A model generated the notes under the pieces. The model worked only from the letters and a program-made list of their open reading frames with translations, ran no database searches and was not told where the DNA came from. Below, in pieces: positions 1 to 64,000 of a stretch of 64,000 nucleotides of DNA (positions are counted from its first letter, which is position 1; the number at the start of each line of letters is the position of its first letter). The stretch lies in the IMG/VR virus record IMGVR_UViG_3300042878_001497, positions 96,001 to 160,000 of that record, one strand, 5' to 3'. Source of the DNA: a virus. A program made the position numbers and the translations under genes.

Positions 1-803
1 AGGATGTTCTACTGCTTGATGGACAAGATTCACATTCCCTAATAGGAACAGTTGAAGTACTCCAAGCAACCGAGGTAAAAGTTTTATTTAAGAATACTTT
101 ACTCAAAGATCTCTCGCTATACGAACAGGGCTGGGTTAATGGAAGAACATACTGGGGTGCTGGAGATTACAAAGTACCTTTTATTAATCAAGTTAAGGAC
201 AGGATTAAGCTAAGCGGTACAAACTGGCTCTCTACAATCACCCCAACCTGGTATAATTACTCTTCAGACAAGCCTTACGATGTGTCGTGTATGTTTAGCT
301 GGGGGGATAATTTAAATTATGAGTATACAAATTTAACTTCTCCTTACTACGACACCCACCGCAAAGAGTTACTAGAGAAGTTAGAAGGTACTTCTTATAA
401 GGTTGCAAGGAGAGAAAAAGGAGTAAAAATTCCTCAAGAGCAATTCTACCAGAATATGTACAACTCTAAGATTGTAACAGCTCCTATCGGATATGGAGAG
501 ATGGCAGTACGGGATATTGAAGCAGCAAGCTTTGGAAGTATTCTTCTTAAACCTGATATGTCTCATCTAGATTCTTATCCGTTTATCTACCAGGATAATG
601 AAACCTATATTGCCTGTAAGTACGATTGGTCGGATGTAGAAGAAAAGATCGAACACATCTTCAGGAACTATAAAGAACTTCAACCCTACTTAGTAGAGAA
701 TATGCGAAGAGCTTACACTACTCAGTACTCTAATCAGAGCTTAGTAGAATATTTTTACAAACAGTTATCAACAGTAGAGGGGATAGGGTATGAGAATAAC
801 TAA
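1..803 (+). CDS. glycosyltransferase-like protein, 5'-truncated by the window
   Basis: Frame is open from base 3 to the stop at 803, so the track start at 282 is internal. C-terminal SKIVTAPIGYGE..RDIEAASFGSILLKP resembles a GT-B C-terminal domain. First gene of the glyco cluster. Confidence 0.6.
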   Translation, partial: DVLLLDGQDSHSLIGTVEVLQATEVKVLFKNTLLKDLSLYEQGWVNGRTYWGAGDYKVPFINQVKDRIKLSGTNWLSTITPTWYNYSSDKPYDVSCMFSWGDNLNYEYTNLTSPYYDTHRKELLEKLEGTSYKVARREKGVKIPQEQFYQNMYNSKIVTAPIGYGEMAVRDIEAASFGSILLKPDMSHLDSYPFIYQDNETYIACKYDWSDVEEKIEHIFRNYKELQPYLVENMRRAYTTQYSNQSLVEYFYKQLSTVEGIGYENN

Positions 804-1218
804 TATAGATACGCTGAGTGCGTACTTGGATAGGTTGATCACTGAAAATATTAAGCTATACTTCTTTGAGAAAGATAACCTAGATGAAAAAGCTAGCCAC
901 CAGAAGCTTTTAATTAAAGAAGTAAAAGGAAAAATAACCGAACTACTAGTTGACTCTCTAGAAAATAGGTCTTATATTTATTTAGAAGAGCATCGTACCT
1001 TTGACGAAAATTCTATTGTTGAACAGCTAGAGGAGCTTATCCGAAACGATATCAACATAGGAGAAGCCGATCGAGCTAGATTAGAAGAGACTAAAAAAAG
1101 CAAACCTAATCTTGAAAGAATGGTTGTTAACGAAAAAAGGCTTCGCAAAGCTAACGAAGGTAGAGCAGCCAACAAAAACAATATCGATAAAATATTTAAA
1201 CGCATAGCTGAAAAATGA
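790..1218 (+). CDS. helical hypothetical protein in the glyco cluster (possibly DUF4254-like)
   Basis: 142 aa, overlaps both neighbours, contains IDTLSAYLDRLITENIK. Confidence 0.45.
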   Translation: MRITNIDTLSAYLDRLITENIKLYFFEKDNLDEKASHQKLLIKEVKGKITELLVDSLENRSYIYLEEHRTFDENSIVEQLEELIRNDINIGEADRARLEETKKSKPNLERMVVNEKRLRKANEGRAANKNNIDKIFKRIAEK

Positions 1219-2213
1219 ACAAGACTGTTTTAATTACAGGTGTAGCTGGCCTACTAGGATCTAGACTAGCAGATTGGATTATAAAAAATAAACCCGGCTA
1301 CAGGGTAGTAGGTATTGACGATCTTAGCGGCGGATATAAAGAAAACGTTAACCCAGAAGTTGAGTTCTGGCAGATGGATTTAGTCAATCATCCTATCGAA
1401 AATTGCTTTGAAGTTCATAAACCAGACTACGTTTTTCACTTTGCAGCCTATGCCGCAGAAGGTCTCTCTCCTTTTATTCGGACTTACAATTACAAGAACA
1501 ATCTCGTAGCTACAGCTCGGATCGTTAATGAATGTATCAAGCACGATGTAGAGCGACTAGTATTCACTTCCACCATGGCAGTTTACGGCTTTGGGGAAGG
1601 AGGAATCTTCCACGAAGATATGAGACGAGCTCCTATCGATCCTTACGGAGTAGCTAAAGCAGCTTGTGAGCATGATATTGAAATTGCAAACGAACAGCAC
1701 GGACTTGACTACTGTATTATCAGACCTCATAACGTCTACGGTGCTAACCAAAACATCTGGGATAAGTACCGCAACGTTCTTGGAATCTGGATGTACTATC
1801 ATATGGAAGGTCAGCCGGTAACTATTTTTGGAGACGGTACTCAAAAGAGAGCATTTAGTTACATCGATGATTCTTTAGAGCCTCTATGGAATGCTGCAGT
1901 ACGCCCTGAAGCTTCCAAGCAGATTATTAACCTAGGAGGTATTCAAGAGTATTCTATCAACGAAGCAGCTGATATTCTAACTGAAGTTGTTGGAGGTGCT
2001 GAAAGAGTTTATTTAGAGAAACGCCACGAGGTACATTACGCTATCCCAACCTACGACAAGTCTATCGAGCTACTAGGATTCCAGCACAAAACAGATCTTA
2101 AAGAAGGTTTGACTAAGATGTGGGAATGGGCTCAGCACCAACCTAAACGAGAGAGATTTGTTTGGGAGAATTACGAAATAGAAAAAGGAATTTATTCGTT
2201 CTGGAAAAAATAA
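1215..2213 (+). CDS. NAD-dependent nucleotide-sugar epimerase/dehydratase (extended SDR)
   Basis: TGVAGLLG Rossmann motif, YGVAK catalytic motif, RPHNVYG, GDGTQKRAFSY. Confidence 0.92.
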   Translation: MNKTVLITGVAGLLGSRLADWIIKNKPGYRVVGIDDLSGGYKENVNPEVEFWQMDLVNHPIENCFEVHKPDYVFHFAAYAAEGLSPFIRTYNYKNNLVATARIVNECIKHDVERLVFTSTMAVYGFGEGGIFHEDMRRAPIDPYGVAKAACEHDIEIANEQHGLDYCIIRPHNVYGANQNIWDKYRNVLGIWMYYHMEGQPVTIFGDGTQKRAFSYIDDSLEPLWNAAVRPEASKQIINLGGIQEYSINEAADILTEVVGGAERVYLEKRHEVHYAIPTYDKSIELLGFQHKTDLKEGLTKMWEWAQHQPKRERFVWENYEIEKGIYSFWKK

Positions 2214-2215
2214 AC

Positions 2216-3100
2216 ATGAAGCGGATTGTTATAATTCCTTGCTTTGGTGAAGGGCACTTTACTGCCTTACAGATTGAAAATCTTGTAAACACTATAAAGC
2301 CTACTCACATTATTTACAATGAAGGACTATTCCCAAAAGGACCTGAAAATAAAGGAGGAGTAGATGAAAGCTTTCGTAAAGAGTTCTGTTTCGAGGATAC
2401 TAACCTAGCCTGGGATACGCAAGTAGTACAAGCAGCTGTAAAAGAAGCTCAAATAAAGTACCCCGAGATACAAATTACCTGGAATGCAGTAGACTACTCA
2501 GCCATAGATGCTAACGACTGCTACGTACATTCAGTTAGTAACTTTGAAGAATTAGGTGTAGTTGTACAAGAAGGAGATTTGATATTTCCTCTCGAAGGAG
2601 ATGTATTCTTTCACAAAAATGATACCGACTTACTAGAAGAACTTATCTCCAATTTAAATCCTGATGAAGGTCTTCAAGCTCCGTACTTAGACTTTATGGA
2701 GAATCAATACTACATAGAGGCAGAAAGTTTAGATCCTTCCCGCATTCATAAAAGAAGAATTGTTATTAAGTTTGGAACCTGGGAATACTACAGAGAGGTT
2801 GTAAAGAACTTCACAAGTCAGAAATACCCTCAACTAACAATCTTTCCAAGATACGTATTTCACTATGCCTGGTGGAGACCCGGTAAGTATAAAGATCTTA
2901 GATTTAGACAACTCATACGCCCAGAAGCTTACAGAAATGCTTTTAAGTCTGCATTAGAGCAGGCTAAGCATAACAACCAGGACAATATTATTATCAGGCC
3001 GGATAGATTAGAAGCTGATCCTCTACGTTATATAACTCGAATTAATATAGATCACCCGTTGGAGATCTATACTCATCCTAACTATATTAAAGCATTATGA
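2216..3100 (+). CDS. putative glycosyltransferase (GT-A-like)
   Basis: Likely start is the ATG at 2216, just after the upstream stop. IVIIPCFGE N-terminus, EGD motif, late HYAW, cluster context. Confidence 0.55.
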   Translation: MKRIVIIPCFGEGHFTALQIENLVNTIKPTHIIYNEGLFPKGPENKGGVDESFRKEFCFEDTNLAWDTQVVQAAVKEAQIKYPEIQITWNAVDYSAIDANDCYVHSVSNFEELGVVVQEGDLIFPLEGDVFFHKNDTDLLEELISNLNPDEGLQAPYLDFMENQYYIEAESLDPSRIHKRRIVIKFGTWEYYREVVKNFTSQKYPQLTIFPRYVFHYAWWRPGKYKDLRFRQLIRPEAYRNAFKSALEQAKHNNQDNIIIRPDRLEADPLRYITRINIDHPLEIYTHPNYIKAL

Positions 3101-3831
3101 CACTAGCAGTTATTTACAACCACAATCTTCCTGATCTAACCGATCAGCTTTTTGAATCTCTAGAAGCACATAGAGATGATTCTTATGACCTAATCATTAT
3201 AGATAACGGTTCTACACCGGAAGGTAAAAGCAAATACACTACTCACGAGACAGGACAGAATGTTTACTTTGGGGGAGCTTTAAACCTTGCTATGCAATTG
3301 TTTTTAGAGAACAAAGAATACGACAGTCTGCTTTCTCTCAATAACGATTTAATTCTACATGGAGGTAACTTTGTTAAATCTCTTCGCAAAGCTATGTTCG
3401 AAAAAGATTACAAAATTGTTTCTCCTTGTGTACTACAGCCTCAAAAGAACCAGTGCAAATGGAAGTATGTTCATTGCTGGTCTGCTACCGAAGTACGTGA
3501 TGTTAAGTGGGTAGACTTTCAAGCACCTTTAATGCATAGAGACTTAGTTGAGAAGATTAGTCAGTTTTCTAATCAGCTGATCTACGGCTGGGGACAGGAT
3601 GTATACTCAGGTATTGTTTGTGAACAGAACAACTGGAAAGTAGGAGTTGTTGACTGGTGTCCAGTCATACATTACTCTGCTCAGACCTACAAGCAGGAAA
3701 AGAGTGACTTATCTCTTAATGAATATTGCCGTAATGCTGAAGGAAATATGTTCAAGTTCTTTGAAGATAACGATTTAGTTCGTATATTCAATGAATACAG
3801 AACTCTCTCTGCAAACTACACATATGCGTAA
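3097..3831 (+). CDS. glycosyltransferase family 2
   Basis: IIIDNGS, FGGALN, LNNDL, GWGQD motifs. Confidence 0.85.
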   Translation: MTLAVIYNHNLPDLTDQLFESLEAHRDDSYDLIIIDNGSTPEGKSKYTTHETGQNVYFGGALNLAMQLFLENKEYDSLLSLNNDLILHGGNFVKSLRKAMFEKDYKIVSPCVLQPQKNQCKWKYVHCWSATEVRDVKWVDFQAPLMHRDLVEKISQFSNQLIYGWGQDVYSGIVCEQNNWKVGVVDWCPVIHYSAQTYKQEKSDLSLNEYCRNAEGNMFKFFEDNDLVRIFNEYRTLSANYTYA

Positions 3832-4561
3832 CGTTGTTTTTATCACAAACCTTAACACTAATTACGACACTGTTAACTATTCTCAGTTCTGCTTAGCTAC
3901 CTGGCAGCACTGGTGTAAGCGACACGATGTAGAACTTATCGTATTAGATCAACCTCTAGTAGATCCTACTGAGATGAAAGCTACCTGGCAGAGGTGGTAC
4001 GTCTTAGACATACTAGAGACAAATAATATTGAATACGATCAAGTAGCATTAGTGGATATTGATACGATGATACACTGGGATGCTCCTAATTTCTTTAATG
4101 AAACTAAGCACAACCTAGCAGCCTGTGTCGATAACGATAATGTAGGTTGGGTATGGCAGAGCTTGGAAGGCTACCAACACTTATTTCCAGAAGTAAAGCT
4201 GGATTGGGTCAACTATTACAACTGCGGATTTGTTGTAATAAACAAACAGCATAAAGAATTGTGCACTGCTATTACAGATTTCTGGCATAATAACGCAGAA
4301 ACGTTAACAAACCTGCAGACAACTTTGCGCAAAGGTACAGATCAAACACCTGTTAACTACCTTACACGGCAGTTAGACTACGATGTAACTCTACTTAATA
4401 AGAGATGGAATCTCACTCACTTAAATCGCAAAGAACTTCTTAACGATTTTATGTTTGTAGATTGCGGTTACGTATGGCATTTTAACGGCTTTGATAAAGA
4501 GCACCGTGTTCATTTTATGAGTCAGACCTGGAGCAAATACAGAGATCAATATGAAAACTAA
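3824..4561 (+). CDS. glycosyltransferase (GT8/GT34-like)
   Basis: DxD motif (VDIDT), YYNCGFVV, DQTPVN, WHFNG. Likely ATG at 3824. Confidence 0.8.
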   Translation: MRNVVFITNLNTNYDTVNYSQFCLATWQHWCKRHDVELIVLDQPLVDPTEMKATWQRWYVLDILETNNIEYDQVALVDIDTMIHWDAPNFFNETKHNLAACVDNDNVGWVWQSLEGYQHLFPEVKLDWVNYYNCGFVVINKQHKELCTAITDFWHNNAETLTNLQTTLRKGTDQTPVNYLTRQLDYDVTLLNKRWNLTHLNRKELLNDFMFVDCGYVWHFNGFDKEHRVHFMSQTWSKYRDQYEN

Positions 4562-5513
4562 ATTTGCAATTGGCTGTCTAGTACAATGGTACGAAATTGA
4601 AATGCTTCCAGAGTATATTGATACTCTTTTAGCAGCTGTTGACATATACGATAAAGACCAAGTACTTATCGATATTAAGCTCACCACTAACCAAGAACTA
4701 GAACAATTAGATAATCCAGACAGGTTAGCTTATATTCTATCTCAGTTTGAGAAGCAAGTGGAAAGACTTAATGAATACTCAGCAAATGTTTATATTGATG
4801 AAACTCTTATAACTATAGCAGATTATCGAAGAGAGTTTAATGCCAAGTACTGTACTATGGTTGATGTACTGGTGTGGGGTGAATCAGATATGTTAGTCCC
4901 AAAGCAGGCATTTGTAGTCACAGATCACCTACACCAGAATGTAAAACATACTCCTAAGTACATTGCAACATTCGGTATTTGTAAAATGTGGGATAAAAGC
5001 TGGGAACCACTAGAGCATCCAGAATTTACAAATAAACCTTTTATAGAAGGAGATACAGAAAATTGGTGGAGCATTCCTTATACTATGTCAGAAGAGGAAA
5101 TGAATAGCTTTAACAACATTGAAGAACTACAAGTATCTACTATTAGTCCGCACAAATTTAACGGATGCGGATTAGTAATATCTTCAGAAGTTATTAAAGC
5201 AGGAGTTAACATTCCTTCCTCTGTTTTCTTTATTCACGAAGATACAGCGTTCATGCACGTACTGCATCAGTTACTCCCTACTACTCCTCAATACCATTTT
5301 AGGAATTTGCTAGTAGTACACAATAGAAAACATCCTCAGAAGAGAAACTACATTGCCGGAGAGCAATCTTTTGAAAGCGTGGATATCGATAATAAGAGAA
5401 AATCTCATAACTGGTATAAATTAGCTAACGAATATTGCAGAACCAATACCAACAATTTATTCAACCCTAACTACAAGTCCTACACCTGGCAGGACGTTTT
5501 TAAAGATGCTTAA
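4551..5513 (+). CDS. putative glycosyltransferase (GT-A-like)
   Basis: WGESDM, HEDT and late HNRKH motifs; cluster context. Confidence 0.55.
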   Translation: MKTKFAIGCLVQWYEIEMLPEYIDTLLAAVDIYDKDQVLIDIKLTTNQELEQLDNPDRLAYILSQFEKQVERLNEYSANVYIDETLITIADYRREFNAKYCTMVDVLVWGESDMLVPKQAFVVTDHLHQNVKHTPKYIATFGICKMWDKSWEPLEHPEFTNKPFIEGDTENWWSIPYTMSEEEMNSFNNIEELQVSTISPHKFNGCGLVISSEVIKAGVNIPSSVFFIHEDTAFMHVLHQLLPTTPQYHFRNLLVVHNRKHPQKRNYIAGEQSFESVDIDNKRKSHNWYKLANEYCRTNTNNLFNPNYKSYTWQDVFKDA

Positions 5514-6252
5514 AATATACTACAGAATATCTGAGGCAGGTTATAATAAGATTAAACCACCTTATATTAATAATGAGAATTGCCTGCGAAACTTTGTAAA
5601 GCATTTCGATCCTAGCTCTATTACTGTAATTGCGGATAATATAGGAGAGGAGACTTTTGAAATGATCTGCAAGTATGTACCGGCTGAAAATATTCAAAGA
5701 CATTCTGTAGGTAATGGAGCAGGTACATTCAATCTTGCTTTAGATCAAGCCCTTCAGCTAGAAGATGACACTACAGTATACTTCGTAGAAAATGACTACC
5801 TGCATAGAGCAGGAGCTAGACAAGCTCTAGAAGAAATCTTTCAGACAGGAGTACAGTACATTACTCTTTACGATCATCCAGATAAGTACGTACTAGCAGA
5901 ACATGGAGGAAACAAACTATGTAAAGATGGTCCTGAGATTACTCGTGTATTTGTATCTCGCTACTCTCACTGGAAGGTTACTAATTCAACTACTATGACC
6001 TTTGCTGCTAAAGCAAAGACATTAAAAGCAGACGAAGACATCCTACGGAAGTATACAAACGGCATACATCCAGAGAGTGGAAAAGTTACAGGCCATCCTT
6101 ATGACTTCTCTATGTTTTTGGAATTAAACGCTCGCAAGCGTGTATTAATAAGCCCGATACCCGGGTACTCAACTCATGGAGAGACTTATTTTATGTCTCC
6201 TTTAATCAACTGGGAAAACGAAGTCGATGATTACCACGTGCATCTCCACTAA
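5506..6252 (+). CDS. putative glycosyltransferase
   Basis: VIADN, YFVENDYLH, PGYSTHGE; cluster context. Confidence 0.65.
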   Translation: MLKIYYRISEAGYNKIKPPYINNENCLRNFVKHFDPSSITVIADNIGEETFEMICKYVPAENIQRHSVGNGAGTFNLALDQALQLEDDTTVYFVENDYLHRAGARQALEEIFQTGVQYITLYDHPDKYVLAEHGGNKLCKDGPEITRVFVSRYSHWKVTNSTTMTFAAKAKTLKADEDILRKYTNGIHPESGKVTGHPYDFSMFLELNARKRVLISPIPGYSTHGETYFMSPLINWENEVDDYHVHLH

Positions 6253-7132
6253 CAACAACTTAAACTACCTTAAGCTAGCAGTTGCTTCTGTAAGAAAGAA
6301 TGCATACTATAAGGATCAACCTATTATTGTACATGCTGAAAATTGCACAGACGGTACAGACGAATGGTTGAAAGCTCAAGCAGGTGAGGTAGGTATTGAG
6401 TACTACATAGATCACAACACCAAACCTAAAGGTATTGGCGGTGGGATGAACTTCTGTGTAGACAAAGCTCAAACTGAATTCGTAAATATTATCCACTCAG
6501 ATATGTGGATCGGTCCTAATCAAGACCTAGAGTTATTAAAGCTATTTGAAAATAATAACAGCAGGCTGATCGCATCTTCGTTTAGAATTCAACCTAAAAT
6601 CTTCCCAGCTGATCCGGACTACAGACCCGGTACAGTTTTCTTCCCATCAGAAGTTTTTGGGGAGTACCATTACAACTTTAATACAGAGTTATTCGATCAG
6701 TTTGCCTCAGAGTTCTCCGAACTTAACAAAGGTACGGAAGTTCGAAAAGGAGGAGGAGCTGGCTTCTTCTGCCGCAAAGAAGACTTTACCCACATAGGAG
6801 GAAACGATCCTCTCTTTGCTCCCTCTAGTTGGGAGGATATGGACCTGTTTGTAAGAATGCAGCTAGAAGGCTTTGAATTCAGAATGGTAGCTACTTCGGT
6901 ACTATACCATTTTTCTGCTAGAGGAAGTCACTTTAAGGACGATAACCTAGCAGTTAAATCAGATAGACAGCAGCTAGCAGAGCAAGCAAACATCAACAAA
7001 TTTAACAGCAAGTGGGGCCGTCTTCCTGATCACGATGAACAGACATTTGTTAAACCTATTTATAATAGTGGAGTAAATCCTGTTATGTCTTTTACAGAAA
7101 ATCTAAAATATTTTGAAGGTTATGAAAGGTGA
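6227..7132 (+). CDS. glycosyltransferase family 2
   Basis: ENCTDGT, IHSDM, IGGNDPLF..WEDMD, YHFSARGS. Confidence 0.85.
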   Translation: MITTCISTNNNLNYLKLAVASVRKNAYYKDQPIIVHAENCTDGTDEWLKAQAGEVGIEYYIDHNTKPKGIGGGMNFCVDKAQTEFVNIIHSDMWIGPNQDLELLKLFENNNSRLIASSFRIQPKIFPADPDYRPGTVFFPSEVFGEYHYNFNTELFDQFASEFSELNKGTEVRKGGGAGFFCRKEDFTHIGGNDPLFAPSSWEDMDLFVRMQLEGFEFRMVATSVLYHFSARGSHFKDDNLAVKSDRQQLAEQANINKFNSKWGRLPDHDEQTFVKPIYNSGVNPVMSFTENLKYFEGYER

Positions 7133-8051
7133 AAAAATTTTTATCACCGGCGGAGCAGGGTACCTGGGCCGAAATCTTGTCGAGAGGTATTACACTGATA
7201 ATGAAATAACAGTGTACTCTAGAGACGAAGCAAAGCACTACTACCTTAAAAAAGAGTTCCCAAACATTAATTGCGTCGTAGGAGACGTTCGCAACTACGA
7301 CTTGCTTAGAAGAGCTTCCGCCGGACATACTATTGGGATTTTTGCTGCATCTTTAAAACAGATTGAAGCTGTAGATCAGAATGTAGAAGAAGGAGTACGA
7401 GTGATTGTAGATGGAGCTATTAATTCTAGAAGAGTAGCAGAAGAGAATAACTTTAAAGCAGCTTGCTTTATCTCTTCAGATAAATCTAGAGCAGCTACAA
7501 CCCTGTACGGTGCTATGAAGTTTGTAGCAGGAGAAGCTTTTATTGTAAACGCAGAGAAGTCTAACGTTAAGCTTTCAACTGCTATCTATGGTAACGTACT
7601 AAACTCAACCGGTTCGATTATTCCTTTGATGTGGGATGCAATTAAGAAAGGTTATAAACTTACTCTGTACTCTCCTGAGATGACTCGCTTTATGATCGAT
7701 ATCGAGCAAGCTATCGACCTTATAGAAGCAGGACTACAGGAAACTGGTTATAATGTTATACCTAATTTAAAGGCTTTTAAGGTAAGAGATCTATTTGAAA
7801 TTTATGCTGAAAAGTTTGGATTAGAATATAAACTCGGCACACCACGCATCTCAGAGAAGCTACATGAAATGATGGTATCTAAGGAGGAAAGACCTCGTAC
7901 GTTCTACAACAAGGACAACGATACTTACTACATGCACTACAAAGACATCTCAGACAGACAAGTAAGCTGGGAAGAATTTACAAGCGATCAAGTAGCAGTA
8001 AGTAAGCAGGAACTTGAAGATATTCTACAACACTATAATTACTTTCAATGA
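7122..8051 (+). CDS. UDP-GlcNAc 4,6-dehydratase (PseB/FnlA/CapD family)
   Basis: TGGAGYLG, YSRDEAK, GDVR, ISSDKS, YGAMK, YGNVLNSTGSIIP, MTRF, EKLHE. ATG at 7122. Confidence 0.88.
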   Translation: MKGEKIFITGGAGYLGRNLVERYYTDNEITVYSRDEAKHYYLKKEFPNINCVVGDVRNYDLLRRASAGHTIGIFAASLKQIEAVDQNVEEGVRVIVDGAINSRRVAEENNFKAACFISSDKSRAATTLYGAMKFVAGEAFIVNAEKSNVKLSTAIYGNVLNSTGSIIPLMWDAIKKGYKLTLYSPEMTRFMIDIEQAIDLIEAGLQETGYNVIPNLKAFKVRDLFEIYAEKFGLEYKLGTPRISEKLHEMMVSKEERPRTFYNKDNDTYYMHYKDISDRQVSWEEFTSDQVAVSKQELEDILQHYNYFQ

Positions 8052-8767
8052 ACGTTTTAGTGCTAGGGCATAAAGGCATGCTTGGACATATGGTTTCCGA
8101 GTACCTCTCTAATAATGGAGTTACAGTTACTGTTACTCCTTTCCGCTACTTAACTCCTGATTTTGCTGATGCAGTAACTTCCTTTAAAGGAGAGTATATT
8201 ATTAACTGTATTGGAGCTATTCCTCAACGGACTAAAGACTTTTCTATCAACGAAGATCTTCCTACCTGGTTAGATATTCTAGCAAATACTAGAGTTATAC
8301 ACCCTGGAACTGATTGTGAAGTAGACGAAGATGTTTACGGCGTATCTAAAAGAAAAGCTAGAGACTTTATTATTGAAAAAGGAACACGTACTAAGATACT
8401 CAAAACATCTATCATAGGACCTGAATTAGACTCTAAAGTTAGTTTACTTGAATGGTTTTTAAATAGCGAGAACTCAGTAGGAGGCTACACCAAAGCTATG
8501 TGGAGCGGCATTACAACTTTAGAATGGGCTAAACAATGTTATAAACTAATGCAGGATTGGGATAGCTACAAAGTAGAAAATACTATTGAAAGTACTTGCC
8601 TCTCTAAATTTGATTTACTATCTTTGATTAAAGAAGTATTTAGTAAAGATATTGAAATCGTACCAAACTCTTCAGTAGAAGTAAATAAATGCCTCGTAGG
8701 AGAGATAAAAACAAAATCAATTAAAGAGCAGCTCATTGAGCTAAAAGAATACTATTATGATAGTTGA
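8048..8767 (+). CDS. RmlD-like NDP-4-keto-6-deoxysugar reductase
   Basis: LGHKGMLG, IINCIG, YGVSK, TSIIGPE, WSGITTLE. Confidence 0.8.
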   Translation: MNVLVLGHKGMLGHMVSEYLSNNGVTVTVTPFRYLTPDFADAVTSFKGEYIINCIGAIPQRTKDFSINEDLPTWLDILANTRVIHPGTDCEVDEDVYGVSKRKARDFIIEKGTRTKILKTSIIGPELDSKVSLLEWFLNSENSVGGYTKAMWSGITTLEWAKQCYKLMQDWDSYKVENTIESTCLSKFDLLSLIKEVFSKDIEIVPNSSVEVNKCLVGEIKTKSIKEQLIELKEYYYDS

Positions 8768-9689
8768 CCTAAACCCAGAGTTTGGCTATGAACTTGTATG
8801 TGCAGCTCCTTATGCGTACTGGCTTAAAGAGCAAGGAGAGTATGTTAAGGTAATAACAAGCAAAGGAATGAAACCTTTCTACTGGTTTTGTGACGAAGTA
8901 GAAGAGAAGTATACAACTAGGTCTGTAGATAATTCCTCTAACGGAGTACAGAATCTACCTAACAGCTGGATACATCATAATGCTCTAGCTATTTTCGGGA
9001 AAGACTATAGCCTACTTACTGAAGAAGAACAGAAGCAAGCCAACGGATGGTTAGATTACTCTCAATGGGTAGCACCTCCTTATGCTGAGAAGTATTACAA
9101 GAAAGATACACCTGCTTTGAGTAACTATGTTATTATCTCAAATAGGTTTAACTTAGAACACGGGCAGACACCTATTGGGTACTTTGATATAGAGAGTCTG
9201 TATATAATGTTTAATCTTTTAACTGAGAAAGGTTATAACATTATCTATAAACGACCTCGTAATACAGAGTTTGCTACCGATCCTAATGAGCTACAGAATA
9301 GAGATATCTTAGCTAATGTAGAAGGTCAAGGAGTAATTACTGATTATCAGCTTACTGAATACTTTGAAAATGTATACCTATTCGATGATATTGTTAACCA
9401 GGTAGGAGGTACATACAATGAAGCTCAGTTAGCAATATACTCTAGTGCCGAAGGATTTATATCTATGGGTGGAGGCTCAAGCATACTTTGCAGCTACTTT
9501 AACAAACCTGTTATTATTTACGTTAACACTTCTAAAGATATTAGACCGGGTTATTTTGAAGGAGAATCTTACTTCAATAAATTATCTAAAGCAAAGGTAG
9601 TACCTGTAGTTGATACCTTAGACGAAATAGTTAAGAGAGGTTATCGAGATTACTCTAAGGTATTTGAATCTATTAAAGAAGTATTGTAA
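8757..9689 (+). CDS. putative glycosyltransferase/sugar-modifying protein
   Basis: EFGYEL N-terminus and QLAIYSSAEGFISMGGG GT-B-like C-terminus; cluster context. Confidence 0.5.
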   Translation: MIVDLNPEFGYELVCAAPYAYWLKEQGEYVKVITSKGMKPFYWFCDEVEEKYTTRSVDNSSNGVQNLPNSWIHHNALAIFGKDYSLLTEEEQKQANGWLDYSQWVAPPYAEKYYKKDTPALSNYVIISNRFNLEHGQTPIGYFDIESLYIMFNLLTEKGYNIIYKRPRNTEFATDPNELQNRDILANVEGQGVITDYQLTEYFENVYLFDDIVNQVGGTYNEAQLAIYSSAEGFISMGGGSSILCSYFNKPVIIYVNTSKDIRPGYFEGESYFNKLSKAKVVPVVDTLDEIVKRGYRDYSKVFESIKEVL

Positions 9690-10528
9690 TGAAAGTTTTA
9701 GTAACAGGAGGAGCAGGATTTGTTGGTACAAATTTAATCAAGAGACTTCTTGAAGAAGGTCATGAAGTAGTTTCTATTGATAATTACAGCACTGGCCTGG
9801 AGAGCAATCACCAAGACGGAGCAGAGTACCTGAACTATGATATCAGAAATATCACCAGCTACGATTGGATCAAGCCTGAGTTTGTTTTCCATATGGCTGC
9901 CATTGCTCGTATTCAACCTTCATTTGAAAAGCCTCAAGACTATTTTGAAGTTAATGCACTAGGTACAATGAGGTTAGTAGATTGGTGTGCTAAATCAGGA
10001 GTACCCGTTGTGTATGCAGGTTCATCTTCTAAGCATAGTGGAAGGTACAAAAATCCTTACACTTTTTCAAAAGATTTAGGAGAAGATATAATCAAACTAT
10101 ACCAGCAACACTACCAACTAAAAGCTTCAATTGCGAGGTTTTACAACGTTTACGGACCTAATCAATTAACAGAAGGAGGTTATACAACTTTAATTGGTAG
10201 ATGGATTAATAGTTGGTACAAGCAAGAGAAGTTCGTAATTTATGGCGATGGAGAACAACGCAGAGACTTCACACACGTCGATGATATTGTTGATGCTCTA
10301 ACACTAGTTATGTACAAGCAGACTTACGGATACGAATTTGAGCTGGGAAGAGGTAAAAATTACTCTGTAAACGAAGTACTACAAATGTTCCAACAGACTG
10401 CCGAGTATTTCCCAGCACGCCCAGGCGAAGCCTTAACTACCCTGAATACAGATAATACTGCTAGAGAAGTTCTAGGATGGAAACCTACCCGCAACCTTAC
10501 AGATTACCTAAAAGAAGTTATTAAATGA
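9689..10528 (+). CDS. NAD-dependent nucleotide-sugar epimerase/dehydratase
   Basis: TGGAGFVG, YTFSK, RFYNVYG, GDGEQRRDFTHVDD. Confidence 0.92.
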   Translation: MKVLVTGGAGFVGTNLIKRLLEEGHEVVSIDNYSTGLESNHQDGAEYLNYDIRNITSYDWIKPEFVFHMAAIARIQPSFEKPQDYFEVNALGTMRLVDWCAKSGVPVVYAGSSSKHSGRYKNPYTFSKDLGEDIIKLYQQHYQLKASIARFYNVYGPNQLTEGGYTTLIGRWINSWYKQEKFVIYGDGEQRRDFTHVDDIVDALTLVMYKQTYGYEFELGRGKNYSVNEVLQMFQQTAEYFPARPGEALTTLNTDNTAREVLGWKPTRNLTDYLKEVIK

Positions 10529-11703
10529 AAATTAGCTTAATACAGCCAAGCCGTAATAATCTTAAGTACCTTAAGTGGTCTTATGAATCAATTAGAAAAA
10601 ATCAAGGAGAGCACGAGATTGAAATTTGTGTAGCTGACGATGCTAGTACAGACGGAACGTGGGCATGGTGTGTAGAGACGGAGAAAAAAGATCCTAACTT
10701 TAAATGGATTCGTAACCAAGGTCCGGAAAGATTAGGGCATACTATTTTATACGACCGTTTAATTAATAATGTAGCAACTGCAGATGTAGCGATGATCTAC
10801 CATGCTGATATGTACTTATGTCCAGGTGCTATTTCTGCTATTGAGAAACATATTAAGCCAGGTGTAATTGTATCTCTAACTCGAATTGAGCCACCACTAC
10901 ACCCTCCAGGACCAGAAAAGGTTTTAGCTAACTTTGGTACTGAGCCTGAAGAGTTTAACGAAGAGGCTTTCTTAAACTGGTATAGTAAGCTAGAGGTGCA
11001 GCAAGCTACAGAAGGTGTTTTTGCTCCCTGGGCTTTCTACCGCAAAGACTTCCAGAAGATTGGAGGACACGACCCTTTATATGCTCCGCAATCAAAAGAA
11101 GACTCCGATATTTTTAACCGCTTTCACCTAGACGGAGTTAAATTTGTGCAGACTTGGGAAGGACACGTATACCATATGACCTGCAGAGGGTCTAGGTTTA
11201 ATCCTACCTTGACAACTCCAGGTAAAAATAGTAGCGAGTGGGAAGCTCAAAATATGAGATCTACTCGTAATTTTATTCGGAAGTGGGGACATTTTGTAAA
11301 ACATGATAGTATGATGAAACCAATTGTATCTCCTAAGTACGACATTGGTATTAAAGTCACAAATTGTACCAGTGAATTATTAGAGCTTCTTGAACCCTGG
11401 TGTTCAACAATTCTGATCGATGATGAGATGCAGGTACTAACTACTCACTACTTGGATAAAGAACAGCATAACACTCAATATAATCTTGCAGAGAAAATCA
11501 AAACAACTCCGTTCGATACCTTACAAAATGAAATCATACTAACTGTGGATAAAAATACTTTTACTGAATATGACTTTCAAGTACTGCAACAGTTACCGGA
11601 GATTATCCAAATGAATGGAAACCCAGGTACATATACCGTAAGTAGTATGTCTTTAGAAATTAGTAAGATGAACGAATATCAGAATAGTTTAATTAACTTA
11701 TAG
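10525..11703 (+). CDS. glycosyltransferase family 2
   Basis: VADDASTDGT, YHADM, IGGHDPLY..EDSD, YHMTCRGSR. Paralogous to 6227..7132. Confidence 0.88.
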   Translation: MKISLIQPSRNNLKYLKWSYESIRKNQGEHEIEICVADDASTDGTWAWCVETEKKDPNFKWIRNQGPERLGHTILYDRLINNVATADVAMIYHADMYLCPGAISAIEKHIKPGVIVSLTRIEPPLHPPGPEKVLANFGTEPEEFNEEAFLNWYSKLEVQQATEGVFAPWAFYRKDFQKIGGHDPLYAPQSKEDSDIFNRFHLDGVKFVQTWEGHVYHMTCRGSRFNPTLTTPGKNSSEWEAQNMRSTRNFIRKWGHFVKHDSMMKPIVSPKYDIGIKVTNCTSELLELLEPWCSTILIDDEMQVLTTHYLDKEQHNTQYNLAEKIKTTPFDTLQNEIILTVDKNTFTEYDFQVLQQLPEIIQMNGNPGTYTVSSMSLEISKMNEYQNSLINL

Positions 11704-11707
11704 ACAA

Positions 11708-11842
11708 ATGGGCAAGATTCATTTGCAAGATCTAGACCGCTACCAGGAAGAAGCACGTCCTTACCAGCCGATCAAGACAAATAAGAAGAAAAAAGTAGGT
11801 CCTATTTATAAAAAGGACGACGATCAGTTGGATCGAAACTAA
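11708..11842 (+). CDS. small hypothetical protein (44 aa, not in ORF track)
   Basis: Hand translation MGKIHLQDLDRYQEEARPYQPIKTNKKKKVGPIYKKDDDQLDRN; fills the gap after the upstream stop. Confidence 0.5.
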   Translation: MGKIHLQDLDRYQEEARPYQPIKTNKKKKVGPIYKKDDDQLDRN

Positions 11843-11859
11843 CTTCTTCTTATATTTAA
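11803..11859 (+). promoter_or_regulatory. tandem late-type (TATTTATA, 11803) and early-type (GTTG-N20-TATATTTAA, 11827) promoters
   Basis: Both recurring motifs lie upstream of ATG 11863. Confidence 0.65.
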
Positions 11860-11862
11860 AGC

Positions 11863-12204
11863 ATGAAAGAGCTACTCTTAAAAGAAATCCAAAACGTAAT
11901 TGCTGAAGCCACTAAAGTAAACTTTAAGGGTAAGCAGTTTGTACTTAAGGTGGGTGTTAACGAAGATCCAAACAAAAAAGGAATCAAAGTACAATTCATT
12001 CCTGCTGATATGTCTCCTATCAATCCTACCGAGCAGAATGAAATTGCAATGGCATTAGCTGAAAAGCTTGATACAGGTCTTAAGCAGTACGGTATGCAAG
12101 TAGAGAGAGACAGAGAGCTTAAAGACAAATCAATCGTAGGCTTCTTCATCTACATCGAATATGTAGATAAAATTATCCGTCAAGCATTAGGAACTGGAGC
12201 TTAA
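11863..12204 (+). CDS. hypothetical protein with LxE-type leader
   Basis: Begins MKELLLKEIQNVIAEA. Confidence 0.7.
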   Translation: MKELLLKEIQNVIAEATKVNFKGKQFVLKVGVNEDPNKKGIKVQFIPADMSPINPTEQNEIAMALAEKLDTGLKQYGMQVERDRELKDKSIVGFFIYIEYVDKIIRQALGTGA

Positions 12205-12218
12205 CCTAACTTACTTTT

Positions 12219-12374
12219 ATGAAAAGATTCTCTTTCTACAGTCGAACAGATAGTAGCCAGGAGGCTATTGGATCTACTTTTACATTTAACCGCCTTGCTG
12301 CTGCTAGGTACTTTGCAGAAAGAAAACATTTACCGCTTAAGAGCTTCTTAAGCCTATTTAAAGTCACTAGATGA
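12219..12374 (+). CDS. small hypothetical protein (51 aa, not in ORF track)
   Basis: MKRFSFYSRTDSSQEAIG...LFKVTR; stop overlaps the next ATG (ATGA). Confidence 0.6.
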   Translation: MKRFSFYSRTDSSQEAIGSTFTFNRLAAARYFAERKHLPLKSFLSLFKVTR

Positions 12375-12775
12375 ATCCTAAGGAAATACTTAGACGAATA
12401 CTAAAAGAACAGTTACCTTTGAAGTACCGAATAAAAGAGGTACCTCGAAATAAAGAAGCTATGCATAAAGAATTATTTATAGAAATACTTAAGCTGTTAA
12501 AAGAAATCGACGATCGAACAGACTTTGTAGCTTCCGAAATTGGAATGGATATTGCAGCTTACGAAGATAAGTTCTTTAGAGTTATCCACAACTTAATGAG
12601 AATGACCTTTAACAGGGAACAAGTTTTTCTAATCGAGCTGTACTTGAATGAAATCGACTACAACGAAAAAGAAGAATGGGATGGATGCATCTCAGTAACT
12701 GTTGGTAAAAAAGAGCAGAAGATTGCATTCCGCACCCCAGAAGATGTTTGGGAAGCTATTCAGAAATTTAAATAA
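12371..12775 (+). CDS. hypothetical protein
   Basis: 134 aa ORF in operon. Confidence 0.7.
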   Translation: MNPKEILRRILKEQLPLKYRIKEVPRNKEAMHKELFIEILKLLKEIDDRTDFVASEIGMDIAAYEDKFFRVIHNLMRMTFNREQVFLIELYLNEIDYNEKEEWDGCISVTVGKKEQKIAFRTPEDVWEAIQKFK

Positions 12776-12777
12776 AA

Positions 12778-12810
12778 GTTGGATCCTAACCAACTTCTTG
12801 CTATCTTTAG
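12778..12810 (+). promoter_or_regulatory. early-type promoter GTTG-N20-TATCTTTAG
   Basis: Exact motif and spacing, upstream of ATG 12827. Confidence 0.8.
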
Positions 12811-12826
12811 GTAAATAAATAAAAAC

Positions 12827-13219
12827 ATGGATAAAAGGTTCTGTACTGTGTGTGGGGATGAGATTAATCCCTTGCGTGTTAAGGCTCTGCCTGAAACTAA
12901 GACTTGTATTAATCACTCTACTGTAGGAGCGAAACGAGGTCGTATTCTCACTTTAGGAGAAGGAGATCATACTTACAATGAGATTGAAATTCTTGACGAA
13001 GAAACCTACCGCAAGGTAGTAGCTATAGAGTTAGGTGTGGATCGTCTAGCAGAAGAGATGCCTGAGATTCAAAACTACGATCAAACTCTGGTTGCTGATG
13101 ATACTCGTGCATTGAAAGAGAAAGCAGAGAAGTTTTTGGATGATGAAGAAGATGTAAAACTTCTAGAAGATCCAGATGAAGTAATTGAAGACTCAGAAGA
13201 AGAAGAGGAGGAAGAATAG
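12827..13219 (+). CDS. DksA/TraR-type zinc-finger protein with acidic tail
   Basis: CTVCGDEINPLRVKALPETKTCINH fits the DksA/TraR finger pattern; poly-Glu C-terminus. Confidence 0.75.
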   Translation: MDKRFCTVCGDEINPLRVKALPETKTCINHSTVGAKRGRILTLGEGDHTYNEIEILDEETYRKVVAIELGVDRLAEEMPEIQNYDQTLVADDTRALKEKAEKFLDDEEDVKLLEDPDEVIEDSEEEEEEE

Positions 13220-13866
13220 TGGAGGAAAGAAAGAGAGGGAGACCGAGTAAGATACTCCTCAGAGAGGATATCGAGCGTGCAATCCGGATGACTAAATCCA
13301 ATAAGGCTGCCGCTCGATACCTTCACTGCTCCTTTCCTCATTACAAAAAGTACGCCAACCTCTTCAAGGCAGAAGATGGAAGGACGCTTTTTGAGACACA
13401 TCTCAATCAAGCCGGTAAAGGAGTTCCCAAGTTTCTAACAGGAAGAGCTAAACAAGCTCCTTTGAAAGAGATCTTAGACGGAACGTTCCCAGTAGAACAT
13501 TTTAAGCCAGCTAAGATCAAGGCAGCTCTAATTTCAGAAGGGTACCTAGCCGAGCAGTGTAATAGATGTGACTTTGGAGAAGCTAGATTGCTTGACGGTA
13601 AAGTACCTCTCATTCTTACTTTCAAAGATAAGAATAAACATAACTACCATCGAGATAACATCGAGCTACTTTGTTATAACTGCTCCTTTCTCTATGCTGC
13701 TTCTCCTATTTCCGATGATCAGGTAGAACAGATGGAGGATTATGTAGAGCTGCAAGTAAAAGACTATGATTGGGAGATCGATCAAGCACATATCGATCAC
13801 CTAAAGGAGTTAGGACTGTGGGAAGATAATAAAAAACCTGGTGAGGAATTTATATCTCGGCAATGA
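13219..13866 (+). CDS. HNH-fold zinc-binding protein, possibly catalytically degenerate
   Basis: CNRC...LILTFKDKNKHNYHRDNIELLCYNC; N-terminal KRGRPSK and helical region. GTG start. Confidence 0.65.
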   Translation: MEERKRGRPSKILLREDIERAIRMTKSNKAAARYLHCSFPHYKKYANLFKAEDGRTLFETHLNQAGKGVPKFLTGRAKQAPLKEILDGTFPVEHFKPAKIKAALISEGYLAEQCNRCDFGEARLLDGKVPLILTFKDKNKHNYHRDNIELLCYNCSFLYAASPISDDQVEQMEDYVELQVKDYDWEIDQAHIDHLKELGLWEDNKKPGEEFISRQ

Positions 13867-14084
13867 AAGTACCTAAGAAGCGACAAAGACCTCAGCTAGA
13901 TTCAGAGAAGAATAAACAGTTCCTACTAAAGAAGCACGCTGATAAACTTCTTGAACAGGACCAAAAAAATAAAAAGCTGTCGGAAAAGTTGCTCAATCGA
14001 GACATCTTTACTATCTTTAGTGAAGAAGAAACAAATAAAGGTTATGAGCGAGAAGAGAGGACAGACGGAGAAGATCAGATTTGA
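13863..14084 (+). CDS. small basic hypothetical protein
   Basis: 73 aa, ATGA overlap with the upstream gene; contains an internal promoter. Confidence 0.5.
   Translation: MKVPKKRQRPQLDSEKNKQFLLKKHADKLLEQDQKNKKLSEKLLNRDIFTIFSEEETNKGYEREERTDGEDQI
13988..14020 (+). promoter_or_regulatory. early-type promoter GTTG-N20-TATCTTTAG
   Basis: Followed by an A-rich leader and GGTTATG at 14044. Confidence 0.8.
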
Positions 14085-14319
14085 CTTCAATACCGCAGGT
14101 GTATTAGAGATTCAACTTCATAACGAAACCTGGTACCGAGTTACTGCTGCTACTTTCCGTGCTTACGACGGACCTCGCCGCATTACCGAGCCTCAGTTTA
14201 CTGAACGAGGTAACCCCTGGGTACCTATGCATACCTATGTATACGAAGGACCGGTATATTACTACGGCTCTAATAAGCAAGCTACCAAGCAGAATAACTA
14301 TACTACCCGACAGCTATGA
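14044..14319 (+). CDS. hypothetical protein
   Basis: Start reassigned from 13951 to the GGTTATG at 14044 (MSEKRGQ...). Confidence 0.7.
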   Translation: MSEKRGQTEKIRFDFNTAGVLEIQLHNETWYRVTAATFRAYDGPRRITEPQFTERGNPWVPMHTYVYEGPVYYYGSNKQATKQNNYTTRQL

Positions 14320-14624
14320 AACAATTTGTATTTGAATCTCCGCAAGAGTTTGATGCTTTCTTTACCGGAGAGAATCTCAAAGTAACAGAAGCAATCACTG
14401 AGGGTATTCGACTGGCTGTGCAAGCTAAGAAGAGGCATGCCGACCTATTTGAAGTTAGCTTTGAAGGAGGAGATACTGCATTTGATATCAGCCTTCCGTC
14501 TATGGAGTGGCCTCAAGCATTATCTAAATGCCTGGAGATCTATGAGCAGAAAGAGATGTACGATGATGCAATCGATACCTATCAGTTAATCAAACAGATT
14601 TCAGATGCAAGAGATCTTATCTAA
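14316..14624 (+). CDS. hypothetical protein with C-terminal UVR-like helix pair
   Basis: C-terminal YEQKEMYDDAIDTYQLI. Confidence 0.6.
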   Translation: MKQFVFESPQEFDAFFTGENLKVTEAITEGIRLAVQAKKRHADLFEVSFEGGDTAFDISLPSMEWPQALSKCLEIYEQKEMYDDAIDTYQLIKQISDARDLI

Positions 14625-14838
14625 GACTCACTCAGACGGAACTACCATTAGGTACTTTATGTCTGAAAATGGAAGGGTTATAACATCTGAAACCTCTTAC
14701 AGTAAGGGTCATAAGAGTCTCTATGAAGAGTTAGAAGAGAAGAATAAAGGACTACCTAAGACCAAACACCAGTACATGACTGATGAAGGTAAGGTGGTAG
14801 GATATCTTACTGCAAAAAAGTTAGGAATTATTACTTAG
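14605..14838 (+). CDS. hypothetical protein
   Basis: 77 aa ORF ending just before the next promoter. Confidence 0.65.
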   Translation: MQEILSKTHSDGTTIRYFMSENGRVITSETSYSKGHKSLYEELEEKNKGLPKTKHQYMTDEGKVVGYLTAKKLGIIT

Positions 14839-14842
14839 AAGA

Positions 14843-14876
14843 GTTGGAACCAACGAAGTTAGTTCCTATCTTTAAG
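14843..14876 (+). promoter_or_regulatory. early-type promoter GTTG-N20-TATCTTTAAG
   Basis: Motif and spacing; GGTTATG at 14899. Confidence 0.8.
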
Positions 14877-14898
14877 TATAATTAAAAACAAAATGGTT

Positions 14899-15720
14899 AT
14901 GATGATTTCAAACAGCAATGCAGACCGCGTAATGACAATCGAAGAGTTGAAGAAGGTAGTTCCTTTTGCCTTCATCGACAAGCCTACTCGACAGGTATCA
15001 GACAAGTACGTTCACGTACCTACTAGCCGAGTAATTGAAGACTTAACGACGATGGGATGGGAGCCAGTTCAAGCTGCTCAACGCCGAGGTCGTGCAGGTA
15101 AGACTTCTATCTTCTCTAAGCACATGATTAAGTTTCAGAACCCTAACCTCCTTATCAAAGGTGCAGAAGGTGATGATGTATTTCCTCAGATCATTCTGAC
15201 TAACTCTCACGATGGTACTCAATCATTCAAGTTTATGATGGGGCTGTATCGTCTGGTGTGCAGCAATGGATTGGTAGTAGCTGATGAGCAGTTTGCTAAC
15301 TTTAAGATCCGCCACATGGGTTACTCGTTTGAGGATCTGCAGAAGCTTATTGAGACTGCAGTGCAGGAGCTACCTAAGAAGGTTGAGGTTATCAACAAGA
15401 TGAAAGAGGTTGTGATGACGGAAGAGCAGCAGAAAGACTTTGCTTTGAAGGCTTACCTACTACGTCGTGGTATCGAACTAACCGATGAGGTTAAAGTAGA
15501 AGATGAGGTGTTGGAAGGTATTCTTTCTAGCCGCCGTAAGCAAGACGAAGGAAATGATTTGTGGTTGACTTTCAACCGAGTACAGGAAGCTATCACCCAA
15601 GGAGGCTTCAAAGGAGCATTGAATGGAGCTAAGGTACGCCAGGTACGTAAGATTCGTTCATTCGAGAAAGACTTGAAGATCAATCAAGACCTATTCGAAC
15701 TTGCTCTGCAGTATGCGTAA
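14899..15720 (+). CDS. DUF932/DUF945-family protein
   Basis: SDKYVHVPT, KHMIKF, ILTNSHDGTQSF..GLYRLVCSNGLV, IRH, DLWLTFNRVQE. Confidence 0.85.
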   Translation: MMISNSNADRVMTIEELKKVVPFAFIDKPTRQVSDKYVHVPTSRVIEDLTTMGWEPVQAAQRRGRAGKTSIFSKHMIKFQNPNLLIKGAEGDDVFPQIILTNSHDGTQSFKFMMGLYRLVCSNGLVVADEQFANFKIRHMGYSFEDLQKLIETAVQELPKKVEVINKMKEVVMTEEQQKDFALKAYLLRRGIELTDEVKVEDEVLEGILSSRRKQDEGNDLWLTFNRVQEAITQGGFKGALNGAKVRQVRKIRSFEKDLKINQDLFELALQYA

Positions 15721-15735
15721 GATCAGAGATAAGAA

Positions 15736-15787
15736 AGCTACCCCACCTGTCCGTTTCGAAAGAGACGGGCAGCTGTGGGAGGTAGTT
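15736..15787 (+). other. long RNA hairpin with GAAA tetraloop
   Basis: AGCTACC-CCAC-CTGTCCGTTTC-GAAA-GAGACGGGCAG-CT-GTGG-GA-GGTAGTT, about 22 bp including G-U pairs. Confidence 0.7.
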
Positions 15788-15869
15788 CACAAGACTTCTC
15801 AAATGGCGTACGCTGTGAGGTTGTGTAAGAAAGGTTATGCGTTCGGTGTTGTTGAAAGATTCTATGAGC

Positions 15870-16313
15870 ATGTCTAAGATTAAAGCAATTATCGATCAGA
15901 AGTTTAAACTGGTAGGCACGATGGCTACCGGGATGAAGGGTGGTGAAGAAGGTAAGAGAGGTAGAAAGGTTAACCCAAGTAAAAGACTTATCTTTAACTT
16001 CAACCCAGACCTAGCCAAAGAAGAAGATGTAGTGTATATGATGTGCGATGGAGAAGAGATTCTTTACATCGGGTATACAGCTAACTCTCTACAGCAACGC
16101 TTTGAAGGATACGACAAAGGCCGCTTTGCAAAGATGGGCGGAACTAACAAGAAGATCTTTAAGAAGATGATTGAGAACGATCACATGCTTGAGATATATT
16201 CCACAAAGGGGGATAAATTATTCTGGCATGGTGTTATTCTCTCACTAAGCAGGAGCTTGGAATACGCTTTGATTAACAAATACAGTCCAAAGTGGAACAG
16301 CAGGGTCCGGTAA
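15870..16313 (+). CDS. GIY-YIG family endonuclease
   Basis: VVYMM..ILYIGYT..LQQRF..LEYALINKYSPKWN. Start uncertain (15864 or 15870). Confidence 0.75.
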   Translation: MSKIKAIIDQKFKLVGTMATGMKGGEEGKRGRKVNPSKRLIFNFNPDLAKEEDVVYMMCDGEEILYIGYTANSLQQRFEGYDKGRFAKMGGTNKKIFKKMIENDHMLEIYSTKGDKLFWHGVILSLSRSLEYALINKYSPKWNSRVR

Positions 16314-16418
16314 GCAGGGAGGCCGAGGGGCGAGCAGGGGGCGTTTCCCTCTCTCGCACCGAAGGTGCCACGCGCATTCTCATCAAAAGCCCGCAGGGCT
16401 TGTAATCAAAACTTAACA

Positions 16419-16673
16419 ATGGCGTACGGAAGTATTAAATGGGAACCTTGGGTAGTAGTGCTTAAGGATGAAAAGAAGAGGACAGTAGAGGTTGTAAGAT
16501 TTGACAACTTCGAAGATATGATGATATGGAAGAAGTCCGAAGAAGGGACGGCTGTCCATAACATGCAGTTCCTAACAGTTGTCTCAATGACCGAGCGGTA
16601 CTATCTTCAGTTATACTCCTACGAACAGGAGGTGTGGTGGAATGAAGTCGAACATCTAATCAGAAAGCTATGA
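16419..16673 (+). CDS. hypothetical protein
   Basis: Likely ATG at 16419 after an A-rich leader; the track's GTG at 16365 lies inside a GC hairpin. Confidence 0.65.
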   Translation: MAYGSIKWEPWVVVLKDEKKRTVEVVRFDNFEDMMIWKKSEEGTAVHNMQFLTVVSMTERYYLQLYSYEQEVWWNEVEHLIRKL

Positions 16674-16804
16674 CCAAGAGAATACCTCTAGACCAGGACC
16701 CGGCCTTTCGGGACCTAAATTGGGACCTTCCTTCAATCCAGGAATGGGATAATACATTACAAGACGGACTAGAGGATGAGGAGTGGAGTGATGATGAAGA
16801 GTGA
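16670..16804 (+). CDS. small acidic protein (44 aa, not in ORF track)
   Basis: MTKRIPLDQDPAFRDLNWDLPSIQEWDNTLQDGLEDEEWSDDEE; ATGA overlap. Confidence 0.55.
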   Translation: MTKRIPLDQDPAFRDLNWDLPSIQEWDNTLQDGLEDEEWSDDEE

Positions 16805-16893
16805 AGAAAGAGAAGAGAATGGCTATGAAGATGGAGTAGATATCTTCTCAGCATACAAAAGAAAAAAGACAACCTTCAGTGAATCTTTAGAAG

Positions 16894-17157
16894 ATGATGA
16901 ATAAGATAAAATCAACACATAAGGCAGAGTTACTCGGCTACCACTGGACAGAGGCATACTCTAAAACTAGGAATACAATCTGGACAAGTACTGGGGAGGA
17001 ACATCTGGAGGCATGTCTGAGGATGGTAGAAAATTATGAGAGACTTGTGCTAGACTTTGGTCCTACCTCCCTACAAGGACGTCAAATTGCTAAAGGGACT
17101 GTTAATGATCTCCTTTCTCTCATTAAGATAAAACGTAAGTTGATTAAGAAGGGATGA
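16894..17157 (+). CDS. hypothetical protein
   Basis: 87 aa ORF. Confidence 0.65.
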   Translation: MMNKIKSTHKAELLGYHWTEAYSKTRNTIWTSTGEEHLEACLRMVENYERLVLDFGPTSLQGRQIAKGTVNDLLSLIKIKRKLIKKG

Positions 17158-17364
17158 TGTTTAGAGGAAACCGTAGCGTATATAAAGATATTTGTATAGA
17201 GTGATATAGAGATATGGAGATATAAATTGTGTGTAGACTTAAAGCAGAGAGTGAAGTTAAAGTAAAGATTCAATAGCTAGTACCTGCCTACCCCTCTTGC
17301 AACTTTTTTCTCTATAGAATTTATTAAATTTTCAACCTTAAAGTAAAGCTTTAAGTATTCAGTA

Positions 17365-17558
17365 AACCGTAGAAAAAACCGTAACCCAGAAAACCGTATG
17401 CAGATAATCCTCCTTACAATCATCAGTGCCTTAACGTACAGAAAACCGTACCTACTAGGTAACCGTAGCCAGGAAACCGTCCCAGGTAACCGTAGGGAGA
17501 CAACCGTCCAGAAAACCGTAGGAGGAAACCGTAGGGAGGGAACCGTCCAGCCAACCGT
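17365..17558. repeat. array of 12 AACCGT hexamers (13th copy at 17169)
   Basis: Copies at 17365, 17377, 17392, 17444, 17461, 17475, 17488, 17502, 17514, 17527, 17541 and 17553; mostly 12-15 bp apart. Confidence 0.9.
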
Positions 17559-17630
17559 CCGTCTAGTGATCGATCTAGAGACTGGGACAGTTAAATCAAA
17601 GCTTGAAGTTAAAGCAGAGCTTTAAGTCGG

Positions 17631-17975
17631 ATGTACGTGGTGTATGCTCTGAGGCTGGATGACTATGTAGGTGTCCGCCTCTCTCCCTCTCAGGTTATTC
17701 TTAAGGTAGGAGTGTCGATGCATGATGCGGAGTACCGCCTAGACGCTAATGAGCGCTACGAAGGTAGAAATTCCTATCGAGCGCTTTTTAAAAAAATAGA
17801 AGTACTAGGGCAGAAAAAATTTAGGACCAAGGTAGAGGCTCTAGGGTATGAGCAAGCCCTACTGCAGGAGTTAGGCAGCAAGGACCTTAGTATACAGGAG
17901 CAGGTGAAGGGAGTAACTGAGTTGAGAGTTCTGACTCCAGACCGCCTGGCAGTAGTGCATCAGTGGATGAAATAA
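17631..17975 (+). CDS. GIY-YIG/T5orf172-like small nuclease
   Basis: YVVY...LKVGVS...R...EALGYEQALL...GVTE pattern. Confidence 0.55.
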   Translation: MYVVYALRLDDYVGVRLSPSQVILKVGVSMHDAEYRLDANERYEGRNSYRALFKKIEVLGQKKFRTKVEALGYEQALLQELGSKDLSIQEQVKGVTELRVLTPDRLAVVHQWMK

Positions 17976-18080
17976 CCTTCAAGCAAAGCTTTAAGTTAAA
18001 GTAAAGCTTTAAGTCTAGAGTATAAGGTACCGGCCCGTCTACTCTTCCGCCTCTCTTCCAAGGGCAGGCCCGTCAACCAT

Positions 18081-18114
18081 CCTAAATGTACGAAAAAAAA
18101 AGTTTGTGACCAAC
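18081..18114 (-). promoter_or_regulatory. leftward early-type promoter GTTG-N20-TACATTTAGG
   Basis: Reverse-complement match with exact 20-nt spacing, back-to-back with the promoter at 18124. No ORF downstream. Confidence 0.7.
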
Positions 18115-18180
18115 TAAAAAAAAGTTGGATTGAAAAAAGTTTGTGCCTATCTTTAGGTACAATTAAAAACAACAACTGTT

Positions 18181-18426
18181 ATGGCAAACATGAGCTACTG
18201 TCGATTTGAGAATACGTATAACGATCTTTTAGATTGTTTTGAGAATATCTGGAATGAAGCTGAAAACGAAAGAGATGAAAGGTATCGTGTTCGAATGATT
18301 CGTTTCCTTAAGGAGCAGCTTAATGAGATTGAGGAACTGAATGAAGAGTTAGATTTGAATGAAGAGTTAGATAAACCCGGAATGTTTATCGATGATAAAG
18401 AATGGGAAAAAGAAATGGGTCGATAG
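18181..18426 (+). CDS. small acidic early protein
   Basis: MANMSYCRFENTYNDLLDC...; own promoter. Confidence 0.8.
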   Translation: MANMSYCRFENTYNDLLDCFENIWNEAENERDERYRVRMIRFLKEQLNEIEELNEELDLNEELDKPGMFIDDKEWEKEMGR

Positions 18427-18480
18427 TTGACTATTTTAAATATAGTTCCTATCTTTAGTAAACAAATAAAAACAACGGTT

Positions 18481-18813
18481 ATGAAAAAAGAAAAGTTAAT
18501 ATTGAATGAGGAGATGGTTGGTACTTATATCAACCGGGTGCTATGGTCGGATATTATGCCCTTAGGTAGGATAGTATCTATCAAGAGTAAGACCAAGGTA
18601 CTAGTCCAGAGAGTGAAAGCAGGAGAGAATAAGGTCAAGATGGAGTTTGTGCCCGGAGGCTTTGCAGGTCATTGTGTCAACAACTACCAGCAGGACTATG
18701 ACTTCTACGATGAAGGGCAGCCCTTTGAGCTTTCTCTCAGTAGGAGCTCTATGAAGAGAAGCTTCTTGCAGTTTGCTAACTGCCCGATGAAGCATCACGA
18801 TTATAACTTCTAG
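18481..18813 (+). CDS. early hypothetical protein
   Basis: Start reassigned to ACGGTTATG at 18481. Confidence 0.8.
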   Translation: MKKEKLILNEEMVGTYINRVLWSDIMPLGRIVSIKSKTKVLVQRVKAGENKVKMEFVPGGFAGHCVNNYQQDYDFYDEGQPFELSLSRSSMKRSFLQFANCPMKHHDYNF

Positions 18814-18889
18814 GAAAAAAGTTTTGGGAGGGGGTTGGTTTATCCAACCTTCCTTCGTATATTTAGGTACAAACAAAAAAATAAAGGTT

Positions 18890-19042
18890 ATGAATGAAAA
18901 CATTAAAGAATTGGTGGTTGAATTTGCAGAAGCATTAGACGAATCAGTTGTAATAGCATTATTTGATGAGCTAAAAGCTGAGGATAAGCCTTTTGCAAAA
19001 GAGGCACTACTTCGGTATTTGTCAAAATATTTACCAATTTAG
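18890..19042 (+). CDS. small early protein (50 aa)
   Basis: Start reassigned to GGTTATG at 18890 (MNENIKELVVEF...). Confidence 0.75.
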   Translation: MNENIKELVVEFAEALDESVVIALFDELKAEDKPFAKEALLRYLSKYLPI

Positions 19043-19133
19043 GTAAGATAATTTCAAAAAAGTTTAGGAGGGGGTTGGTTTTACCGACCCTCTTTCTTAT
19101 CTTTAGGTATTAATAACAACAAACACAACAGTT

Positions 19134-19376
19134 ATGGAATTGAAATTGAAAGAAAGAGTTTTCGGATTTACTTGGAACTTCGAAACTGGTGAAGTAGGAG
19201 AAGTGTTTACTGAAGAGCTTACTTCAAAAGAGGTCCAGTTGATAGGTCGTGTCATGGGAGATGATGTATCATTGATTATATATAACTCAGATATCAGTTT
19301 AGTATTTGGTGATGATATCGAAAACCAAGATGAATTAGAGGAGATGGGATTAGCTGAAGTAATGGAATTTCTTTAG
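19134..19376 (+). CDS. small acidic early protein
   Basis: Own promoter; Glu/Asp-rich. Confidence 0.8.
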   Translation: MELKLKERVFGFTWNFETGEVGEVFTEELTSKEVQLIGRVMGDDVSLIIYNSDISLVFGDDIENQDELEEMGLAEVMEFL

Positions 19377-19437
19377 GAGGGGGTTGGTTTATCCAACCCT
19401 TCTTCGTATCTTTAGTAAACAAATAAAAAAAACGGTT

Positions 19438-19638
19438 ATGGAATTAGTAGAAGTAAAAAATCAGACTATCAATTATACTATCAAATTCGGTGGTAATATT
19501 TACAACCTCTTCTATTATGAAGATTTGATGTCTTATTCAGAGGAATTGACTGAAGTTTCAACTGGTTTGCCAGTCACAGATGATGATGAGTATGAAGCAG
19601 TGATGGAATTTTTTGCTGACAATCAGCCAAAGCTTTAA
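19438..19638 (+). CDS. small acidic early protein (66 aa)
   Basis: Start reassigned to ACGGTTATG at 19438. Confidence 0.75.
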   Translation: MELVEVKNQTINYTIKFGGNIYNLFYYEDLMSYSEELTEVSTGLPVTDDDEYEAVMEFFADNQPKL

Positions 19639-19700
19639 AAAAATAGTTGCTCAATTGAAATTTCGTTCTTATCTTTAGGTAAATAAAAACAACAACGGTT

Positions 19701-19811
19701 ATGGATGTACGTGATGTACTTGCTCAAAAGGAATTTGGAATGGATTATAATCAATTAGGTCCAAATGAGAAGGAGTGGGTGAATGATGAACTTGATAATT
19801 CCCTTAACTAA
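19701..19811 (+). CDS. 36 aa early peptide (not in ORF track)
   Basis: MDVRDVLAQKEFGMDYNQLGPNEKEWVNDELDNSLN, located exactly between two promoter units. Confidence 0.75.
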   Translation: MDVRDVLAQKEFGMDYNQLGPNEKEWVNDELDNSLN

Positions 19812-19869
19812 TAGTTGGTTGGTATTAGTCTAGTTACTATCTTTAGGTAAATAAAAACAACAAATGGTT

Positions 19870-20109
19870 ATGGGTTATCCTAGAAATTCAGTTAATCAAG
19901 TAGTAGAATATTTGAAAAAGCATAATTTTCAAACAGAATCTGAAATTCAAGAAAATGTTTGGGGTTATTTTAGAAATGAAACTAGGTTAGCAAATAAGAA
20001 ATTTGCTGACTTATTAAGAAGGGGTTTACGTAAAGGTTTATATTATAGAGTTAAACATAAAAAAAATAAAAGTCAATATGTTTATTTTATAGTTCCAGAA
20101 AATACCTAA
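19870..20109 (+). CDS. small basic early protein (possible winged helix)
   Basis: GGTTATG start at 19870; basic C-terminus. Confidence 0.7.
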   Translation: MGYPRNSVNQVVEYLKKHNFQTESEIQENVWGYFRNETRLANKKFADLLRRGLRKGLYYRVKHKKNKSQYVYFIVPENT

Positions 20110-20178
20110 TTATAAAGGGTCTAGTTTAACCCAGATCTTGTTCGTATATTTAGGTATAATAAGAAATAAATAAAGGTT

Positions 20179-20304
20179 ATGAAAAAGAATGATTTGATTG
20201 TAGTAATGCAGATAGCTATTTCGCTTTTAGATAAAGGTGAAGCAAATAAAGCTAATGGAGTTTTGAAAATAGCTCTAACGGAGGAATTTAGTTCTGGAAA
20301 ATAG
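20179..20304 (+). CDS. 41 aa early peptide (not in ORF track)
   Basis: MKKNDLIVVMQIAISLLDKGEANKANGVLKIALTEEFSSGK; TAG overlaps the next GTTG. Confidence 0.7.
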   Translation: MKKNDLIVVMQIAISLLDKGEANKANGVLKIALTEEFSSGK

Positions 20305-20358
20305 TTGGTTGGTATTAGTCTAGTTACTATCTTTAGATAAATAAAAACAACAACGGTT

Positions 20359-20835
20359 ATGAAAGTAAAAGAATTGAATGAAGGAATTTACAAGAAATTG
20401 GTTAATCTAGACTACAGCCGCAAAGAAAATTATTTGTATAAAACAAATGAAACTGAGTGGTGTGAGTTGGATGGTGAAATAAAAGATACAATTTTATCTT
20501 TTCCTATTCTCCAAATAGATTGGTATGCAGATCTAATGGATATTGAAGTCCTAGATGGTGACCAACAGTTTTACTTATTTGAAAGTGAAGGTAGAACGTT
20601 TCTAGTAGATACACAGGGTTATAATTACCCACGCTATATCATTGAGTTAAAAGGGTTCAATGGTGTAGATGACACATATGAACGAATGGATGGATTGGTT
20701 CGAATTGCTGATGTTGCGATTTTGAAATCTGTGGTTAAGAGTTTGGCTTTTGATTTGCAGGAAGAAGGATTTGATAGAGCAGATATCATCAACTTCATCG
20801 ATGCTCAAATCTACGGAGCACTTTTAGAAAAATAG
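20359..20835 (+). CDS. early hypothetical protein
   Basis: Own promoter; 158 aa; contains VDTQGYNYPRY. Confidence 0.8.
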   Translation: MKVKELNEGIYKKLVNLDYSRKENYLYKTNETEWCELDGEIKDTILSFPILQIDWYADLMDIEVLDGDQQFYLFESEGRTFLVDTQGYNYPRYIIELKGFNGVDDTYERMDGLVRIADVAILKSVVKSLAFDLQEEGFDRADIINFIDAQIYGALLEK

Positions 20836-20892
20836 TTGCCTCCTAAGAGTATAGTTCGTATCTTTAGGTATAATTAAAAACAAACAACGGTT

Positions 20893-21645
20893 ATGATGAA
20901 TGAAATTCAAGATCCCAATCAGCTTACTCTCGGTATTGAAAGCCAAGTATTGACTGTCGATCAGATAGAGCGAGTGGAAGCATTTAAAGAGCGATTGGAT
21001 AAGAGTAATAAGAATCTGAAAGCTTCTTTGCTCCGTAAGCAAGCTCTACTGTTAGAAAATGGCTTTGTCGAAGGTAAGGATTTTAGCTTCTCTATGGAGG
21101 AGGTAAATGAAAACGTAGATGTTAATGCTAATGGCTGGAATGATGCTGAATTAATCGTTACTGTGGATATTCTGCACGTCAAGGGGCAGTGTGCATTACT
21201 CTACGATCGATATGAAGTTACTTCTGATACGATTGTTCAGTCGACGGCTGGCTTTAGTATCGAGCAAAATAAAGTAGAGTGTTATACTATCAATAATAAT
21301 GGCCGGTGGGTTACCTTCCGTACGCTAAAAGAGAAGTTGGCTGATAAGAATTCTGCTGCTGAATGGGAGATGATATCTACTCGTAATAGGAAGTCAGTAC
21401 TCAGCTATACTGCTGAGAAGTATCAGAAGCTTGCTCCTGGGGCTGAAGTGGTGGTGGGTCGTGATGGTACGTCTAGAGGCCGTGATTACTACTCCTTCGA
21501 TACTGTGACTGTAAAGTTTGAGAATGGTAATCTGTTAGTTGTTAAGCCCGGATTTAAGAATGATGAGGAGTCAGTTTATCGCTTTATCGATGTAACGACT
21601 ACTGGTAAGAGTGCTGAAGAATTGGCTCAGTACCTCGGTCAATGA
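20893..21645 (+). CDS. early hypothetical protein
   Basis: Own promoter; 250 aa. Confidence 0.8.
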   Translation: MMNEIQDPNQLTLGIESQVLTVDQIERVEAFKERLDKSNKNLKASLLRKQALLLENGFVEGKDFSFSMEEVNENVDVNANGWNDAELIVTVDILHVKGQCALLYDRYEVTSDTIVQSTAGFSIEQNKVECYTINNNGRWVTFRTLKEKLADKNSAAEWEMISTRNRKSVLSYTAEKYQKLAPGAEVVVGRDGTSRGRDYYSFDTVTVKFENGNLLVVKPGFKNDEESVYRFIDVTTTGKSAEELAQYLGQ

Positions 21646-21809
21646 GGAGTAAGCTGATCAGAGTCTCTGAAGAGATTGCTAAGACGCTACGGAGGTGGGA
21701 TCCTAGTTCGCTAGGGTCCTACTCCATCGAGAGGAAGAAAGGTCCTAGGTACTTCACTGCAGTACAGGATTCGGACGGATGGGATATTATAACCTATTAC
21801 GTCGACTAA
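21642..21809 (+). CDS. 55 aa hypothetical protein (not in ORF track)
   Basis: MRSKLIRVSEEIAKTLRRWDP...IITYYVD; ATGA overlap. Confidence 0.55.
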   Translation: MRSKLIRVSEEIAKTLRRWDPSSLGSYSIERKKGPRYFTAVQDSDGWDIITYYVD

Positions 21810-21956
21810 GATATTTAGCCTCCTGGTTGGGCGCATATACACCAGGGTTGTTGTTTGTCTGGGTTGGGATCCTTCGGGATCTCTTCCTGGTTACAATAGT
21901 TGCCTTTAGAGAGTTTAGTTCGTATATTTAGGTATAATTAAAAACAAATAAAGGTT

Positions 21957-22139
21957 ATGTCAAACATCAAAGAAGAAGCGCTAATGGAAGTCGCTTATGC
22001 TTACGCTCATGCAGTAGGCATCCTCTCAGGCACTATGAATGTCCTGATCGATCATGTAGCTTCTTACACTGAAGAAGAGAAGATCGAGATGATGAAGAAA
22101 GCTTTGAAAGAGGCTGATGAAGCAATCGCTAATGCCTAA
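21957..22139 (+). CDS. small helical early protein
   Basis: Own promoter; 60 aa. Confidence 0.75.
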   Translation: MSNIKEEALMEVAYAYAHAVGILSGTMNVLIDHVASYTEEEKIEMMKKALKEADEAIANA

Positions 22140-22200
22140 ATAAGAGTTGGCCCTTCGGGGCCTTCTTCTTATCTTTAGTTAAATAAAAACAACAACGGTT

Positions 22201-22467
22201 ATGGTAAAAGAAATCACCTCAATGATGTCAGCACTCAAAGCAAAGGGTGTGAAGGTATGCGGCACAGCTTCAGAGTTCTACAGTGCTAAGACTCACATCG
22301 ACGGTATCTGGGTAGCAGCTGAGTACACCCCGGACCTATTCAACTACTGGTCTGAGGCTTGGGCTGATACGTTCGGTGTTAAGCCTTCACTCAACAAGCT
22401 GGTTGAGGAGTCGGGCTGGTACTTTGAGTGGCATGACGCCGGTACGATGATGGTGTGGAAGCAGTAA
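22201..22467 (+). CDS. early hypothetical protein
   Basis: Own promoter; contains GWYFEWHDAGT. Confidence 0.8.
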   Translation: MVKEITSMMSALKAKGVKVCGTASEFYSAKTHIDGIWVAAEYTPDLFNYWSEAWADTFGVKPSLNKLVEESGWYFEWHDAGTMMVWKQ

Positions 22468-22537
22468 CATAGAGTTGTCACCTGAGAGTATCCTTCATAT
22501 CTTTAGTAAACAGAATAACAACTAACAACAGCAAGAC

Positions 22538-22765
22538 ATGAACAAGAAAAAGTATCCTAAAGCCCAGCTTGACGCAGTCCTAGAAGGTGTATTGGTAGAA
22601 TCACTACAGCTCTGGCAGAATGCATTCATCCAGGAGTTAGACAAGATGAAGGCCGATGGTAAGATCCCGATGTTCCATCCTAACTGGACCGCTCAAATGC
22701 TGAGAGAGTTCGGACATCGGTTCAGGGTGCAGGAGCTAATCGATACCCCGGCAGTACAGGATTAA
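22538..22765 (+). CDS. early hypothetical protein
   Basis: Own promoter; 75 aa. Confidence 0.75.
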   Translation: MNKKKYPKAQLDAVLEGVLVESLQLWQNAFIQELDKMKADGKIPMFHPNWTAQMLREFGHRFRVQELIDTPAVQD

Positions 22766-22796
22766 GAGAGAGGGCCCTTAGGGGCTCTTTTTTTTT
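22766..22796 (+). terminator. intrinsic terminator closing the early array
   Basis: AGAGGGCCC-loop-GGGCTCTTT stem running into a T9 tract. Confidence 0.85.
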
Positions 22797-22993
22797 GACT
22801 GATGTCGTCAGGAGGTCAAGGTGAGAGCGGGGTGACGGCAAGGTGCTATAAACCTGCTAGTATATTTCACTATACGGTTTTCTCGACGGTTAGCTAGAGG
22901 TAACCCTAGTAATGCATCGCTGATCAAATTTTAAGGTATACTAATATATATTTATATATAGAAAGCAAGGGTACAAGCGCTTCAACGGGTTAA

Positions 22994-23272
22994 TTAATTA
23001 GATTTAGTTGAAGCTAGATCCTTCAACTCCTTTTTTGTTCTCTCTTCACATTTATCCACCCTACTGTCGATATGACGGTAGACTGCCTCCAGGTCCCGCC
23101 TTATGGCATTGTCCTGTTCGTTACTAAATTCGTATAACCTTTGTTCAGCTTTCTCAAAATCAGCTACTGCTTTGATAAGACTCTTAATTGTCACATAGTT
23201 CATAAACGTAACCGCAACTACTACCGAAGTAATAACAGCACCTACACCTAAAAGAAATGATATTGTTTCCAT
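22994..23272 (-). CDS. membrane-anchored coiled-coil protein; only credible minus-strand gene
   Basis: N-terminal hydrophobic helix FLLGVGAVITSVVVAVTF; own minus-strand promoter. Confidence 0.75.
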   Translation of the reverse strand: METISFLLGVGAVITSVVVAVTFMNYVTIKSLIKAVADFEKAEQRLYEFSNEQDNAIRRDLEAVYRHIDSRVDKCEERTKKELKDLASTKSN

Positions 23273-23320
23273 ATTATATATTTTATATATGTCAAAGCAC
23301 TTGTAGCACCCTTACTACGG

Positions 23321-23453
23321 TTTTAATATAAGAACTTTTGGTAGAAAAACCAACTATGTCCGGGGAAATTTTCCGGAAAAATTTTTATATATGTAGTTGT
23401 CTATATAATTATATCTTTATATATTTAATAATATAGGAGGAATCCTATTTATA
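23321..23453. promoter_or_regulatory. divergent promoters around a palindrome
   Basis: Minus-strand GTTG-N20-TATATTAAA (23354-23322), TTTTCCGGAAAA palindrome (23369-23380), plus-strand GTTG-N20-TATATTTAA (23396) and TATTTATA (23446). Confidence 0.7.
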
Positions 23454-23462
23454 TAAAAAACT

Positions 23463-23846
23463 ATGAAGCTTATCTCTGCTCTTCTTTCGGAATCTAAAAG
23501 CGGTATCTTTGACGGTAAAACTTACCTTGATGATGCTACTTCGGCTATGGAGTTTGAGAAAGGGTACGAGGCCTTAGCTAGATTTGTTCATCCTAGACTA
23601 GTTATCAAAAAAGGCCACGATCCCGATCTAAAAATGGATTTAACCATAGCTTATGAAGAGCCTTCGGATTTACACTTTAGGTATATCGAGACTACGGGAG
23701 AATTTTTCTACGATGAAAAAATCTTCAAAGCAATCCTTCAGACCCCGGCCGTAAGAGAGAAACTAGGTAAGCTTTGGAATATCTCCCCGGACCCGGTAGA
23801 GGTATTTCGCCGCTACGGTGCTGTTACAACTAAACTATCAGCGTGA
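23463..23846 (+). CDS. hypothetical protein with MKLxxLLxE leader
   Basis: Begins MKLISALLSES; late motif upstream. Confidence 0.75.
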   Translation: MKLISALLSESKSGIFDGKTYLDDATSAMEFEKGYEALARFVHPRLVIKKGHDPDLKMDLTIAYEEPSDLHFRYIETTGEFFYDEKIFKAILQTPAVREKLGKLWNISPDPVEVFRRYGAVTTKLSA

Positions 23847-24271
23847 AAGCTCTACCACCTGCCTTTCTATCGATCTTCGATTACGATGATCAGGATGACC
23901 TTAGTAAGGAGGGGTTTACTAAGGCGGTGATCGATTACACCCAGCATCCGTACATCATTTTCGGTACCGTGATCAAATGCGTTGAGAACTTCTTTATCAT
24001 TAATGAGATGTACCGTAAAAAATACGGAGAGAGATATCAATCAATTGAGCAGACCGTGCGAAAGACTTACTTTGATAGAGTATTCACTTACCTAGAAAGA
24101 TTCGATGAGAGTAGATATGAGCATATAGTAGAGGCTAGAAAATTTACTCCTCAGGAAATTGCCTTTGCTATGGAGGAGTTAAGAGATCACTATGAGGGTA
24201 TTGAAGAGTATGAAAGATGTGCACGAATCCAAAAGATTTATAATATTTTAGCAGTAGAAGTTGCTTCTTAA
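23843..24271 (+). CDS. hypothetical protein with C-terminal UVR-like motif
   Basis: YEGIEEYERCARIQKI; GTG start. Confidence 0.65.
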   Translation: MKALPPAFLSIFDYDDQDDLSKEGFTKAVIDYTQHPYIIFGTVIKCVENFFIINEMYRKKYGERYQSIEQTVRKTYFDRVFTYLERFDESRYEHIVEARKFTPQEIAFAMEELRDHYEGIEEYERCARIQKIYNILAVEVAS

Positions 24272-24314
24272 GCATTTACTTACTATCTTTAAGTATCAAT
24301 AAAAAATAAAGGTT

Positions 24315-24518
24315 ATGCTTAGTACGATCATTTACTACATCATTGTAGGAGTTACTTTTAACTTCCTATGGGATTTTGTTGTCTCAAAGACTCGAAAAGA
24401 GGAAAACCGTTTCACTATGTTAGAGCGTATTATCGTGACTATTATCTGGCCGATAACTATACTCTTCTTTATCTTTATTTTAGCTAGGAATCTATTTTTC
24501 GGTAACGATCAAGAGTAA
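24315..24518 (+). CDS. small two-helix membrane protein
   Basis: Two hydrophobic segments; early promoter GTTG(24260)-N20-TATCTTTAAG and GGTTATG start. Confidence 0.75.
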   Translation: MLSTIIYYIIVGVTFNFLWDFVVSKTRKEENRFTMLERIIVTIIWPITILFFIFILARNLFFGNDQE

Positions 24519-24521
24519 GTT

Positions 24522-25151
24522 ATGTCTTTAAAGAAACTATCCTTCGAAGAGGCTTTAGAACTTGAATCTGAGTCTCTCATTACCATCTACGATTTCTACC
24601 CAGATACCTCTGAGCTAGACTATCACCCCAAGGCTAAGGAATGGTTTCAGAACTACGCCGATATGCGCTTTAAGTTTCGTCAGCATAATCCTGCCGATGT
24701 CTCTAATATGCTTAACTGTGACTACCGTATTGAGGTCCCTATGGCTTATGAGCCTGAAACCAATACCCATTCCTGGAAGTACTTATTTGCTAAGCTGACT
24801 CAAGATCTTAATAAGTTCAAGCAGTATCATTCTAGAGGAAGTTATATCTACATCCTCACCAACGAGGCTTACCCGGGATTTGTCAAGATTGGTAAAGCGG
24901 TTAATCCCTTGCGGAGAGTTGAACAGATTAACGGTGCTGGTGTTGTTTCGGAATGGAAGCTTCGGTATTCACTCCCGGTAGAGAATGATTATCTGTTAGA
25001 GCATTCCGTTCACGAGTATTTAGTTAACCACCGCCGGACTACCGATCAAGGATCTTCCCGTGAATTCTTTGAGGTTACGCTAGACCGTGCTATTGAAGTT
25101 ATTGAACTGTTAGGTGCACAAATGAAGATCGGAGATGCTTTCTATTACTAG
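24522..25151 (+). CDS. T5orf172/MUG113 (GIY-YIG-like) domain protein
   Basis: YIYILTNEAYPGFVKIGKAVNPLRRVEQIN...LEHSVHEYL...REFF. Confidence 0.8.
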   Translation: MSLKKLSFEEALELESESLITIYDFYPDTSELDYHPKAKEWFQNYADMRFKFRQHNPADVSNMLNCDYRIEVPMAYEPETNTHSWKYLFAKLTQDLNKFKQYHSRGSYIYILTNEAYPGFVKIGKAVNPLRRVEQINGAGVVSEWKLRYSLPVENDYLLEHSVHEYLVNHRRTTDQGSSREFFEVTLDRAIEVIELLGAQMKIGDAFYY

Positions 25152-25208
25152 ATTTGCGGGGCGGCTTCGTGCGCGGCGCGGCGCGTGTGAAAACTTTTTT
25201 ATAAAACA

Positions 25209-25240
25209 GTTGTTTCGCATTGATTTATTTCGTATATTTG
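25209..25240 (+). promoter_or_regulatory. host-type promoter GTTG-N20-TATATTTG
   Basis: Perfect TAnnTTTG -7 element of the Bacteroidota consensus. Confidence 0.75.
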
Positions 25241-25332
25241 AAACGAAGGGGAGGAAAAAAAGGGGAGAGTAAAAATATTATATAGATAATATTAGTATAT
25301 TATATATAAAGATTAATAATTATTAAGTACTT

Positions 25333-25515
25333 ATGAAAAACAAAAATTTATATCAAGAAAAAATTAATCGTCTTGAATCACAAATCAAGAAGATTGAACA
25401 CAGTGTTGCAACTCTAAATAGAGATCAAGCTTATGTAGAGTTAGATAAAGCTCGAGAGATCCTTCGAGATATGCAAACTATGATTAACCGAGAAGAGGAA
25501 TACTTTAAAGCTTAA
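25333..25515 (+). CDS. small coiled-coil protein
   Basis: 60 aa ORF. Confidence 0.65.
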   Translation: MKNKNLYQEKINRLESQIKKIEHSVATLNRDQAYVELDKAREILRDMQTMINREEEYFKA

Positions 25516-25517
25516 CT

Positions 25518-26255
25518 ATGCAGCTCACACCCGAACAAGTAGAAGCTAATTGGAATCGTCATCTTCAATACGTTGAAGATTATATTACCGGAGAACGTAA
25601 GGAAAAGCTTAAAGCTACTTACGAATCTCTTGCTGAACACATGGTTCTTGCTCCTGCCTCCTCAAAAACATGGTACCACAATGCATTTCCGGGAGGATAT
25701 GTAGAGCATGTTAATAGAGTAGTAGAGCTTGCACTCCGTACTATGAAATTCTGGGCAGTATCCGGTGCAAATATTGATTTTACCGAGGAAGAACTTGTTT
25801 TTGCTGCTTTAAACCATGATCTAGGTAAGATCGGTGACGGAGAACAGGACGGTTACCTACCTCAAACCGATAATTGGAGGAGAGACAAGCTAAAAGAGGA
25901 GTATTCTATTAATACTTCCCTAGATTTTATGCTTATTCAAGATAGATCCCTTTATCTCCTTCAGAAATACGGTATTTCCATGTCTCAGAAAGAGTATTTA
26001 GGTATCAGACTCCATGATGGCATCTTCGATGATGCAAATAAGGCGTATTTCTTCAATCATAACCCAGATTCTAGGTTCAAAACCAATATAGTCTTTGTCC
26101 TACACCAGGCTGACTTCATGGCTTCTAAGATTGAGTATGATCGCTGGTTAGGAAACGGAGGTAAAAGCACTCCAAACGTAAGTAAAACAGGTACCTCTAC
26201 CGGTAAAACTGTTAAATCTTCAGAAAATTTAAGTAATTTATTAAAAAACATCTAA
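25518..26255 (+). CDS. HD-domain phosphohydrolase (YhaM-like HD domain)
   Basis: PAS..YHNAFPGGYVEH, LNHDLGKIG, LHDG, LHQAD. Confidence 0.88.
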   Translation: MQLTPEQVEANWNRHLQYVEDYITGERKEKLKATYESLAEHMVLAPASSKTWYHNAFPGGYVEHVNRVVELALRTMKFWAVSGANIDFTEEELVFAALNHDLGKIGDGEQDGYLPQTDNWRRDKLKEEYSINTSLDFMLIQDRSLYLLQKYGISMSQKEYLGIRLHDGIFDDANKAYFFNHNPDSRFKTNIVFVLHQADFMASKIEYDRWLGNGGKSTPNVSKTGTSTGKTVKSSENLSNLLKNI

Positions 26256-26257
26256 AA

Positions 26258-26527
26258 ATGTTGGTTCTATCCATTTTTCTAGCTATATTAGCATCAGTCC
26301 TCGGGTTTTCTACATGGAATCTCCTAAGAAAACTAGAGAAGTTAGAGGACACCGTTCAAGATCAACAAAGATACGTTGAGAATATCTCCAATATTATTGA
26401 GGATTCAAACAAAAGGTTACGTGAAATCGACGACAAAGGGCACTTCAGTGCAGATGATGAAGTCGGTTTCTTCTTTGAAAACCTAAAAGAAATACAGAGT
26501 GCTCTCGATGGTTACAGACTAAGATAA
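26258..26527 (+). CDS. membrane-anchored hypothetical protein
   Basis: N-terminal transmembrane helix followed by coiled coil. Confidence 0.7.
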   Translation: MLVLSIFLAILASVLGFSTWNLLRKLEKLEDTVQDQQRYVENISNIIEDSNKRLREIDDKGHFSADDEVGFFFENLKEIQSALDGYRLR

Positions 26528-26530
26528 CCT

Positions 26531-27232
26531 ATGGGAAGAAAGAAGAGTAATACAAACTATTTTACACAAGATACCGAGAATGCAATAGTAGCTTACAACA
26601 ACTCAACCGATACAACCTTCAGACAGAAGATTTTTACGGATGAAATCTACTACCCTTTCTACAAGCTCGTAGAAAACATCATTCACACCTTTAGATTCTA
26701 CTACACCGACGTTGATGACCTCGAAGATTTAAAACACGAGGTCATTTCCCTGTTAATAGAGGAGAAGATTCATATGTTTGACCCTACTAGAGGTGCAAAA
26801 GCCTACTCGTACTTCGGTACAATTGTGAAAAGGCACTTAATCAACTACAATAATAAGAACTACAAGCGCCTCAAATCATTAGCTCCTGTCGAAGACTTTA
26901 ACGGAACCTATGATTTAGATACATCTGAAGTACGTCCGTACGCGTTTACATTACGTCAAATCTTCGATATCTATATAGAACGTACTTATAGCAAACTAGA
27001 CGCCCTTTTCCCTAAAGAATCAGATAAGAAGGTAGCTGATGCTATTTTAACGCTTTTTGAAAAACGTTACGATCTCGACATTTTTAAGAAGAAAGCGTTA
27101 TACATCTATATACGAGAGATTACCGGTACTGAAACTCCGTACCTTACTAAAGTTATCAACGTATTGAAAGAAGAGTTCTATACTTTATATAATGGATTAG
27201 AGCAGGAAGGTTTAATTGACCTAAAAAACTAA
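26531..27232 (+). CDS. phage sigma factor, gp55-like (late transcription)
   Basis: Sigma region-2-like DLEDLKHE...FDPTRGAKAYSYFGTIVKRHLI; directly precedes the late genes. Confidence 0.75.
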   Translation: MGRKKSNTNYFTQDTENAIVAYNNSTDTTFRQKIFTDEIYYPFYKLVENIIHTFRFYYTDVDDLEDLKHEVISLLIEEKIHMFDPTRGAKAYSYFGTIVKRHLINYNNKNYKRLKSLAPVEDFNGTYDLDTSEVRPYAFTLRQIFDIYIERTYSKLDALFPKESDKKVADAILTLFEKRYDLDIFKKKALYIYIREITGTETPYLTKVINVLKEEFYTLYNGLEQEGLIDLKN

Positions 27233-27238
27233 CCTTTC

Positions 27239-27246
27239 TATTTATA
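27239..27246 (+). promoter_or_regulatory. late-type promoter TATTTATA (representative copy)
   Basis: TATTTAT(A/T) recurs upstream of starts at 11803, 23446, 27239, 29859, 32526, 38763, 44119, 49032, 50187, 51715, 56832, 58738 and 61993. Confidence 0.8.
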
Positions 27247-27256
27247 AAGAAAGAGT

Positions 27257-27595
27257 ATGGCACTGGATAAGGAGCTATTTAACGGCAAGACTGTTTCTAA
27301 CGTACTAGAGGAGATTTATAACAACTCTAAGAAAAAAGATAAACAGATCAATGCTCTCATCGGAGAGCTTAAGCCTCTTATTGAAAATATCGGGGACGCT
27401 ACCCTAGTAGTCCCCATGATCGCTAACTACCTAGAGATCGGAGTTAAGAACGATGAGATGCTCGTAAAAATGCTCACCATCGTCCAGAGAATGGATAATG
27501 CTAGGACATCTGGTGATACAGCAGGATTTGAACTAGGAGCAGAAGAACTAGCCCAGATCCTAGAACAAGCCAATGCATTAGGAGAGCAAAAATAA
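27257..27595 (+). CDS. late hypothetical helical protein
   Basis: First gene after the late motif. Confidence 0.7.
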   Translation: MALDKELFNGKTVSNVLEEIYNNSKKKDKQINALIGELKPLIENIGDATLVVPMIANYLEIGVKNDEMLVKMLTIVQRMDNARTSGDTAGFELGAEELAQILEQANALGEQK

Positions 27596-28656
27596 TGGCA
27601 TACGAATACGGCCCGTCTAAAAAAGACAGGAAATATGGTAGTTCCTTAAAGCAGGTCTACGATATATTCCTTGCTAAGGTAATCTCCACAGATCTTTCAA
27701 CAGTAGATCCTGAGAGTACTTTTAAGATTAAGTACACTAAGGACCTAGATAACCCAGTATCGAGAGATAGTACAGCATATAGTACAGCGCTTCCATATAG
27801 TAGCGCTTATAAAAAACCACCCCTACCGGGAGAGGTAGTTTTAGTCATACGTACACAGATAAAGAGTCAAGGTAAAACTTCTACACCTCTAGAAAACTCT
27901 TACTACTTAGAACCTCTTAACTTATGGAAACATCCTCAACACGGGCAGACTCCTATAGGTAATGAAGATAATGTAACGACTGTCAAGGATTTTACAGAGA
28001 GGAGCGATATTAACCCGCTTACTCCTTACGCTGGGGATGTTCTATTTGAAGGAAGGCAAGGGCAGAGTCTTAGATTTTCACAAAGTATTCCTAATAAGAC
28101 TCCCTGGAATGGTCCTTTAGGAGAACCTATTATGGTTCTGAGTAATGGTCAAGTTACAGTTAATAATGGATTTGAATACATAAAAGAAGATGTAAATGAA
28201 GATTACGCTTCTTTATATCTAACTTCTACTCAAAAACTCCCACTAACCCCAGGTAACAAGCTTACCCAACCACTAAACGAGTACGACCAGCCTCAAGCTA
28301 TCTTAACTAGCGGCAGAGTAGTACTTAACGCTCGAGACAACAACCTGATCTTATCTACTCCCGCTGCTTTAGAAGCTTCAGGAAGAGTTGTAAACATCAA
28401 AGCAGAAGACACTATAACTAGTGAAGCTCCTCAAATCAAACTAGGAGAACAGGCAGATCAAAAAGCAATATTAGGAGATAGAATGTTAGCAGATCTATCA
28501 GCGGTTTTAATTGAACTTACTAAGGTAACTGCTGCACTCGGATCACTAGGTATAGCTCCCCTTACAGCACCTGCCGCTTCATTTACCGAGCGAGCAACAA
28601 GGTTCATATTAGAGGTAGAGCAAATGAAATCAAACAAAGTACTTATCCAGAAATGA
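27595..28656 (+). CDS. baseplate hub/spike protein (gp5/gpV-like)
   Basis: OB-fold-like PLPGEVVLV, GDVLFEGRQGQSLRF, beta-repeat C-terminus; upstream of gp25- and gp6-like genes. Confidence 0.65.
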   Translation: MAYEYGPSKKDRKYGSSLKQVYDIFLAKVISTDLSTVDPESTFKIKYTKDLDNPVSRDSTAYSTALPYSSAYKKPPLPGEVVLVIRTQIKSQGKTSTPLENSYYLEPLNLWKHPQHGQTPIGNEDNVTTVKDFTERSDINPLTPYAGDVLFEGRQGQSLRFSQSIPNKTPWNGPLGEPIMVLSNGQVTVNNGFEYIKEDVNEDYASLYLTSTQKLPLTPGNKLTQPLNEYDQPQAILTSGRVVLNARDNNLILSTPAALEASGRVVNIKAEDTITSEAPQIKLGEQADQKAILGDRMLADLSAVLIELTKVTAALGSLGIAPLTAPAASFTERATRFILEVEQMKSNKVLIQK

Positions 28657-29855
28657 GCGAGTTTGATCTACAGCCCTGCGACGGCAGGCATCTCATACAA
28701 AAGCTTAGCGATGAGCTTTTAAAAGCCTTAGCTCAAGCCAAGCAAAAATCCTGTGATGAACTAGCCCAGATCTTGACTGAATTCGGAATAGAAGATGTTA
28801 AGCCATGTGATCTTGTAAGCGAGAGATTTCTCAGACTGATTGCAAATAATCAAACCGACGAAGCAATCAACTTACTACTTTCTGGACTAAACCTACCCCC
28901 ACACACTCTTAAACTATTGATTCAAGGGTTTGATAAACTTACCCCGCAAGAGCAGGCAGATGTAGTACTATATATAGAAGCTTCTGGAGTCTCTTTACCT
29001 CCTTACACTGCTAAAATTATACAAGCTGAAGGAGGAATCAAAACTGGGTTAAATAAACTTTCAGAACAAGAGAGGAAAGAGTTCAACCAATGGTTCCAAG
29101 ATAGAGGGACAGCCTACACTCTAAGCTTTCTGACCCCCATCATACTCTCTCAGGTTACTCAAAAGATTCAATGTCCAACCGGTCAAACACTTCAAACACT
29201 AATTAACGTAGTTAGAACCATTAAGAAGTTTGTAAACAGTCTTGCAACAAAGCTACAAACTCTTACACAGGTTGTAAATCTAACTTCATCTGCTATCAAT
29301 GCAATAAGCTTAACCCTTACTGCATTAGAAGAAGCTGCTAAAGCTTCTGAAGCAAGTACTTTTGCTTCCGCCGCTACCCCAAGCGGTGCATCCGGAGTGT
29401 TCGCCCTACTTACTGCTAGAGTTTATAGACTAGCAGATCGCATCAGGCCTGATATTCAAGGTCCCAGTAACCGCTACGGAGAGAAAGGATTAGACGGGAT
29501 AGCCTGTCAAGCAGCTAAAACAGTTACATATATTACAATTCAAGTAAACACCGTTCAAGCTATTATCACAATCATTGATACGCTACTACAATCCTGCAGT
29601 AAAGATCAAATAGACACAGGTAACTTTATACCAGTACAACTTTCACAGAGCGGGGAAAATAACCTAGGTACATATCAAGGTTACAGGATTGAAGTTCGTA
29701 TTGACCCAAACTCACCACCAGTCGCTCCTAGGCGTTACGCAGTAGCTATTGACTCTATTGGAGCAGTCGTGCTAGAAGGTAACAAGTCCTTCTCTAGCTC
29801 TAACGAACTTCTTATAGAAGAGCTTAAGCTAGCCATTGATCGACTAGTTAATTAA
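28653..29855 (+). CDS. virion-associated hypothetical protein
   Basis: 400 aa helical protein in the baseplate operon. Confidence 0.6.
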   Translation: MSEFDLQPCDGRHLIQKLSDELLKALAQAKQKSCDELAQILTEFGIEDVKPCDLVSERFLRLIANNQTDEAINLLLSGLNLPPHTLKLLIQGFDKLTPQEQADVVLYIEASGVSLPPYTAKIIQAEGGIKTGLNKLSEQERKEFNQWFQDRGTAYTLSFLTPIILSQVTQKIQCPTGQTLQTLINVVRTIKKFVNSLATKLQTLTQVVNLTSSAINAISLTLTALEEAAKASEASTFASAATPSGASGVFALLTARVYRLADRIRPDIQGPSNRYGEKGLDGIACQAAKTVTYITIQVNTVQAIITIIDTLLQSCSKDQIDTGNFIPVQLSQSGENNLGTYQGYRIEVRIDPNSPPVAPRRYAVAIDSIGAVVLEGNKSFSSSNELLIEELKLAIDRLVN

Positions 29856-29869
29856 ATCTATTTATTATT

Positions 29870-30295
29870 ATGAAAGCTAGTGAATTTAAAAGTCTAATTA
29901 AAGAAGCTGTAAGAGAAGCTATCAGAGAAGAACTTTCTGAAATGAAAGCTCCCGCTCCTATGCAGACTGAAGCTACAGCACCTGCACCTAAGCCATTACA
30001 ATTCTCAGGAGGAAATCCTCTTATGGAAGCCCTTAATATGACTAGCCGTTCTATGACTTCGGAAGATTACCGCAGCATGGGAACAGCAACAGCTAATATG
30101 GCTGAAATGTTTGATAGAGGCGCATTCACGCCCAGGCAGGCCTTCAAACCAGTCTCTGAAGATCCTAGAGCAGTAGCTCAAGCTGTAGCCGCCGCCCCAA
30201 AAGTAGGGCTAGATCTATCCCAGTTGAGCTTTGTTAATAAAGCAGCAGCAATTGTAAAGCAAGCAAATAAGAAGAGAGATCCATATGGCGTATAA
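29870..30295 (+). CDS. late hypothetical protein with LxE leader
   Basis: Begins MKASEFKSLIKEAVREAIREELSE. Confidence 0.7.
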   Translation: MKASEFKSLIKEAVREAIREELSEMKAPAPMQTEATAPAPKPLQFSGGNPLMEALNMTSRSMTSEDYRSMGTATANMAEMFDRGAFTPRQAFKPVSEDPRAVAQAVAAAPKVGLDLSQLSFVNKAAAIVKQANKKRDPYGV

Positions 30296-30695
30296 CGTAC
30301 AGAGAATTAACCCATTAGACCTTCAGCCTAGAAAAGCTGTAGGGGTTGCTTTACCTTTCCAAGGTAGAGCTGTTTTTAATTCTACGTATACTACCAAAGA
30401 CGCTACTAAAGCTAATCTTATCAATTTCTTTCTCACCGGACAGAATGAAAGAGTTTTCAATGTAGATTTTGGAGCAGGTCTTCGAAATTTTGTATTTGAA
30501 GCTATTACCCAAGATAGCGTTGAAGAGATCACAGAACGTATAGAGACCTCACTAAAACTATACTTTCCACAAGTTCAGGTTAAGACTTTAAAACTTACAC
30601 CAGAACCGGACCAAAACTTAATCTCTTTTGAATTAAAATACTCTGTTAGAGAAACCAACATTACAGATGAGATTGTAATTAACTTTGAGCAATAA
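30285..30695 (+). CDS. baseplate wedge protein, gp25-like
   Basis: NLINFFLTGQNERVFNVDFGAGLRNFVFE. Confidence 0.85.
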   Translation: MAYNVQRINPLDLQPRKAVGVALPFQGRAVFNSTYTTKDATKANLINFFLTGQNERVFNVDFGAGLRNFVFEAITQDSVEEITERIETSLKLYFPQVQVKTLKLTPEPDQNLISFELKYSVRETNITDEIVINFEQ

Positions 30696-32524
30696 TGGCA
30701 CAGGAAAGAGATATAAAATATGTAGGAAAGTCTTTTAGCGATTTTCGTCAACAGTTAGTAGACTACGCTAAAAACTACTTCCCAGACACCTACAACGACT
30801 TTTCTCCAACATCACCAGGTATGATGTTTATGGAGATGGCAGCTTACGTAGGAGATGTACTCTCATTCTACCAAGACGTACAGCTTCAAGAAACCTTCCT
30901 ACAGTACGCTAAAGAACCAGGTAATCTGTATACATTAGCTTACATGATGGGTTACCGTCCTAAAATAAGCGCAGCTGCAACGGTAGACTTAGACATCTAC
31001 CAAAGAGTACCTTCCAAGCTAGTAAGTGGACAATGGATACCAGATTACGATTACGCAGTCACTATTAGTGAAAATTCACAACTACAGTCTACTACTAATC
31101 CTCCTGTAAAGTTTCTTATAGATAATAAGATTAATTTTACCTTCTCAAGCTCTTACGATCCTACAGATGTATCAGTTTATGCAGATGACGGGGTTAAACC
31201 CACCTTATTTCTATTAAAGAAAAAAACTAAAGCTATTTCTGCCGAGGTAAAAACTACCACAATCACAGTAACAGCTCCGGAAAAATTTAGAACTGTTGTA
31301 GTAGAGGATACCGATATACTAGGTGTATTAGATATTACAGATGCAAGTAGTAATAGGTGGTACGAAGTACCTTACCTGGCACAAGACAGTATCTTTTTAG
31401 ATCAGTCAAATAATGCAGCAGATTCTAGCTTAGTACCCTATACCCTACAGCTTCAAAAAGTACCTAGAAGATTCGTATCAAGATTTAACTCAGCAGGTAA
31501 TTTAGAAATTCAATTTGGAGCAGGAACAGTAGGAGGATCCGATACTGTATTCACACCAGATCCTACTAATGTAGGTTTAGGAGATCAAATTATAGGGGTA
31601 TCTAAAATAGATAAGGCCTACGACCCTTCAAATTTTATGTTTACAGGAACATATGGTCTAGCTCCTGCTAACACAGTATTGACGATCCGCTACCTAGCCG
31701 GCGGCGGAGTTGAAGCAAACGTACCCTCCGATACCGTAACTACTATCCTATCATCCACTAGAACTGCTACTTTAGCAGGGTATGAAAACACAGTAGCATT
31801 CAATAATCCCGCTGCAGCAGTTGGAGGAAAAGATGGAGATACTTCTGACGAGTTACGTGAAAATAGTTTAAAAGCTTATGCAGAACAGCTGAGAGCTGTA
31901 ACAAAAGAAGACTACATAATTCGTACCCTATCACTACCTTCTAAGTTTGGATCTGTAGCAAAAGCGTATATAGTTCAAGATCAGCTAAGCTCTACTAAGT
32001 CAACTACAGATAATATAGTAGACAGTAACCCCTTATCCTTATCTCTATATGTACTAGCTTACGATAATAATAAGAAACTTACTACAGCTTCTAATACTCT
32101 CCGAAATAATCTAAAAACATATCTCTCCCAGTACAGGTTATTAACAGATGCTATCAATATCAAAGATGCATTTGTAGTTAATATTGGGGTAAAGTATGAT
32201 ATTTTGGTATTACCTAACTACACAGGTAGAGATGTTCTTCTAGCATGCACTCAAGTATTAAAAGAATACTTCTCAGTAGAAAAGTGGTCAATTAACCAGC
32301 CTATAAATCTATCTACCCTGTATACCCTACTTGATAGAGTTAAAGGAGTTCAAACAGTTCAAAATATTGAAGTAGAAAACAAAGTAGGAGGAGCATACTC
32401 ACAGTATGCCTACGATGTGAAAGGAGCTACTAAGAATAATATTGTATACCCTTCCTACGATCCTTGTATCTTTGAAGTAAAATTCCCAGACACAGACATT
32501 ACCGGTCGCGTAACTTCATTGTAA
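30695..32524 (+). CDS. baseplate wedge protein, gp6/J-like
   Basis: YNDFSPTSPGMMFMEMAAYVGDVLSFY, GGKDGDT..ELR, RAVTKEDY. Confidence 0.88.
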   Translation: MAQERDIKYVGKSFSDFRQQLVDYAKNYFPDTYNDFSPTSPGMMFMEMAAYVGDVLSFYQDVQLQETFLQYAKEPGNLYTLAYMMGYRPKISAAATVDLDIYQRVPSKLVSGQWIPDYDYAVTISENSQLQSTTNPPVKFLIDNKINFTFSSSYDPTDVSVYADDGVKPTLFLLKKKTKAISAEVKTTTITVTAPEKFRTVVVEDTDILGVLDITDASSNRWYEVPYLAQDSIFLDQSNNAADSSLVPYTLQLQKVPRRFVSRFNSAGNLEIQFGAGTVGGSDTVFTPDPTNVGLGDQIIGVSKIDKAYDPSNFMFTGTYGLAPANTVLTIRYLAGGGVEANVPSDTVTTILSSTRTATLAGYENTVAFNNPAAAVGGKDGDTSDELRENSLKAYAEQLRAVTKEDYIIRTLSLPSKFGSVAKAYIVQDQLSSTKSTTDNIVDSNPLSLSLYVLAYDNNKKLTTASNTLRNNLKTYLSQYRLLTDAINIKDAFVVNIGVKYDILVLPNYTGRDVLLACTQVLKEYFSVEKWSINQPINLSTLYTLLDRVKGVQTVQNIEVENKVGGAYSQYAYDVKGATKNNIVYPSYDPCIFEVKFPDTDITGRVTSL

Positions 32525-32540
32525 ATATTTATTATAAAAG

Positions 32541-33680
32541 ATGGCAATCTACAGAATTTTTCCTGAGAAGGACGCAACCTTATACTCTAGGTATGAAGCT
32601 TCTAATACCGGATTAGACGAAATCCTTGAGATTAGTTCATTCTACTTAGGAAGTAGTAGCTTTGCTAACAGAACCGTAATTCAGTTTAACAACTCAGAAA
32701 TTGAGGATGTTATAGAGAGTAAAATATCCCCGACTGTTATTGCAGGAGGACAGATGGAGTTTTCTGCATCTATTAAACTATACTTAGCAGAAGGAGAGGA
32801 AGTACCTACCGGATACGCTATTGAAGCTTCCCCTCTGTATGATTCTTGGGATACAGGAACTGGAAAATACGGAGACAACCCAATTAATAAAACAGGAGTA
32901 AGCTGGTTTTACACAAAACCAGGGACACGTTGGACTAACCCTACCCCCGCTAATACAGCAGCTTATTATAATTCTGGAAGCGTAGCTATTGGAGGTGTTT
33001 GGTACACCGGCTCTTACGGAATTAATCTAGTACACTTCCAATCACATTCCACAGTATCTACTCACGATATTGATCTAGATGTAACACCTTCTGTAAAACT
33101 ACATTATTCACAGTCCCAAGGGTTAACAGGTATTACTAACAACGGATTCATTTTAAAGTTAAACAGTGTTAATGAATTTCAAACAGGGAGTCTCACCTTC
33201 TTAAAGTACTTCTCTAGTAACACTCATACCATTTACCCTCCGTGTCTGGAGTTTAAGTGGAATGATTTTGTAACAAGTAGTTTGGTTGCAACTCGAGCGG
33301 TAACAGACCCTACCTGTATTGTAGGTATTAAAAACGCTAAAGACCGTTACACTGATGAAGGTAAGTACCGCTTCCGCTTAAACGTAAGACCTAAATACCC
33401 AGCCAGAACTTTTGTAACCTCTTCAAACTACATCACTCAACACTACTTACCCACAACATCGTACTGGGGACTTAGAGATGAGAATACAGAAGAAATGGTT
33501 GTAGATTTTGATACAACTTACACAAAGATTAGTAGTGATAACACTAGCAACTACTTCGATGTGTATATGAACGGTTTACAGCCCGAAAGACATTATAGAC
33601 TTCTAATTAAAACTACCATCGACGGATCAACATCAGTACTTGACAACGGAGTAACTTTTAAAGTCGTAAGAAATGGCTGA
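32541..33680 (+). CDS. virion structural protein
   Basis: Beta-rich; late motif upstream; baseplate context. Confidence 0.65.
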   Translation: MAIYRIFPEKDATLYSRYEASNTGLDEILEISSFYLGSSSFANRTVIQFNNSEIEDVIESKISPTVIAGGQMEFSASIKLYLAEGEEVPTGYAIEASPLYDSWDTGTGKYGDNPINKTGVSWFYTKPGTRWTNPTPANTAAYYNSGSVAIGGVWYTGSYGINLVHFQSHSTVSTHDIDLDVTPSVKLHYSQSQGLTGITNNGFILKLNSVNEFQTGSLTFLKYFSSNTHTIYPPCLEFKWNDFVTSSLVATRAVTDPTCIVGIKNAKDRYTDEGKYRFRLNVRPKYPARTFVTSSNYITQHYLPTTSYWGLRDENTEEMVVDFDTTYTKISSDNTSNYFDVYMNGLQPERHYRLLIKTTIDGSTSVLDNGVTFKVVRNG

Positions 33681-34014
33681 AGAAGTTAAATTACAAAAAA
33701 CGGTTTACGACCCGGTTAATTTTAGAAGAGTTGTAGATACTTCCTTCAAAACATTTGCACAACCAGTACCTGCTGTTGATACAGATACCGTAGAGGAGCT
33801 TTTTAGACTATACAATAAACTGTACTTACGTATACCGGTAGAAGGGGATACAAACTCCCACCAGTACCTAGTGACTGAAAGCTCCAAACTCTACTCACAG
33901 CAAGTACAATCAGTAGATGTACAACCTCTCCTTGACGAGATTACACAGCTCAGACAACAGCTCCTTTCAGCAAATCAGGAAATATTAGCACTTTCAGTAC
34001 AACAGGGTAAATAA
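33673..34014 (+). CDS. virion-associated hypothetical protein
   Basis: 113 aa with C-terminal coiled coil. Confidence 0.65.
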   Translation: MAEEVKLQKTVYDPVNFRRVVDTSFKTFAQPVPAVDTDTVEELFRLYNKLYLRIPVEGDTNSHQYLVTESSKLYSQQVQSVDVQPLLDEITQLRQQLLSANQEILALSVQQGK

Positions 34015-37000
34015 TGGCTACAGTTCAATACAACGTAATTCCAGCTAACACTGCAGATCTAGGAGTTGAAACTTATTCAACTTCTGATACTACATTAGTG
34101 AATTCTTTCGCAATCAACTCTAACTACAATGTTGATGAGCATTTTATAGAACTACACGCTTATTCTGCAGCAGGTGAATTACTGACTTCAGTCTACAATT
34201 ACCAAAATGAAAAACAACTTCTAAACTCAGCAGGAGCTGGTCAGGACGGCGCTAGCACATTATACATTGATCCGGTTTTAGATGCAAATAGTTTAGGATA
34301 CACTCAAGGTGGAGTATCACTCCTATATCATTTTTTAAGACCTATCCTGCCAAGCTCTTTATACATCTCTGATATATCACCAGACAGAACAGAGCTTAGA
34401 ACTAGAGGAGTAGAAGTATCTCCTGCATTACTGCAGATATTAACCGACTACAAAACTCAGCTACAAGCTAACTCATACTTCACAGAGTTTCGGTTAAATT
34501 TCAAAAATAACGATCTGTTTATTGGAGTTAATCTTGATATAGAGACAGACGGTAGCGTACTTGTTAAACTATACGAACCGCTTCCTGCCAACATACTATT
34601 AAAGAACACTTTCGAACTGGTAGAACTAGTAGCAGACAGTATATCTTATCAGGTAGAGGCTACGTTTACTCCAGAACCAGAACAACCAGTATTTTTAAAA
34701 GGACCGAATTTTACATTAGAGGATAGAGAACAAAACGTACTCAACACCGGCTACCTTAACTACAATGAGCTTTTCTCGTATCCCGTTACAGGAAGCTACC
34801 ATAAGTTACTACTTCAAGCCAGTCAAAGCGGGATACAGGTCAGTATAGATTATTCAGACTACAGCAACTTCATACACTTCTCATCAGCCCAAGAGAGGTT
34901 AGAGAACTTTAATTACAAAATAGGTCTAGTACAGTACTACGAGAGTAAATCTATCTCTATCAAGAGTACACTATCAGTAAACGCTTCTGCTGCAGTGAGT
35001 GAAAGCAGTACATATTATGATAATTTAGTAAGCGGTATTATTGGAAAGTTTGACGGATATGAACAGTATCTTTACTTTGAGAGTACAAGCTTTGCTTGGC
35101 CTAAATCAAACAACCTACCTCCTTACATAAATCTTACCGGATCAAGCGCTACGGTAACTAACTGGTACACTACTCAATTTGCATCAGCCTCTCTATACGA
35201 CGAACTGAATCAGAGCAACTTAGTGTATACTGTTCCGGAATTTATCCGCCAGGATGATGCTAACGCACCGTATTCGGTATTTTTAAACATGATCGGTCAG
35301 CATTTTGACAACATCTGGATTTATGCTAAAGCTGTTACCGATAAGTATGATGCTGATAATAGACTTGACTACGGAATCTCTAAAGATCTAGTCGGGGAAG
35401 CCCTTAGAAGCTTTGGAGTAAAGTTATACTCCTCAAACTTCTCAGTAGCCTCCCTTTCATCCTTACTGCTAGGAGAGTGGTACGATAGCGGATCTGAACA
35501 AATTACATCATTTGTAACTGCTTCAAACTCCCCTACCCCTGATAAAGATATCATCCAGGAAACTTACAAGAGACTGTACCATAACCTTCCTTACCTTATT
35601 AAGACAAAGGGAACCGAGCGCGGTTTAAGGGCGCTTATTAACTGCTTTGGCATACCTAGCGGGTCTTTAGAAATTAAAGAATTCGGTGGAGTTGGTAGAT
35701 CTTCTCCTATTTACTTTGCAGCTGAAACAGGCTCTGTAGATAAAATCAGAATAAGTAATACAGGAAGCATTGTACCGGGAAATACGCTCTCTCAGTATAC
35801 TTCTATTCAAAACCCTGCAGGAGAATATACAGAAGATATTCATACACTAGAAGTAGGCTTCTCACCTACCTATTACGTAGATAAGTACATAGTCGACAAC
35901 ATCACCAGCAGCTTCAATATAGATAACTACATTGGAGACCCTAGAACAGCTCACGATTCTAGATACACAACCCTACAGCCCTTCATCTCTTCAAGCCTTG
36001 GCAATTTATCAAGATACGATATGTTTGACTTTGTCAGACTTATTAAGTTCTTTGATAACCAGGTCTTCAAGATGGTAAAAGATTTTGTACCTGTAAGAGC
36101 AAGTGCAACAACAGGTATTATTATCAAGCCTCACCTGCTAGAAAGAGGTAAGATAAAACAACCTACTCTATCCCTTACCCAGCCGGAATACTCTGCTTCT
36201 ATTAACACAGCTTTCTTAGAAGCCCAGGATGGAGGAGTGATTAATGAACTCTCTACAACTAATACAGTTGAAATAAAAACTCCTGCAGGAACTGTTACAG
36301 AAACTAAAACTACCGGAGTTGAGAAATATAACGGAGAACTAGGAGGTTCTTTTATAGACGTAGTAACAGGAGAGCTTAATGATGAAAATCCATTCAAGCA
36401 TGAAGTACACCCGGAACTTAACTACTCATTAACAGAGTACCTATCAACCCTTACCCCGGCGCCAGGATTTGATGAAGTAACAGCAAACGATTTTCTAACC
36501 CAGGTTATATCAGTAGGAAATATGCACTTTTTCTGGGAGTATAATTCCAAAGGAGGGTATAACTACCTTAGATATATTCGCTTTAGGAACACACTAACAG
36601 GGGGGGTAGACATATACACCTCTGTATTAGAGCTGGAAAAAATAAAGATAGCGGGAGTTGAATATCCTTTCTTAAATAAAACAGTAACTACGTCCACAAC
36701 CGTACTAACACTAGGAGACCCAGGATCAGGCCTAGGACTTAGCCCCGCCGCATACCCAACTACTCCCACAACAGTACAGGTAATTTTACAGCCATATTTA
36801 CCATCTACTTTTGAAAACTCTGATTATAATCCTCTACTAAACAACGCTACTGCAATTGCAAATTCTGCAAAATTACGTAAGGTTGATTATTCAAATGGAG
36901 TTATGGTTCCAAGTAATATTCAAGCTTTGAGAGACAATACAGCAGATATAGCTGACGTACAGGAGTACCTTTACAACAGTGCAGGCATTGTTAGCGGCAG

Positions 37001-38741
37001 ATATACAGGTAAACAGCTTTTTGCAGAACAGGTTAACGTATTCAACAGAGCAACTGATAAATCCTACGGAAGCACTCCAGTAATAGAGCAGACAGTGCCG
37101 TATTTTGGAACTTTCAGTCAAATGTCAGCAACTCAAGACCTACTTAATGCTGTTGAGATGACTATTCCTTATGTGACGTTTCAAAACGGCGACATTTATT
37201 CTTCTAATACTAATCCCGATACTGCTAAAGATATGCAATTTATCTTTACAGAGAATAAAAATGCTACCATACTTTTTAAAACTAACACATCAGGTTCTAG
37301 AAAGGTGCTTGCACTTAACGGAGAGTATAGAATTAAAAAAGGAGGAAAGAGAGTTGAACCTATCCTAGTTACTCAAAGTGGATCGTTTAATTCTACCGGA
37401 AAACTAGTAACAACTTCAGGATCTTATTTTAATACGATATTCTTTGGCGAAGATACCGGCGTTGGAGAATACAGGCTGCAAGGAGTAGCTTCAGGATCTA
37501 CCGACCGAGCTACACAGATTACGAATAGCTCAACCCTAATCGTGTACTTTGCAACTGCCAGCAGCGGTAACACCCTCGCTAGATGGGATGTACCTGATCG
37601 TGCGTATAGTCTCCCATCTATACAAGCTAACACAAGTATAAAGTACGATACTGATGTATATCTTGAATTCGATAGAGATGGCTCAAAATGGTCAGACAGT
37701 ATTTCTGTAGACGTAGTGTTAGAATACTACGACGGAAGTACTTGGACGACTCTAGATACTAAAACTATTAAACCAACCTGGAATAGGTCTGGAGTCAAAC
37801 ACGAACAGCCTGATGGTATTGATATCGTAGGACACGTAGAATCTGGAACCGCCGGCGTAGTTTACGTGTACGTAAAAGCTACTATGTCTACTGGGTTTAT
37901 ACCTTTCGGTTCAAGCTTAACTACTCAAAAAATAAGAGTAAAAGTTGTAAATAATACAACCGGGAACGACGATGTGTACCTTCTAGACTATATTGATGTA
38001 TACAAAGCAGGAGGGTGGCCTGCAATAAAGGCTAGAGAGAATATATACAGAGGAACAAATTATAGTGCGTTTGGATCTTTCGGTCCCGCTATCACTACTG
38101 TTGTACACGGACCTAAATTTCAAACACCCCCAGATTACAGAAAACTTAAATCAAACTTTGCAGTAGATCAGGAAGTTAAACCACAAGGATCGGTTATTTT
38201 TCCAACTAGTCAAGCTGTTGTACCTTTTGCTCCGTCTGAATACCACCCTACCTCTAGTGTAGGTACTAGTATTACAAGCGCTGCCTTCAATCCCTACATA
38301 TGGGTATCTTCCAGTCTCACTGAAAATTTCGGAGCTTTTCAAACCTCTGACAACCATGAAAGCTTAGGGTTCAAAGAATTTATAACTCCGTTTACAATTC
38401 AACTAGGAGATGAATTAAGAGCAGAAGGTAACGAGAATAAAGTTTATACAGTTATTGACATCTGGGAGAAAGGGGACAGTCGAATAAACAATAGTCATTT
38501 ATTTGCAGCTAGACCAGATAAAGGAATGGTAATAAAAGTAGCTCCCCCTGTTCCACGCGGCACTTTACTTTCTAACATCTTAATTAGAAGGTACGTAGAT
38601 GACCCAACAAAAGTACTCCTATATACTTCAAACCCAAAAACAGTCGATGAGTTTGGAACTATTACCCCGCAATACATCTCCCAGGATCTTCAAGCAAACT
38701 TTGAAAGTTATGCGGACAAAGCCTTCACATTAATACAGTAA
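34014..38741 (+). CDS. large baseplate/tail protein (1575 aa, gp7-like segment)
   Basis: FLNMIGQHFDNIW...LPYLIKTKGTERGLRALINCFG wedge-like signature; Ser/Thr-rich beta C-terminal half. Confidence 0.7.
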   Translation: MATVQYNVIPANTADLGVETYSTSDTTLVNSFAINSNYNVDEHFIELHAYSAAGELLTSVYNYQNEKQLLNSAGAGQDGASTLYIDPVLDANSLGYTQGGVSLLYHFLRPILPSSLYISDISPDRTELRTRGVEVSPALLQILTDYKTQLQANSYFTEFRLNFKNNDLFIGVNLDIETDGSVLVKLYEPLPANILLKNTFELVELVADSISYQVEATFTPEPEQPVFLKGPNFTLEDREQNVLNTGYLNYNELFSYPVTGSYHKLLLQASQSGIQVSIDYSDYSNFIHFSSAQERLENFNYKIGLVQYYESKSISIKSTLSVNASAAVSESSTYYDNLVSGIIGKFDGYEQYLYFESTSFAWPKSNNLPPYINLTGSSATVTNWYTTQFASASLYDELNQSNLVYTVPEFIRQDDANAPYSVFLNMIGQHFDNIWIYAKAVTDKYDADNRLDYGISKDLVGEALRSFGVKLYSSNFSVASLSSLLLGEWYDSGSEQITSFVTASNSPTPDKDIIQETYKRLYHNLPYLIKTKGTERGLRALINCFGIPSGSLEIKEFGGVGRSSPIYFAAETGSVDKIRISNTGSIVPGNTLSQYTSIQNPAGEYTEDIHTLEVGFSPTYYVDKYIVDNITSSFNIDNYIGDPRTAHDSRYTTLQPFISSSLGNLSRYDMFDFVRLIKFFDNQVFKMVKDFVPVRASATTGIIIKPHLLERGKIKQPTLSLTQPEYSASINTAFLEAQDGGVINELSTTNTVEIKTPAGTVTETKTTGVEKYNGELGGSFIDVVTGELNDENPFKHEVHPELNYSLTEYLSTLTPAPGFDEVTANDFLTQVISVGNMHFFWEYNSKGGYNYLRYIRFRNTLTGGVDIYTSVLELEKIKIAGVEYPFLNKTVTTSTTVLTLGDPGSGLGLSPAAYPTTPTTVQVILQPYLPSTFENSDYNPLLNNATAIANSAKLRKVDYSNGVMVPSNIQALRDNTADIADVQEYLYNSAGIVSGRYTGKQLFAEQVNVFNRATDKSYGSTPVIEQTVPYFGTFSQMSATQDLLNAVEMTIPYVTFQNGDIYSSNTNPDTAKDMQFIFTENKNATILFKTNTSGSRKVLALNGEYRIKKGGKRVEPILVTQSGSFNSTGKLVTTSGSYFNTIFFGEDTGVGEYRLQGVASGSTDRATQITNSSTLIVYFATASSGNTLARWDVPDRAYSLPSIQANTSIKYDTDVYLEFDRDGSKWSDSISVDVVLEYYDGSTWTTLDTKTIKPTWNRSGVKHEQPDGIDIVGHVESGTAGVVYVYVKATMSTGFIPFGSSLTTQKIRVKVVNNTTGNDDVYLLDYIDVYKAGGWPAIKARENIYRGTNYSAFGSFGPAITTVVHGPKFQTPPDYRKLKSNFAVDQEVKPQGSVIFPTSQAVVPFAPSEYHPTSSVGTSITSAAFNPYIWVSSSLTENFGAFQTSDNHESLGFKEFITPFTIQLGDELRAEGNENKVYTVIDIWEKGDSRINNSHLFAARPDKGMVIKVAPPVPRGTLLSNILIRRYVDDPTKVLLYTSNPKTVDEFGTITPQYISQDLQANFESYADKAFTLIQ

Positions 38742-38788
38742 TCTAAAACCTCCCTTAGGCTCTATTTATAATTAAAATCTAACAAGAA

Positions 38789-39442
38789 ATGGGATATTTA
38801 AATAACTCAGTAGTAACAGTTGATGCGATCCTTACCAAAAAAGGTAGAGAGCTTCTAGCAAGAGGCGACGGATCTTTCCGCATCACTCAATTCGCTCTAT
38901 CTGACGATGAAATCGACTACACACTTTACAATACTTCTCACCCTTCAGGCTCTGCCTACTATGGAGAAGCTATTGAAGCTATGCCGCTACTTGAAGCATT
39001 CCCAGACGAGACTCAAATTATGAAGTACAAGCTTACTACTCTTCCTAGAGGTACAGCTCGTCTTCCAATCCTAGCTACCAAGTCTGTAGTAACATTAAAG
39101 CAAGGTCAATCAGAGGCTATCACCCCTCAGACCCTTAACTACCTCGGTAACAATCAGACTTTTGAAACAAGCGGATATACGTTTACAATTGCTGATGCAA
39201 GAGTTGCTTCTGCATTCCAAGGAGTAGGAATCAACACAGAAGAAGCAAATAGACTAAATAACACTACAACTCTTGGAACAAATGTATCTAAGACTGTAAT
39301 TGGAACTAGCCTGAACATCACAGCTACAAACGTAAACACTCTATTTGGAACCAATACCCAGCTACAAACCACTCTAACCATTATCGGCAGAGATTCAGGA
39401 GCTAGAGTGACCATTCCTGTAACAATTACAAAAGTAAATTAA
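38789..39442 (+). CDS. virion structural protein (baseplate/tail-fibre attachment)
   Basis: DAILTKKGRELLA..FRITQFALSDDEIDY; late motif upstream. Confidence 0.7.
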   Translation: MGYLNNSVVTVDAILTKKGRELLARGDGSFRITQFALSDDEIDYTLYNTSHPSGSAYYGEAIEAMPLLEAFPDETQIMKYKLTTLPRGTARLPILATKSVVTLKQGQSEAITPQTLNYLGNNQTFETSGYTFTIADARVASAFQGVGINTEEANRLNNTTTLGTNVSKTVIGTSLNITATNVNTLFGTNTQLQTTLTIIGRDSGARVTIPVTITKVN

Positions 39443-39448
39443 TAGCAT

Positions 39449-40465
39449 ATGTCATTTAAAAGATTTGACGCCGAAGACTTAGTAATCGCTTCCGAAGCTG
39501 TATCAGCCCCGGTTTGGTCAACAGGAGATCCCATACTTTCAACTCTCTTTACATCCTCTACTCAACCTAATCTAGAGTCAGGTAAGTTTTACTACGATGT
39601 ATACCAGACAGGTTCAACTTTAGAAAACGCAGCAGTACAGTTTTCAATTGCTTACGGCGATTTAGACGGTTCAGGATCTGCTCCTTATAACCCTTCTGTT
39701 GTAGGTAAATCACCTTCTTCTACAATCTACGGACAGTATAGAACATTAGTGTTAGGAGACGAAGAAACCTCATTTAGCTTTGGTGGAGTAAATCAAGAAT
39801 ATTTTTACGCTATTGCTATTGATAGAGACAGATTCAAAGAATCTCTACTGCCAGCTTCTTTTAATTTAACTTTAAAGAATACGAGCAATAAAACTTTAAA
39901 GCTAACAGACAATAGCGCGGCAGTTACTACAGTAAGTTACAATGATGCAGGTAGAGTCTACCAAGTGGTCAGTGGATCTAACGGCACTCCCTACACCGGA
40001 GTTAATGCAAATGGATATACAGGTACTTCAGGATCTTACGGACTATTCCTTCCAGACGTCGGAGTGATCCTACTAAACGGAGCAGCACTTGATATCAGCG
40101 GTACTGCGGAAGGCGTAGCACTTGGTACTACTAGAGGAACTACAAATGCAGGTAATCCTGGAAAGCTTTTCCAACTAATTAACTCAGGTAGCTCATTCCA
40201 ACTTAATTACAAAGAAACAGTAACTTCTCAGTTTGTTTTTGCTAGAGTAAGAAACAGCGAGTTCAACTACTCTACTAACCCTTCTTACATTACAGGATCC
40301 GGGGATCTTAGAATTAGCAGTATGTTAGATACTCCGCAGAGCTACATCACAACAGTAGGTATGTATAATGATAATAACGAGCTTGTAGCAGTAGCTAAAC
40401 TATCAAGACCTCTACTAAAAGACTTTACTAAAGAAGCTCTTATCAGAATCAAGCTTGATTTCTAA
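39449..40465 (+). CDS. virion structural protein
   Basis: C-terminal YITTVGMYNDNNELVAVAKLSRP. Confidence 0.7.
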   Translation: MSFKRFDAEDLVIASEAVSAPVWSTGDPILSTLFTSSTQPNLESGKFYYDVYQTGSTLENAAVQFSIAYGDLDGSGSAPYNPSVVGKSPSSTIYGQYRTLVLGDEETSFSFGGVNQEYFYAIAIDRDRFKESLLPASFNLTLKNTSNKTLKLTDNSAAVTTVSYNDAGRVYQVVSGSNGTPYTGVNANGYTGTSGSYGLFLPDVGVILLNGAALDISGTAEGVALGTTRGTTNAGNPGKLFQLINSGSSFQLNYKETVTSQFVFARVRNSEFNYSTNPSYITGSGDLRISSMLDTPQSYITTVGMYNDNNELVAVAKLSRPLLKDFTKEALIRIKLDF

Positions 40466-40469
40466 ATGA

Positions 40470-41363
40470 ATGAGTGCATTTATAAAGCTAAACAAACAGG
40501 ATGCATTCGTAACTCCTTATACCGCGTATAAGAGCTGGTCTATTAGTAGCGCTAGTCTGCAAGACTACAGCATCGAAACTTTTACAGCTGAAGCTACAGG
40601 ATCATATACGGGTATCTTTAGCCCGATTTTATCAGATACTAGCGGTCAATCTAACTCGGAATACAACACCCTAATACACAGGTCCCTAAAACATCTATAT
40701 TACTCCGGTGTTTTTACAGGAGCAGAAACTAGTAGCTCTTTTGAAGACTACAAACAAACTGATATACAGCCTAGTATGTCTCGAGCTATTTCTAACGATC
40801 TACTAGTTGTTAGTATTCCTCGTAACATTGTAGGGTCTGCAATCAAACCCGGTACCTTTTCACTAGGAACTGAAGCAGCAATCTCTGCTTACGTTTCAGG
40901 AGGTTACGTTAGTCCTGGCTATGTAGTAGGATCAACCTCAGGAAGCTTTATTATATACGATGACGGAGAAGGTAAACTACTAGTAAGCGGTAGTGTTGCA
41001 AAAATTGGAGATATAATCTACCCTCACGGTCTTGCAATACTAACCGATTCAGCCTCAATCTCTTCGATACAGTCTCTACCGAGCTACAGTATGCATTGGC
41101 AATCTACCTACGAAGTATATACCCATAACTACAAATGCAGAGTAAGAGAACAGGACTTTAATTACTCTCAGAATCCTTCAATTAAATCAGGAAGCAACGG
41201 AGACATTTATGACTTTGCTACCGGAAGTTATTTCCAACCTTATGTAACAACAGTTGGATTATACAATGATTCTAACGAACTTATAGCAGTAGGAAAGTTA
41301 GGTCAACCTATACCTAAGTCAAGGTATAACGATATGACTTTCGTCATTACATTAGACATTTAA
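40470..41363 (+). CDS. virion structural protein, paralogue of 39449..40465
   Basis: C-terminal YVTTVGLYNDSNELIAVGKLGQP. Confidence 0.7.
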   Translation: MSAFIKLNKQDAFVTPYTAYKSWSISSASLQDYSIETFTAEATGSYTGIFSPILSDTSGQSNSEYNTLIHRSLKHLYYSGVFTGAETSSSFEDYKQTDIQPSMSRAISNDLLVVSIPRNIVGSAIKPGTFSLGTEAAISAYVSGGYVSPGYVVGSTSGSFIIYDDGEGKLLVSGSVAKIGDIIYPHGLAILTDSASISSIQSLPSYSMHWQSTYEVYTHNYKCRVREQDFNYSQNPSIKSGSNGDIYDFATGSYFQPYVTTVGLYNDSNELIAVGKLGQPIPKSRYNDMTFVITLDI

Positions 41364-41367
41364 AACT

Positions 41368-41820
41368 ATGACTGAACCTACCTGGACTTATAAGGGTAGG
41401 GGTATCACTGAGATTTCTGACATGCCGGAAGGCACTTACGGATTTATCTATCAGATTACTCACACCCCTACCAACAAAAAATACCTCGGCAAAAAAGTCG
41501 TATACTTTACCCGCAAGGTAAAACTTACTAAAAAAGAGATTGCCGAACAGACTGGTCCTGGCCGCAAGCCAACTACCAAGCTCGTTACCAAAGAAAGTGA
41601 TTGGGATAGTTACTATGGATCAAATAAAGAGTTTCTAACCCTAACTAGAACCTACCCTAAAGAAGAATTCCAGAAAGAAATCCTAGAGTTTGTATCTTCC
41701 AAAAAGATGCTTACTTACTTTGAGTGTAAATATTTATTTAAATACGATGCTATTGAGAATAATCCTTTATACTACAATGATAACATCCTAGGTAAATTCT
41801 ACAGGAAAGATTTTCTATGA
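41368..41820 (+). CDS. GIY-YIG (Seg-like) nuclease-domain protein
   Basis: GFIYQITH...KYLGKK...YYGS...E...YYNDNI. Confidence 0.75.
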   Translation: MTEPTWTYKGRGITEISDMPEGTYGFIYQITHTPTNKKYLGKKVVYFTRKVKLTKKEIAEQTGPGRKPTTKLVTKESDWDSYYGSNKEFLTLTRTYPKEEFQKEILEFVSSKKMLTYFECKYLFKYDAIENNPLYYNDNILGKFYRKDFL

Positions 41821-42356
41821 AACTAATACAAGCCCTTCTTACTGAGAGCACTTACTCTAAAATCAAAGATGCTTTTAAGAAAGCCGGAGTTACCTATGTA
41901 GGGGGAGGATCTCATGGGGTTGTTTATAATGCACCCAATCCTGTGCCGGAATTCGGATACGAACCTAAAGAAGGCTACCTAGTAAAAATTACTCAGGATG
42001 ACATCGAAATGCAGGCTATGCTCAAGGCTCAAGGTAAGAGCTTTAAATACCTGGCAAACGTTGGCAAGGCAGTGGAGATGGAAAAAGGAGGCTGGTACCA
42101 GGTTGAGAACTTAGAACCACTACCGCAAGAATACTCTCAGGAAATTAAAAAGAACGTTCGTATATTAGATGAGTTCTTTATGGAAGGAGATAAGAGCATA
42201 CTTTCAAATCTATCCCCGTACCTACAGAAGGTCTTTATCGGTGCAAGACAGGAAATGATTCAAGCCGGAGTCGACCCTGAAGATGTTGATATGTACGGAG
42301 ATGATAACAACGTAATGGCAACCGCCGACGGTCAGATAAAATTAATCGACTATTAA
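41817..42356 (+). CDS. minimal protein-kinase-fold enzyme with MKLxxLLxE leader
   Basis: Gly-rich loop YVGGGSHGVVY, VKIT lysine, helix-C-like Glu, DMYGDDNNVM, KLIDY. Confidence 0.7.
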   Translation: MKLIQALLTESTYSKIKDAFKKAGVTYVGGGSHGVVYNAPNPVPEFGYEPKEGYLVKITQDDIEMQAMLKAQGKSFKYLANVGKAVEMEKGGWYQVENLEPLPQEYSQEIKKNVRILDEFFMEGDKSILSNLSPYLQKVFIGARQEMIQAGVDPEDVDMYGDDNNVMATADGQIKLIDY

Positions 42357-42389
42357 GTTGGTTCGGAACGGTTTCGTTCTTATATTAAG
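42357..42389 (+). promoter_or_regulatory. early-type promoter GTTG-N20-TATATTAAG
   Basis: Upstream of the primase gene. Confidence 0.7.
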
Positions 42390-42413
42390 GTTATAACTAG
42401 TTAATACCTCCTA

Positions 42414-43337
42414 ATGGAGAACCCTGTTTTATTAAACGCAGTTGAAAACGTACTCGGAAAGTCTCATAAGAGAGCTCGGGATAACTATGCTTTTAGCTGT
42501 CCGTTTTGTAATCATCGCAAACCTAAGCTAGAGGTTAAACTCTCGACCAACGAGAAGGGGGAAAATCCATGGGAGTGCTGGGTGTGCAATACCCGAGGTC
42601 GTACCATTAAATCGCTTCTAAGACAGATGAAGCTTTCAAGAGAGGAAGCTAATGAAGTGCTTAAGTACGTTAGAAAAGGAGAGACAGCTGACTACGAGGT
42701 AACGTTTGTAGAACTTCCTAAAGAATTTCAAGCACTAGCTACTGCCTCTCAGACCTCAGTAATTGCAAATAAGATCAGAAACTACCTCTACAGGAGAGGT
42801 TTGACAGAGAACGATTTTATTAAGTATAACATAGGCTACTGCACAACAGGAGAATATGCCGGTAGAATTATCGTACCTTCATACGATGATAATAATCAGC
42901 TAAACTTCTTTGTTGGTAGAACATTTGAAAATAGTTATTTTAAATATAAGAATCCTTCTGCATCCAAGGATATAGTAGGGTTTGAAAATATGATTAACTG
43001 GGACCAGCCCGTCATCTTGGTTGAAGGAGTCTTCGATGCCATGGCTGTTAAACGTAATGCCGTTCCAATCTTAGGTAAATCTTTATCTAAGAGTTTATTA
43101 ATGAAATTAGTGTCTAACAAGGTTCAAGACATTTATATAGCGTTGGATAAAGATGCTTTAAAAAGTGCGCTACGATACTCTGAGCAATTCCTTGCTATGG
43201 GTAAAAGAGTGTTCCTTGTTGACATGGTCGATAAAGATCCTTCCGAAATGGGTTTTACTAATTTCACCCACCATATCCAACAATCCCAGGAGCTAACCTT
43301 CAGCGACCTCCTAAGATACAAATTAGCATTCGTATGA
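42414..43337 (+). CDS. DNA primase (zinc finger + TOPRIM)
   Basis: CPFC..WECWVC; RIIVP; LVEGVFDA; IALDKDA; KDPSE. Confidence 0.9.
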   Translation: MENPVLLNAVENVLGKSHKRARDNYAFSCPFCNHRKPKLEVKLSTNEKGENPWECWVCNTRGRTIKSLLRQMKLSREEANEVLKYVRKGETADYEVTFVELPKEFQALATASQTSVIANKIRNYLYRRGLTENDFIKYNIGYCTTGEYAGRIIVPSYDDNNQLNFFVGRTFENSYFKYKNPSASKDIVGFENMINWDQPVILVEGVFDAMAVKRNAVPILGKSLSKSLLMKLVSNKVQDIYIALDKDALKSALRYSEQFLAMGKRVFLVDMVDKDPSEMGFTNFTHHIQQSQELTFSDLLRYKLAFV

Positions 43338-44116
43338 TTTATCCAGGTTCCAATTTTCTTTTAGAGCATAAGCAAAAACGCATTAAGTTCGACGGAGAGC
43401 TAAAGCAGATCACTTTACCGGACCGCCGGGTTTATAAAAGAAGCGAAGGCCTTTATTACCCCTCCGTTACTACGATCCTGCAGTACATGCCTAAGAATAA
43501 GTTCTTTGAGCAGTGGATTAAGGACGTAGGTCATAACGCCGATCTCATTATGAGAAGGGCAGGTGAAGAGGGGACGGCAGTCCACAACGCAGCCGAAGAG
43601 CTGATCAAAGGCGGGGAAGTCCAATGGATGGATGACTACGGCAAGGCTAAGTACTCGCTGCTGGTATGGCAGATGATCAATAAGTTCGTTGAAGCTTGGA
43701 AGGCTATGGCTCCTGAAGTCATCGCTACAGAAGAGTTTACCTTCTCGGACGTCCATAAGTACGCCGGTACTGCTGACATCATCGCTAAGATCGGTGATGA
43801 GGTTTGGCTGTTAGATATCAAGACCTCTAACTCTTTGCATAAGTCTCACGAGTTACAGCTGTCGGCCTATGCCAAGGCCTGGGAGGAGATGTACGGTCAG
43901 AAAATCGACCGGACAGGTATCATCTGGCTAAAATCAACCAAGAGAACTACCTCTAGCAAAGACGGAGCATTCCAAGGTAAGGGCTGGGAGCTTAAAGTAG
44001 TTGATAACATCGATGAAAACTTCGAACTGTTTCAACTCATTTACAAATTATACCTTTTAGAGCATCCTGCTGACGAACCATCCTTTCAGACATATCCTCT
44101 ATCGGTAAAGTTGTAA
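43334..44116 (+). CDS. PD-(D/E)xK exonuclease
   Basis: YPSVTTIL, GTAVH, YAGTAD, LDIKTS, QLSAYA. Confidence 0.85.
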   Translation: MIYPGSNFLLEHKQKRIKFDGELKQITLPDRRVYKRSEGLYYPSVTTILQYMPKNKFFEQWIKDVGHNADLIMRRAGEEGTAVHNAAEELIKGGEVQWMDDYGKAKYSLLVWQMINKFVEAWKAMAPEVIATEEFTFSDVHKYAGTADIIAKIGDEVWLLDIKTSNSLHKSHELQLSAYAKAWEEMYGQKIDRTGIIWLKSTKRTTSSKDGAFQGKGWELKVVDNIDENFELFQLIYKLYLLEHPADEPSFQTYPLSVKL

Positions 44117-44142
44117 GCTATTTATAAAGAGCCTATCTTTAG
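44110..44142 (+). promoter_or_regulatory. nested promoters: late TATTTATA inside the spacer of an early GTTG-N20-TATCTTTAG
   Basis: GTTG at 44110, TATTTATA at 44119, TATCTTTAG at 44134. Confidence 0.75.
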
Positions 44143-44160
44143 GGTGATAAATAGCACAAA

Positions 44161-45072
44161 ATGGGAGGAAACGTATTCGGAACCACAGACAAGATTAAGA
44201 GGGAGGACATCAAGCCTACCCTCTTAAACTTTTTAAAAGAATTCAAGAGATTATTTCCTCAAGCAGAACCTCACTTCCGTCAAATGCAGACCCTAGGATC
44301 TGTAGGTAAGAAGGAGGTTTCTGGAGATATCGATTTAGCGATTTCCGATAAAAGCTTTGATAAGATTCAGGACTGGGGTCTAGATCAGCAGCACGTCCAG
44401 GAGCTTTTCGAACTCTTCAAAAAGAGATCAAGAACAGCCTCGGAAGAGCAGCTTATGAAAAGAGCTGTGATTGTTGCTATTGCTGAAAAGATCCAAGATG
44501 CTGATACCGACCTTGCTGTCGACGTAAAAGGTTCAGCTTCGGGTGCATTATTCCTGCAAGCTCCTCAATACAACGAAGCAGGAGAGCAGCTAGATAGCAA
44601 CGTTCAAATCGATATAAATGTCGGGGATGTTGACTGGCTTAAATTTGCTTACTACTCTAGCGTTTATTCTGGAAATGTGAAAGGATTGCACCGTACCCAG
44701 TTACTGGTTGCCCTATTTGCAAATAAAGGATATATCTTCTCTCACAACTACGGAGTTAAGAATAGAGACACCCAGGAAATAGAAGCTAAATCTCCAACTG
44801 AAGCTATCGAGCTTTTAAACAAGCTCTACAAAGCAGACTTTACTTCCGAGATTCTAGAGAACTACTTCAGTGTTATGGAGGCTCTCAAAAACAATCTAAG
44901 TGAGCAGGATCTAAATAAGGTCTACGATATCTACCTCAAGATTCTTGACAGCACTAGAGCCGACATTCCGGAAGATTTACAGGACTACTGGATTGCAAAT
45001 CAGGAGAGACTGCAGCTCAAAGGTAAGTTCCTTCCAGACGATTCTAATTTAGTAAAATATAAAGTACAATGA
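44161..45072 (+). CDS. Pol-beta superfamily nucleotidyltransferase
   Basis: LGSVGKKEVSGDIDL (GS..DxD) and third Asp in VQIDI. Confidence 0.8.
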   Translation: MGGNVFGTTDKIKREDIKPTLLNFLKEFKRLFPQAEPHFRQMQTLGSVGKKEVSGDIDLAISDKSFDKIQDWGLDQQHVQELFELFKKRSRTASEEQLMKRAVIVAIAEKIQDADTDLAVDVKGSASGALFLQAPQYNEAGEQLDSNVQIDINVGDVDWLKFAYYSSVYSGNVKGLHRTQLLVALFANKGYIFSHNYGVKNRDTQEIEAKSPTEAIELLNKLYKADFTSEILENYFSVMEALKNNLSEQDLNKVYDIYLKILDSTRADIPEDLQDYWIANQERLQLKGKFLPDDSNLVKYKVQ

Positions 45073-47924
45073 GCGGTGTAGCCGGAGGAAATAGAATTAA
45101 AAAGCAAGACGTCCAAGATACGTTTAATGATTTTGAGAATAAAGTTCTCAAGAAAATCCCTGGTTACAAAGCTGCAAGTCTATCTGGAAGCGTTAAAGCT
45201 GGCACTAAAGCCGACTTCGGAGACTTAGACGTTATTAGTACCTTTGAATACGGTGATAAGAAGCTTGCCAAGCAAGCAATCATCGACACGGTATCTAAGA
45301 TGCCAGACTCTCTAATTATGCCCTTCCAAAGCGATCGGTATAAAGGTAAGAAATTTTATAACTCCGGAGAGATTATCTCGGTACTCTACCCAATCAAAGG
45401 AGCACCGGGCGAAACTATTCAAGTTGATGTTATGGTTTCTCTTTCTGAAACCGAACACCAGTTTAAGAACTCGTTTTTAGACCTACCTGCCGAAGTGCAG
45501 GGTCTAATCTTAGGACTAGTTAAGACTGCATTAGTAGAGCAGAAGCCGGCCGAAGTATTCGCCCGTATGGGAATTAAAAATCTACCCCCCTTAGAAGCAA
45601 ATCAGGAATACGAATTTAACCTTTCTAGCGTAAATCTAACTCTCAGAAAAGTAACCCTAGACAACTTTAAAGAAGTAGCTAGAGAGGAAATCTGGAAATC
45701 AAATAACTGGTCTGACGTACAGAACCTATTAAAGGATTTTGATCTTAATCAGCCCTTTGAAAAGCTTTTAGACCAGATAACAAGATCGCTTACCAATCCT
45801 AGAAGTAAGAACCGCGTAGCAGGAATCTTCCGCTCGATGGTATCGGTTAAATCCGGTGAAGTAGGTACTCCTAAAGGAGATAATAAAGAGAAGGCTTTGT
45901 CACAAGTTGCTCAAACTCTAACAGAAGGAGAAGAAAGCACCATCGGACTTTACGGAGGTGGATTCAAACCCCCTCACCGCGGTCACTTCCACATCGCTAA
46001 AGAGCTAGCCAAGGACGTAGATTCAATTAAGATCTACATCGGTGGTACAATCAGAAAAGGAGAAATAATTACAGCTCAGCAGTCAAAAGATATCTGGGGG
46101 ATCTATGCCAAGTATTTAGGTGTGCCCACTGAAATTGAAATAGCACCGGTCACCCCTATCCTTTCAATCTACCAGGAAATCGAAGCTAACAAAAAACAAG
46201 ACTACTTAGTAGGTTCCTCTACTGACCCGGCAGATCTAGCTAAGTTTAAAGCTCTACAGCTCAATAAGGATAATCTCTACGATAGAGCAAAATTAAAAAT
46301 TGTGTCAACGATCAACGAAGAAAAGCTATCTGCTACTACAATTAGAACAGATATGGACTACCTAAAAGCAGGTCAATGGATGCCTGAAGAACTTTCAGCA
46401 GACGATAAAAAAACAGTACTAGGAATCCTAAAAGCAACCCCAGAGTACAAAATGGCAGAAGCCATCGACGATGTATTCAACAGCTTCCTAGGAGAAGGTA
46501 CAAAAGAAAAAGCAGAAAAGAAAGAAGAAGAAACTTCTGAAGTAACCATGGGAACTCCCATGGCACCGATTGCCGTAGTACCTTCTGAGATTCGTCAGAA
46601 AATGCAAAACCTTACCGCATACTTCCAGAAGCTTGCCCCGGACGATGTGATCGTAGACTTTAACGGTCAATCGATCGTTATTACCCCGATGTACTACAAC
46701 AAAGCTCTACCGATGGGACCAGCTGACTACACTCCCGAGCAGAAACCTATCGACGAATACCAGGATACTGCAGCAGCTATCAACTACGTACCTTATATCG
46801 CTGGTATTCTAGAGCATATGATTAAGAAGGGTATGACGGTATTACCGCTGCCGGAGATCAAAACTAGAGAAGATGAAGAAAACGCTGCTAACGTTTTTGG
46901 TAGGACTGCTTACTACGATCCTACTAAGAAAGAAGTCGTGCTGTATGTAACAGGACGTCACCCTAAAGATGTACTGCGTTCATTCTGCCATGAGATGATT
47001 CATCACATGCAGAACCTAGAAGATCGTCTACCAGCTTTTACTACTACCAACACCCAGGAAGATTCTACATTAAATGATATTGAAAAGGAAGCTCATTTCC
47101 TTGGTAGCATGCTCATGAGAGAGTACGAAGATTCGATTAAGAAGGAAGATAGCCTGGAAGAAGGTACCAAATACCGTTCAATCGTTGCTGACGTTAGAAG
47201 AGCTGTTAACGATGCTCTTAATGTCTTAATTAGTGGTAAAAAGCTAAAAGGATATAACGTTAAGACCAAAAGAGAGCCTACTAAAAAGGATTTAGAGTTT
47301 GCTGAAAAATACGGAATGTCTCCTTTAGGAGCTATGCTTTACAACGAATATCAATCAGCATACCTGGGAGAGTTTACAAGCAAAAGCGAGAAAGGAACTA
47401 AGACAGAAGACGGCAAGCCGGTAAATGTAGGGGTAAGTTTAAAATTTGCTCAAACCGACCAAGTAGCACCGGGCAAATTCCACATCGACGGTGAAGCCGG
47501 TTCCGATGAAGGAGAAATCGATATCATACTAGCTTTTAATCCGGCTGACGGGACTAATATGCTTCAACAAATCCAACCAATCTTAACCGATCTTATTCGT
47601 CACGAAACCGAACACCTAACCCAATCCGGGGTAGAAGTTCGCCCGGATAAGTGGATGAGAAAGGACGAAGCTAGAAGAAGAGCTATTCGTCAGAACCCGG
47701 AGATATGGTACAAGTATTACATGCTTCCTAAAGAAGTAGATGCTAACATCCAGGGCTTGCATACAAAGTCAAAGTACGAGAAGAAAGACTTCCAGTCAAC
47801 CGTTGACCAGTACCTAGAAGACCTAGTACAGGGTGAAATTATAACAGTTGCAAATAAGCAAAAAATTTACGATCTTTGGAAGAGCAGAATTCCCCAAATC
47901 GGAGGTATTCCAAACTTAAAATAA
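45069..47924 (+). CDS. multidomain protein: Pol-beta NTase + HxGH nucleotidyltransferase + two HExxH zincin-like domains
   Basis: SGSVKAGTKADFGDLDV/IQVDV; GGGFKPPHRGH..LSATTIR; HEMIH..EKEA; HETEH..EVDA. Confidence 0.8.
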   Translation: MSGVAGGNRIKKQDVQDTFNDFENKVLKKIPGYKAASLSGSVKAGTKADFGDLDVISTFEYGDKKLAKQAIIDTVSKMPDSLIMPFQSDRYKGKKFYNSGEIISVLYPIKGAPGETIQVDVMVSLSETEHQFKNSFLDLPAEVQGLILGLVKTALVEQKPAEVFARMGIKNLPPLEANQEYEFNLSSVNLTLRKVTLDNFKEVAREEIWKSNNWSDVQNLLKDFDLNQPFEKLLDQITRSLTNPRSKNRVAGIFRSMVSVKSGEVGTPKGDNKEKALSQVAQTLTEGEESTIGLYGGGFKPPHRGHFHIAKELAKDVDSIKIYIGGTIRKGEIITAQQSKDIWGIYAKYLGVPTEIEIAPVTPILSIYQEIEANKKQDYLVGSSTDPADLAKFKALQLNKDNLYDRAKLKIVSTINEEKLSATTIRTDMDYLKAGQWMPEELSADDKKTVLGILKATPEYKMAEAIDDVFNSFLGEGTKEKAEKKEEETSEVTMGTPMAPIAVVPSEIRQKMQNLTAYFQKLAPDDVIVDFNGQSIVITPMYYNKALPMGPADYTPEQKPIDEYQDTAAAINYVPYIAGILEHMIKKGMTVLPLPEIKTREDEENAANVFGRTAYYDPTKKEVVLYVTGRHPKDVLRSFCHEMIHHMQNLEDRLPAFTTTNTQEDSTLNDIEKEAHFLGSMLMREYEDSIKKEDSLEEGTKYRSIVADVRRAVNDALNVLISGKKLKGYNVKTKREPTKKDLEFAEKYGMSPLGAMLYNEYQSAYLGEFTSKSEKGTKTEDGKPVNVGVSLKFAQTDQVAPGKFHIDGEAGSDEGEIDIILAFNPADGTNMLQQIQPILTDLIRHETEHLTQSGVEVRPDKWMRKDEARRRAIRQNPEIWYKYYMLPKEVDANIQGLHTKSKYEKKDFQSTVDQYLEDLVQGEIITVANKQKIYDLWKSRIPQIGGIPNLK

Positions 47925-47925
47925 A

Positions 47926-48486
47926 ATGGGCAAGTTAGCTGACTTACTACTTACTGAAGAGGAGCAAAATCCAAAACCAAAAGGCAAACTATTCTGTGAT
48001 ATGGATGGCGTGCTTACGGATTTTGTAGGCCGCTTTGACCATTACTTCGGTATGCATCCAAACGAGTACAAGGAGAAAAAAGGTGACGGAGGCTTCTGGA
48101 GCGTCATTGCACCTATCGGTCAGATCTTTTGGGAAGGAATGGAATGGACCCCGCACGGCCTACAGCTATGGGAACACATTAGAGATTTTAACCCAACTCT
48201 CTTAACTGCCCCCTCTGAAGAACAGTCTTCAAGAGACGGTAAGGTAGAATGGGCAAATAGGGAATTAGAACCTATTCCTCCGATCATCTTCCGTCCGGCT
48301 AAAGAAAAGCATCTAGAGTGTACAGGACCCGATGATATCCTAATCGACGATAGGGAAGATACCATTCAGAGATGGATAGATGCAGGAGGTGTAGGAATCT
48401 ACCATCCAGAAAACGGAGACCCATCCAACGTTATTATAAGATTAGAAAAGTTAGGTTATGTCAAGCCATCTGAAGAAAGAATTTGA
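47926..48486 (+). CDS. HAD phosphatase, 5'(3')-nucleotidase (NT5C)-like
   Basis: FCDMDGVLTDF, LLTAP, KVEW, ILIDDR; leader MGKLADLLLTE. Confidence 0.85.
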   Translation: MGKLADLLLTEEEQNPKPKGKLFCDMDGVLTDFVGRFDHYFGMHPNEYKEKKGDGGFWSVIAPIGQIFWEGMEWTPHGLQLWEHIRDFNPTLLTAPSEEQSSRDGKVEWANRELEPIPPIIFRPAKEKHLECTGPDDILIDDREDTIQRWIDAGGVGIYHPENGDPSNVIIRLEKLGYVKPSEERI

Positions 48487-49030
48487 TGAAAGGGCTGTAA
48501 ATCGGGCCCGAAACATTATTTCTAAAAACTTTACATCCCGTACCATGGTTGGTTCCGGGTACGAGAAAGCGAAAGAAAAGCATAGCGAAGGTGACGTCTG
48601 GGAAGAAGATGGTAGAGCATGGACCATTAAAAACGGTCTTAAACAAAATGTTACCAAGTTAGATGCTGCTAAAAAGCTAACTCAAATACCGTTAACTTGT
48701 CCTTCCTGCGGTGGTTCAATGAATCATCACCTAGCCAAGAAGATGTACAAAATCCATGGCTTCTGCTTTGACTGTACCGTTGATATGGAAGCCGGTCTAC
48801 GTAGAGCCGGCCTCTACAAGGAGTATGAAAAGCAGATGATGCAGGGCAACATGCAGGCCTGGGCACAAGGACTTGAGCAATGGGTTCAAGAGCAGATTAA
48901 CGAATCTATGACTTTTGTAACCGAAGACGGAACGATAGAAGATTGGAATAATAATTCTGCCAAGCAGAAAGCCGAAATTACGAAGAACGTCAACGAGTAC
49001 CTACAGCACCTTAAGAAGCACCTGGAGTAA
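48458..49030 (+). CDS. zinc-finger hypothetical protein
   Basis: EGDVWEEDGRAWTIKNG; CPSC...CFDC. Confidence 0.7.
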   Translation: MSSHLKKEFDERAVNRARNIISKNFTSRTMVGSGYEKAKEKHSEGDVWEEDGRAWTIKNGLKQNVTKLDAAKKLTQIPLTCPSCGGSMNHHLAKKMYKIHGFCFDCTVDMEAGLRRAGLYKEYEKQMMQGNMQAWAQGLEQWVQEQINESMTFVTEDGTIEDWNNNSAKQKAEITKNVNEYLQHLKKHLE

Positions 49031-49050
49031 CTATTTATAAAGAAACTCCA

Positions 49051-49980
49051 ATGCTTTTAACTGAGTCAAAAGTTACTGCGGTATTAACAGAAGGTCTTCG
49101 CTACCATTTGCAGACCGGTACTCCCTTATACGAGAACATCTACCGTCCAGGATCAGAACAATACTTTACTACCATCCGTCAGGCACGTCTTCTTATGAAT
49201 GAAGGTCTACTACGGTGCCTCTGCCTAGAAGATATGGAACTTCTATTTGAAACCGAGGTAGGAGAGTACGCAGAGTTTGAAGGCAAGCAAGTACCTTTAG
49301 ATTTCCCAATGATTGGAGAAATTAGCTTTATAATTCCGGATGCAGAAGCAACCTGGCAGCAAGCCTCTACCAATCCTCAGATCCAGAAGATGGGTGAGGA
49401 GCAGTGGAAGAAGCTTTCCGACATCTCAAAAGCAGCCGGAGGATTTGGATATACAGCCAAATACACAGACATCGATCCAGTGATGGCTGATCTATCAGGA
49501 GAAGAAACAGTTACTTTTTCAGACGACGATCAAATCCAGATGCCAGTAGTGCTTAAGTACCAGGAAGCCGGTCAAGTAAAATACGAAATCGTAGTAGGAG
49601 AAGATATCCTACATAGCCTCATTTCTTCAGGCAAGGATACAGACCCGGACATCTGGGTAGTTGATATCACAAGCGAGGCTCTAGCAGAGGCTAAGTACCG
49701 TGGATCAGAAGTAGCTCTAAACAAACCCAAAAGAGGAGGACCTAAGAAATTCTACGTTTATACTCGTAACCCTAAGACAGGAAAGATCATCAAAGTCAAC
49801 TTCGGAGGTACTACAGGACTGACTGCCAAGATCAACAATCCTGAAGCACGCCGGAACTTCGCCAGCCGTCATAACTGCGCTACTAAAAACGACAAAACCA
49901 AGCCCGGGTACTGGTCTTGCAGACTACCAAGGTACGCCAAGCTTATCGGACTCAAATCAAGCTTTGGAGGATTCTGGTGA
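49051..49980 (+). CDS. late multi-segment protein with basic C-terminal domain
   Basis: Begins MLLTES; acidic middle; LAEA followed by basic KKFYVY..VNFG..RRNFASRHNC..YWSC. Confidence 0.7.
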   Translation: MLLTESKVTAVLTEGLRYHLQTGTPLYENIYRPGSEQYFTTIRQARLLMNEGLLRCLCLEDMELLFETEVGEYAEFEGKQVPLDFPMIGEISFIIPDAEATWQQASTNPQIQKMGEEQWKKLSDISKAAGGFGYTAKYTDIDPVMADLSGEETVTFSDDDQIQMPVVLKYQEAGQVKYEIVVGEDILHSLISSGKDTDPDIWVVDITSEALAEAKYRGSEVALNKPKRGGPKKFYVYTRNPKTGKIIKVNFGGTTGLTAKINNPEARRNFASRHNCATKNDKTKPGYWSCRLPRYAKLIGLKSSFGGFW

Positions 49981-50281
49981 TCGTCCGTACATCGATCTAG
50001 AAAGCGGAATCGATGAGAATGGCGAACATTACGTCATTCGAAAGTTTGATAGCGATATCGATATTCAAGAGCTGTACTGGCATAGAGACGATGAGGATCG
50101 CGAGATTCATATACTGGAATGCGGTTATGAATGGCACATACAATTTGACGATCAACTCCCGATCCTGCTCTGGCCGGGAGATAAGCTATTTATACAAAGG
50201 CACGATTGGCATCGTGTCATTAAAGGTTCCGGTCATTTACTTATAAAAATTTTTAAACATGGCAAAGAAAAAGCAAACTGA
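49964..50281 (+). CDS. cupin-like small protein
   Basis: WHRDDEDR...PGDKLFI...WHRVIKG; TTG start uncertain. Confidence 0.6.
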   Translation: MEDSGDRPYIDLESGIDENGEHYVIRKFDSDIDIQELYWHRDDEDREIHILECGYEWHIQFDDQLPILLWPGDKLFIQRHDWHRVIKGSGHLLIKIFKHGKEKAN

Positions 50282-50558
50282 TAACGAGATTATCGACGAA
50301 GTAGTAGCTGAAGTAACTCCAGAAGAGACTCTGGTAGTTGAAGAAGTAGCAGTAGTTGAAGAGCCAGTAGTTATCGAAGCACCAGTAGCAACCCCTGCTC
50401 CTAAAGCAGAGAAGAAAGCTGAGACATTAGCTCCAGGAGAATACTACCAGGGAAAAAAGATTGAGAAATACGTCTCTAACCTAGGAAAGAAGGCCGTTGC
50501 AATCATCGACGGAAAAAGAGTTAAAGTCCTTAAAGCAGACGTAGTCAAAGTCAAGTAA
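50259..50558 (+). CDS. low-complexity hypothetical protein
   Basis: Glu/Val/Pro/Ala-rich linker with a basic C-terminus. Confidence 0.65.
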   Translation: MAKKKQTDNEIIDEVVAEVTPEETLVVEEVAVVEEPVVIEAPVATPAPKAEKKAETLAPGEYYQGKKIEKYVSNLGKKAVAIIDGKRVKVLKADVVKVK

Positions 50559-50701
50559 TGGCTAAGATCAAGTCTCAAGCGGTCTCAACATTCCAGGACA
50601 GGCCGAAGGTCAGCAGACCGGGGGTACATTCTAAGACTAAGACTTCAGTTCTAAAAACTAGCAAGAACTACACCAAGAAGTACCGTGGCCAAGGTAAGTA
50701 A
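50558..50701 (+). CDS. 47 aa basic peptide ending KKYRGQGK (not in ORF track)
   Basis: Hand translation MAKIKSQAVSTFQDRPKVSRPGVHSKTKTSVLKTSKNYTKKYRGQGK; TAATG overlap. Confidence 0.7.
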   Translation: MAKIKSQAVSTFQDRPKVSRPGVHSKTKTSVLKTSKNYTKKYRGQGK

Positions 50702-50708
50702 ATCTGCT

Positions 50709-50882
50709 ATGCACGCTTTTATGCGAGAGCTACTCCTAGAGGTAATCAAGGAGAAGCCCGGACTATGGGCTAATATCCGTGCACAAAAAGCTAGAGGAGA
50801 GAAACCTTCTCACCCAAACAGTAAAGCTTTCAAAGATGCTGTTAAGGCTGGAAGAGAGATTCTTAAAAAAGAAAAGAAATGA
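50709..50882 (+). CDS. small basic late protein
   Basis: Likely ATG at 50709; MRELLLEVIKE followed by GLWANIRA. Confidence 0.6.
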   Translation: MHAFMRELLLEVIKEKPGLWANIRAQKARGEKPSHPNSKAFKDAVKAGREILKKEKK

Positions 50883-51100
50883 AACTAATAGACCTCCTCT
50901 TAGAAGAGAACAACCCGGAAGATAAAGTTACTTTTGATATTCCCTTATTCATCAGACTTCTAGAGTACGCCAGAGAAGACGCCCAGGCAGACGTAGATCT
51001 ACACTTTATGGCCGATAACGCTATCAGACTCTCTGTAGAGGGTGAAACTCTAACAATGGATCATTACGATCAAATCGTTAAGCAAGATGAAGCTAAGTAA
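50879..51100 (+). CDS. small protein with MKLxxLLxE leader
   Basis: MKLIDLLLEEN...DIPLFIRLLEYAREDA. Confidence 0.75.
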   Translation: MKLIDLLLEENNPEDKVTFDIPLFIRLLEYAREDAQADVDLHFMADNAIRLSVEGETLTMDHYDQIVKQDEAK

Positions 51101-51500
51101 ACTCATCAGCGAAGCAGAGGTTAAATGTCCTCCTGCCACCCAAAACATCGATCTCAATCTTGAGAACAGACAGAAAGCCATTGACGAATACGGATACGGC
51201 CCTGCTGACCCTTCCCAGAAGAACGAAAAATTCTGGAAGAAGAAAATGGATATGTGGCAGGTCGATACGGCTGAAGAGCTTAAGAATATGGTGTGCGGTA
51301 CTTGTGCTGCCTTCGATATTACTTCTAAGACTTTAGACTGTATCGCTAAGGGCATCGGATCAGACATGGGTTCGGAAGATCCTTACGATGTTATTGATGC
51401 CGGTCAGCTTGGTTACTGCCGCTTTTTAAAGTTCAAGTGTGCAGCTGCTAGAACCTGTGACGCCTGGGTGATCGGAGGCCCGATCAAAGATAAGGAGTAA
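51087..51500 (+). CDS. Cys-rich protein with MKLxxLIxE leader
   Basis: MKLSKLISEA; CGTC..GYC..KC..TC. Confidence 0.75.
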   Translation: MKLSKLISEAEVKCPPATQNIDLNLENRQKAIDEYGYGPADPSQKNEKFWKKKMDMWQVDTAEELKNMVCGTCAAFDITSKTLDCIAKGIGSDMGSEDPYDVIDAGQLGYCRFLKFKCAAARTCDAWVIGGPIKDKE

Positions 51501-51712
51501 TGAAAAAATCTGAATTCCAGAACTTGATTCAAGAGCTAGCAGCAGAAGTGCTAACAGAAGGAATTCACGATCCTATGAATCCTGGCATTCTCAAAAAGAG
51601 GTTAGGTAAGCTTTCATGCTCTAAAGTAAGAGCGGCTAGAGGAAAACTTAAAGATAAAGGTACTACATATGCTAAAGCCCTGCAGAGGTACCTTAACTAT
51701 CACTGTCAGTGA
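51500..51712 (+). CDS. small basic protein with LxE leader
   Basis: Begins MKKSEFQNLIQELAAEVLTEG. Confidence 0.75.
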   Translation: MKKSEFQNLIQELAAEVLTEGIHDPMNPGILKKRLGKLSCSKVRAARGKLKDKGTTYAKALQRYLNYHCQ

Positions 51713-51738
51713 TCTATTTATAAAGAAAAAACCTTGCC

Positions 51739-51963
51739 ATGTCTAAAGTAACTTTCAACGGAGGCTATTACCTAACAGGTACTTCACCAGTATCAGGTAG
51801 CTGGAGAGCAATTACCTCAGTATCTTCAAGCACTGTGATCGAATCTGCTGTATTTGCAGACGGTAGTACAGTTGCAAACCTACCTCTACCAGCTGGTCTT
51901 AACCTAGAAGTAAAGATCAGACAAATTAAACTTTCAACCGGAGGAGCTTTTTTAGCTAAGTAA
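51739..51963 (+). CDS. small beta-rich late protein (possible virion decoration)
   Basis: 74 aa; own late motif at 51715. Confidence 0.6.
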   Translation: MSKVTFNGGYYLTGTSPVSGSWRAITSVSSSTVIESAVFADGSTVANLPLPAGLNLEVKIRQIKLSTGGAFLAK

Positions 51964-51964
51964 T

Positions 51965-52849
51965 ATGAAGCTACAGGAAAGTATTATGAGCGATTTGGAT
52001 GCTCTTGCAAGAGAGTATTCAGATGTAGAGGAGTACATCCTAGCAGCTTTTTCAGATAAGTACTTTAATCTTAAGAAAGATAAAGACACCATTGAGTTTT
52101 TAAGGATTATTTTTGATAATGCACACAAGGACCTAGACATGGCTCCTATGCAAGTAACCGAGAAAAAAGCTACATACTGCGGCAGATGCGGACACACTCA
52201 CGTTAAAGGAACTCCTTGCCCAAGACCTTTTAAAGAAGGGTTATCACCTTACGGCGATGATGCATACTTCGTAGTACCAAACAAAGGAAAGATGAAAAAA
52301 GAAGATATTTTAAAAGCTATTAAAGAAGTACTAGCTGAAAATACAGTACAAGTCAGCAAAATAACCGGCCGTACTGGAGAAACAGAAGTGGATGTGGTAA
52401 CACCTAAGCAGAAGGCAGAGTTAGAAAAAGCTGGTGCAAGAGTCACCCCAATGGAGGAAGACCTAGATCTAGGACACCAGGATGACGAACCGCATATGAT
52501 CAAATCAGAGCTTTACAAGATTGCTAAATACGCTCTTGAGCTCTACAAAATGGTTGATCAGTTTGAAGGTAAAGGAGAAGTAGATTTTCCGGCCTGGTGG
52601 CAGTCTAAAGTCACAAAAGCATCTTCGATGGTTAGCAGTGCCAAGCACTACCTTGAGTTCGAACTAGCTGAACCGGCAATGGATCAGGCAGTAGTAGGCG
52701 ATGAAATGCCTGTTACAGAAAAACTAGACCCAGTCGGCCACGAAGATGAGGATGTTGATAATGACGGTAAGAAGAATACCAAAACCGACAAGTACATCAA
52801 AAACAGAAGAGTAAAGATCGGTCAAGCAATCGCAAGTCATAAGAAGTAA
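51965..52849 (+). CDS. mosaic late protein with several LxE-type sites
   Basis: MKLQES; VTEKK; CGRCGHTH..CP; internal MKKEDILKAIKEVLAEN; DLGHQDDEPHM; LDPVGHEDEDVDNDG. Confidence 0.7.
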   Translation: MKLQESIMSDLDALAREYSDVEEYILAAFSDKYFNLKKDKDTIEFLRIIFDNAHKDLDMAPMQVTEKKATYCGRCGHTHVKGTPCPRPFKEGLSPYGDDAYFVVPNKGKMKKEDILKAIKEVLAENTVQVSKITGRTGETEVDVVTPKQKAELEKAGARVTPMEEDLDLGHQDDEPHMIKSELYKIAKYALELYKMVDQFEGKGEVDFPAWWQSKVTKASSMVSSAKHYLEFELAEPAMDQAVVGDEMPVTEKLDPVGHEDEDVDNDGKKNTKTDKYIKNRRVKIGQAIASHKK

Positions 52850-53412
52850 TGAAGCTACAGGATCTAAGACATATCATCGAGGAAGCCTATCTTGAGGTGC
52901 TAATTGAAGCAGCTGAAGAACCAGCTACCGGTCCTAAGAGAGATCAAACGGACCCGACACTAGATATTCTTCAAAAATTTCCTACCTTACAGAAGACGTT
53001 AACACATTTGTTAACTTCCCAATATATGGAATTTGTAGAAAAGGTAGGATGGATGTCACCCAAACCTTCTACGTTTAAGGTCGAATTTAAATCCGGACAG
53101 GATATGACCTTAAAGTGGATGGGTAAAAACTTTGAAGCCAATATTGAAGGCAAGCGCTACTACCTAGCCAACCTTCCGGAATTCCAGCAGGCATTAGACA
53201 AGATCGGAATGATGCTCGCACACGGTCCTATTCAGACAGGAATGGATGCATTAGGAGGAGAAGAAGGAGCCGGAGGCGATGTATTCGCCGGAGCCGGAGC
53301 ACCTGAACCCGCAGCCGGAGCAGAAACAGGAGCTGAAGCCGGTGCTGGAGCAGGAGCAGAAACACCCGCTACACCAGCCGCAGGAGAAGAAGACGTATTT
53401 GCAGGACTATAA
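52849..53412 (+). CDS. late hypothetical protein with LxE leader
   Basis: MKLQDLRHIIEEAYLEVLIEA; Ala/Gly/Glu-rich tail. Confidence 0.7.
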   Translation: MKLQDLRHIIEEAYLEVLIEAAEEPATGPKRDQTDPTLDILQKFPTLQKTLTHLLTSQYMEFVEKVGWMSPKPSTFKVEFKSGQDMTLKWMGKNFEANIEGKRYYLANLPEFQQALDKIGMMLAHGPIQTGMDALGGEEGAGGDVFAGAGAPEPAAGAETGAEAGAGAGAETPATPAAGEEDVFAGL

Positions 53413-54572
53413 TGAATCTAATAGATAAGGTTATTGAGGAATGGGCTTGGAGATGCCCTAAAGGATACCCACAGTTGGACTCTAAGGAAGATCTTCGTAT
53501 CTTTGAAGGATTATTCAATATAAACCTTACCGAAGCATCTGTGAAGTCTAATACGCTCGCCGCCAAGCAAGTACTCTTACAAAAATATCCCGAGACTTTC
53601 TCGGCAATGGCTGATTCTGCCCCCCACCGTATAGGTAACAGAGGTAAGATATCTGCTGCGGATTTTACTGCTATCATCGAAAAAGAATTTGGCACCGCCC
53701 CAGAATATTTCGCTCCAAACACATCTCAGAACAATAAACAAATTAAACCAGACGGTAGCCGAACATTCCCATTATTCCGATTTAAAACAGAGAAAGGAGA
53801 TGTTGCTCTAATTCTAGCCGGCGGTCCTAAAGAAGAGACCTCTGAAAGACAGGAGCACGGAGTGATCAACACTATTAATTCTATTGAAGGAATTAAGACA
53901 ATTAAAGATCAAAACGGACACACTATCGAAGGTGTAGTTCGGGCAGAAAAAATGTCACCAGTGCCGGGATACAGGCATGAACCTTACTCTGATATTAAAC
54001 TTGTAATTCAAGGTACCGAAGATCCTTTCTTAATCTCAGCTAAAGGGCTTACCTCTCCTACCATTGCAGGAGGAGGCCTACAGGGAGCTATGAAACTATC
54101 CCCTAAAGTACAAGAGTTTATAAAACAGTTCTACGAAGATGCATACCAGTATTACAAAAAGATCTTTGAAGAGCATTCCGAACTGACTCCCGAATATAAC
54201 CTCTACAAAACAAGCTACTTTAAAGACGTTAACAGAAAAGTTCCTGAAGATATTGTACTAGAGATCGTAAAAGGTACCCCAGCAGTAGGAGGAGAAGTAG
54301 ACGCATACTACATCGGAGATATGAACGTACAGCCTCAGGTAGAAGGAAACGTAATTACTTTTAATGGTAATATTAAACCAGTAGAAGAGTTTGCAAAGCA
54401 GGATTTATATCTTCATATTAGAAAAAGAGATGGAGATTACTACTTTGTAGATAATATGCAGACAGTCAACGGAGTAACCATGCCGAGAATCTTCGCTAGC
54501 AAACCTAACGGAACTACAGCTAGCTCTAGATTAGGATCACACACCTCCCTACGTGGAACAGTAATTATTTAA
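53412..54572 (+). CDS. putative PD-(D/E)xK restriction-fold nuclease with N-terminal leader
   Basis: MNLIDKVIEEWAWRCPKGYP..LTEA, then ERQE..PYSDIKL..LISAKG. Confidence 0.5.
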   Translation: MNLIDKVIEEWAWRCPKGYPQLDSKEDLRIFEGLFNINLTEASVKSNTLAAKQVLLQKYPETFSAMADSAPHRIGNRGKISAADFTAIIEKEFGTAPEYFAPNTSQNNKQIKPDGSRTFPLFRFKTEKGDVALILAGGPKEETSERQEHGVINTINSIEGIKTIKDQNGHTIEGVVRAEKMSPVPGYRHEPYSDIKLVIQGTEDPFLISAKGLTSPTIAGGGLQGAMKLSPKVQEFIKQFYEDAYQYYKKIFEEHSELTPEYNLYKTSYFKDVNRKVPEDIVLEIVKGTPAVGGEVDAYYIGDMNVQPQVEGNVITFNGNIKPVEEFAKQDLYLHIRKRDGDYYFVDNMQTVNGVTMPRIFASKPNGTTASSRLGSHTSLRGTVII

Positions 54573-54575
54573 GCC

Positions 54576-54920
54576 ATGCAAAAATTACAATCAATAGTTA
54601 CTCTTATAGCAATCGCAATTGCTATATTAGCAATGACCGGAGTTTTAAATCCGTACAAGAAAAAATACCTGACCGAACTAAAGGCTCAAGAAGAAGCTAG
54701 CCAAGCCAAAGTAGATACTCTGCAATCAGAGATCTTTATGCTGGAAGTAGAAAATGCAATCTTAGAAGAGAGAACAGATTCTGTGCTAGTAGTTCTAGGA
54801 ACTTCAGAAACCAAACGTAAACAAGAAAGAGATGCACACAATCGTAAAATGGCTGAGCTTGGTAAGCTTTCTAATGCTGAGCTTGCCCGCTACTTCGCAG
54901 AGCGTTACAATCGTAAATAA
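54576..54920 (+). CDS. membrane-anchored coiled-coil protein (i-spanin-like)
   Basis: N-terminal transmembrane helix and coiled coil; overlaps the next gene by 89 nt. Confidence 0.5.
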   Translation: MQKLQSIVTLIAIAIAILAMTGVLNPYKKKYLTELKAQEEASQAKVDTLQSEIFMLEVENAILEERTDSVLVVLGTSETKRKQERDAHNRKMAELGKLSNAELARYFAERYNRK

Positions 54921-55251
54921 CGACACCCTAATCTGCCTGCCAGATTCAATTGCTAGAAAAGTTATCGCTGATCTAGAGGAAGGAGACTTATGTCAAAGAG
55001 AGCTTCTAAGCTACAAAAAAGACGTTGAAAGCTACCTTACTCTAATCGGTATTAAAGAAGAAGAAATTACAAACTTTAAAACTATTGTGACTAAGAAAGA
55101 CGGCATTATTACCGAACTTAATGTACAATTAGGAATTAAAGAAAAAGAAATCGCAGTACTAAAGACCGGCAAAGCCGCTAACTACTGGAAAGGGTTATTC
55201 ACCGGACTAGGAGCAGGTGCAGGCCTAGTACTGGTATTAACATTGTTATGA
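54832..55251 (+). CDS. secreted/membrane coiled-coil protein (spanin-partner-like)
   Basis: Signal-peptide-like N-terminus, coiled coil, C-terminal transmembrane helix. Confidence 0.45.
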   Translation: MHTIVKWLSLVSFLMLSLPATSQSVTIVNNDTLICLPDSIARKVIADLEEGDLCQRELLSYKKDVESYLTLIGIKEEEITNFKTIVTKKDGIITELNVQLGIKEKEIAVLKTGKAANYWKGLFTGLGAGAGLVLVLTLL

Positions 55252-56828
55252 GTGAACAACCAGTAAATGTCAAACAGCTAGTAATTCAAGAATACGCAAA
55301 GTGTGCCCAAGACCCGGCATACTTCATGCGTAAATATTGTTATATTCAGCACCCTACCCGAGGTAGAATCCTATTCAATCTCTACCCATTCCAGGATAAG
55401 GTTTTACACCTTTTTAGAGATAATCAGTTCCTGATTACGCTAAAATCTAGACAGCTTGGTATCTCAACCCTAGCATCAGGGTATGCTCTGTGGTTGATGC
55501 TGTTTCACAAAGACAAGAACGTCCTTGCGCTTGCAACCACCCAATCTACTGCTAGAAATCTAGTAACTAAAGTACAGTTTATGTACGATCAGCTACCAAG
55601 CTGGCTGAGACTAAAATCAGTAGAAAAGAACAAACTATCCCTACGTCTCACCAACGGGTCAAGGATCTCAGCTAAATCATCTAATTCAGATGCTGCTCGA
55701 TCGGAAGCTGTATCTCTGCTTTTAATTGATGAAGCTGCATTCATTGAGAACATCGACGAGACGTTCGCAGCAGCCCAACAAACCCTAGCAACAGGAGGTC
55801 AGTGTATGGCACTATCTACTCCTAACGGTGTAGGTAACTGGTTCCATCAAACCTGGGTAAAAGCAGAAACAAGAGAGAATTCTTTTATACCTGTTAAGCT
55901 ACCTTGGACCGTTCACCCGGAAAGAACCCAAGCCTGGAGAGATCAGCAGGATGCTGACCTAGGGCCTAGAATGGCAGCACAGGAATGTGACTGTGACTTC
56001 CTTGCATCCGGTGAGACAGTATTTGAGCCTGAATATCTTTCATTCTACGAACAGACTTACCAGAAGGACCCTAGCGAAAAAAGAGGAGTTGATAGCAACT
56101 TATGGATCTGGGAATATCCCGACTATACAAAGTCATACATGGTTGTGGCTGACGTAGCAAGAGGGGACGGAGCCGACTACTCTACCTTCCATATCATGGA
56201 CGTTGAAGGGGCTACGCAAATCGGAGAGTATAGAAGCAAGGTATCTCCTAGGGATTTCGGTAACATTTTAGTAGGAATAGCCTCAGAATACAACAACGCC
56301 CTACTAGTAGTAGAAAATGCTTCAATGGGATGGGCTACAATCGAGCAGATCCTAGAAAGAGAATATCCAAACCTTTATTATTCATCCAGATCAGACCAGG
56401 ATACGGTTGAGAGTTATATGACAAAGTATGAGCGGGGTAATCTAGTACCTGGCTTTACCATGTCTATGAAGACTCGTCCCCTGGTTATCGCCAAGATGAT
56501 GGAATATATCCGAGATAAATCAGTAACCATTCAGTCAAAAAGGTTGCTGGAAGAGATGAGAGTATTTGTTTGGAAGAATGGAAAGGCTCAAGCACAGAAT
56601 GGCTACAACGATGATCTTATTATAGCTTTCGCTACCTCATTATACGTTAGAGATACAGCTCTAAGACTAAGACAACAGGGTATGGACCTGGCTAGAGCAC
56701 AGCTATCTTCGTTTTCTAGTCTAAATAATCGTCAGGCTCCCGTGTATAATGTTGGAAATATGCAAAATAACCCGTATATTATGGATACTCCGTACGGAAA
56801 AGAGGACATCTCTTGGTTACTCCGCTAG
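55248..56828 (+). CDS. terminase large subunit (gp17-like)
   Basis: KSRQLGIST Walker A, LLIDEAAF Walker B, LSTPNG, ADVARG, NDDL. Confidence 0.96.
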   Translation: MSEQPVNVKQLVIQEYAKCAQDPAYFMRKYCYIQHPTRGRILFNLYPFQDKVLHLFRDNQFLITLKSRQLGISTLASGYALWLMLFHKDKNVLALATTQSTARNLVTKVQFMYDQLPSWLRLKSVEKNKLSLRLTNGSRISAKSSNSDAARSEAVSLLLIDEAAFIENIDETFAAAQQTLATGGQCMALSTPNGVGNWFHQTWVKAETRENSFIPVKLPWTVHPERTQAWRDQQDADLGPRMAAQECDCDFLASGETVFEPEYLSFYEQTYQKDPSEKRGVDSNLWIWEYPDYTKSYMVVADVARGDGADYSTFHIMDVEGATQIGEYRSKVSPRDFGNILVGIASEYNNALLVVENASMGWATIEQILEREYPNLYYSSRSDQDTVESYMTKYERGNLVPGFTMSMKTRPLVIAKMMEYIRDKSVTIQSKRLLEEMRVFVWKNGKAQAQNGYNDDLIIAFATSLYVRDTALRLRQQGMDLARAQLSSFSSLNNRQAPVYNVGNMQNNPYIMDTPYGKEDISWLLR

Positions 56829-56855
56829 GACTATTTATATTTAAACTGCTTTTAC

Positions 56856-58733
56856 ATGGCTGATACTTCATTATTTAGTAGATTACAGAGACTTTTCTCT
56901 ACCGACGTAGTTATTCGCAACGTTGGCGGTAATCAGCTCAAGATAGCAGACGTAAACCACATTCAGAGCACCGGTCGATACGAGACTAACTCGTTGGTTG
57001 ACCGTTTCTCTCGTCTTTACATCTACAATAATAAGAACATTTTTAATCCGAACCTTAACTACCAGACGTTAAGGATTCAACTTTACTCGGATTACGAAGC
57101 AATGGACTCTGATCCAATCATCGCTTCAGCACTTGATATCCTAGCCGACGAAGCTACCCTGAGAAATGATATGGGGGATGTACTTACAGTTAAGACATCG
57201 GACGAGAACATTAAGAAGATCTTAAATAACTTATTTTACGACGTACTTAATATCGAGTTCAATCTTTGGTCTTGGACTCGTAATATGTGTAAGTATGGTG
57301 ATTTCTTCCTTAAGCTAGAGATTGCAGAAACATTCGGTGTTTACAACGTACTGCCGTATACAGTCTACAGTATGGTACGCCATGAGAGTCAGGATCCTAA
57401 CGCTCCTGCTAAGGTAACCTTTACCATCGACCCAGATGGAATCGCTTCATCTACCGATCCTAACTACATTCCTAGACATAAGGATAAAGTAATTCAGCTA
57501 GATAACTACGAAGTAGCACACTTCCGTCTTTTATCTGATACTAACTTCCTTCCTTACGGACGTTCTTACCTAGAGCCTGCTAGAAAAGTATACAAGCAGT
57601 TGATACTAATGGAAGATGCGATGCTGATTCACCGCATCATGAGAGCTCCTGAGAAGAGAACTTTCTATGTCAACGTTGGTAACGTACCACCAAACGAGGT
57701 TGAGCAGTTCATGCAGAAGACTATCAACCAGATGAAGAAAACTCCTTATGTAGATCCTCAAACCGGTCAATACAACCTGCGTTTCAATATGCAGAACATG
57801 ATCGAGGACTTCTACATCCCTGTTCGTGGAGGAGATACTTCAACTAGAATCGAAACAACTAAAGGACTTGAGTACGACGGCACCAACGACGTCGCTTACT
57901 TAAGAGATAAAATGTTTGCTGCCCTTAAAGTACCTAAAGCGTACTTTGGATACGAAGGAGATCTTCAAGGTAAAGCAACTCTAGCTGCAGAAGATATTCG
58001 TTTTGCAAGAACAATCGAAAGAATCCAGCGCATCATCGAATCAGAGCTTACTAAGATTGCTCTTATTCACTTATACACCCAGGGCTACAAGGGTGAAAGC
58101 TTAACAAACTTTGAACTTAAGCTTACAACTCCTTCTATCATTTACGAACAGGAGAAAGTTGCCCTTCTAAAAGAGAAGATCGACCTAGCAAGCCAGATGA
58201 TGGACAGTAAGTTATTCTCTTCTGACTACATCTACGAAAACATCTTTAACCTATCTGAAGATCAGTACAACGAAATGCGCGATCTTATCAGAGAAGATAG
58301 TAAGAGAACCTTCCGTGCAACTCAAATTGAGAACGAAGGCAATGACCCAGCTAAATCAGGTATATCTTACGGAACTCCTCACGACCTTGCTTCGATGTAC
58401 GGTAGAAGAGGATCAGATTCACAAAAAGTACCTGTTGGTTACGATGAACTAGTAGGTGAGCCTAACCCGGAAGGTCGCCCTAGAACCAATATCTCTATCT
58501 ACGGAACTCAAGAAGATCCGTTAGGCAGAGACAGACTTGGACAACATGATATGAAAGGAGGCTACGAATCTCAGAATGACAAACTGAAGGAAGGCAGTCT
58601 CGCTACTAGAGCAGTGTTCTATCAAAATCAGGATCTATTCAAAGAGCGTAAAAAGCTAATCTTTGAACAGGACCATACTGCAGAATCCAGCACACTACTG
58701 GATGAAAGCAATATTAAGGATTTAGATAAGTAA
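56856..58733 (+). CDS. portal protein (gp20-like)
   Basis: YGRSYLE, LMEDAMLIHRIMRAPEKRTFYVNVGN, EDFYIPVRG, ALKVPK. Confidence 0.95.
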   Translation: MADTSLFSRLQRLFSTDVVIRNVGGNQLKIADVNHIQSTGRYETNSLVDRFSRLYIYNNKNIFNPNLNYQTLRIQLYSDYEAMDSDPIIASALDILADEATLRNDMGDVLTVKTSDENIKKILNNLFYDVLNIEFNLWSWTRNMCKYGDFFLKLEIAETFGVYNVLPYTVYSMVRHESQDPNAPAKVTFTIDPDGIASSTDPNYIPRHKDKVIQLDNYEVAHFRLLSDTNFLPYGRSYLEPARKVYKQLILMEDAMLIHRIMRAPEKRTFYVNVGNVPPNEVEQFMQKTINQMKKTPYVDPQTGQYNLRFNMQNMIEDFYIPVRGGDTSTRIETTKGLEYDGTNDVAYLRDKMFAALKVPKAYFGYEGDLQGKATLAAEDIRFARTIERIQRIIESELTKIALIHLYTQGYKGESLTNFELKLTTPSIIYEQEKVALLKEKIDLASQMMDSKLFSSDYIYENIFNLSEDQYNEMRDLIREDSKRTFRATQIENEGNDPAKSGISYGTPHDLASMYGRRGSDSQKVPVGYDELVGEPNPEGRPRTNISIYGTQEDPLGRDRLGQHDMKGGYESQNDKLKEGSLATRAVFYQNQDLFKERKKLIFEQDHTAESSTLLDESNIKDLDK

Positions 58734-58764
58734 CATATATTTATATTAGTAGAATTACATACTC

Positions 58765-59619
58765 ATGAAAATTAAGCATTCAAAGTATAAAAACACTGGC
58801 CTTATTTTTGAGCTATTGGTAAAGCAGATCGCTGCCGATACTCTATCGAGGAAAGACTCCCCGGCAGTGAAGGTACTCAAGAAGTTCTACACAGGAAAGA
58901 CATCGCTAGTTAGAGAATTTAAACTCTACGAATACATCCTTAAGAACAAAGGAGTATCCCAGCCCAAAGCCGACACCATCGTCTCCACTATCATCGAGAT
59001 CTCTAACAAGTTAGATAGAACTGCTATCAAGAAGCAGAAGTACGATCTTATCAAAGAGATTAAAGAGTCTTACGACCTAGAGGAGTTCTTCTCTATGAAG
59101 GTCCGGGACTATAAGCCGTTAGCTGCTCTGTACTGCTTGATGGAGACTCAAAGCTCTGAAGATCTCGCTGATCCTAAGTTCATCGTCGATAACAGAGTTA
59201 CTATTCTAGAGCACTTGACTGCTAAGAAGCAAAATGAGGTTGACGTAAAAGATGCACTAATTGAAGAGTACGCAAAATACGATAAGGACTTAAGACTCCT
59301 TACCTACAGAATTCTACTTGAGAAGTTTAACGGCGAGTACGAAAACTTCCTACCTGAGCAGAAAGCAATCCTTAGAGAGTTTATCACAGCTTCTGAATCT
59401 CAGGTTAAGTTAAGAAATATGATCAACGAAGAATTAGAGAAGATCTCTAAAGAAGTTGAAACTTTGAAGGCTAAAGTAAACGACGAGATTGTAAAAATCA
59501 AGCTTGACGAAGTACATAAGATTATCAAACCTTTAGATAAGAAGACTCGTATCGACGATAATCATATTGTTAATTTGTTGCAATACTACGAATTAGTAAA
59601 TGAGTTAAAGTCAATATGA
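58765..59619 (+). CDS. head-module hypothetical protein
   Basis: Between portal and protease; late motif upstream. Confidence 0.7.
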   Translation: MKIKHSKYKNTGLIFELLVKQIAADTLSRKDSPAVKVLKKFYTGKTSLVREFKLYEYILKNKGVSQPKADTIVSTIIEISNKLDRTAIKKQKYDLIKEIKESYDLEEFFSMKVRDYKPLAALYCLMETQSSEDLADPKFIVDNRVTILEHLTAKKQNEVDVKDALIEEYAKYDKDLRLLTYRILLEKFNGEYENFLPEQKAILREFITASESQVKLRNMINEELEKISKEVETLKAKVNDEIVKIKLDEVHKIIKPLDKKTRIDDNHIVNLLQYYELVNELKSI

Positions 59620-59834
59620 AAAAGAGCGAATTCATCGAAGTACTAAGAGAGCTCATTCAACAGGAGCTCAACGAGGTGAACGTAACAGGAGCTATTGCAC
59701 CTATCACAACTCCTTTCGCTTTTTCAAAAGGAAAAAAAGACAACAGAGCCGTTAAGACAATGAAGGGCTTTGGTTACACTAAAGCAGAAAGACCAAAGAG
59801 ACCCTCACACACTAAAATGTTTGATTTCAAATGA
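59616..59834 (+). CDS. small head-module protein with LxE leader
   Basis: Begins MKKSEFIEVLRELIQQELNEV. Confidence 0.7.
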   Translation: MKKSEFIEVLRELIQQELNEVNVTGAIAPITTPFAFSKGKKDNRAVKTMKGFGYTKAERPKRPSHTKMFDFK

Positions 59835-60691
59835 GAACACTACAGGAAAAATATAATGCTGTTCTAGAAGGAAACTTCTCAAAAGAGCAATTTAGGAGAG
59901 ATGCAGTTATGCAGCTTCCTAACGTTGTTTCTAAGTTTAACAGCTTTGAAGATATGACAGCCATCCTCAAGAACAGAGGTATGATTGCTGAAGCTAAAAA
60001 AGAAGAAGTAACAGCCTACAAAAAGCCAGAAGTAGATCCTATCGATTTAATTGCCCCGGACCTTTTAGATGACGGCATCAGAGCTGAACTAGAAGCTAAG
60101 GGCATCGAAGGAACTCCTTCTGAAGAAGAGTACACAAAAGCAAAAGAGAAAGCAGCTAAGAATCTAGCAAAAGATCCTCTTCATTATAAGAATGCCCAGA
60201 CCATGCCTGAGATGGGTGAGAAAATGGAGAAAGCAAAGCTTCAAGAAGGTGACACTCAAAATACTTTCTTAAGAGACCGTGAAAGACTAAGAGATGAACT
60301 TTCAGACAAGGAAGTAGCTGCTGCAGTAGCAGATGAGCCTAACAATGTAGGTAAAGCATTCAGAGATATGGTAATGCAAGAGCCTGAGACGTATGTGAAA
60401 ATGTCTAAAGACGAGCTTATTGCTGCTTTCAAAGACTACAAAGAGAACTACTACATCGATCAAGAAGCTCAAGAGCGAATGGATGCTATTGCAGGTCAGC
60501 CTGACTTCCAAGAAGGAGCAGAAGACGTTAATGTAGATGATTTTGAAGCTAACAGAACCAATACTAGAGATTTCGCTTCAAGCCATCCAAAAAAGAAAGA
60601 CGACGGCACTTACGACATCAAAGACATAATGAAAGAAGCCCAGCTCAAAGAAGCAGTAAAGGCTTTAATTAAGAAGACTCTAGAATCATAA
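59831..60691 (+). CDS. head-module (core/internal) protein
   Basis: Many L/I-x-E sites (LQEK, IAEA, LQEG, LKEA); AAKNLAKDPLHY. Confidence 0.65.
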   Translation: MRTLQEKYNAVLEGNFSKEQFRRDAVMQLPNVVSKFNSFEDMTAILKNRGMIAEAKKEEVTAYKKPEVDPIDLIAPDLLDDGIRAELEAKGIEGTPSEEEYTKAKEKAAKNLAKDPLHYKNAQTMPEMGEKMEKAKLQEGDTQNTFLRDRERLRDELSDKEVAAAVADEPNNVGKAFRDMVMQEPETYVKMSKDELIAAFKDYKENYYIDQEAQERMDAIAGQPDFQEGAEDVNVDDFEANRTNTRDFASSHPKKKDDGTYDIKDIMKEAQLKEAVKALIKKTLES

Positions 60692-60693
60692 TC

Positions 60694-61272
60694 ATGGCAA
60701 ATCTCTTAATTGAATATACCCCCTTCCGTCCTACGATCACCGAGTCCGTCAAAAGACCCGGTATCTTTGAGGTGACAGGTGTTATGCAGAGAGCCGGAAA
60801 GAAGAACCAAAACGGAAGAATCTACGAAAGAGCTATCCTCGATAGAGAGGTTAAGAAGTACATGGAAGCTTTCGTTAAAGTAGGTAACGCATACGGTGAA
60901 CTAGATCACCCAGAATCTCCAATTGTATCACTAAAGAATGCTTCACACGTTGTGAAGGATTTATGGTGGGATGGAGATGATCTAATGGGTAAGGTTGAGC
61001 TACTCAACACCCCGGCCGGTAACATCGTAAAAGAAATCATCAAAGGCGGACACACAATCGGTATCTCTTCTAGAGGTACAGGTTCAGTCCAGCCAATTGG
61101 TGAGAACACCCTAATGGTTAAAGACGATTTTGAATTGGTGTGCTGGGATTTCGTATCGAATCCTTCTACACACGGAGCATTTCTAAACCCCGTCTCTTTA
61201 AATGAAACAAAGCAAGTTGTAGACCGCTACAGCAAGCTTCATAACATTATCGGAGACATTTTAAGAGCATAA
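60694..61272 (+). CDS. prohead protease (gp21-like)
   Basis: NQNGRIY, GELDHP, GISSRGTGS, WDFVSNPSTHGA. Confidence 0.95.
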   Translation: MANLLIEYTPFRPTITESVKRPGIFEVTGVMQRAGKKNQNGRIYERAILDREVKKYMEAFVKVGNAYGELDHPESPIVSLKNASHVVKDLWWDGDDLMGKVELLNTPAGNIVKEIIKGGHTIGISSRGTGSVQPIGENTLMVKDDFELVCWDFVSNPSTHGAFLNPVSLNETKQVVDRYSKLHNIIGDILRA

Positions 61273-61295
61273 AACTAAAAAAAAAGTAAAAGAAG

Positions 61296-61592
61296 ATGGA
61301 AAACTTTGATTTAAAAAAATTCTTAGTAGAGAATAAGCTTACTGATAATTCTAAGGAATTATTAGAATATGATATTAAATCGACCGGTGAGGAAGAAATT
61401 ATCTACGAAGTAGAGGTACTTGATGAAGACGGTAAAATAAAGTCCTATACTAAACTTAGCGCCGAGAAGTTTGACCTGTACATAAAAAATAGCCCCCTAC
61501 CAGTAACAATCAAATTCAAAAACAGAACAGTAAGAGCTGTTACGAAAATCACAGGAGTCACTGACGATATGGGTCGTCCGATGAACCTATAG
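61296..61592 (+). CDS. late protein with MENFDLKKFLVE leader
   Basis: 98 aa; LVE and LLE sites near the N-terminus. Confidence 0.7.
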   Translation: MENFDLKKFLVENKLTDNSKELLEYDIKSTGEEEIIYEVEVLDEDGKIKSYTKLSAEKFDLYIKNSPLPVTIKFKNRTVRAVTKITGVTDDMGRPMNL

Positions 61593-61625
61593 TAAACCCA
61601 AACCCTAATTTTAATTATATTTGTT

Positions 61626-61799
61626 ATGACATCACAAGAGTTATTCGAAAAAATTGATGCCCTGTACCAGGAATTCGTTTCTAATCACAACAAAGAGACT
61701 AAGGCCGCTAAAGCAAGAGCCCGTAAGAATCTAGGAGAGATTAAAAAACTTGTTACCGAATACAGAAAAGTTTCAACTGCTGAAAGTAAGGCAAAGTAA
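61626..61799 (+). CDS. histone H1-like (Hc1-type) small basic protein (57 aa, not in ORF track)
   Basis: MTSQELFEKID...KAAKARARKNLGEIKKLVTEYRKVS. Confidence 0.7.
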   Translation: MTSQELFEKIDALYQEFVSNHNKETKAAKARARKNLGEIKKLVTEYRKVSTAESKAK

Positions 61800-61921
61800 T
61801 GGCAAAGTCAGCCAAGAGAAGACAAGCCGCTTTCAAGCCCTTAAGTAGAAAATCTCAGGTTAAATTCAAAAAAAGAATGCAGACCAATAACGAGATCTTA
61901 AGCAAGTTAGAAGCTAAATAA
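61799..61921 (+). CDS. 40 aa basic peptide (not in ORF track)
   Basis: MAKSAKRRQAAFKPLSRKSQVKFKKRMQTNNEILSKLEAK; TAATG overlap. Confidence 0.55.
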   Translation: MAKSAKRRQAAFKPLSRKSQVKFKKRMQTNNEILSKLEAK

Positions 61922-61946
61922 AACTCCCTCGGGCGCTACCTTGGGC

Positions 61947-61980
61947 ACCTCGGTCGAAAGGCCGGGGTTTTTTTGTTTTT
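61947..61980 (+). terminator. intrinsic terminator
   Basis: ACCTCGGTC-GAAA-GGCCGGGGT followed by a T tract. Confidence 0.85.
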
Positions 61981-62094
61981 GTAACTCATATGTATTTATA
62001 TACGAATATATCGTCACAGATACGATATCGAATGTAAACAAACTACATTACACCCCCACAAATTTAATGGGTGTACAAATCCAAAGTTAACAAC

Positions 62095-63450
62095 ATGGCT
62101 AACAAAGATTTATTTAAGCAGGCTATTGCCGATGCTAAGTCTATTCGTGAAGCTGCCATTGCTAATGCTAAACTTGCTTTGGAAGAGTCTCTAACTCCTC
62201 AATTGAAAGAGCTTCTAGCTCAACGTCTCGCTGAGATGGAAGAAGAGGAAGCACCTGCCGCTGTAATTTCTGAAGAAGAAGTAACAGAGGAAGTAGCTGA
62301 AGAGTCTCTTGAAGAAGCAATCGGACCAGACGGCCTACGGGCTGTTGCCGAAGCAGAAGAAGAAGGCGCTGAAGAAGAAGGCGAAGAAGAAGGTGAAGAA
62401 GCTGGCGAAGAAGCCGAGGGTGACTCTGAAGAATCAGAGGACGAGGCAGAAGAAGAGGTTGGTGAGATGAGCGTTGATGACCTTAAGGACTTAATCCGCG
62501 ACGTACTTATGCAAGTAATGGGCGACAAGGAAGCAGGACAAGAGGACGAACTAGAGGCTGGTGCTGAGGAAATGGGTGCTGAAGATATGACCGCTGTAAC
62601 TGATACAGAGATCAATATCGACGAACTTATGGCCGAGCTAGCTCTTATCAATGACCCAGAAGGACCTACAGCACACGGTAACATTCCGGAGGCTAAGAAA
62701 GAAGCAGATCCACTTGCTGAAGCTGCAGTAAACGAATTAATGGGCTACCTAAAAGCCGAAGTTAAGCAGACTGTAGGTGCTTTTGCTGAACGCAAAGGTA
62801 TGACTCTACAAGAGGTGATGACGGAGATGGCTAAGTACGGTGCATCCGTTGATATGAAAGAAGTTGCTAAGATGCTTGAAGCTGCTCACGGATTAGGTGA
62901 GGCTGCTTGCAACAGAGTAATGGAAAGACTTATCACAACTCCTGTAGCTACTGCTCCCGCAATGGAAGAAAGCGCTGAGGATGTAATTGAAAAAATTAAA
63001 AGTATGGGCAAAGACGCTGCTAAAGCAGTCGTTAAAGCAGTTACTGATTTTATTGACTACACACCACTTGATCCAAGAAACCGATACGAAAGCGCTGACA
63101 TACAGGAAGCTCTATCTACCATCGAAACTCTCCGTAACGAATTAAACGAGACTAACTTGCTTAACGCTAAGTTACTCTACGTAAACAAAGTGTTCAAGGC
63201 TAACAACTTGACTGAAGGTCAGAAAGCAAACGTAATCGCTACTTTCGATAAGGCTGAAACAGTTAAGGAAGTTAAGCTAGTATACGAAACAGTTAGTAAC
63301 AACGTTACTGCTGGAGGTAAGAAAGAAGTAGTGAAGGAAGCCAAGGGCTTTGCTTCAGCTGCTGCAGGAATCTCTACCAAGCCAGAAGTAATCACTGAAA
63401 CTAATGCGGCTGTACTGCGTATGCAAAAACTTGCAGGTATTATTAAATAA
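62095..63450 (+). CDS. prohead scaffold/core protein (gp22-like)
   Basis: Acidic coiled coil between protease and capsid genes; many LxE sites; ends MQKLAGI. ATG at 62095 preferred over GTG at 62071. Confidence 0.85.
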   Translation: MANKDLFKQAIADAKSIREAAIANAKLALEESLTPQLKELLAQRLAEMEEEEAPAAVISEEEVTEEVAEESLEEAIGPDGLRAVAEAEEEGAEEEGEEEGEEAGEEAEGDSEESEDEAEEEVGEMSVDDLKDLIRDVLMQVMGDKEAGQEDELEAGAEEMGAEDMTAVTDTEINIDELMAELALINDPEGPTAHGNIPEAKKEADPLAEAAVNELMGYLKAEVKQTVGAFAERKGMTLQEVMTEMAKYGASVDMKEVAKMLEAAHGLGEAACNRVMERLITTPVATAPAMEESAEDVIEKIKSMGKDAAKAVVKAVTDFIDYTPLDPRNRYESADIQEALSTIETLRNELNETNLLNAKLLYVNKVFKANNLTEGQKANVIATFDKAETVKEVKLVYETVSNNVTAGGKKEVVKEAKGFASAAAGISTKPEVITETNAAVLRMQKLAGIIK

Positions 63451-63467
63451 AAACCCAAATTTCAAAC

Positions 63468-64000
63468 ATGGAATTAAATTCTCTTTTAAACGAATCAGCA
63501 CAGGGCTTCAAGTCTCTGCAAGCTGATGCTGCTAGACTCGCTGACAAGTGGTCTGCAACTGGTCTTCTTGAGGGTCTTGGCAACGAGATCGACAAGAACA
63601 ATATGTCTATGATCCTTGAGAACCAGGCAAAACAAATCATCAAGGAATCCAACGCTACCAATGCTAACGGCGGAGCCGAGCAGTGGGCTGGTGTTGCTCT
63701 ACCGCTTGTAAGAAAGGTATTCGCTCAGATCGCTGCTAAAGATTTCGTATCTGTACAGCCTATGAACCTTCCTTCAGGTCTTGTATTCTATCTTGACTTC
63801 AAGTACGGTACTACTGCTAACGGAAGAACTGACGGTGACAATATGTACGGTAACGTATCTACTGCTAACAACAAGATGTCTGTAGACGAGGAAGTTTCTG
63901 GCGGCCTTTACGGTGCTGGTCAATTCGGCTACACTATCAACTCAGCTTCTTTAGCTATCACTCAATCTACTGGTGCTGCTACTTCAGCTTCTATCGGATA
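63468..64000 (+). CDS. major capsid protein (gp23-like), 3'-truncated by the window (not in ORF track)
   Basis: MELNSLLNES...KWSATGLLEGL...MILENQAKQ...LPLVRKVF...VSVQPMNLPSGLVFYLDFKYG. Confidence 0.93.
   Translation, partial: MELNSLLNESAQGFKSLQADAARLADKWSATGLLEGLGNEIDKNNMSMILENQAKQIIKESNATNANGGAEQWAGVALPLVRKVFAQIAAKDFVSVQPMNLPSGLVFYLDFKYGTTANGRTDGDNMYGNVSTANNKMSVDEEVSGGLYGAGQFGYTINSASLAITQSTGAATSASIG

Follow-up and report, generated by a model that had tools for sequence, protein, structure and literature searches.

Prohead-protease-type sites at the module joints of a 951-residue protein from a marine T4-like phage suggest a polyprotein precursor

A 951-residue protein of a marine, T4-like phage is probably a polyprotein precursor that is cut at its linkers by the phage's own S77 protease, likely in the prohead. 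We consider a cut precursor the most likely reading because the modules of this protein are fused, split and shuffled in hundreds of related phages, with the motif described below at their joints. The gene lies in the window, by which we mean the whole 64,000-nucleotide stretch of viral DNA that was analysed. We infer the cutting, the enzyme responsible and the packaging of the protein from sequence comparison and structural models.

An initial annotation had the prohead protease cutting a packaged precursor, with self-processing by the protein's own zincin domains as an alternative. The junctions as cleavage sites, and the protease in preference to the zincins, are strongly supported by comparison: by the joints across shuffled homologues, the match of L/I-x-E to the specificity of T4 gp21, the S77 gene, the short leaders and relatives that lack zincins. 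The packaging part of that proposal stays a suggestion, because an N-terminal leader, present in its neighbours and in stand-alone modules, is missing from the 951-residue protein.

Four modules and the sites between them

The open frame, its modules and the candidate sites (the arrow marks the bond that would be cut) are as follows.

45069..47924, + strand: candidate polyprotein ORF (P0001), an open frame encoding 951 residues
45072..45917, + strand: D1, residues 2-283, Pol-beta/PolX-like nucleotidyltransferase (NTase motif and Foldseek)
45918..45929, + strand: site 1, L284-T-E286↓G287, in the D1/D2 linker; pLDDT below 50 at 286-288
45939..46478, + strand: D2, residues 291-470, HxGH nucleotidylyltransferase, NMNAT/PPAT-like (motifs and profile match)
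46488..46499, + strand: site 2, L474-G-E476↓G477, within the disordered stretch 470-502
46533..46544, + strand: site 2b, T-S-E491↓V492, directly before D3
46542..47147, + strand: D3, residues 492-693, zincin-like metallopeptidase domain (HExxH and fold match)
47154..47165, + strand: site 3, L696-E-E698↓G699, in the D3/D4 linker; pLDDT below 50 at 692-699
47163..47921, + strand: D4, residues 699-951, beta-sheet plus helical domain with a second HExxH (motif)

The three LxE↓G sites that the initial annotation had placed at domain junctions are present (E286, E476 and E698). They are the only [LIVM]-x-E-G tetrapeptides in the protein, whose composition predicts 0.41 L-x-E-G where 3 are observed. 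Structure prediction, proposed at that stage as a check, bore out their position: in an AlphaFold2 model (mean pLDDT 80.7, pTM 0.39) the sites fall in low-confidence linkers between four well-folded modules. They occupy the only inter-domain stretches with pLDDT below 50 (residues 286-288, 470-502 and 692-699), so that each lies within a linker. The pTM indicates that the modules, as modelled, have no fixed inter-domain packing.

The NTase motif of D1 (G-S...D-L-D at residues 39-55) fits G-[GS]-x(9-13)-D-x-[DE] on a palm fold, and the D1 model matches Pol lambda, Pol beta (palm and thumb) and PolX with Foldseek E values of about 1e-6. D2 carries HxGH at 303-306 and an ISxTxxR-type motif at 420-426 (S-A-T-T-I-R at 421-426), and its profile matches NMNAT and PPAT chains at E 1e-5 (NMNAT 9x6f). 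Its score against Pfam CTP_transf_like, 18.4 bits, falls under the gathering cut-off of 21, and for this reason we assign D2 to the HxGH class of transferases from its sequence and keep the specific NMNAT label as putative. In D3 an intact HExxH (641-645) is followed further downstream by a conserved Glu. VIA-align is the sole source of the zincin fold assigned to D3, with Z scores for residues 561-693 of 8.5 against Wss1, 8.2 against PprI/IrrE, 8.0 against SPRTN and 7.0 against ArdC. The HExxH of D4 (845-849), also intact, comes after a four-stranded sheet; D4 had no fold match of its own in VIA-align, in a match list that was taken up by D3 and barely probed D4. Foldseek with a D3 plus D4 model returned nothing at E <= 0.001. 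A PHROGs search with the 951-residue protein gave no match, and a Pfam search gave only the sub-threshold CTP_transf_like hit and no polyvalent-protein family, zincin families included. As separate and weak leads, the protein atlas pointed to M78/IrrE for D3 and to LPD23 or a SprT-like domain for D4.

The 'four enzymes' of the initial annotation hold as four domains. As a count of products the figure is approximate, because the candidate sites E476 and E491 both lie in the D2/D3 linker and the activity of D4 is putative.

Joints in fused, split and shuffled homologues

One search returned 643 near-length homologues of the 951-residue protein, and a separate library holds 2745 related cluster representatives (50% identity). 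Megablast of 12 kb against a phage collection gave no match, tblastn against the collection found only four Flavobacterium phage immuto records at 43% identity, and a related-locus search yielded no viral loci for P0173 and short contigs only for P0144.

An alignment of 121 homologues shows h-x-E at site 1 in 107 of 107 sequences and h-x-E↓G at site 3 in 119 of 120. Conservation of site 2 is limited to a close clade (48/51). The Glu of site 2b, E491, is invariant in all 121; its P3 residue is V, I or L in most relatives, and the Thr found in the 951-residue protein is non-canonical, which counts against the main reading.

The joints can be followed in about 390 homologues in which the modules stand alone, are fused in different orders, or are joined by added modules at 476 and 693; more than 60 module architectures occur across 269 homologues. 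Nearly all joints read [LIVM]-x-E followed by G, S or A. When joints were extracted with the first residues of the downstream module as the only anchor, P1 was Glu ahead of D1 (12/12), D0 (9/9), D4 (82/83) and D3 (90/101), and P3 was L, I, V or M in 12/12, 9/9, 83/83 and 78/101, respectively. The density of h-x-E[GSA] reaches 7.6 per 1000 aa when linkers, domain edges and everything beyond the four modelled domains are taken together; in domain interiors it is 1.8. Boundary windows contained the motif in 10/10, 18/23 and 3/3 cases, compared with 5.7% of background windows; for D2 boundaries the figure was 25/49 with the strict P1' set.

Where D1 is internal it is preceded by h-x-E↓S-G, and in first place it starts M-S-G. 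Stand-alone D1 genes encode 280-300 aa, and some of their products terminate exactly at the site-1 Glu. The initial annotation had suggested looking for homologues that occur as separate genes with their own leaders, and such genes were found for D2, D3 and D4. Stand-alone D2 homologues have an N-terminal leader ending in the site; stand-alone D4 proteins (250-252 aa) begin with a 9-aa leader, M-K-L-x-x-L-L-L-E↓G, that ends at site 3; and stand-alone D3 proteins have propeptides of 6-50 aa, most with an x-x-E↓G end.

Relatives contain inserted modules, of 87-136 aa exactly at 476 in close relatives and of 41-161 aa just upstream of site 3 (~693); the motif flanks the inserted modules on either side. 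An intein or homing-element origin of the 87-161 aa inserts was considered and dropped, since the joint motif flanks them and one is homologous to gene 49051 of the window.

Directly upstream, module D0 is a gene of its own, split from D1.

44161..45072, + strand: upstream gene for module D0, an NTase of 303 aa, with a stop that overlaps the 951-residue ORF's start

In 12 homologous polyproteins the internal module immediately before D1 matches the whole length of D0 at 35-53% identity. As an internal module D0 is preceded by [IL]-x-E↓G-G. The separate D0 gene of the window ends in Gln at the position where the fused versions show h-x-E↓S, which suggests that the Glu is kept only where a joint exists to cut.

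These observations bear on whether the protein might work uncut, with h-x-E being the natural end of the last helix of each module or a relic of the fusion of leaders. Site 1 does come right behind the last D1 helix (268-284 in the AlphaFold2 model), the fusion of genes with leaders would leave functionless h-x-E motifs in the linkers, and polyvalent proteins can be transferred without being cut, as ArdC and the virion RNA polymerase of phage N4 are (PMC5512222). We nevertheless regard this explanation as unlikely: the Glu is invariant at joints of unrelated module pairs and on both sides of inserts, the split D0 gene lacks it, and the mini-leaders of 4-5 residues that precede D1 in some homologues make sense only as cleavage sites.

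The protease, the flanking genes and the place of cutting

The window encodes a candidate enzyme for cutting these joints, together with head proteins that bear the same motif.

60694..61272, + strand: T4 gp21-family prohead protease, Peptidase_S77 (PF03420, phrog_207)
62071..63450, + strand: acidic scaffold-like protein with 12 h-x-E[GSA] sites
63468..63998, + strand: major head protein N-terminus (phrog_138), with h-x-E↓S/G after residues 10, 36 and 61

The protease was assigned from its matches to PF03420 (E 6e-31, 107.9 bits against a cut-off of 27) and to phrog_207 (1e-49). Its N-terminus has L-I-E at residue 7, comparable to LIE-9 of T4 gp21 (PMC9026906), an enzyme that cuts after Glu in L/I-x-E (PMC9026906; PMC12991175). 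The scaffold-like protein has 2.6 h-x-E[GSA] sites per 100 aa, compared with 0.2-0.7 for most ORFs. Processing in T4 is blocked when P1 is Asp.

An S77 protease is present in 12 of 12 related records that hold the head module; as the sample is about a dozen records from one broad T4-like lineage, this co-occurrence does not discriminate strongly. Records without S77 are fragments, and the portal gene was absent too from all four of them that were tested. A 169-kb record rated 93% complete and without S77 was examined as a counter-example and rejected: it has no T4-type portal either, so its head module is simply off the contig.

The genes around the 951-residue ORF extend the pattern of site-ended leaders, and a short repeated element precedes the operon.

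44118..44126, + strand: late-promoter-like element CTATTTATA; the first gene of the operon lies 35 nt downstream
47926..48486, + strand: HAD-type 5'-nucleotidase gene, downstream of the 951-residue ORF, with an 11-residue leader ending L-T-E

The HAD gene product shows 34-45% identity to the module at the C-terminus of 11 homologous polyproteins, and a twelfth match spans 38 residues only; in one polyprotein with a HAD module, HAD is joined to D4 via L-N-E↓S. From position 41000 on, 12 of 23 ORFs, the HAD gene included, have an N-terminal h-x-E that ends at residues 5-13 (background 0.21; p = 8e-4). The element CTATTTATA, which we take to be a promoter, occurs 10 times in the window, always on the + strand, against 1.5 expected, and 0 of 100 shuffles reached 10. 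Copies also lie ahead of the portal gene (56831), tail genes (27238 and 38762) and gene 49051.

With both HExxH motifs intact, D3 and D4 may have a role in processing, and the embedded zincins could themselves process the linkers, whether in cis or in trans. The fold of D3 is that of a zincin, with HExxH and a downstream Glu, D4 has its own HExxH, D3 is the module most widely shared in the family, and domain release by zincins has been proposed for polyvalent proteins (Iyer et al. 2017, PMC5512222). We find self-processing highly unlikely, however, as 38 multi-module homologues without any HExxH keep the joints. A P1 Glu with an aliphatic P3 is the documented specificity of S77, and it also marks the phage's scaffold and head protein; stand-alone modules free of zincins (the HAD nucleotidase and D2) carry leaders with the same site end. 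This counter-evidence would still allow cutting in trans by a zincin from another gene.

If S77 is the enzyme, the cutting could take place in the prohead or in the cytoplasm. T4 internal proteins enter the prohead by means of their targeting leader. The 951-residue protein begins M-S-G-V-A-G-G, with h-x-E missing from residues 1-25, and has no capsid-targeting leader; such a leader is likewise lacking in about 190 of the 208 homologues in which D1 comes first. Its gene adjoins primase, exonuclease and nucleotidase genes outside the head module, 7-13 kb from the terminase, portal and protease genes. Both features count against the main reading, and they favour a scheme in which S77 cuts the linkers in the cytoplasm late in infection and the products stay unpackaged, active in the producing cell; a 2026 preprint reports in vivo cutting by T4 gp21 at L-P-E in a disordered loop of a host protein of the cytosol (PMC12991175). 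Cytoplasmic cutting appears quite unlikely to us. It would bring little obvious gain, as nucleotide-handling enzymes would be freed only once proheads form, and leaders resembling T4 capsid-targeting sequences are found on neighbouring genes and stand-alone modules. In addition, a 344-kb related phage has a 1999-aa relative within its head gene cluster, 5 kb from the S77 protease, and the late-promoter-like element is common to the operon and the portal gene.

Under the favoured reading, that of a precursor processed by the prohead protease, a polyprotein of four independently folding modules would be expressed late. S77 would cut after E286, E476 and/or E491, and E698 and free the modules as separate proteins; cuts at both 2 and 2b would release a 15-residue charged spacer (477-491). 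The prohead is the most likely cutting place, and the products would accompany the DNA on delivery, as Alt and the internal proteins of T4 do. The gene itself would stem from a shuffled pool of cargo modules that elsewhere stand alone with short site-ended leaders or form other fusions.

Known systems and the wider reading

The closest parallel is the capsid cargo of T4, in which IPI-III and Alt carry a capsid-targeting sequence of 10-20 residues and are trimmed by gp21 at L/I-x-E, Alt at both ends (PMC9026906, PMC5694885). The phage studied here shares the S77 protease, the site motif, enzymatic cargo as with Alt, and short site-ended leaders on neighbouring genes (HAD) and on stand-alone D2 and D4. 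T4 cargo differs in being encoded by separate genes that lose only terminal propeptides, whereas here enzymes are chained with internal sites and the chain is leaderless. In phiKZ, 201phi2-1 and SPN3US, many internal head proteins are processed by a protease related to gp21 that cuts behind Glu, in some cases at several sites of one protein (PMC10052503, PMC9026906); their motif is S/A/G-x-E, and the cuts mainly dismantle long N-terminal propeptides and are not said to split catalytic domains from one another.

Polyvalent proteins of phages and conjugative elements have zincin hub domains and a Pol-beta NTase, with DNA co-delivery and proteolytic release predicted (PMC5512222). The 951-residue protein resembles them in its disparate enzymatic domains (four modules), in combining an NTase with a zincin, and in mosaic architectures across relatives. 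For polyvalent proteins, however, processing is assigned mainly to embedded zincins and no cleavage motif is defined (PMC5512222); here a defined motif is present at all joints, fits the prohead protease and is retained where zincins are absent. Their NTase is a minimal form from Firmicute elements, in contrast to the 280-residue PolX-like form of D1. Polyproteins of eukaryotic RNA viruses, single translation products from which several enzymes are released by cuts at a short, recurring motif, offer an analogy only: no sequence relationship links them to the protein of this dsDNA tailed phage, whose protease has its own gene in the head module. An incomplete search of the literature turned up no description of enzyme polyproteins cut by a prohead protease, and no proteomic data on this phage or on its cultivable relative Flavobacterium phage immuto.

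A broader reading is quite possible, although we advance it tentatively: T4-like phages of marine Bacteroidota and their jumbo relatives would hold a large, unrecognised pool of at least a dozen capsid-loaded, injected enzyme modules, among them NTases, an NMNAT-like transferase, zincins, a HAD nucleotidase, a kinase and Zn-ribbon modules, that switch between leader-bearing gene and polyprotein bead. On this broader reading the switching would be free, since either form would yield identical mature enzymes once trimmed by the prohead protease.

If true, this would be a polyprotein strategy of dsDNA phages run by the head-maturation protease and not by embedded peptidases, and a testable alternative to the published view that zincins process polyvalent proteins. 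Injected enzymes could then be fused, split and reshuffled with their mature products unchanged. An h-x-E joint together with an S77 protease would offer a searchable rule for capsid cargo in uncultured T4-like phages, and would give a role to thousands of unnamed metagenome proteins (the 2745 cluster representatives). The cargo, nucleotide- and NAD-related transferases together with peptidases, suggests that it may serve early counter-defence or metabolic takeover by abundant ocean phages.

Modules and linker sites of the proposed polyprotein

The window is phage DNA: all large ORFs lie on one strand, and a terminase, a T4-type portal, a prohead protease and a major head protein are encoded.

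Polyprotein and head genes (h, aliphatic; |, presumed cut)
45069-47924, + strand: polyprotein ORF, 951 residues
55248: terminase
56856: T4-type portal
59831-60691: candidate prohead core/scaffold, 286 aa; 13-residue leader ending V-L-E|G; six sites
60694: prohead protease, 192 aa
62071-63450: candidate prohead core/scaffold, 459 aa, very acidic; 12 sites
63468: major head protein

Cultured relatives are limited to the Flavobacterium phage immuto records, in which a 43% identical homologue is annotated as NMN adenylyltransferase and the neighbours are as in the window: primase, exonuclease, a hypothetical gene, then 5'-nucleotidase.

The polyprotein carries L-T-E-G at residues 284-287, L-G-E-G at 474-477 and L-E-E-G at 696-699 (sites 1, 2 and 3), its only [LIVM]-x-E-G matches; 0.41 L-x-E-G would be expected from composition. 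An AlphaFold2 model built with 90 homologues as input had a mean pLDDT of 80.7 and a pTM of just 0.39, suggesting well-folded parts whose mutual packing is not fixed. Values below 50 were confined to residues 286-288, 462-464, 470-502, 692-699 and two intradomain loops, 543-569 in D3 and 854-867 in D4. The initial annotation had proposed cleavage at domain junctions, and whether the sites lie in disordered linkers or are buried was set beforehand as a refuting test; 3 of 3 fall at pLDDT <50, and all three are thus predicted to be linker positions.

Four modules are separated by these sites. D1 (residues 2-283) carries an NTase motif of the Pol-beta type, and Foldseek matched its model to Pol lambda, Pol beta and bacterial PolX at the palm and thumb (E ~1e-6). 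D2 (291-470), with HxGH and an ISxTxxR-type motif, matched NMNAT and PPAT chains in profile searches (best 1e-5) and scored slightly under the Pfam threshold. D3 (492-693) has HExxH followed by a conserved downstream Glu, and its core aligned with zincins alone (Wss1, Z 8.5; PprI/IrrE, 8.2; SPRTN, 8.0; ArdC, 7.0). D4 (699-951) comprises a four-stranded sheet and then the second HExxH; it gave no fold match of its own in a structure comparison whose match list was filled by D3.

Conservation and shuffling at the joints

Among the 121 nearest homologues, 107/107 have site 1 and 119/120 have site 3; conservation of site 2 is limited to the close clade, and Glu 491, immediately ahead of D3, is invariant (121/121). 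Joints between modules were extracted with the start of the downstream module as sole anchor, and unique joints were counted. When D1 is internal, [LIV]-x-E|S-G invariably comes before it, and when it is first it starts M-S-G; D4 follows [LMIV]-x-E|G, and D3 follows [VIL]-x-E|G or x-x-E|V. P1 is Glu at 12/12 joints of D1, 9/9 of D0 (the NTase module encoded upstream at 44161-45072), 82/83 of D4 and 90/101 of D3, and P3 is aliphatic at 12/12, 9/9, 83/83 and 78/101, respectively. Per 1000 aa, h-x-E[GSA] occurs 7.6 times in linkers, domain edges and unmodelled regions versus 1.8 times in domain interiors (4.2-fold). Boundary windows contain it in 10/10 cases for D1, 18/23 for D3, 3/3 for D4 and, with a strict P1' set, 25/49 for D2, compared with 5.7% of interior windows.

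One search returned 643 near-length homologues, and a search of a separate library gave 2745 cluster representatives (50% identity). Using one HMM per module, we called more than 60 architectures in 269 proteins, including D1 alone, D1-D2, D1-D2-D3 and D2-D3-D4 without D1; D1 also forms the C-terminus of other proteins. Five relatives (P0005, P0006, P0017, P0004, P0041) carry an 87-aa module exactly at residue 476, a helical module of 146-161 aa just before 698, or both, and elsewhere are 85-92% identical to the polyprotein, which indicates very recent module gain or loss at the joints. An IMG/VR jumbo-phage contig of 344,580 bases (L016:7424-13423) encodes a 1999-aa protein that combines Zn ribbons and repeat regions with an NTase-like part and a D3-type zincin and has h-N-E|G/S joints; it is flanked by a tail-fibre-like gene on one side and, on the other, by acidic scaffold-like genes.

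Stand-alone modules, leaders and expression

Separate genes with their own leaders, a check suggested in the initial annotation, were found for D4, D3, D2-first proteins and a few D1 genes. Stand-alone D4 proteins (250-252 aa) end exactly as the polyprotein does, and begin with a 9-residue leader of the type M-K-L-x-x-L-L-L-E|G before the D4 start. In stand-alone D3 proteins the propeptide is 6-50 residues long and in the majority ends x-x-E|G; D2-first proteins have an amphipathic leader of ~15 residues with L-L-E at its end. Several stand-alone D1 proteins terminate right after the site 1 Glu, and in the few leader-bearing D1 genes a mini-leader, 4-5 residues long, ends in the site. The polyprotein, like ~190/208 D1-first relatives, lacks an N-terminal leader. 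In many relatives a complete leader of the D2 type is preserved at the D1/D2 junction, so an internal leader-like helix may provide the route into the prohead.

Other window genes draw on the same modules. The 44161-45072 product shares 35-53% identity with modules that in other proteins are fused immediately ahead of D1 and are themselves preceded by [IL]-x-E|G-G; here it ends in Gln with its stop overlapping the polyprotein start, and the split thus falls exactly at the joint. The downstream HAD nucleotidase has an 11-residue leader with L-T-E at its end and makes up the C-terminal module in 11 polyproteins (one further match spans 38 residues only), in one of which L-N-E|S joins it to D4. 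The 309-aa ORF at 49051-49980, with M-L-L-T-E at its start, contains h-x-E[GSA] four times; since its residues 88-226 match an extra module of a 1212-aa homologue (P0035 608-745, E 7e-10), it belongs to this pool. Leaders of 5-13 residues (M-K-L-...-h-x-E), resembling T4 capsid-targeting sequences, start many late-region ORFs; from position 41000 onwards they occur in 12/23, compared with a background of 0.21 (p = 8e-4); the 41817 ORF encodes a small kinase-like protein.

The nonamer CTATTTATA occurs 10 times, on the + strand only, versus 1.5 expected. In most cases the copy sits 15-40 nt before the start codon of a structural or cargo gene; the portal, tail and 49051 genes are preceded by one, as is the leading gene of the polyprotein operon (copy at 44118). 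By analogy with T4 TATAAATA, it is likely a late promoter of this phage lineage.

Leaders and nonamer copies
41817, 47926, 49051, 51087, 51965, 52849, 53412, 59831, 63468; also 23463, 29870: ORFs with h-x-E leader
7056, 11802, 23445, 27238, 38762, 44118, 49031, 50186, 51714, 56831, + strand: CTATTTATA

The probable processing protease and the possible fate of the products

T4 gp21 cleaves after Glu in L/I-x-E, a site that ends capsid-targeting sequences of 10-20 residues (PMC9026906, PMC5694885). The window's 192-aa protease is a clear member of the gp21 family, Peptidase_S77 (E 6e-31), with L-I-E at residue 7 as gp21 has LIE-9. [quoted passage not shown] The ~800 bases between protease and scaffold-like gene (61272-62070) hold small ORFs only (98, 57, 49, 40 aa). 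S77 is present in 12/12 related viral records holding a head module, including the 344-kb phage, whose 1999-aa relative lies amid head genes with the protease 5 kb downstream. S77-negative records are fragments, and all four tested for a portal lack that as well.

The embedded zincins, whose D3 and D4 motifs are intact, may instead process the linkers themselves or contribute to processing. Against this, the same joints persist in 38 multi-module homologues devoid of both HExxH and HxxEH, and zincins are absent from single modules with leaders, for example the HAD nucleotidase. Cleavage of the linkers by the S77 protease is somewhat favoured, and the intact zincins may be effectors. That the products are capsid cargo we propose more tentatively, at a little under even chances. 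Cutting without packaging is possible, since a 2026 preprint reports that gp21 cleaves a cytosolic host protein (PMC12991175).

A literature search of incomplete coverage found no account of enzyme modules that have prohead-protease sites between them and can be exchanged for single genes with leaders. Published work covers the concept of "polyvalent" phage proteins, large mosaics that are injected and then proteolytically released (PMC5512222), and gp21 trimming of leader-bearing cargo (PMC9026906, PMC5694885).
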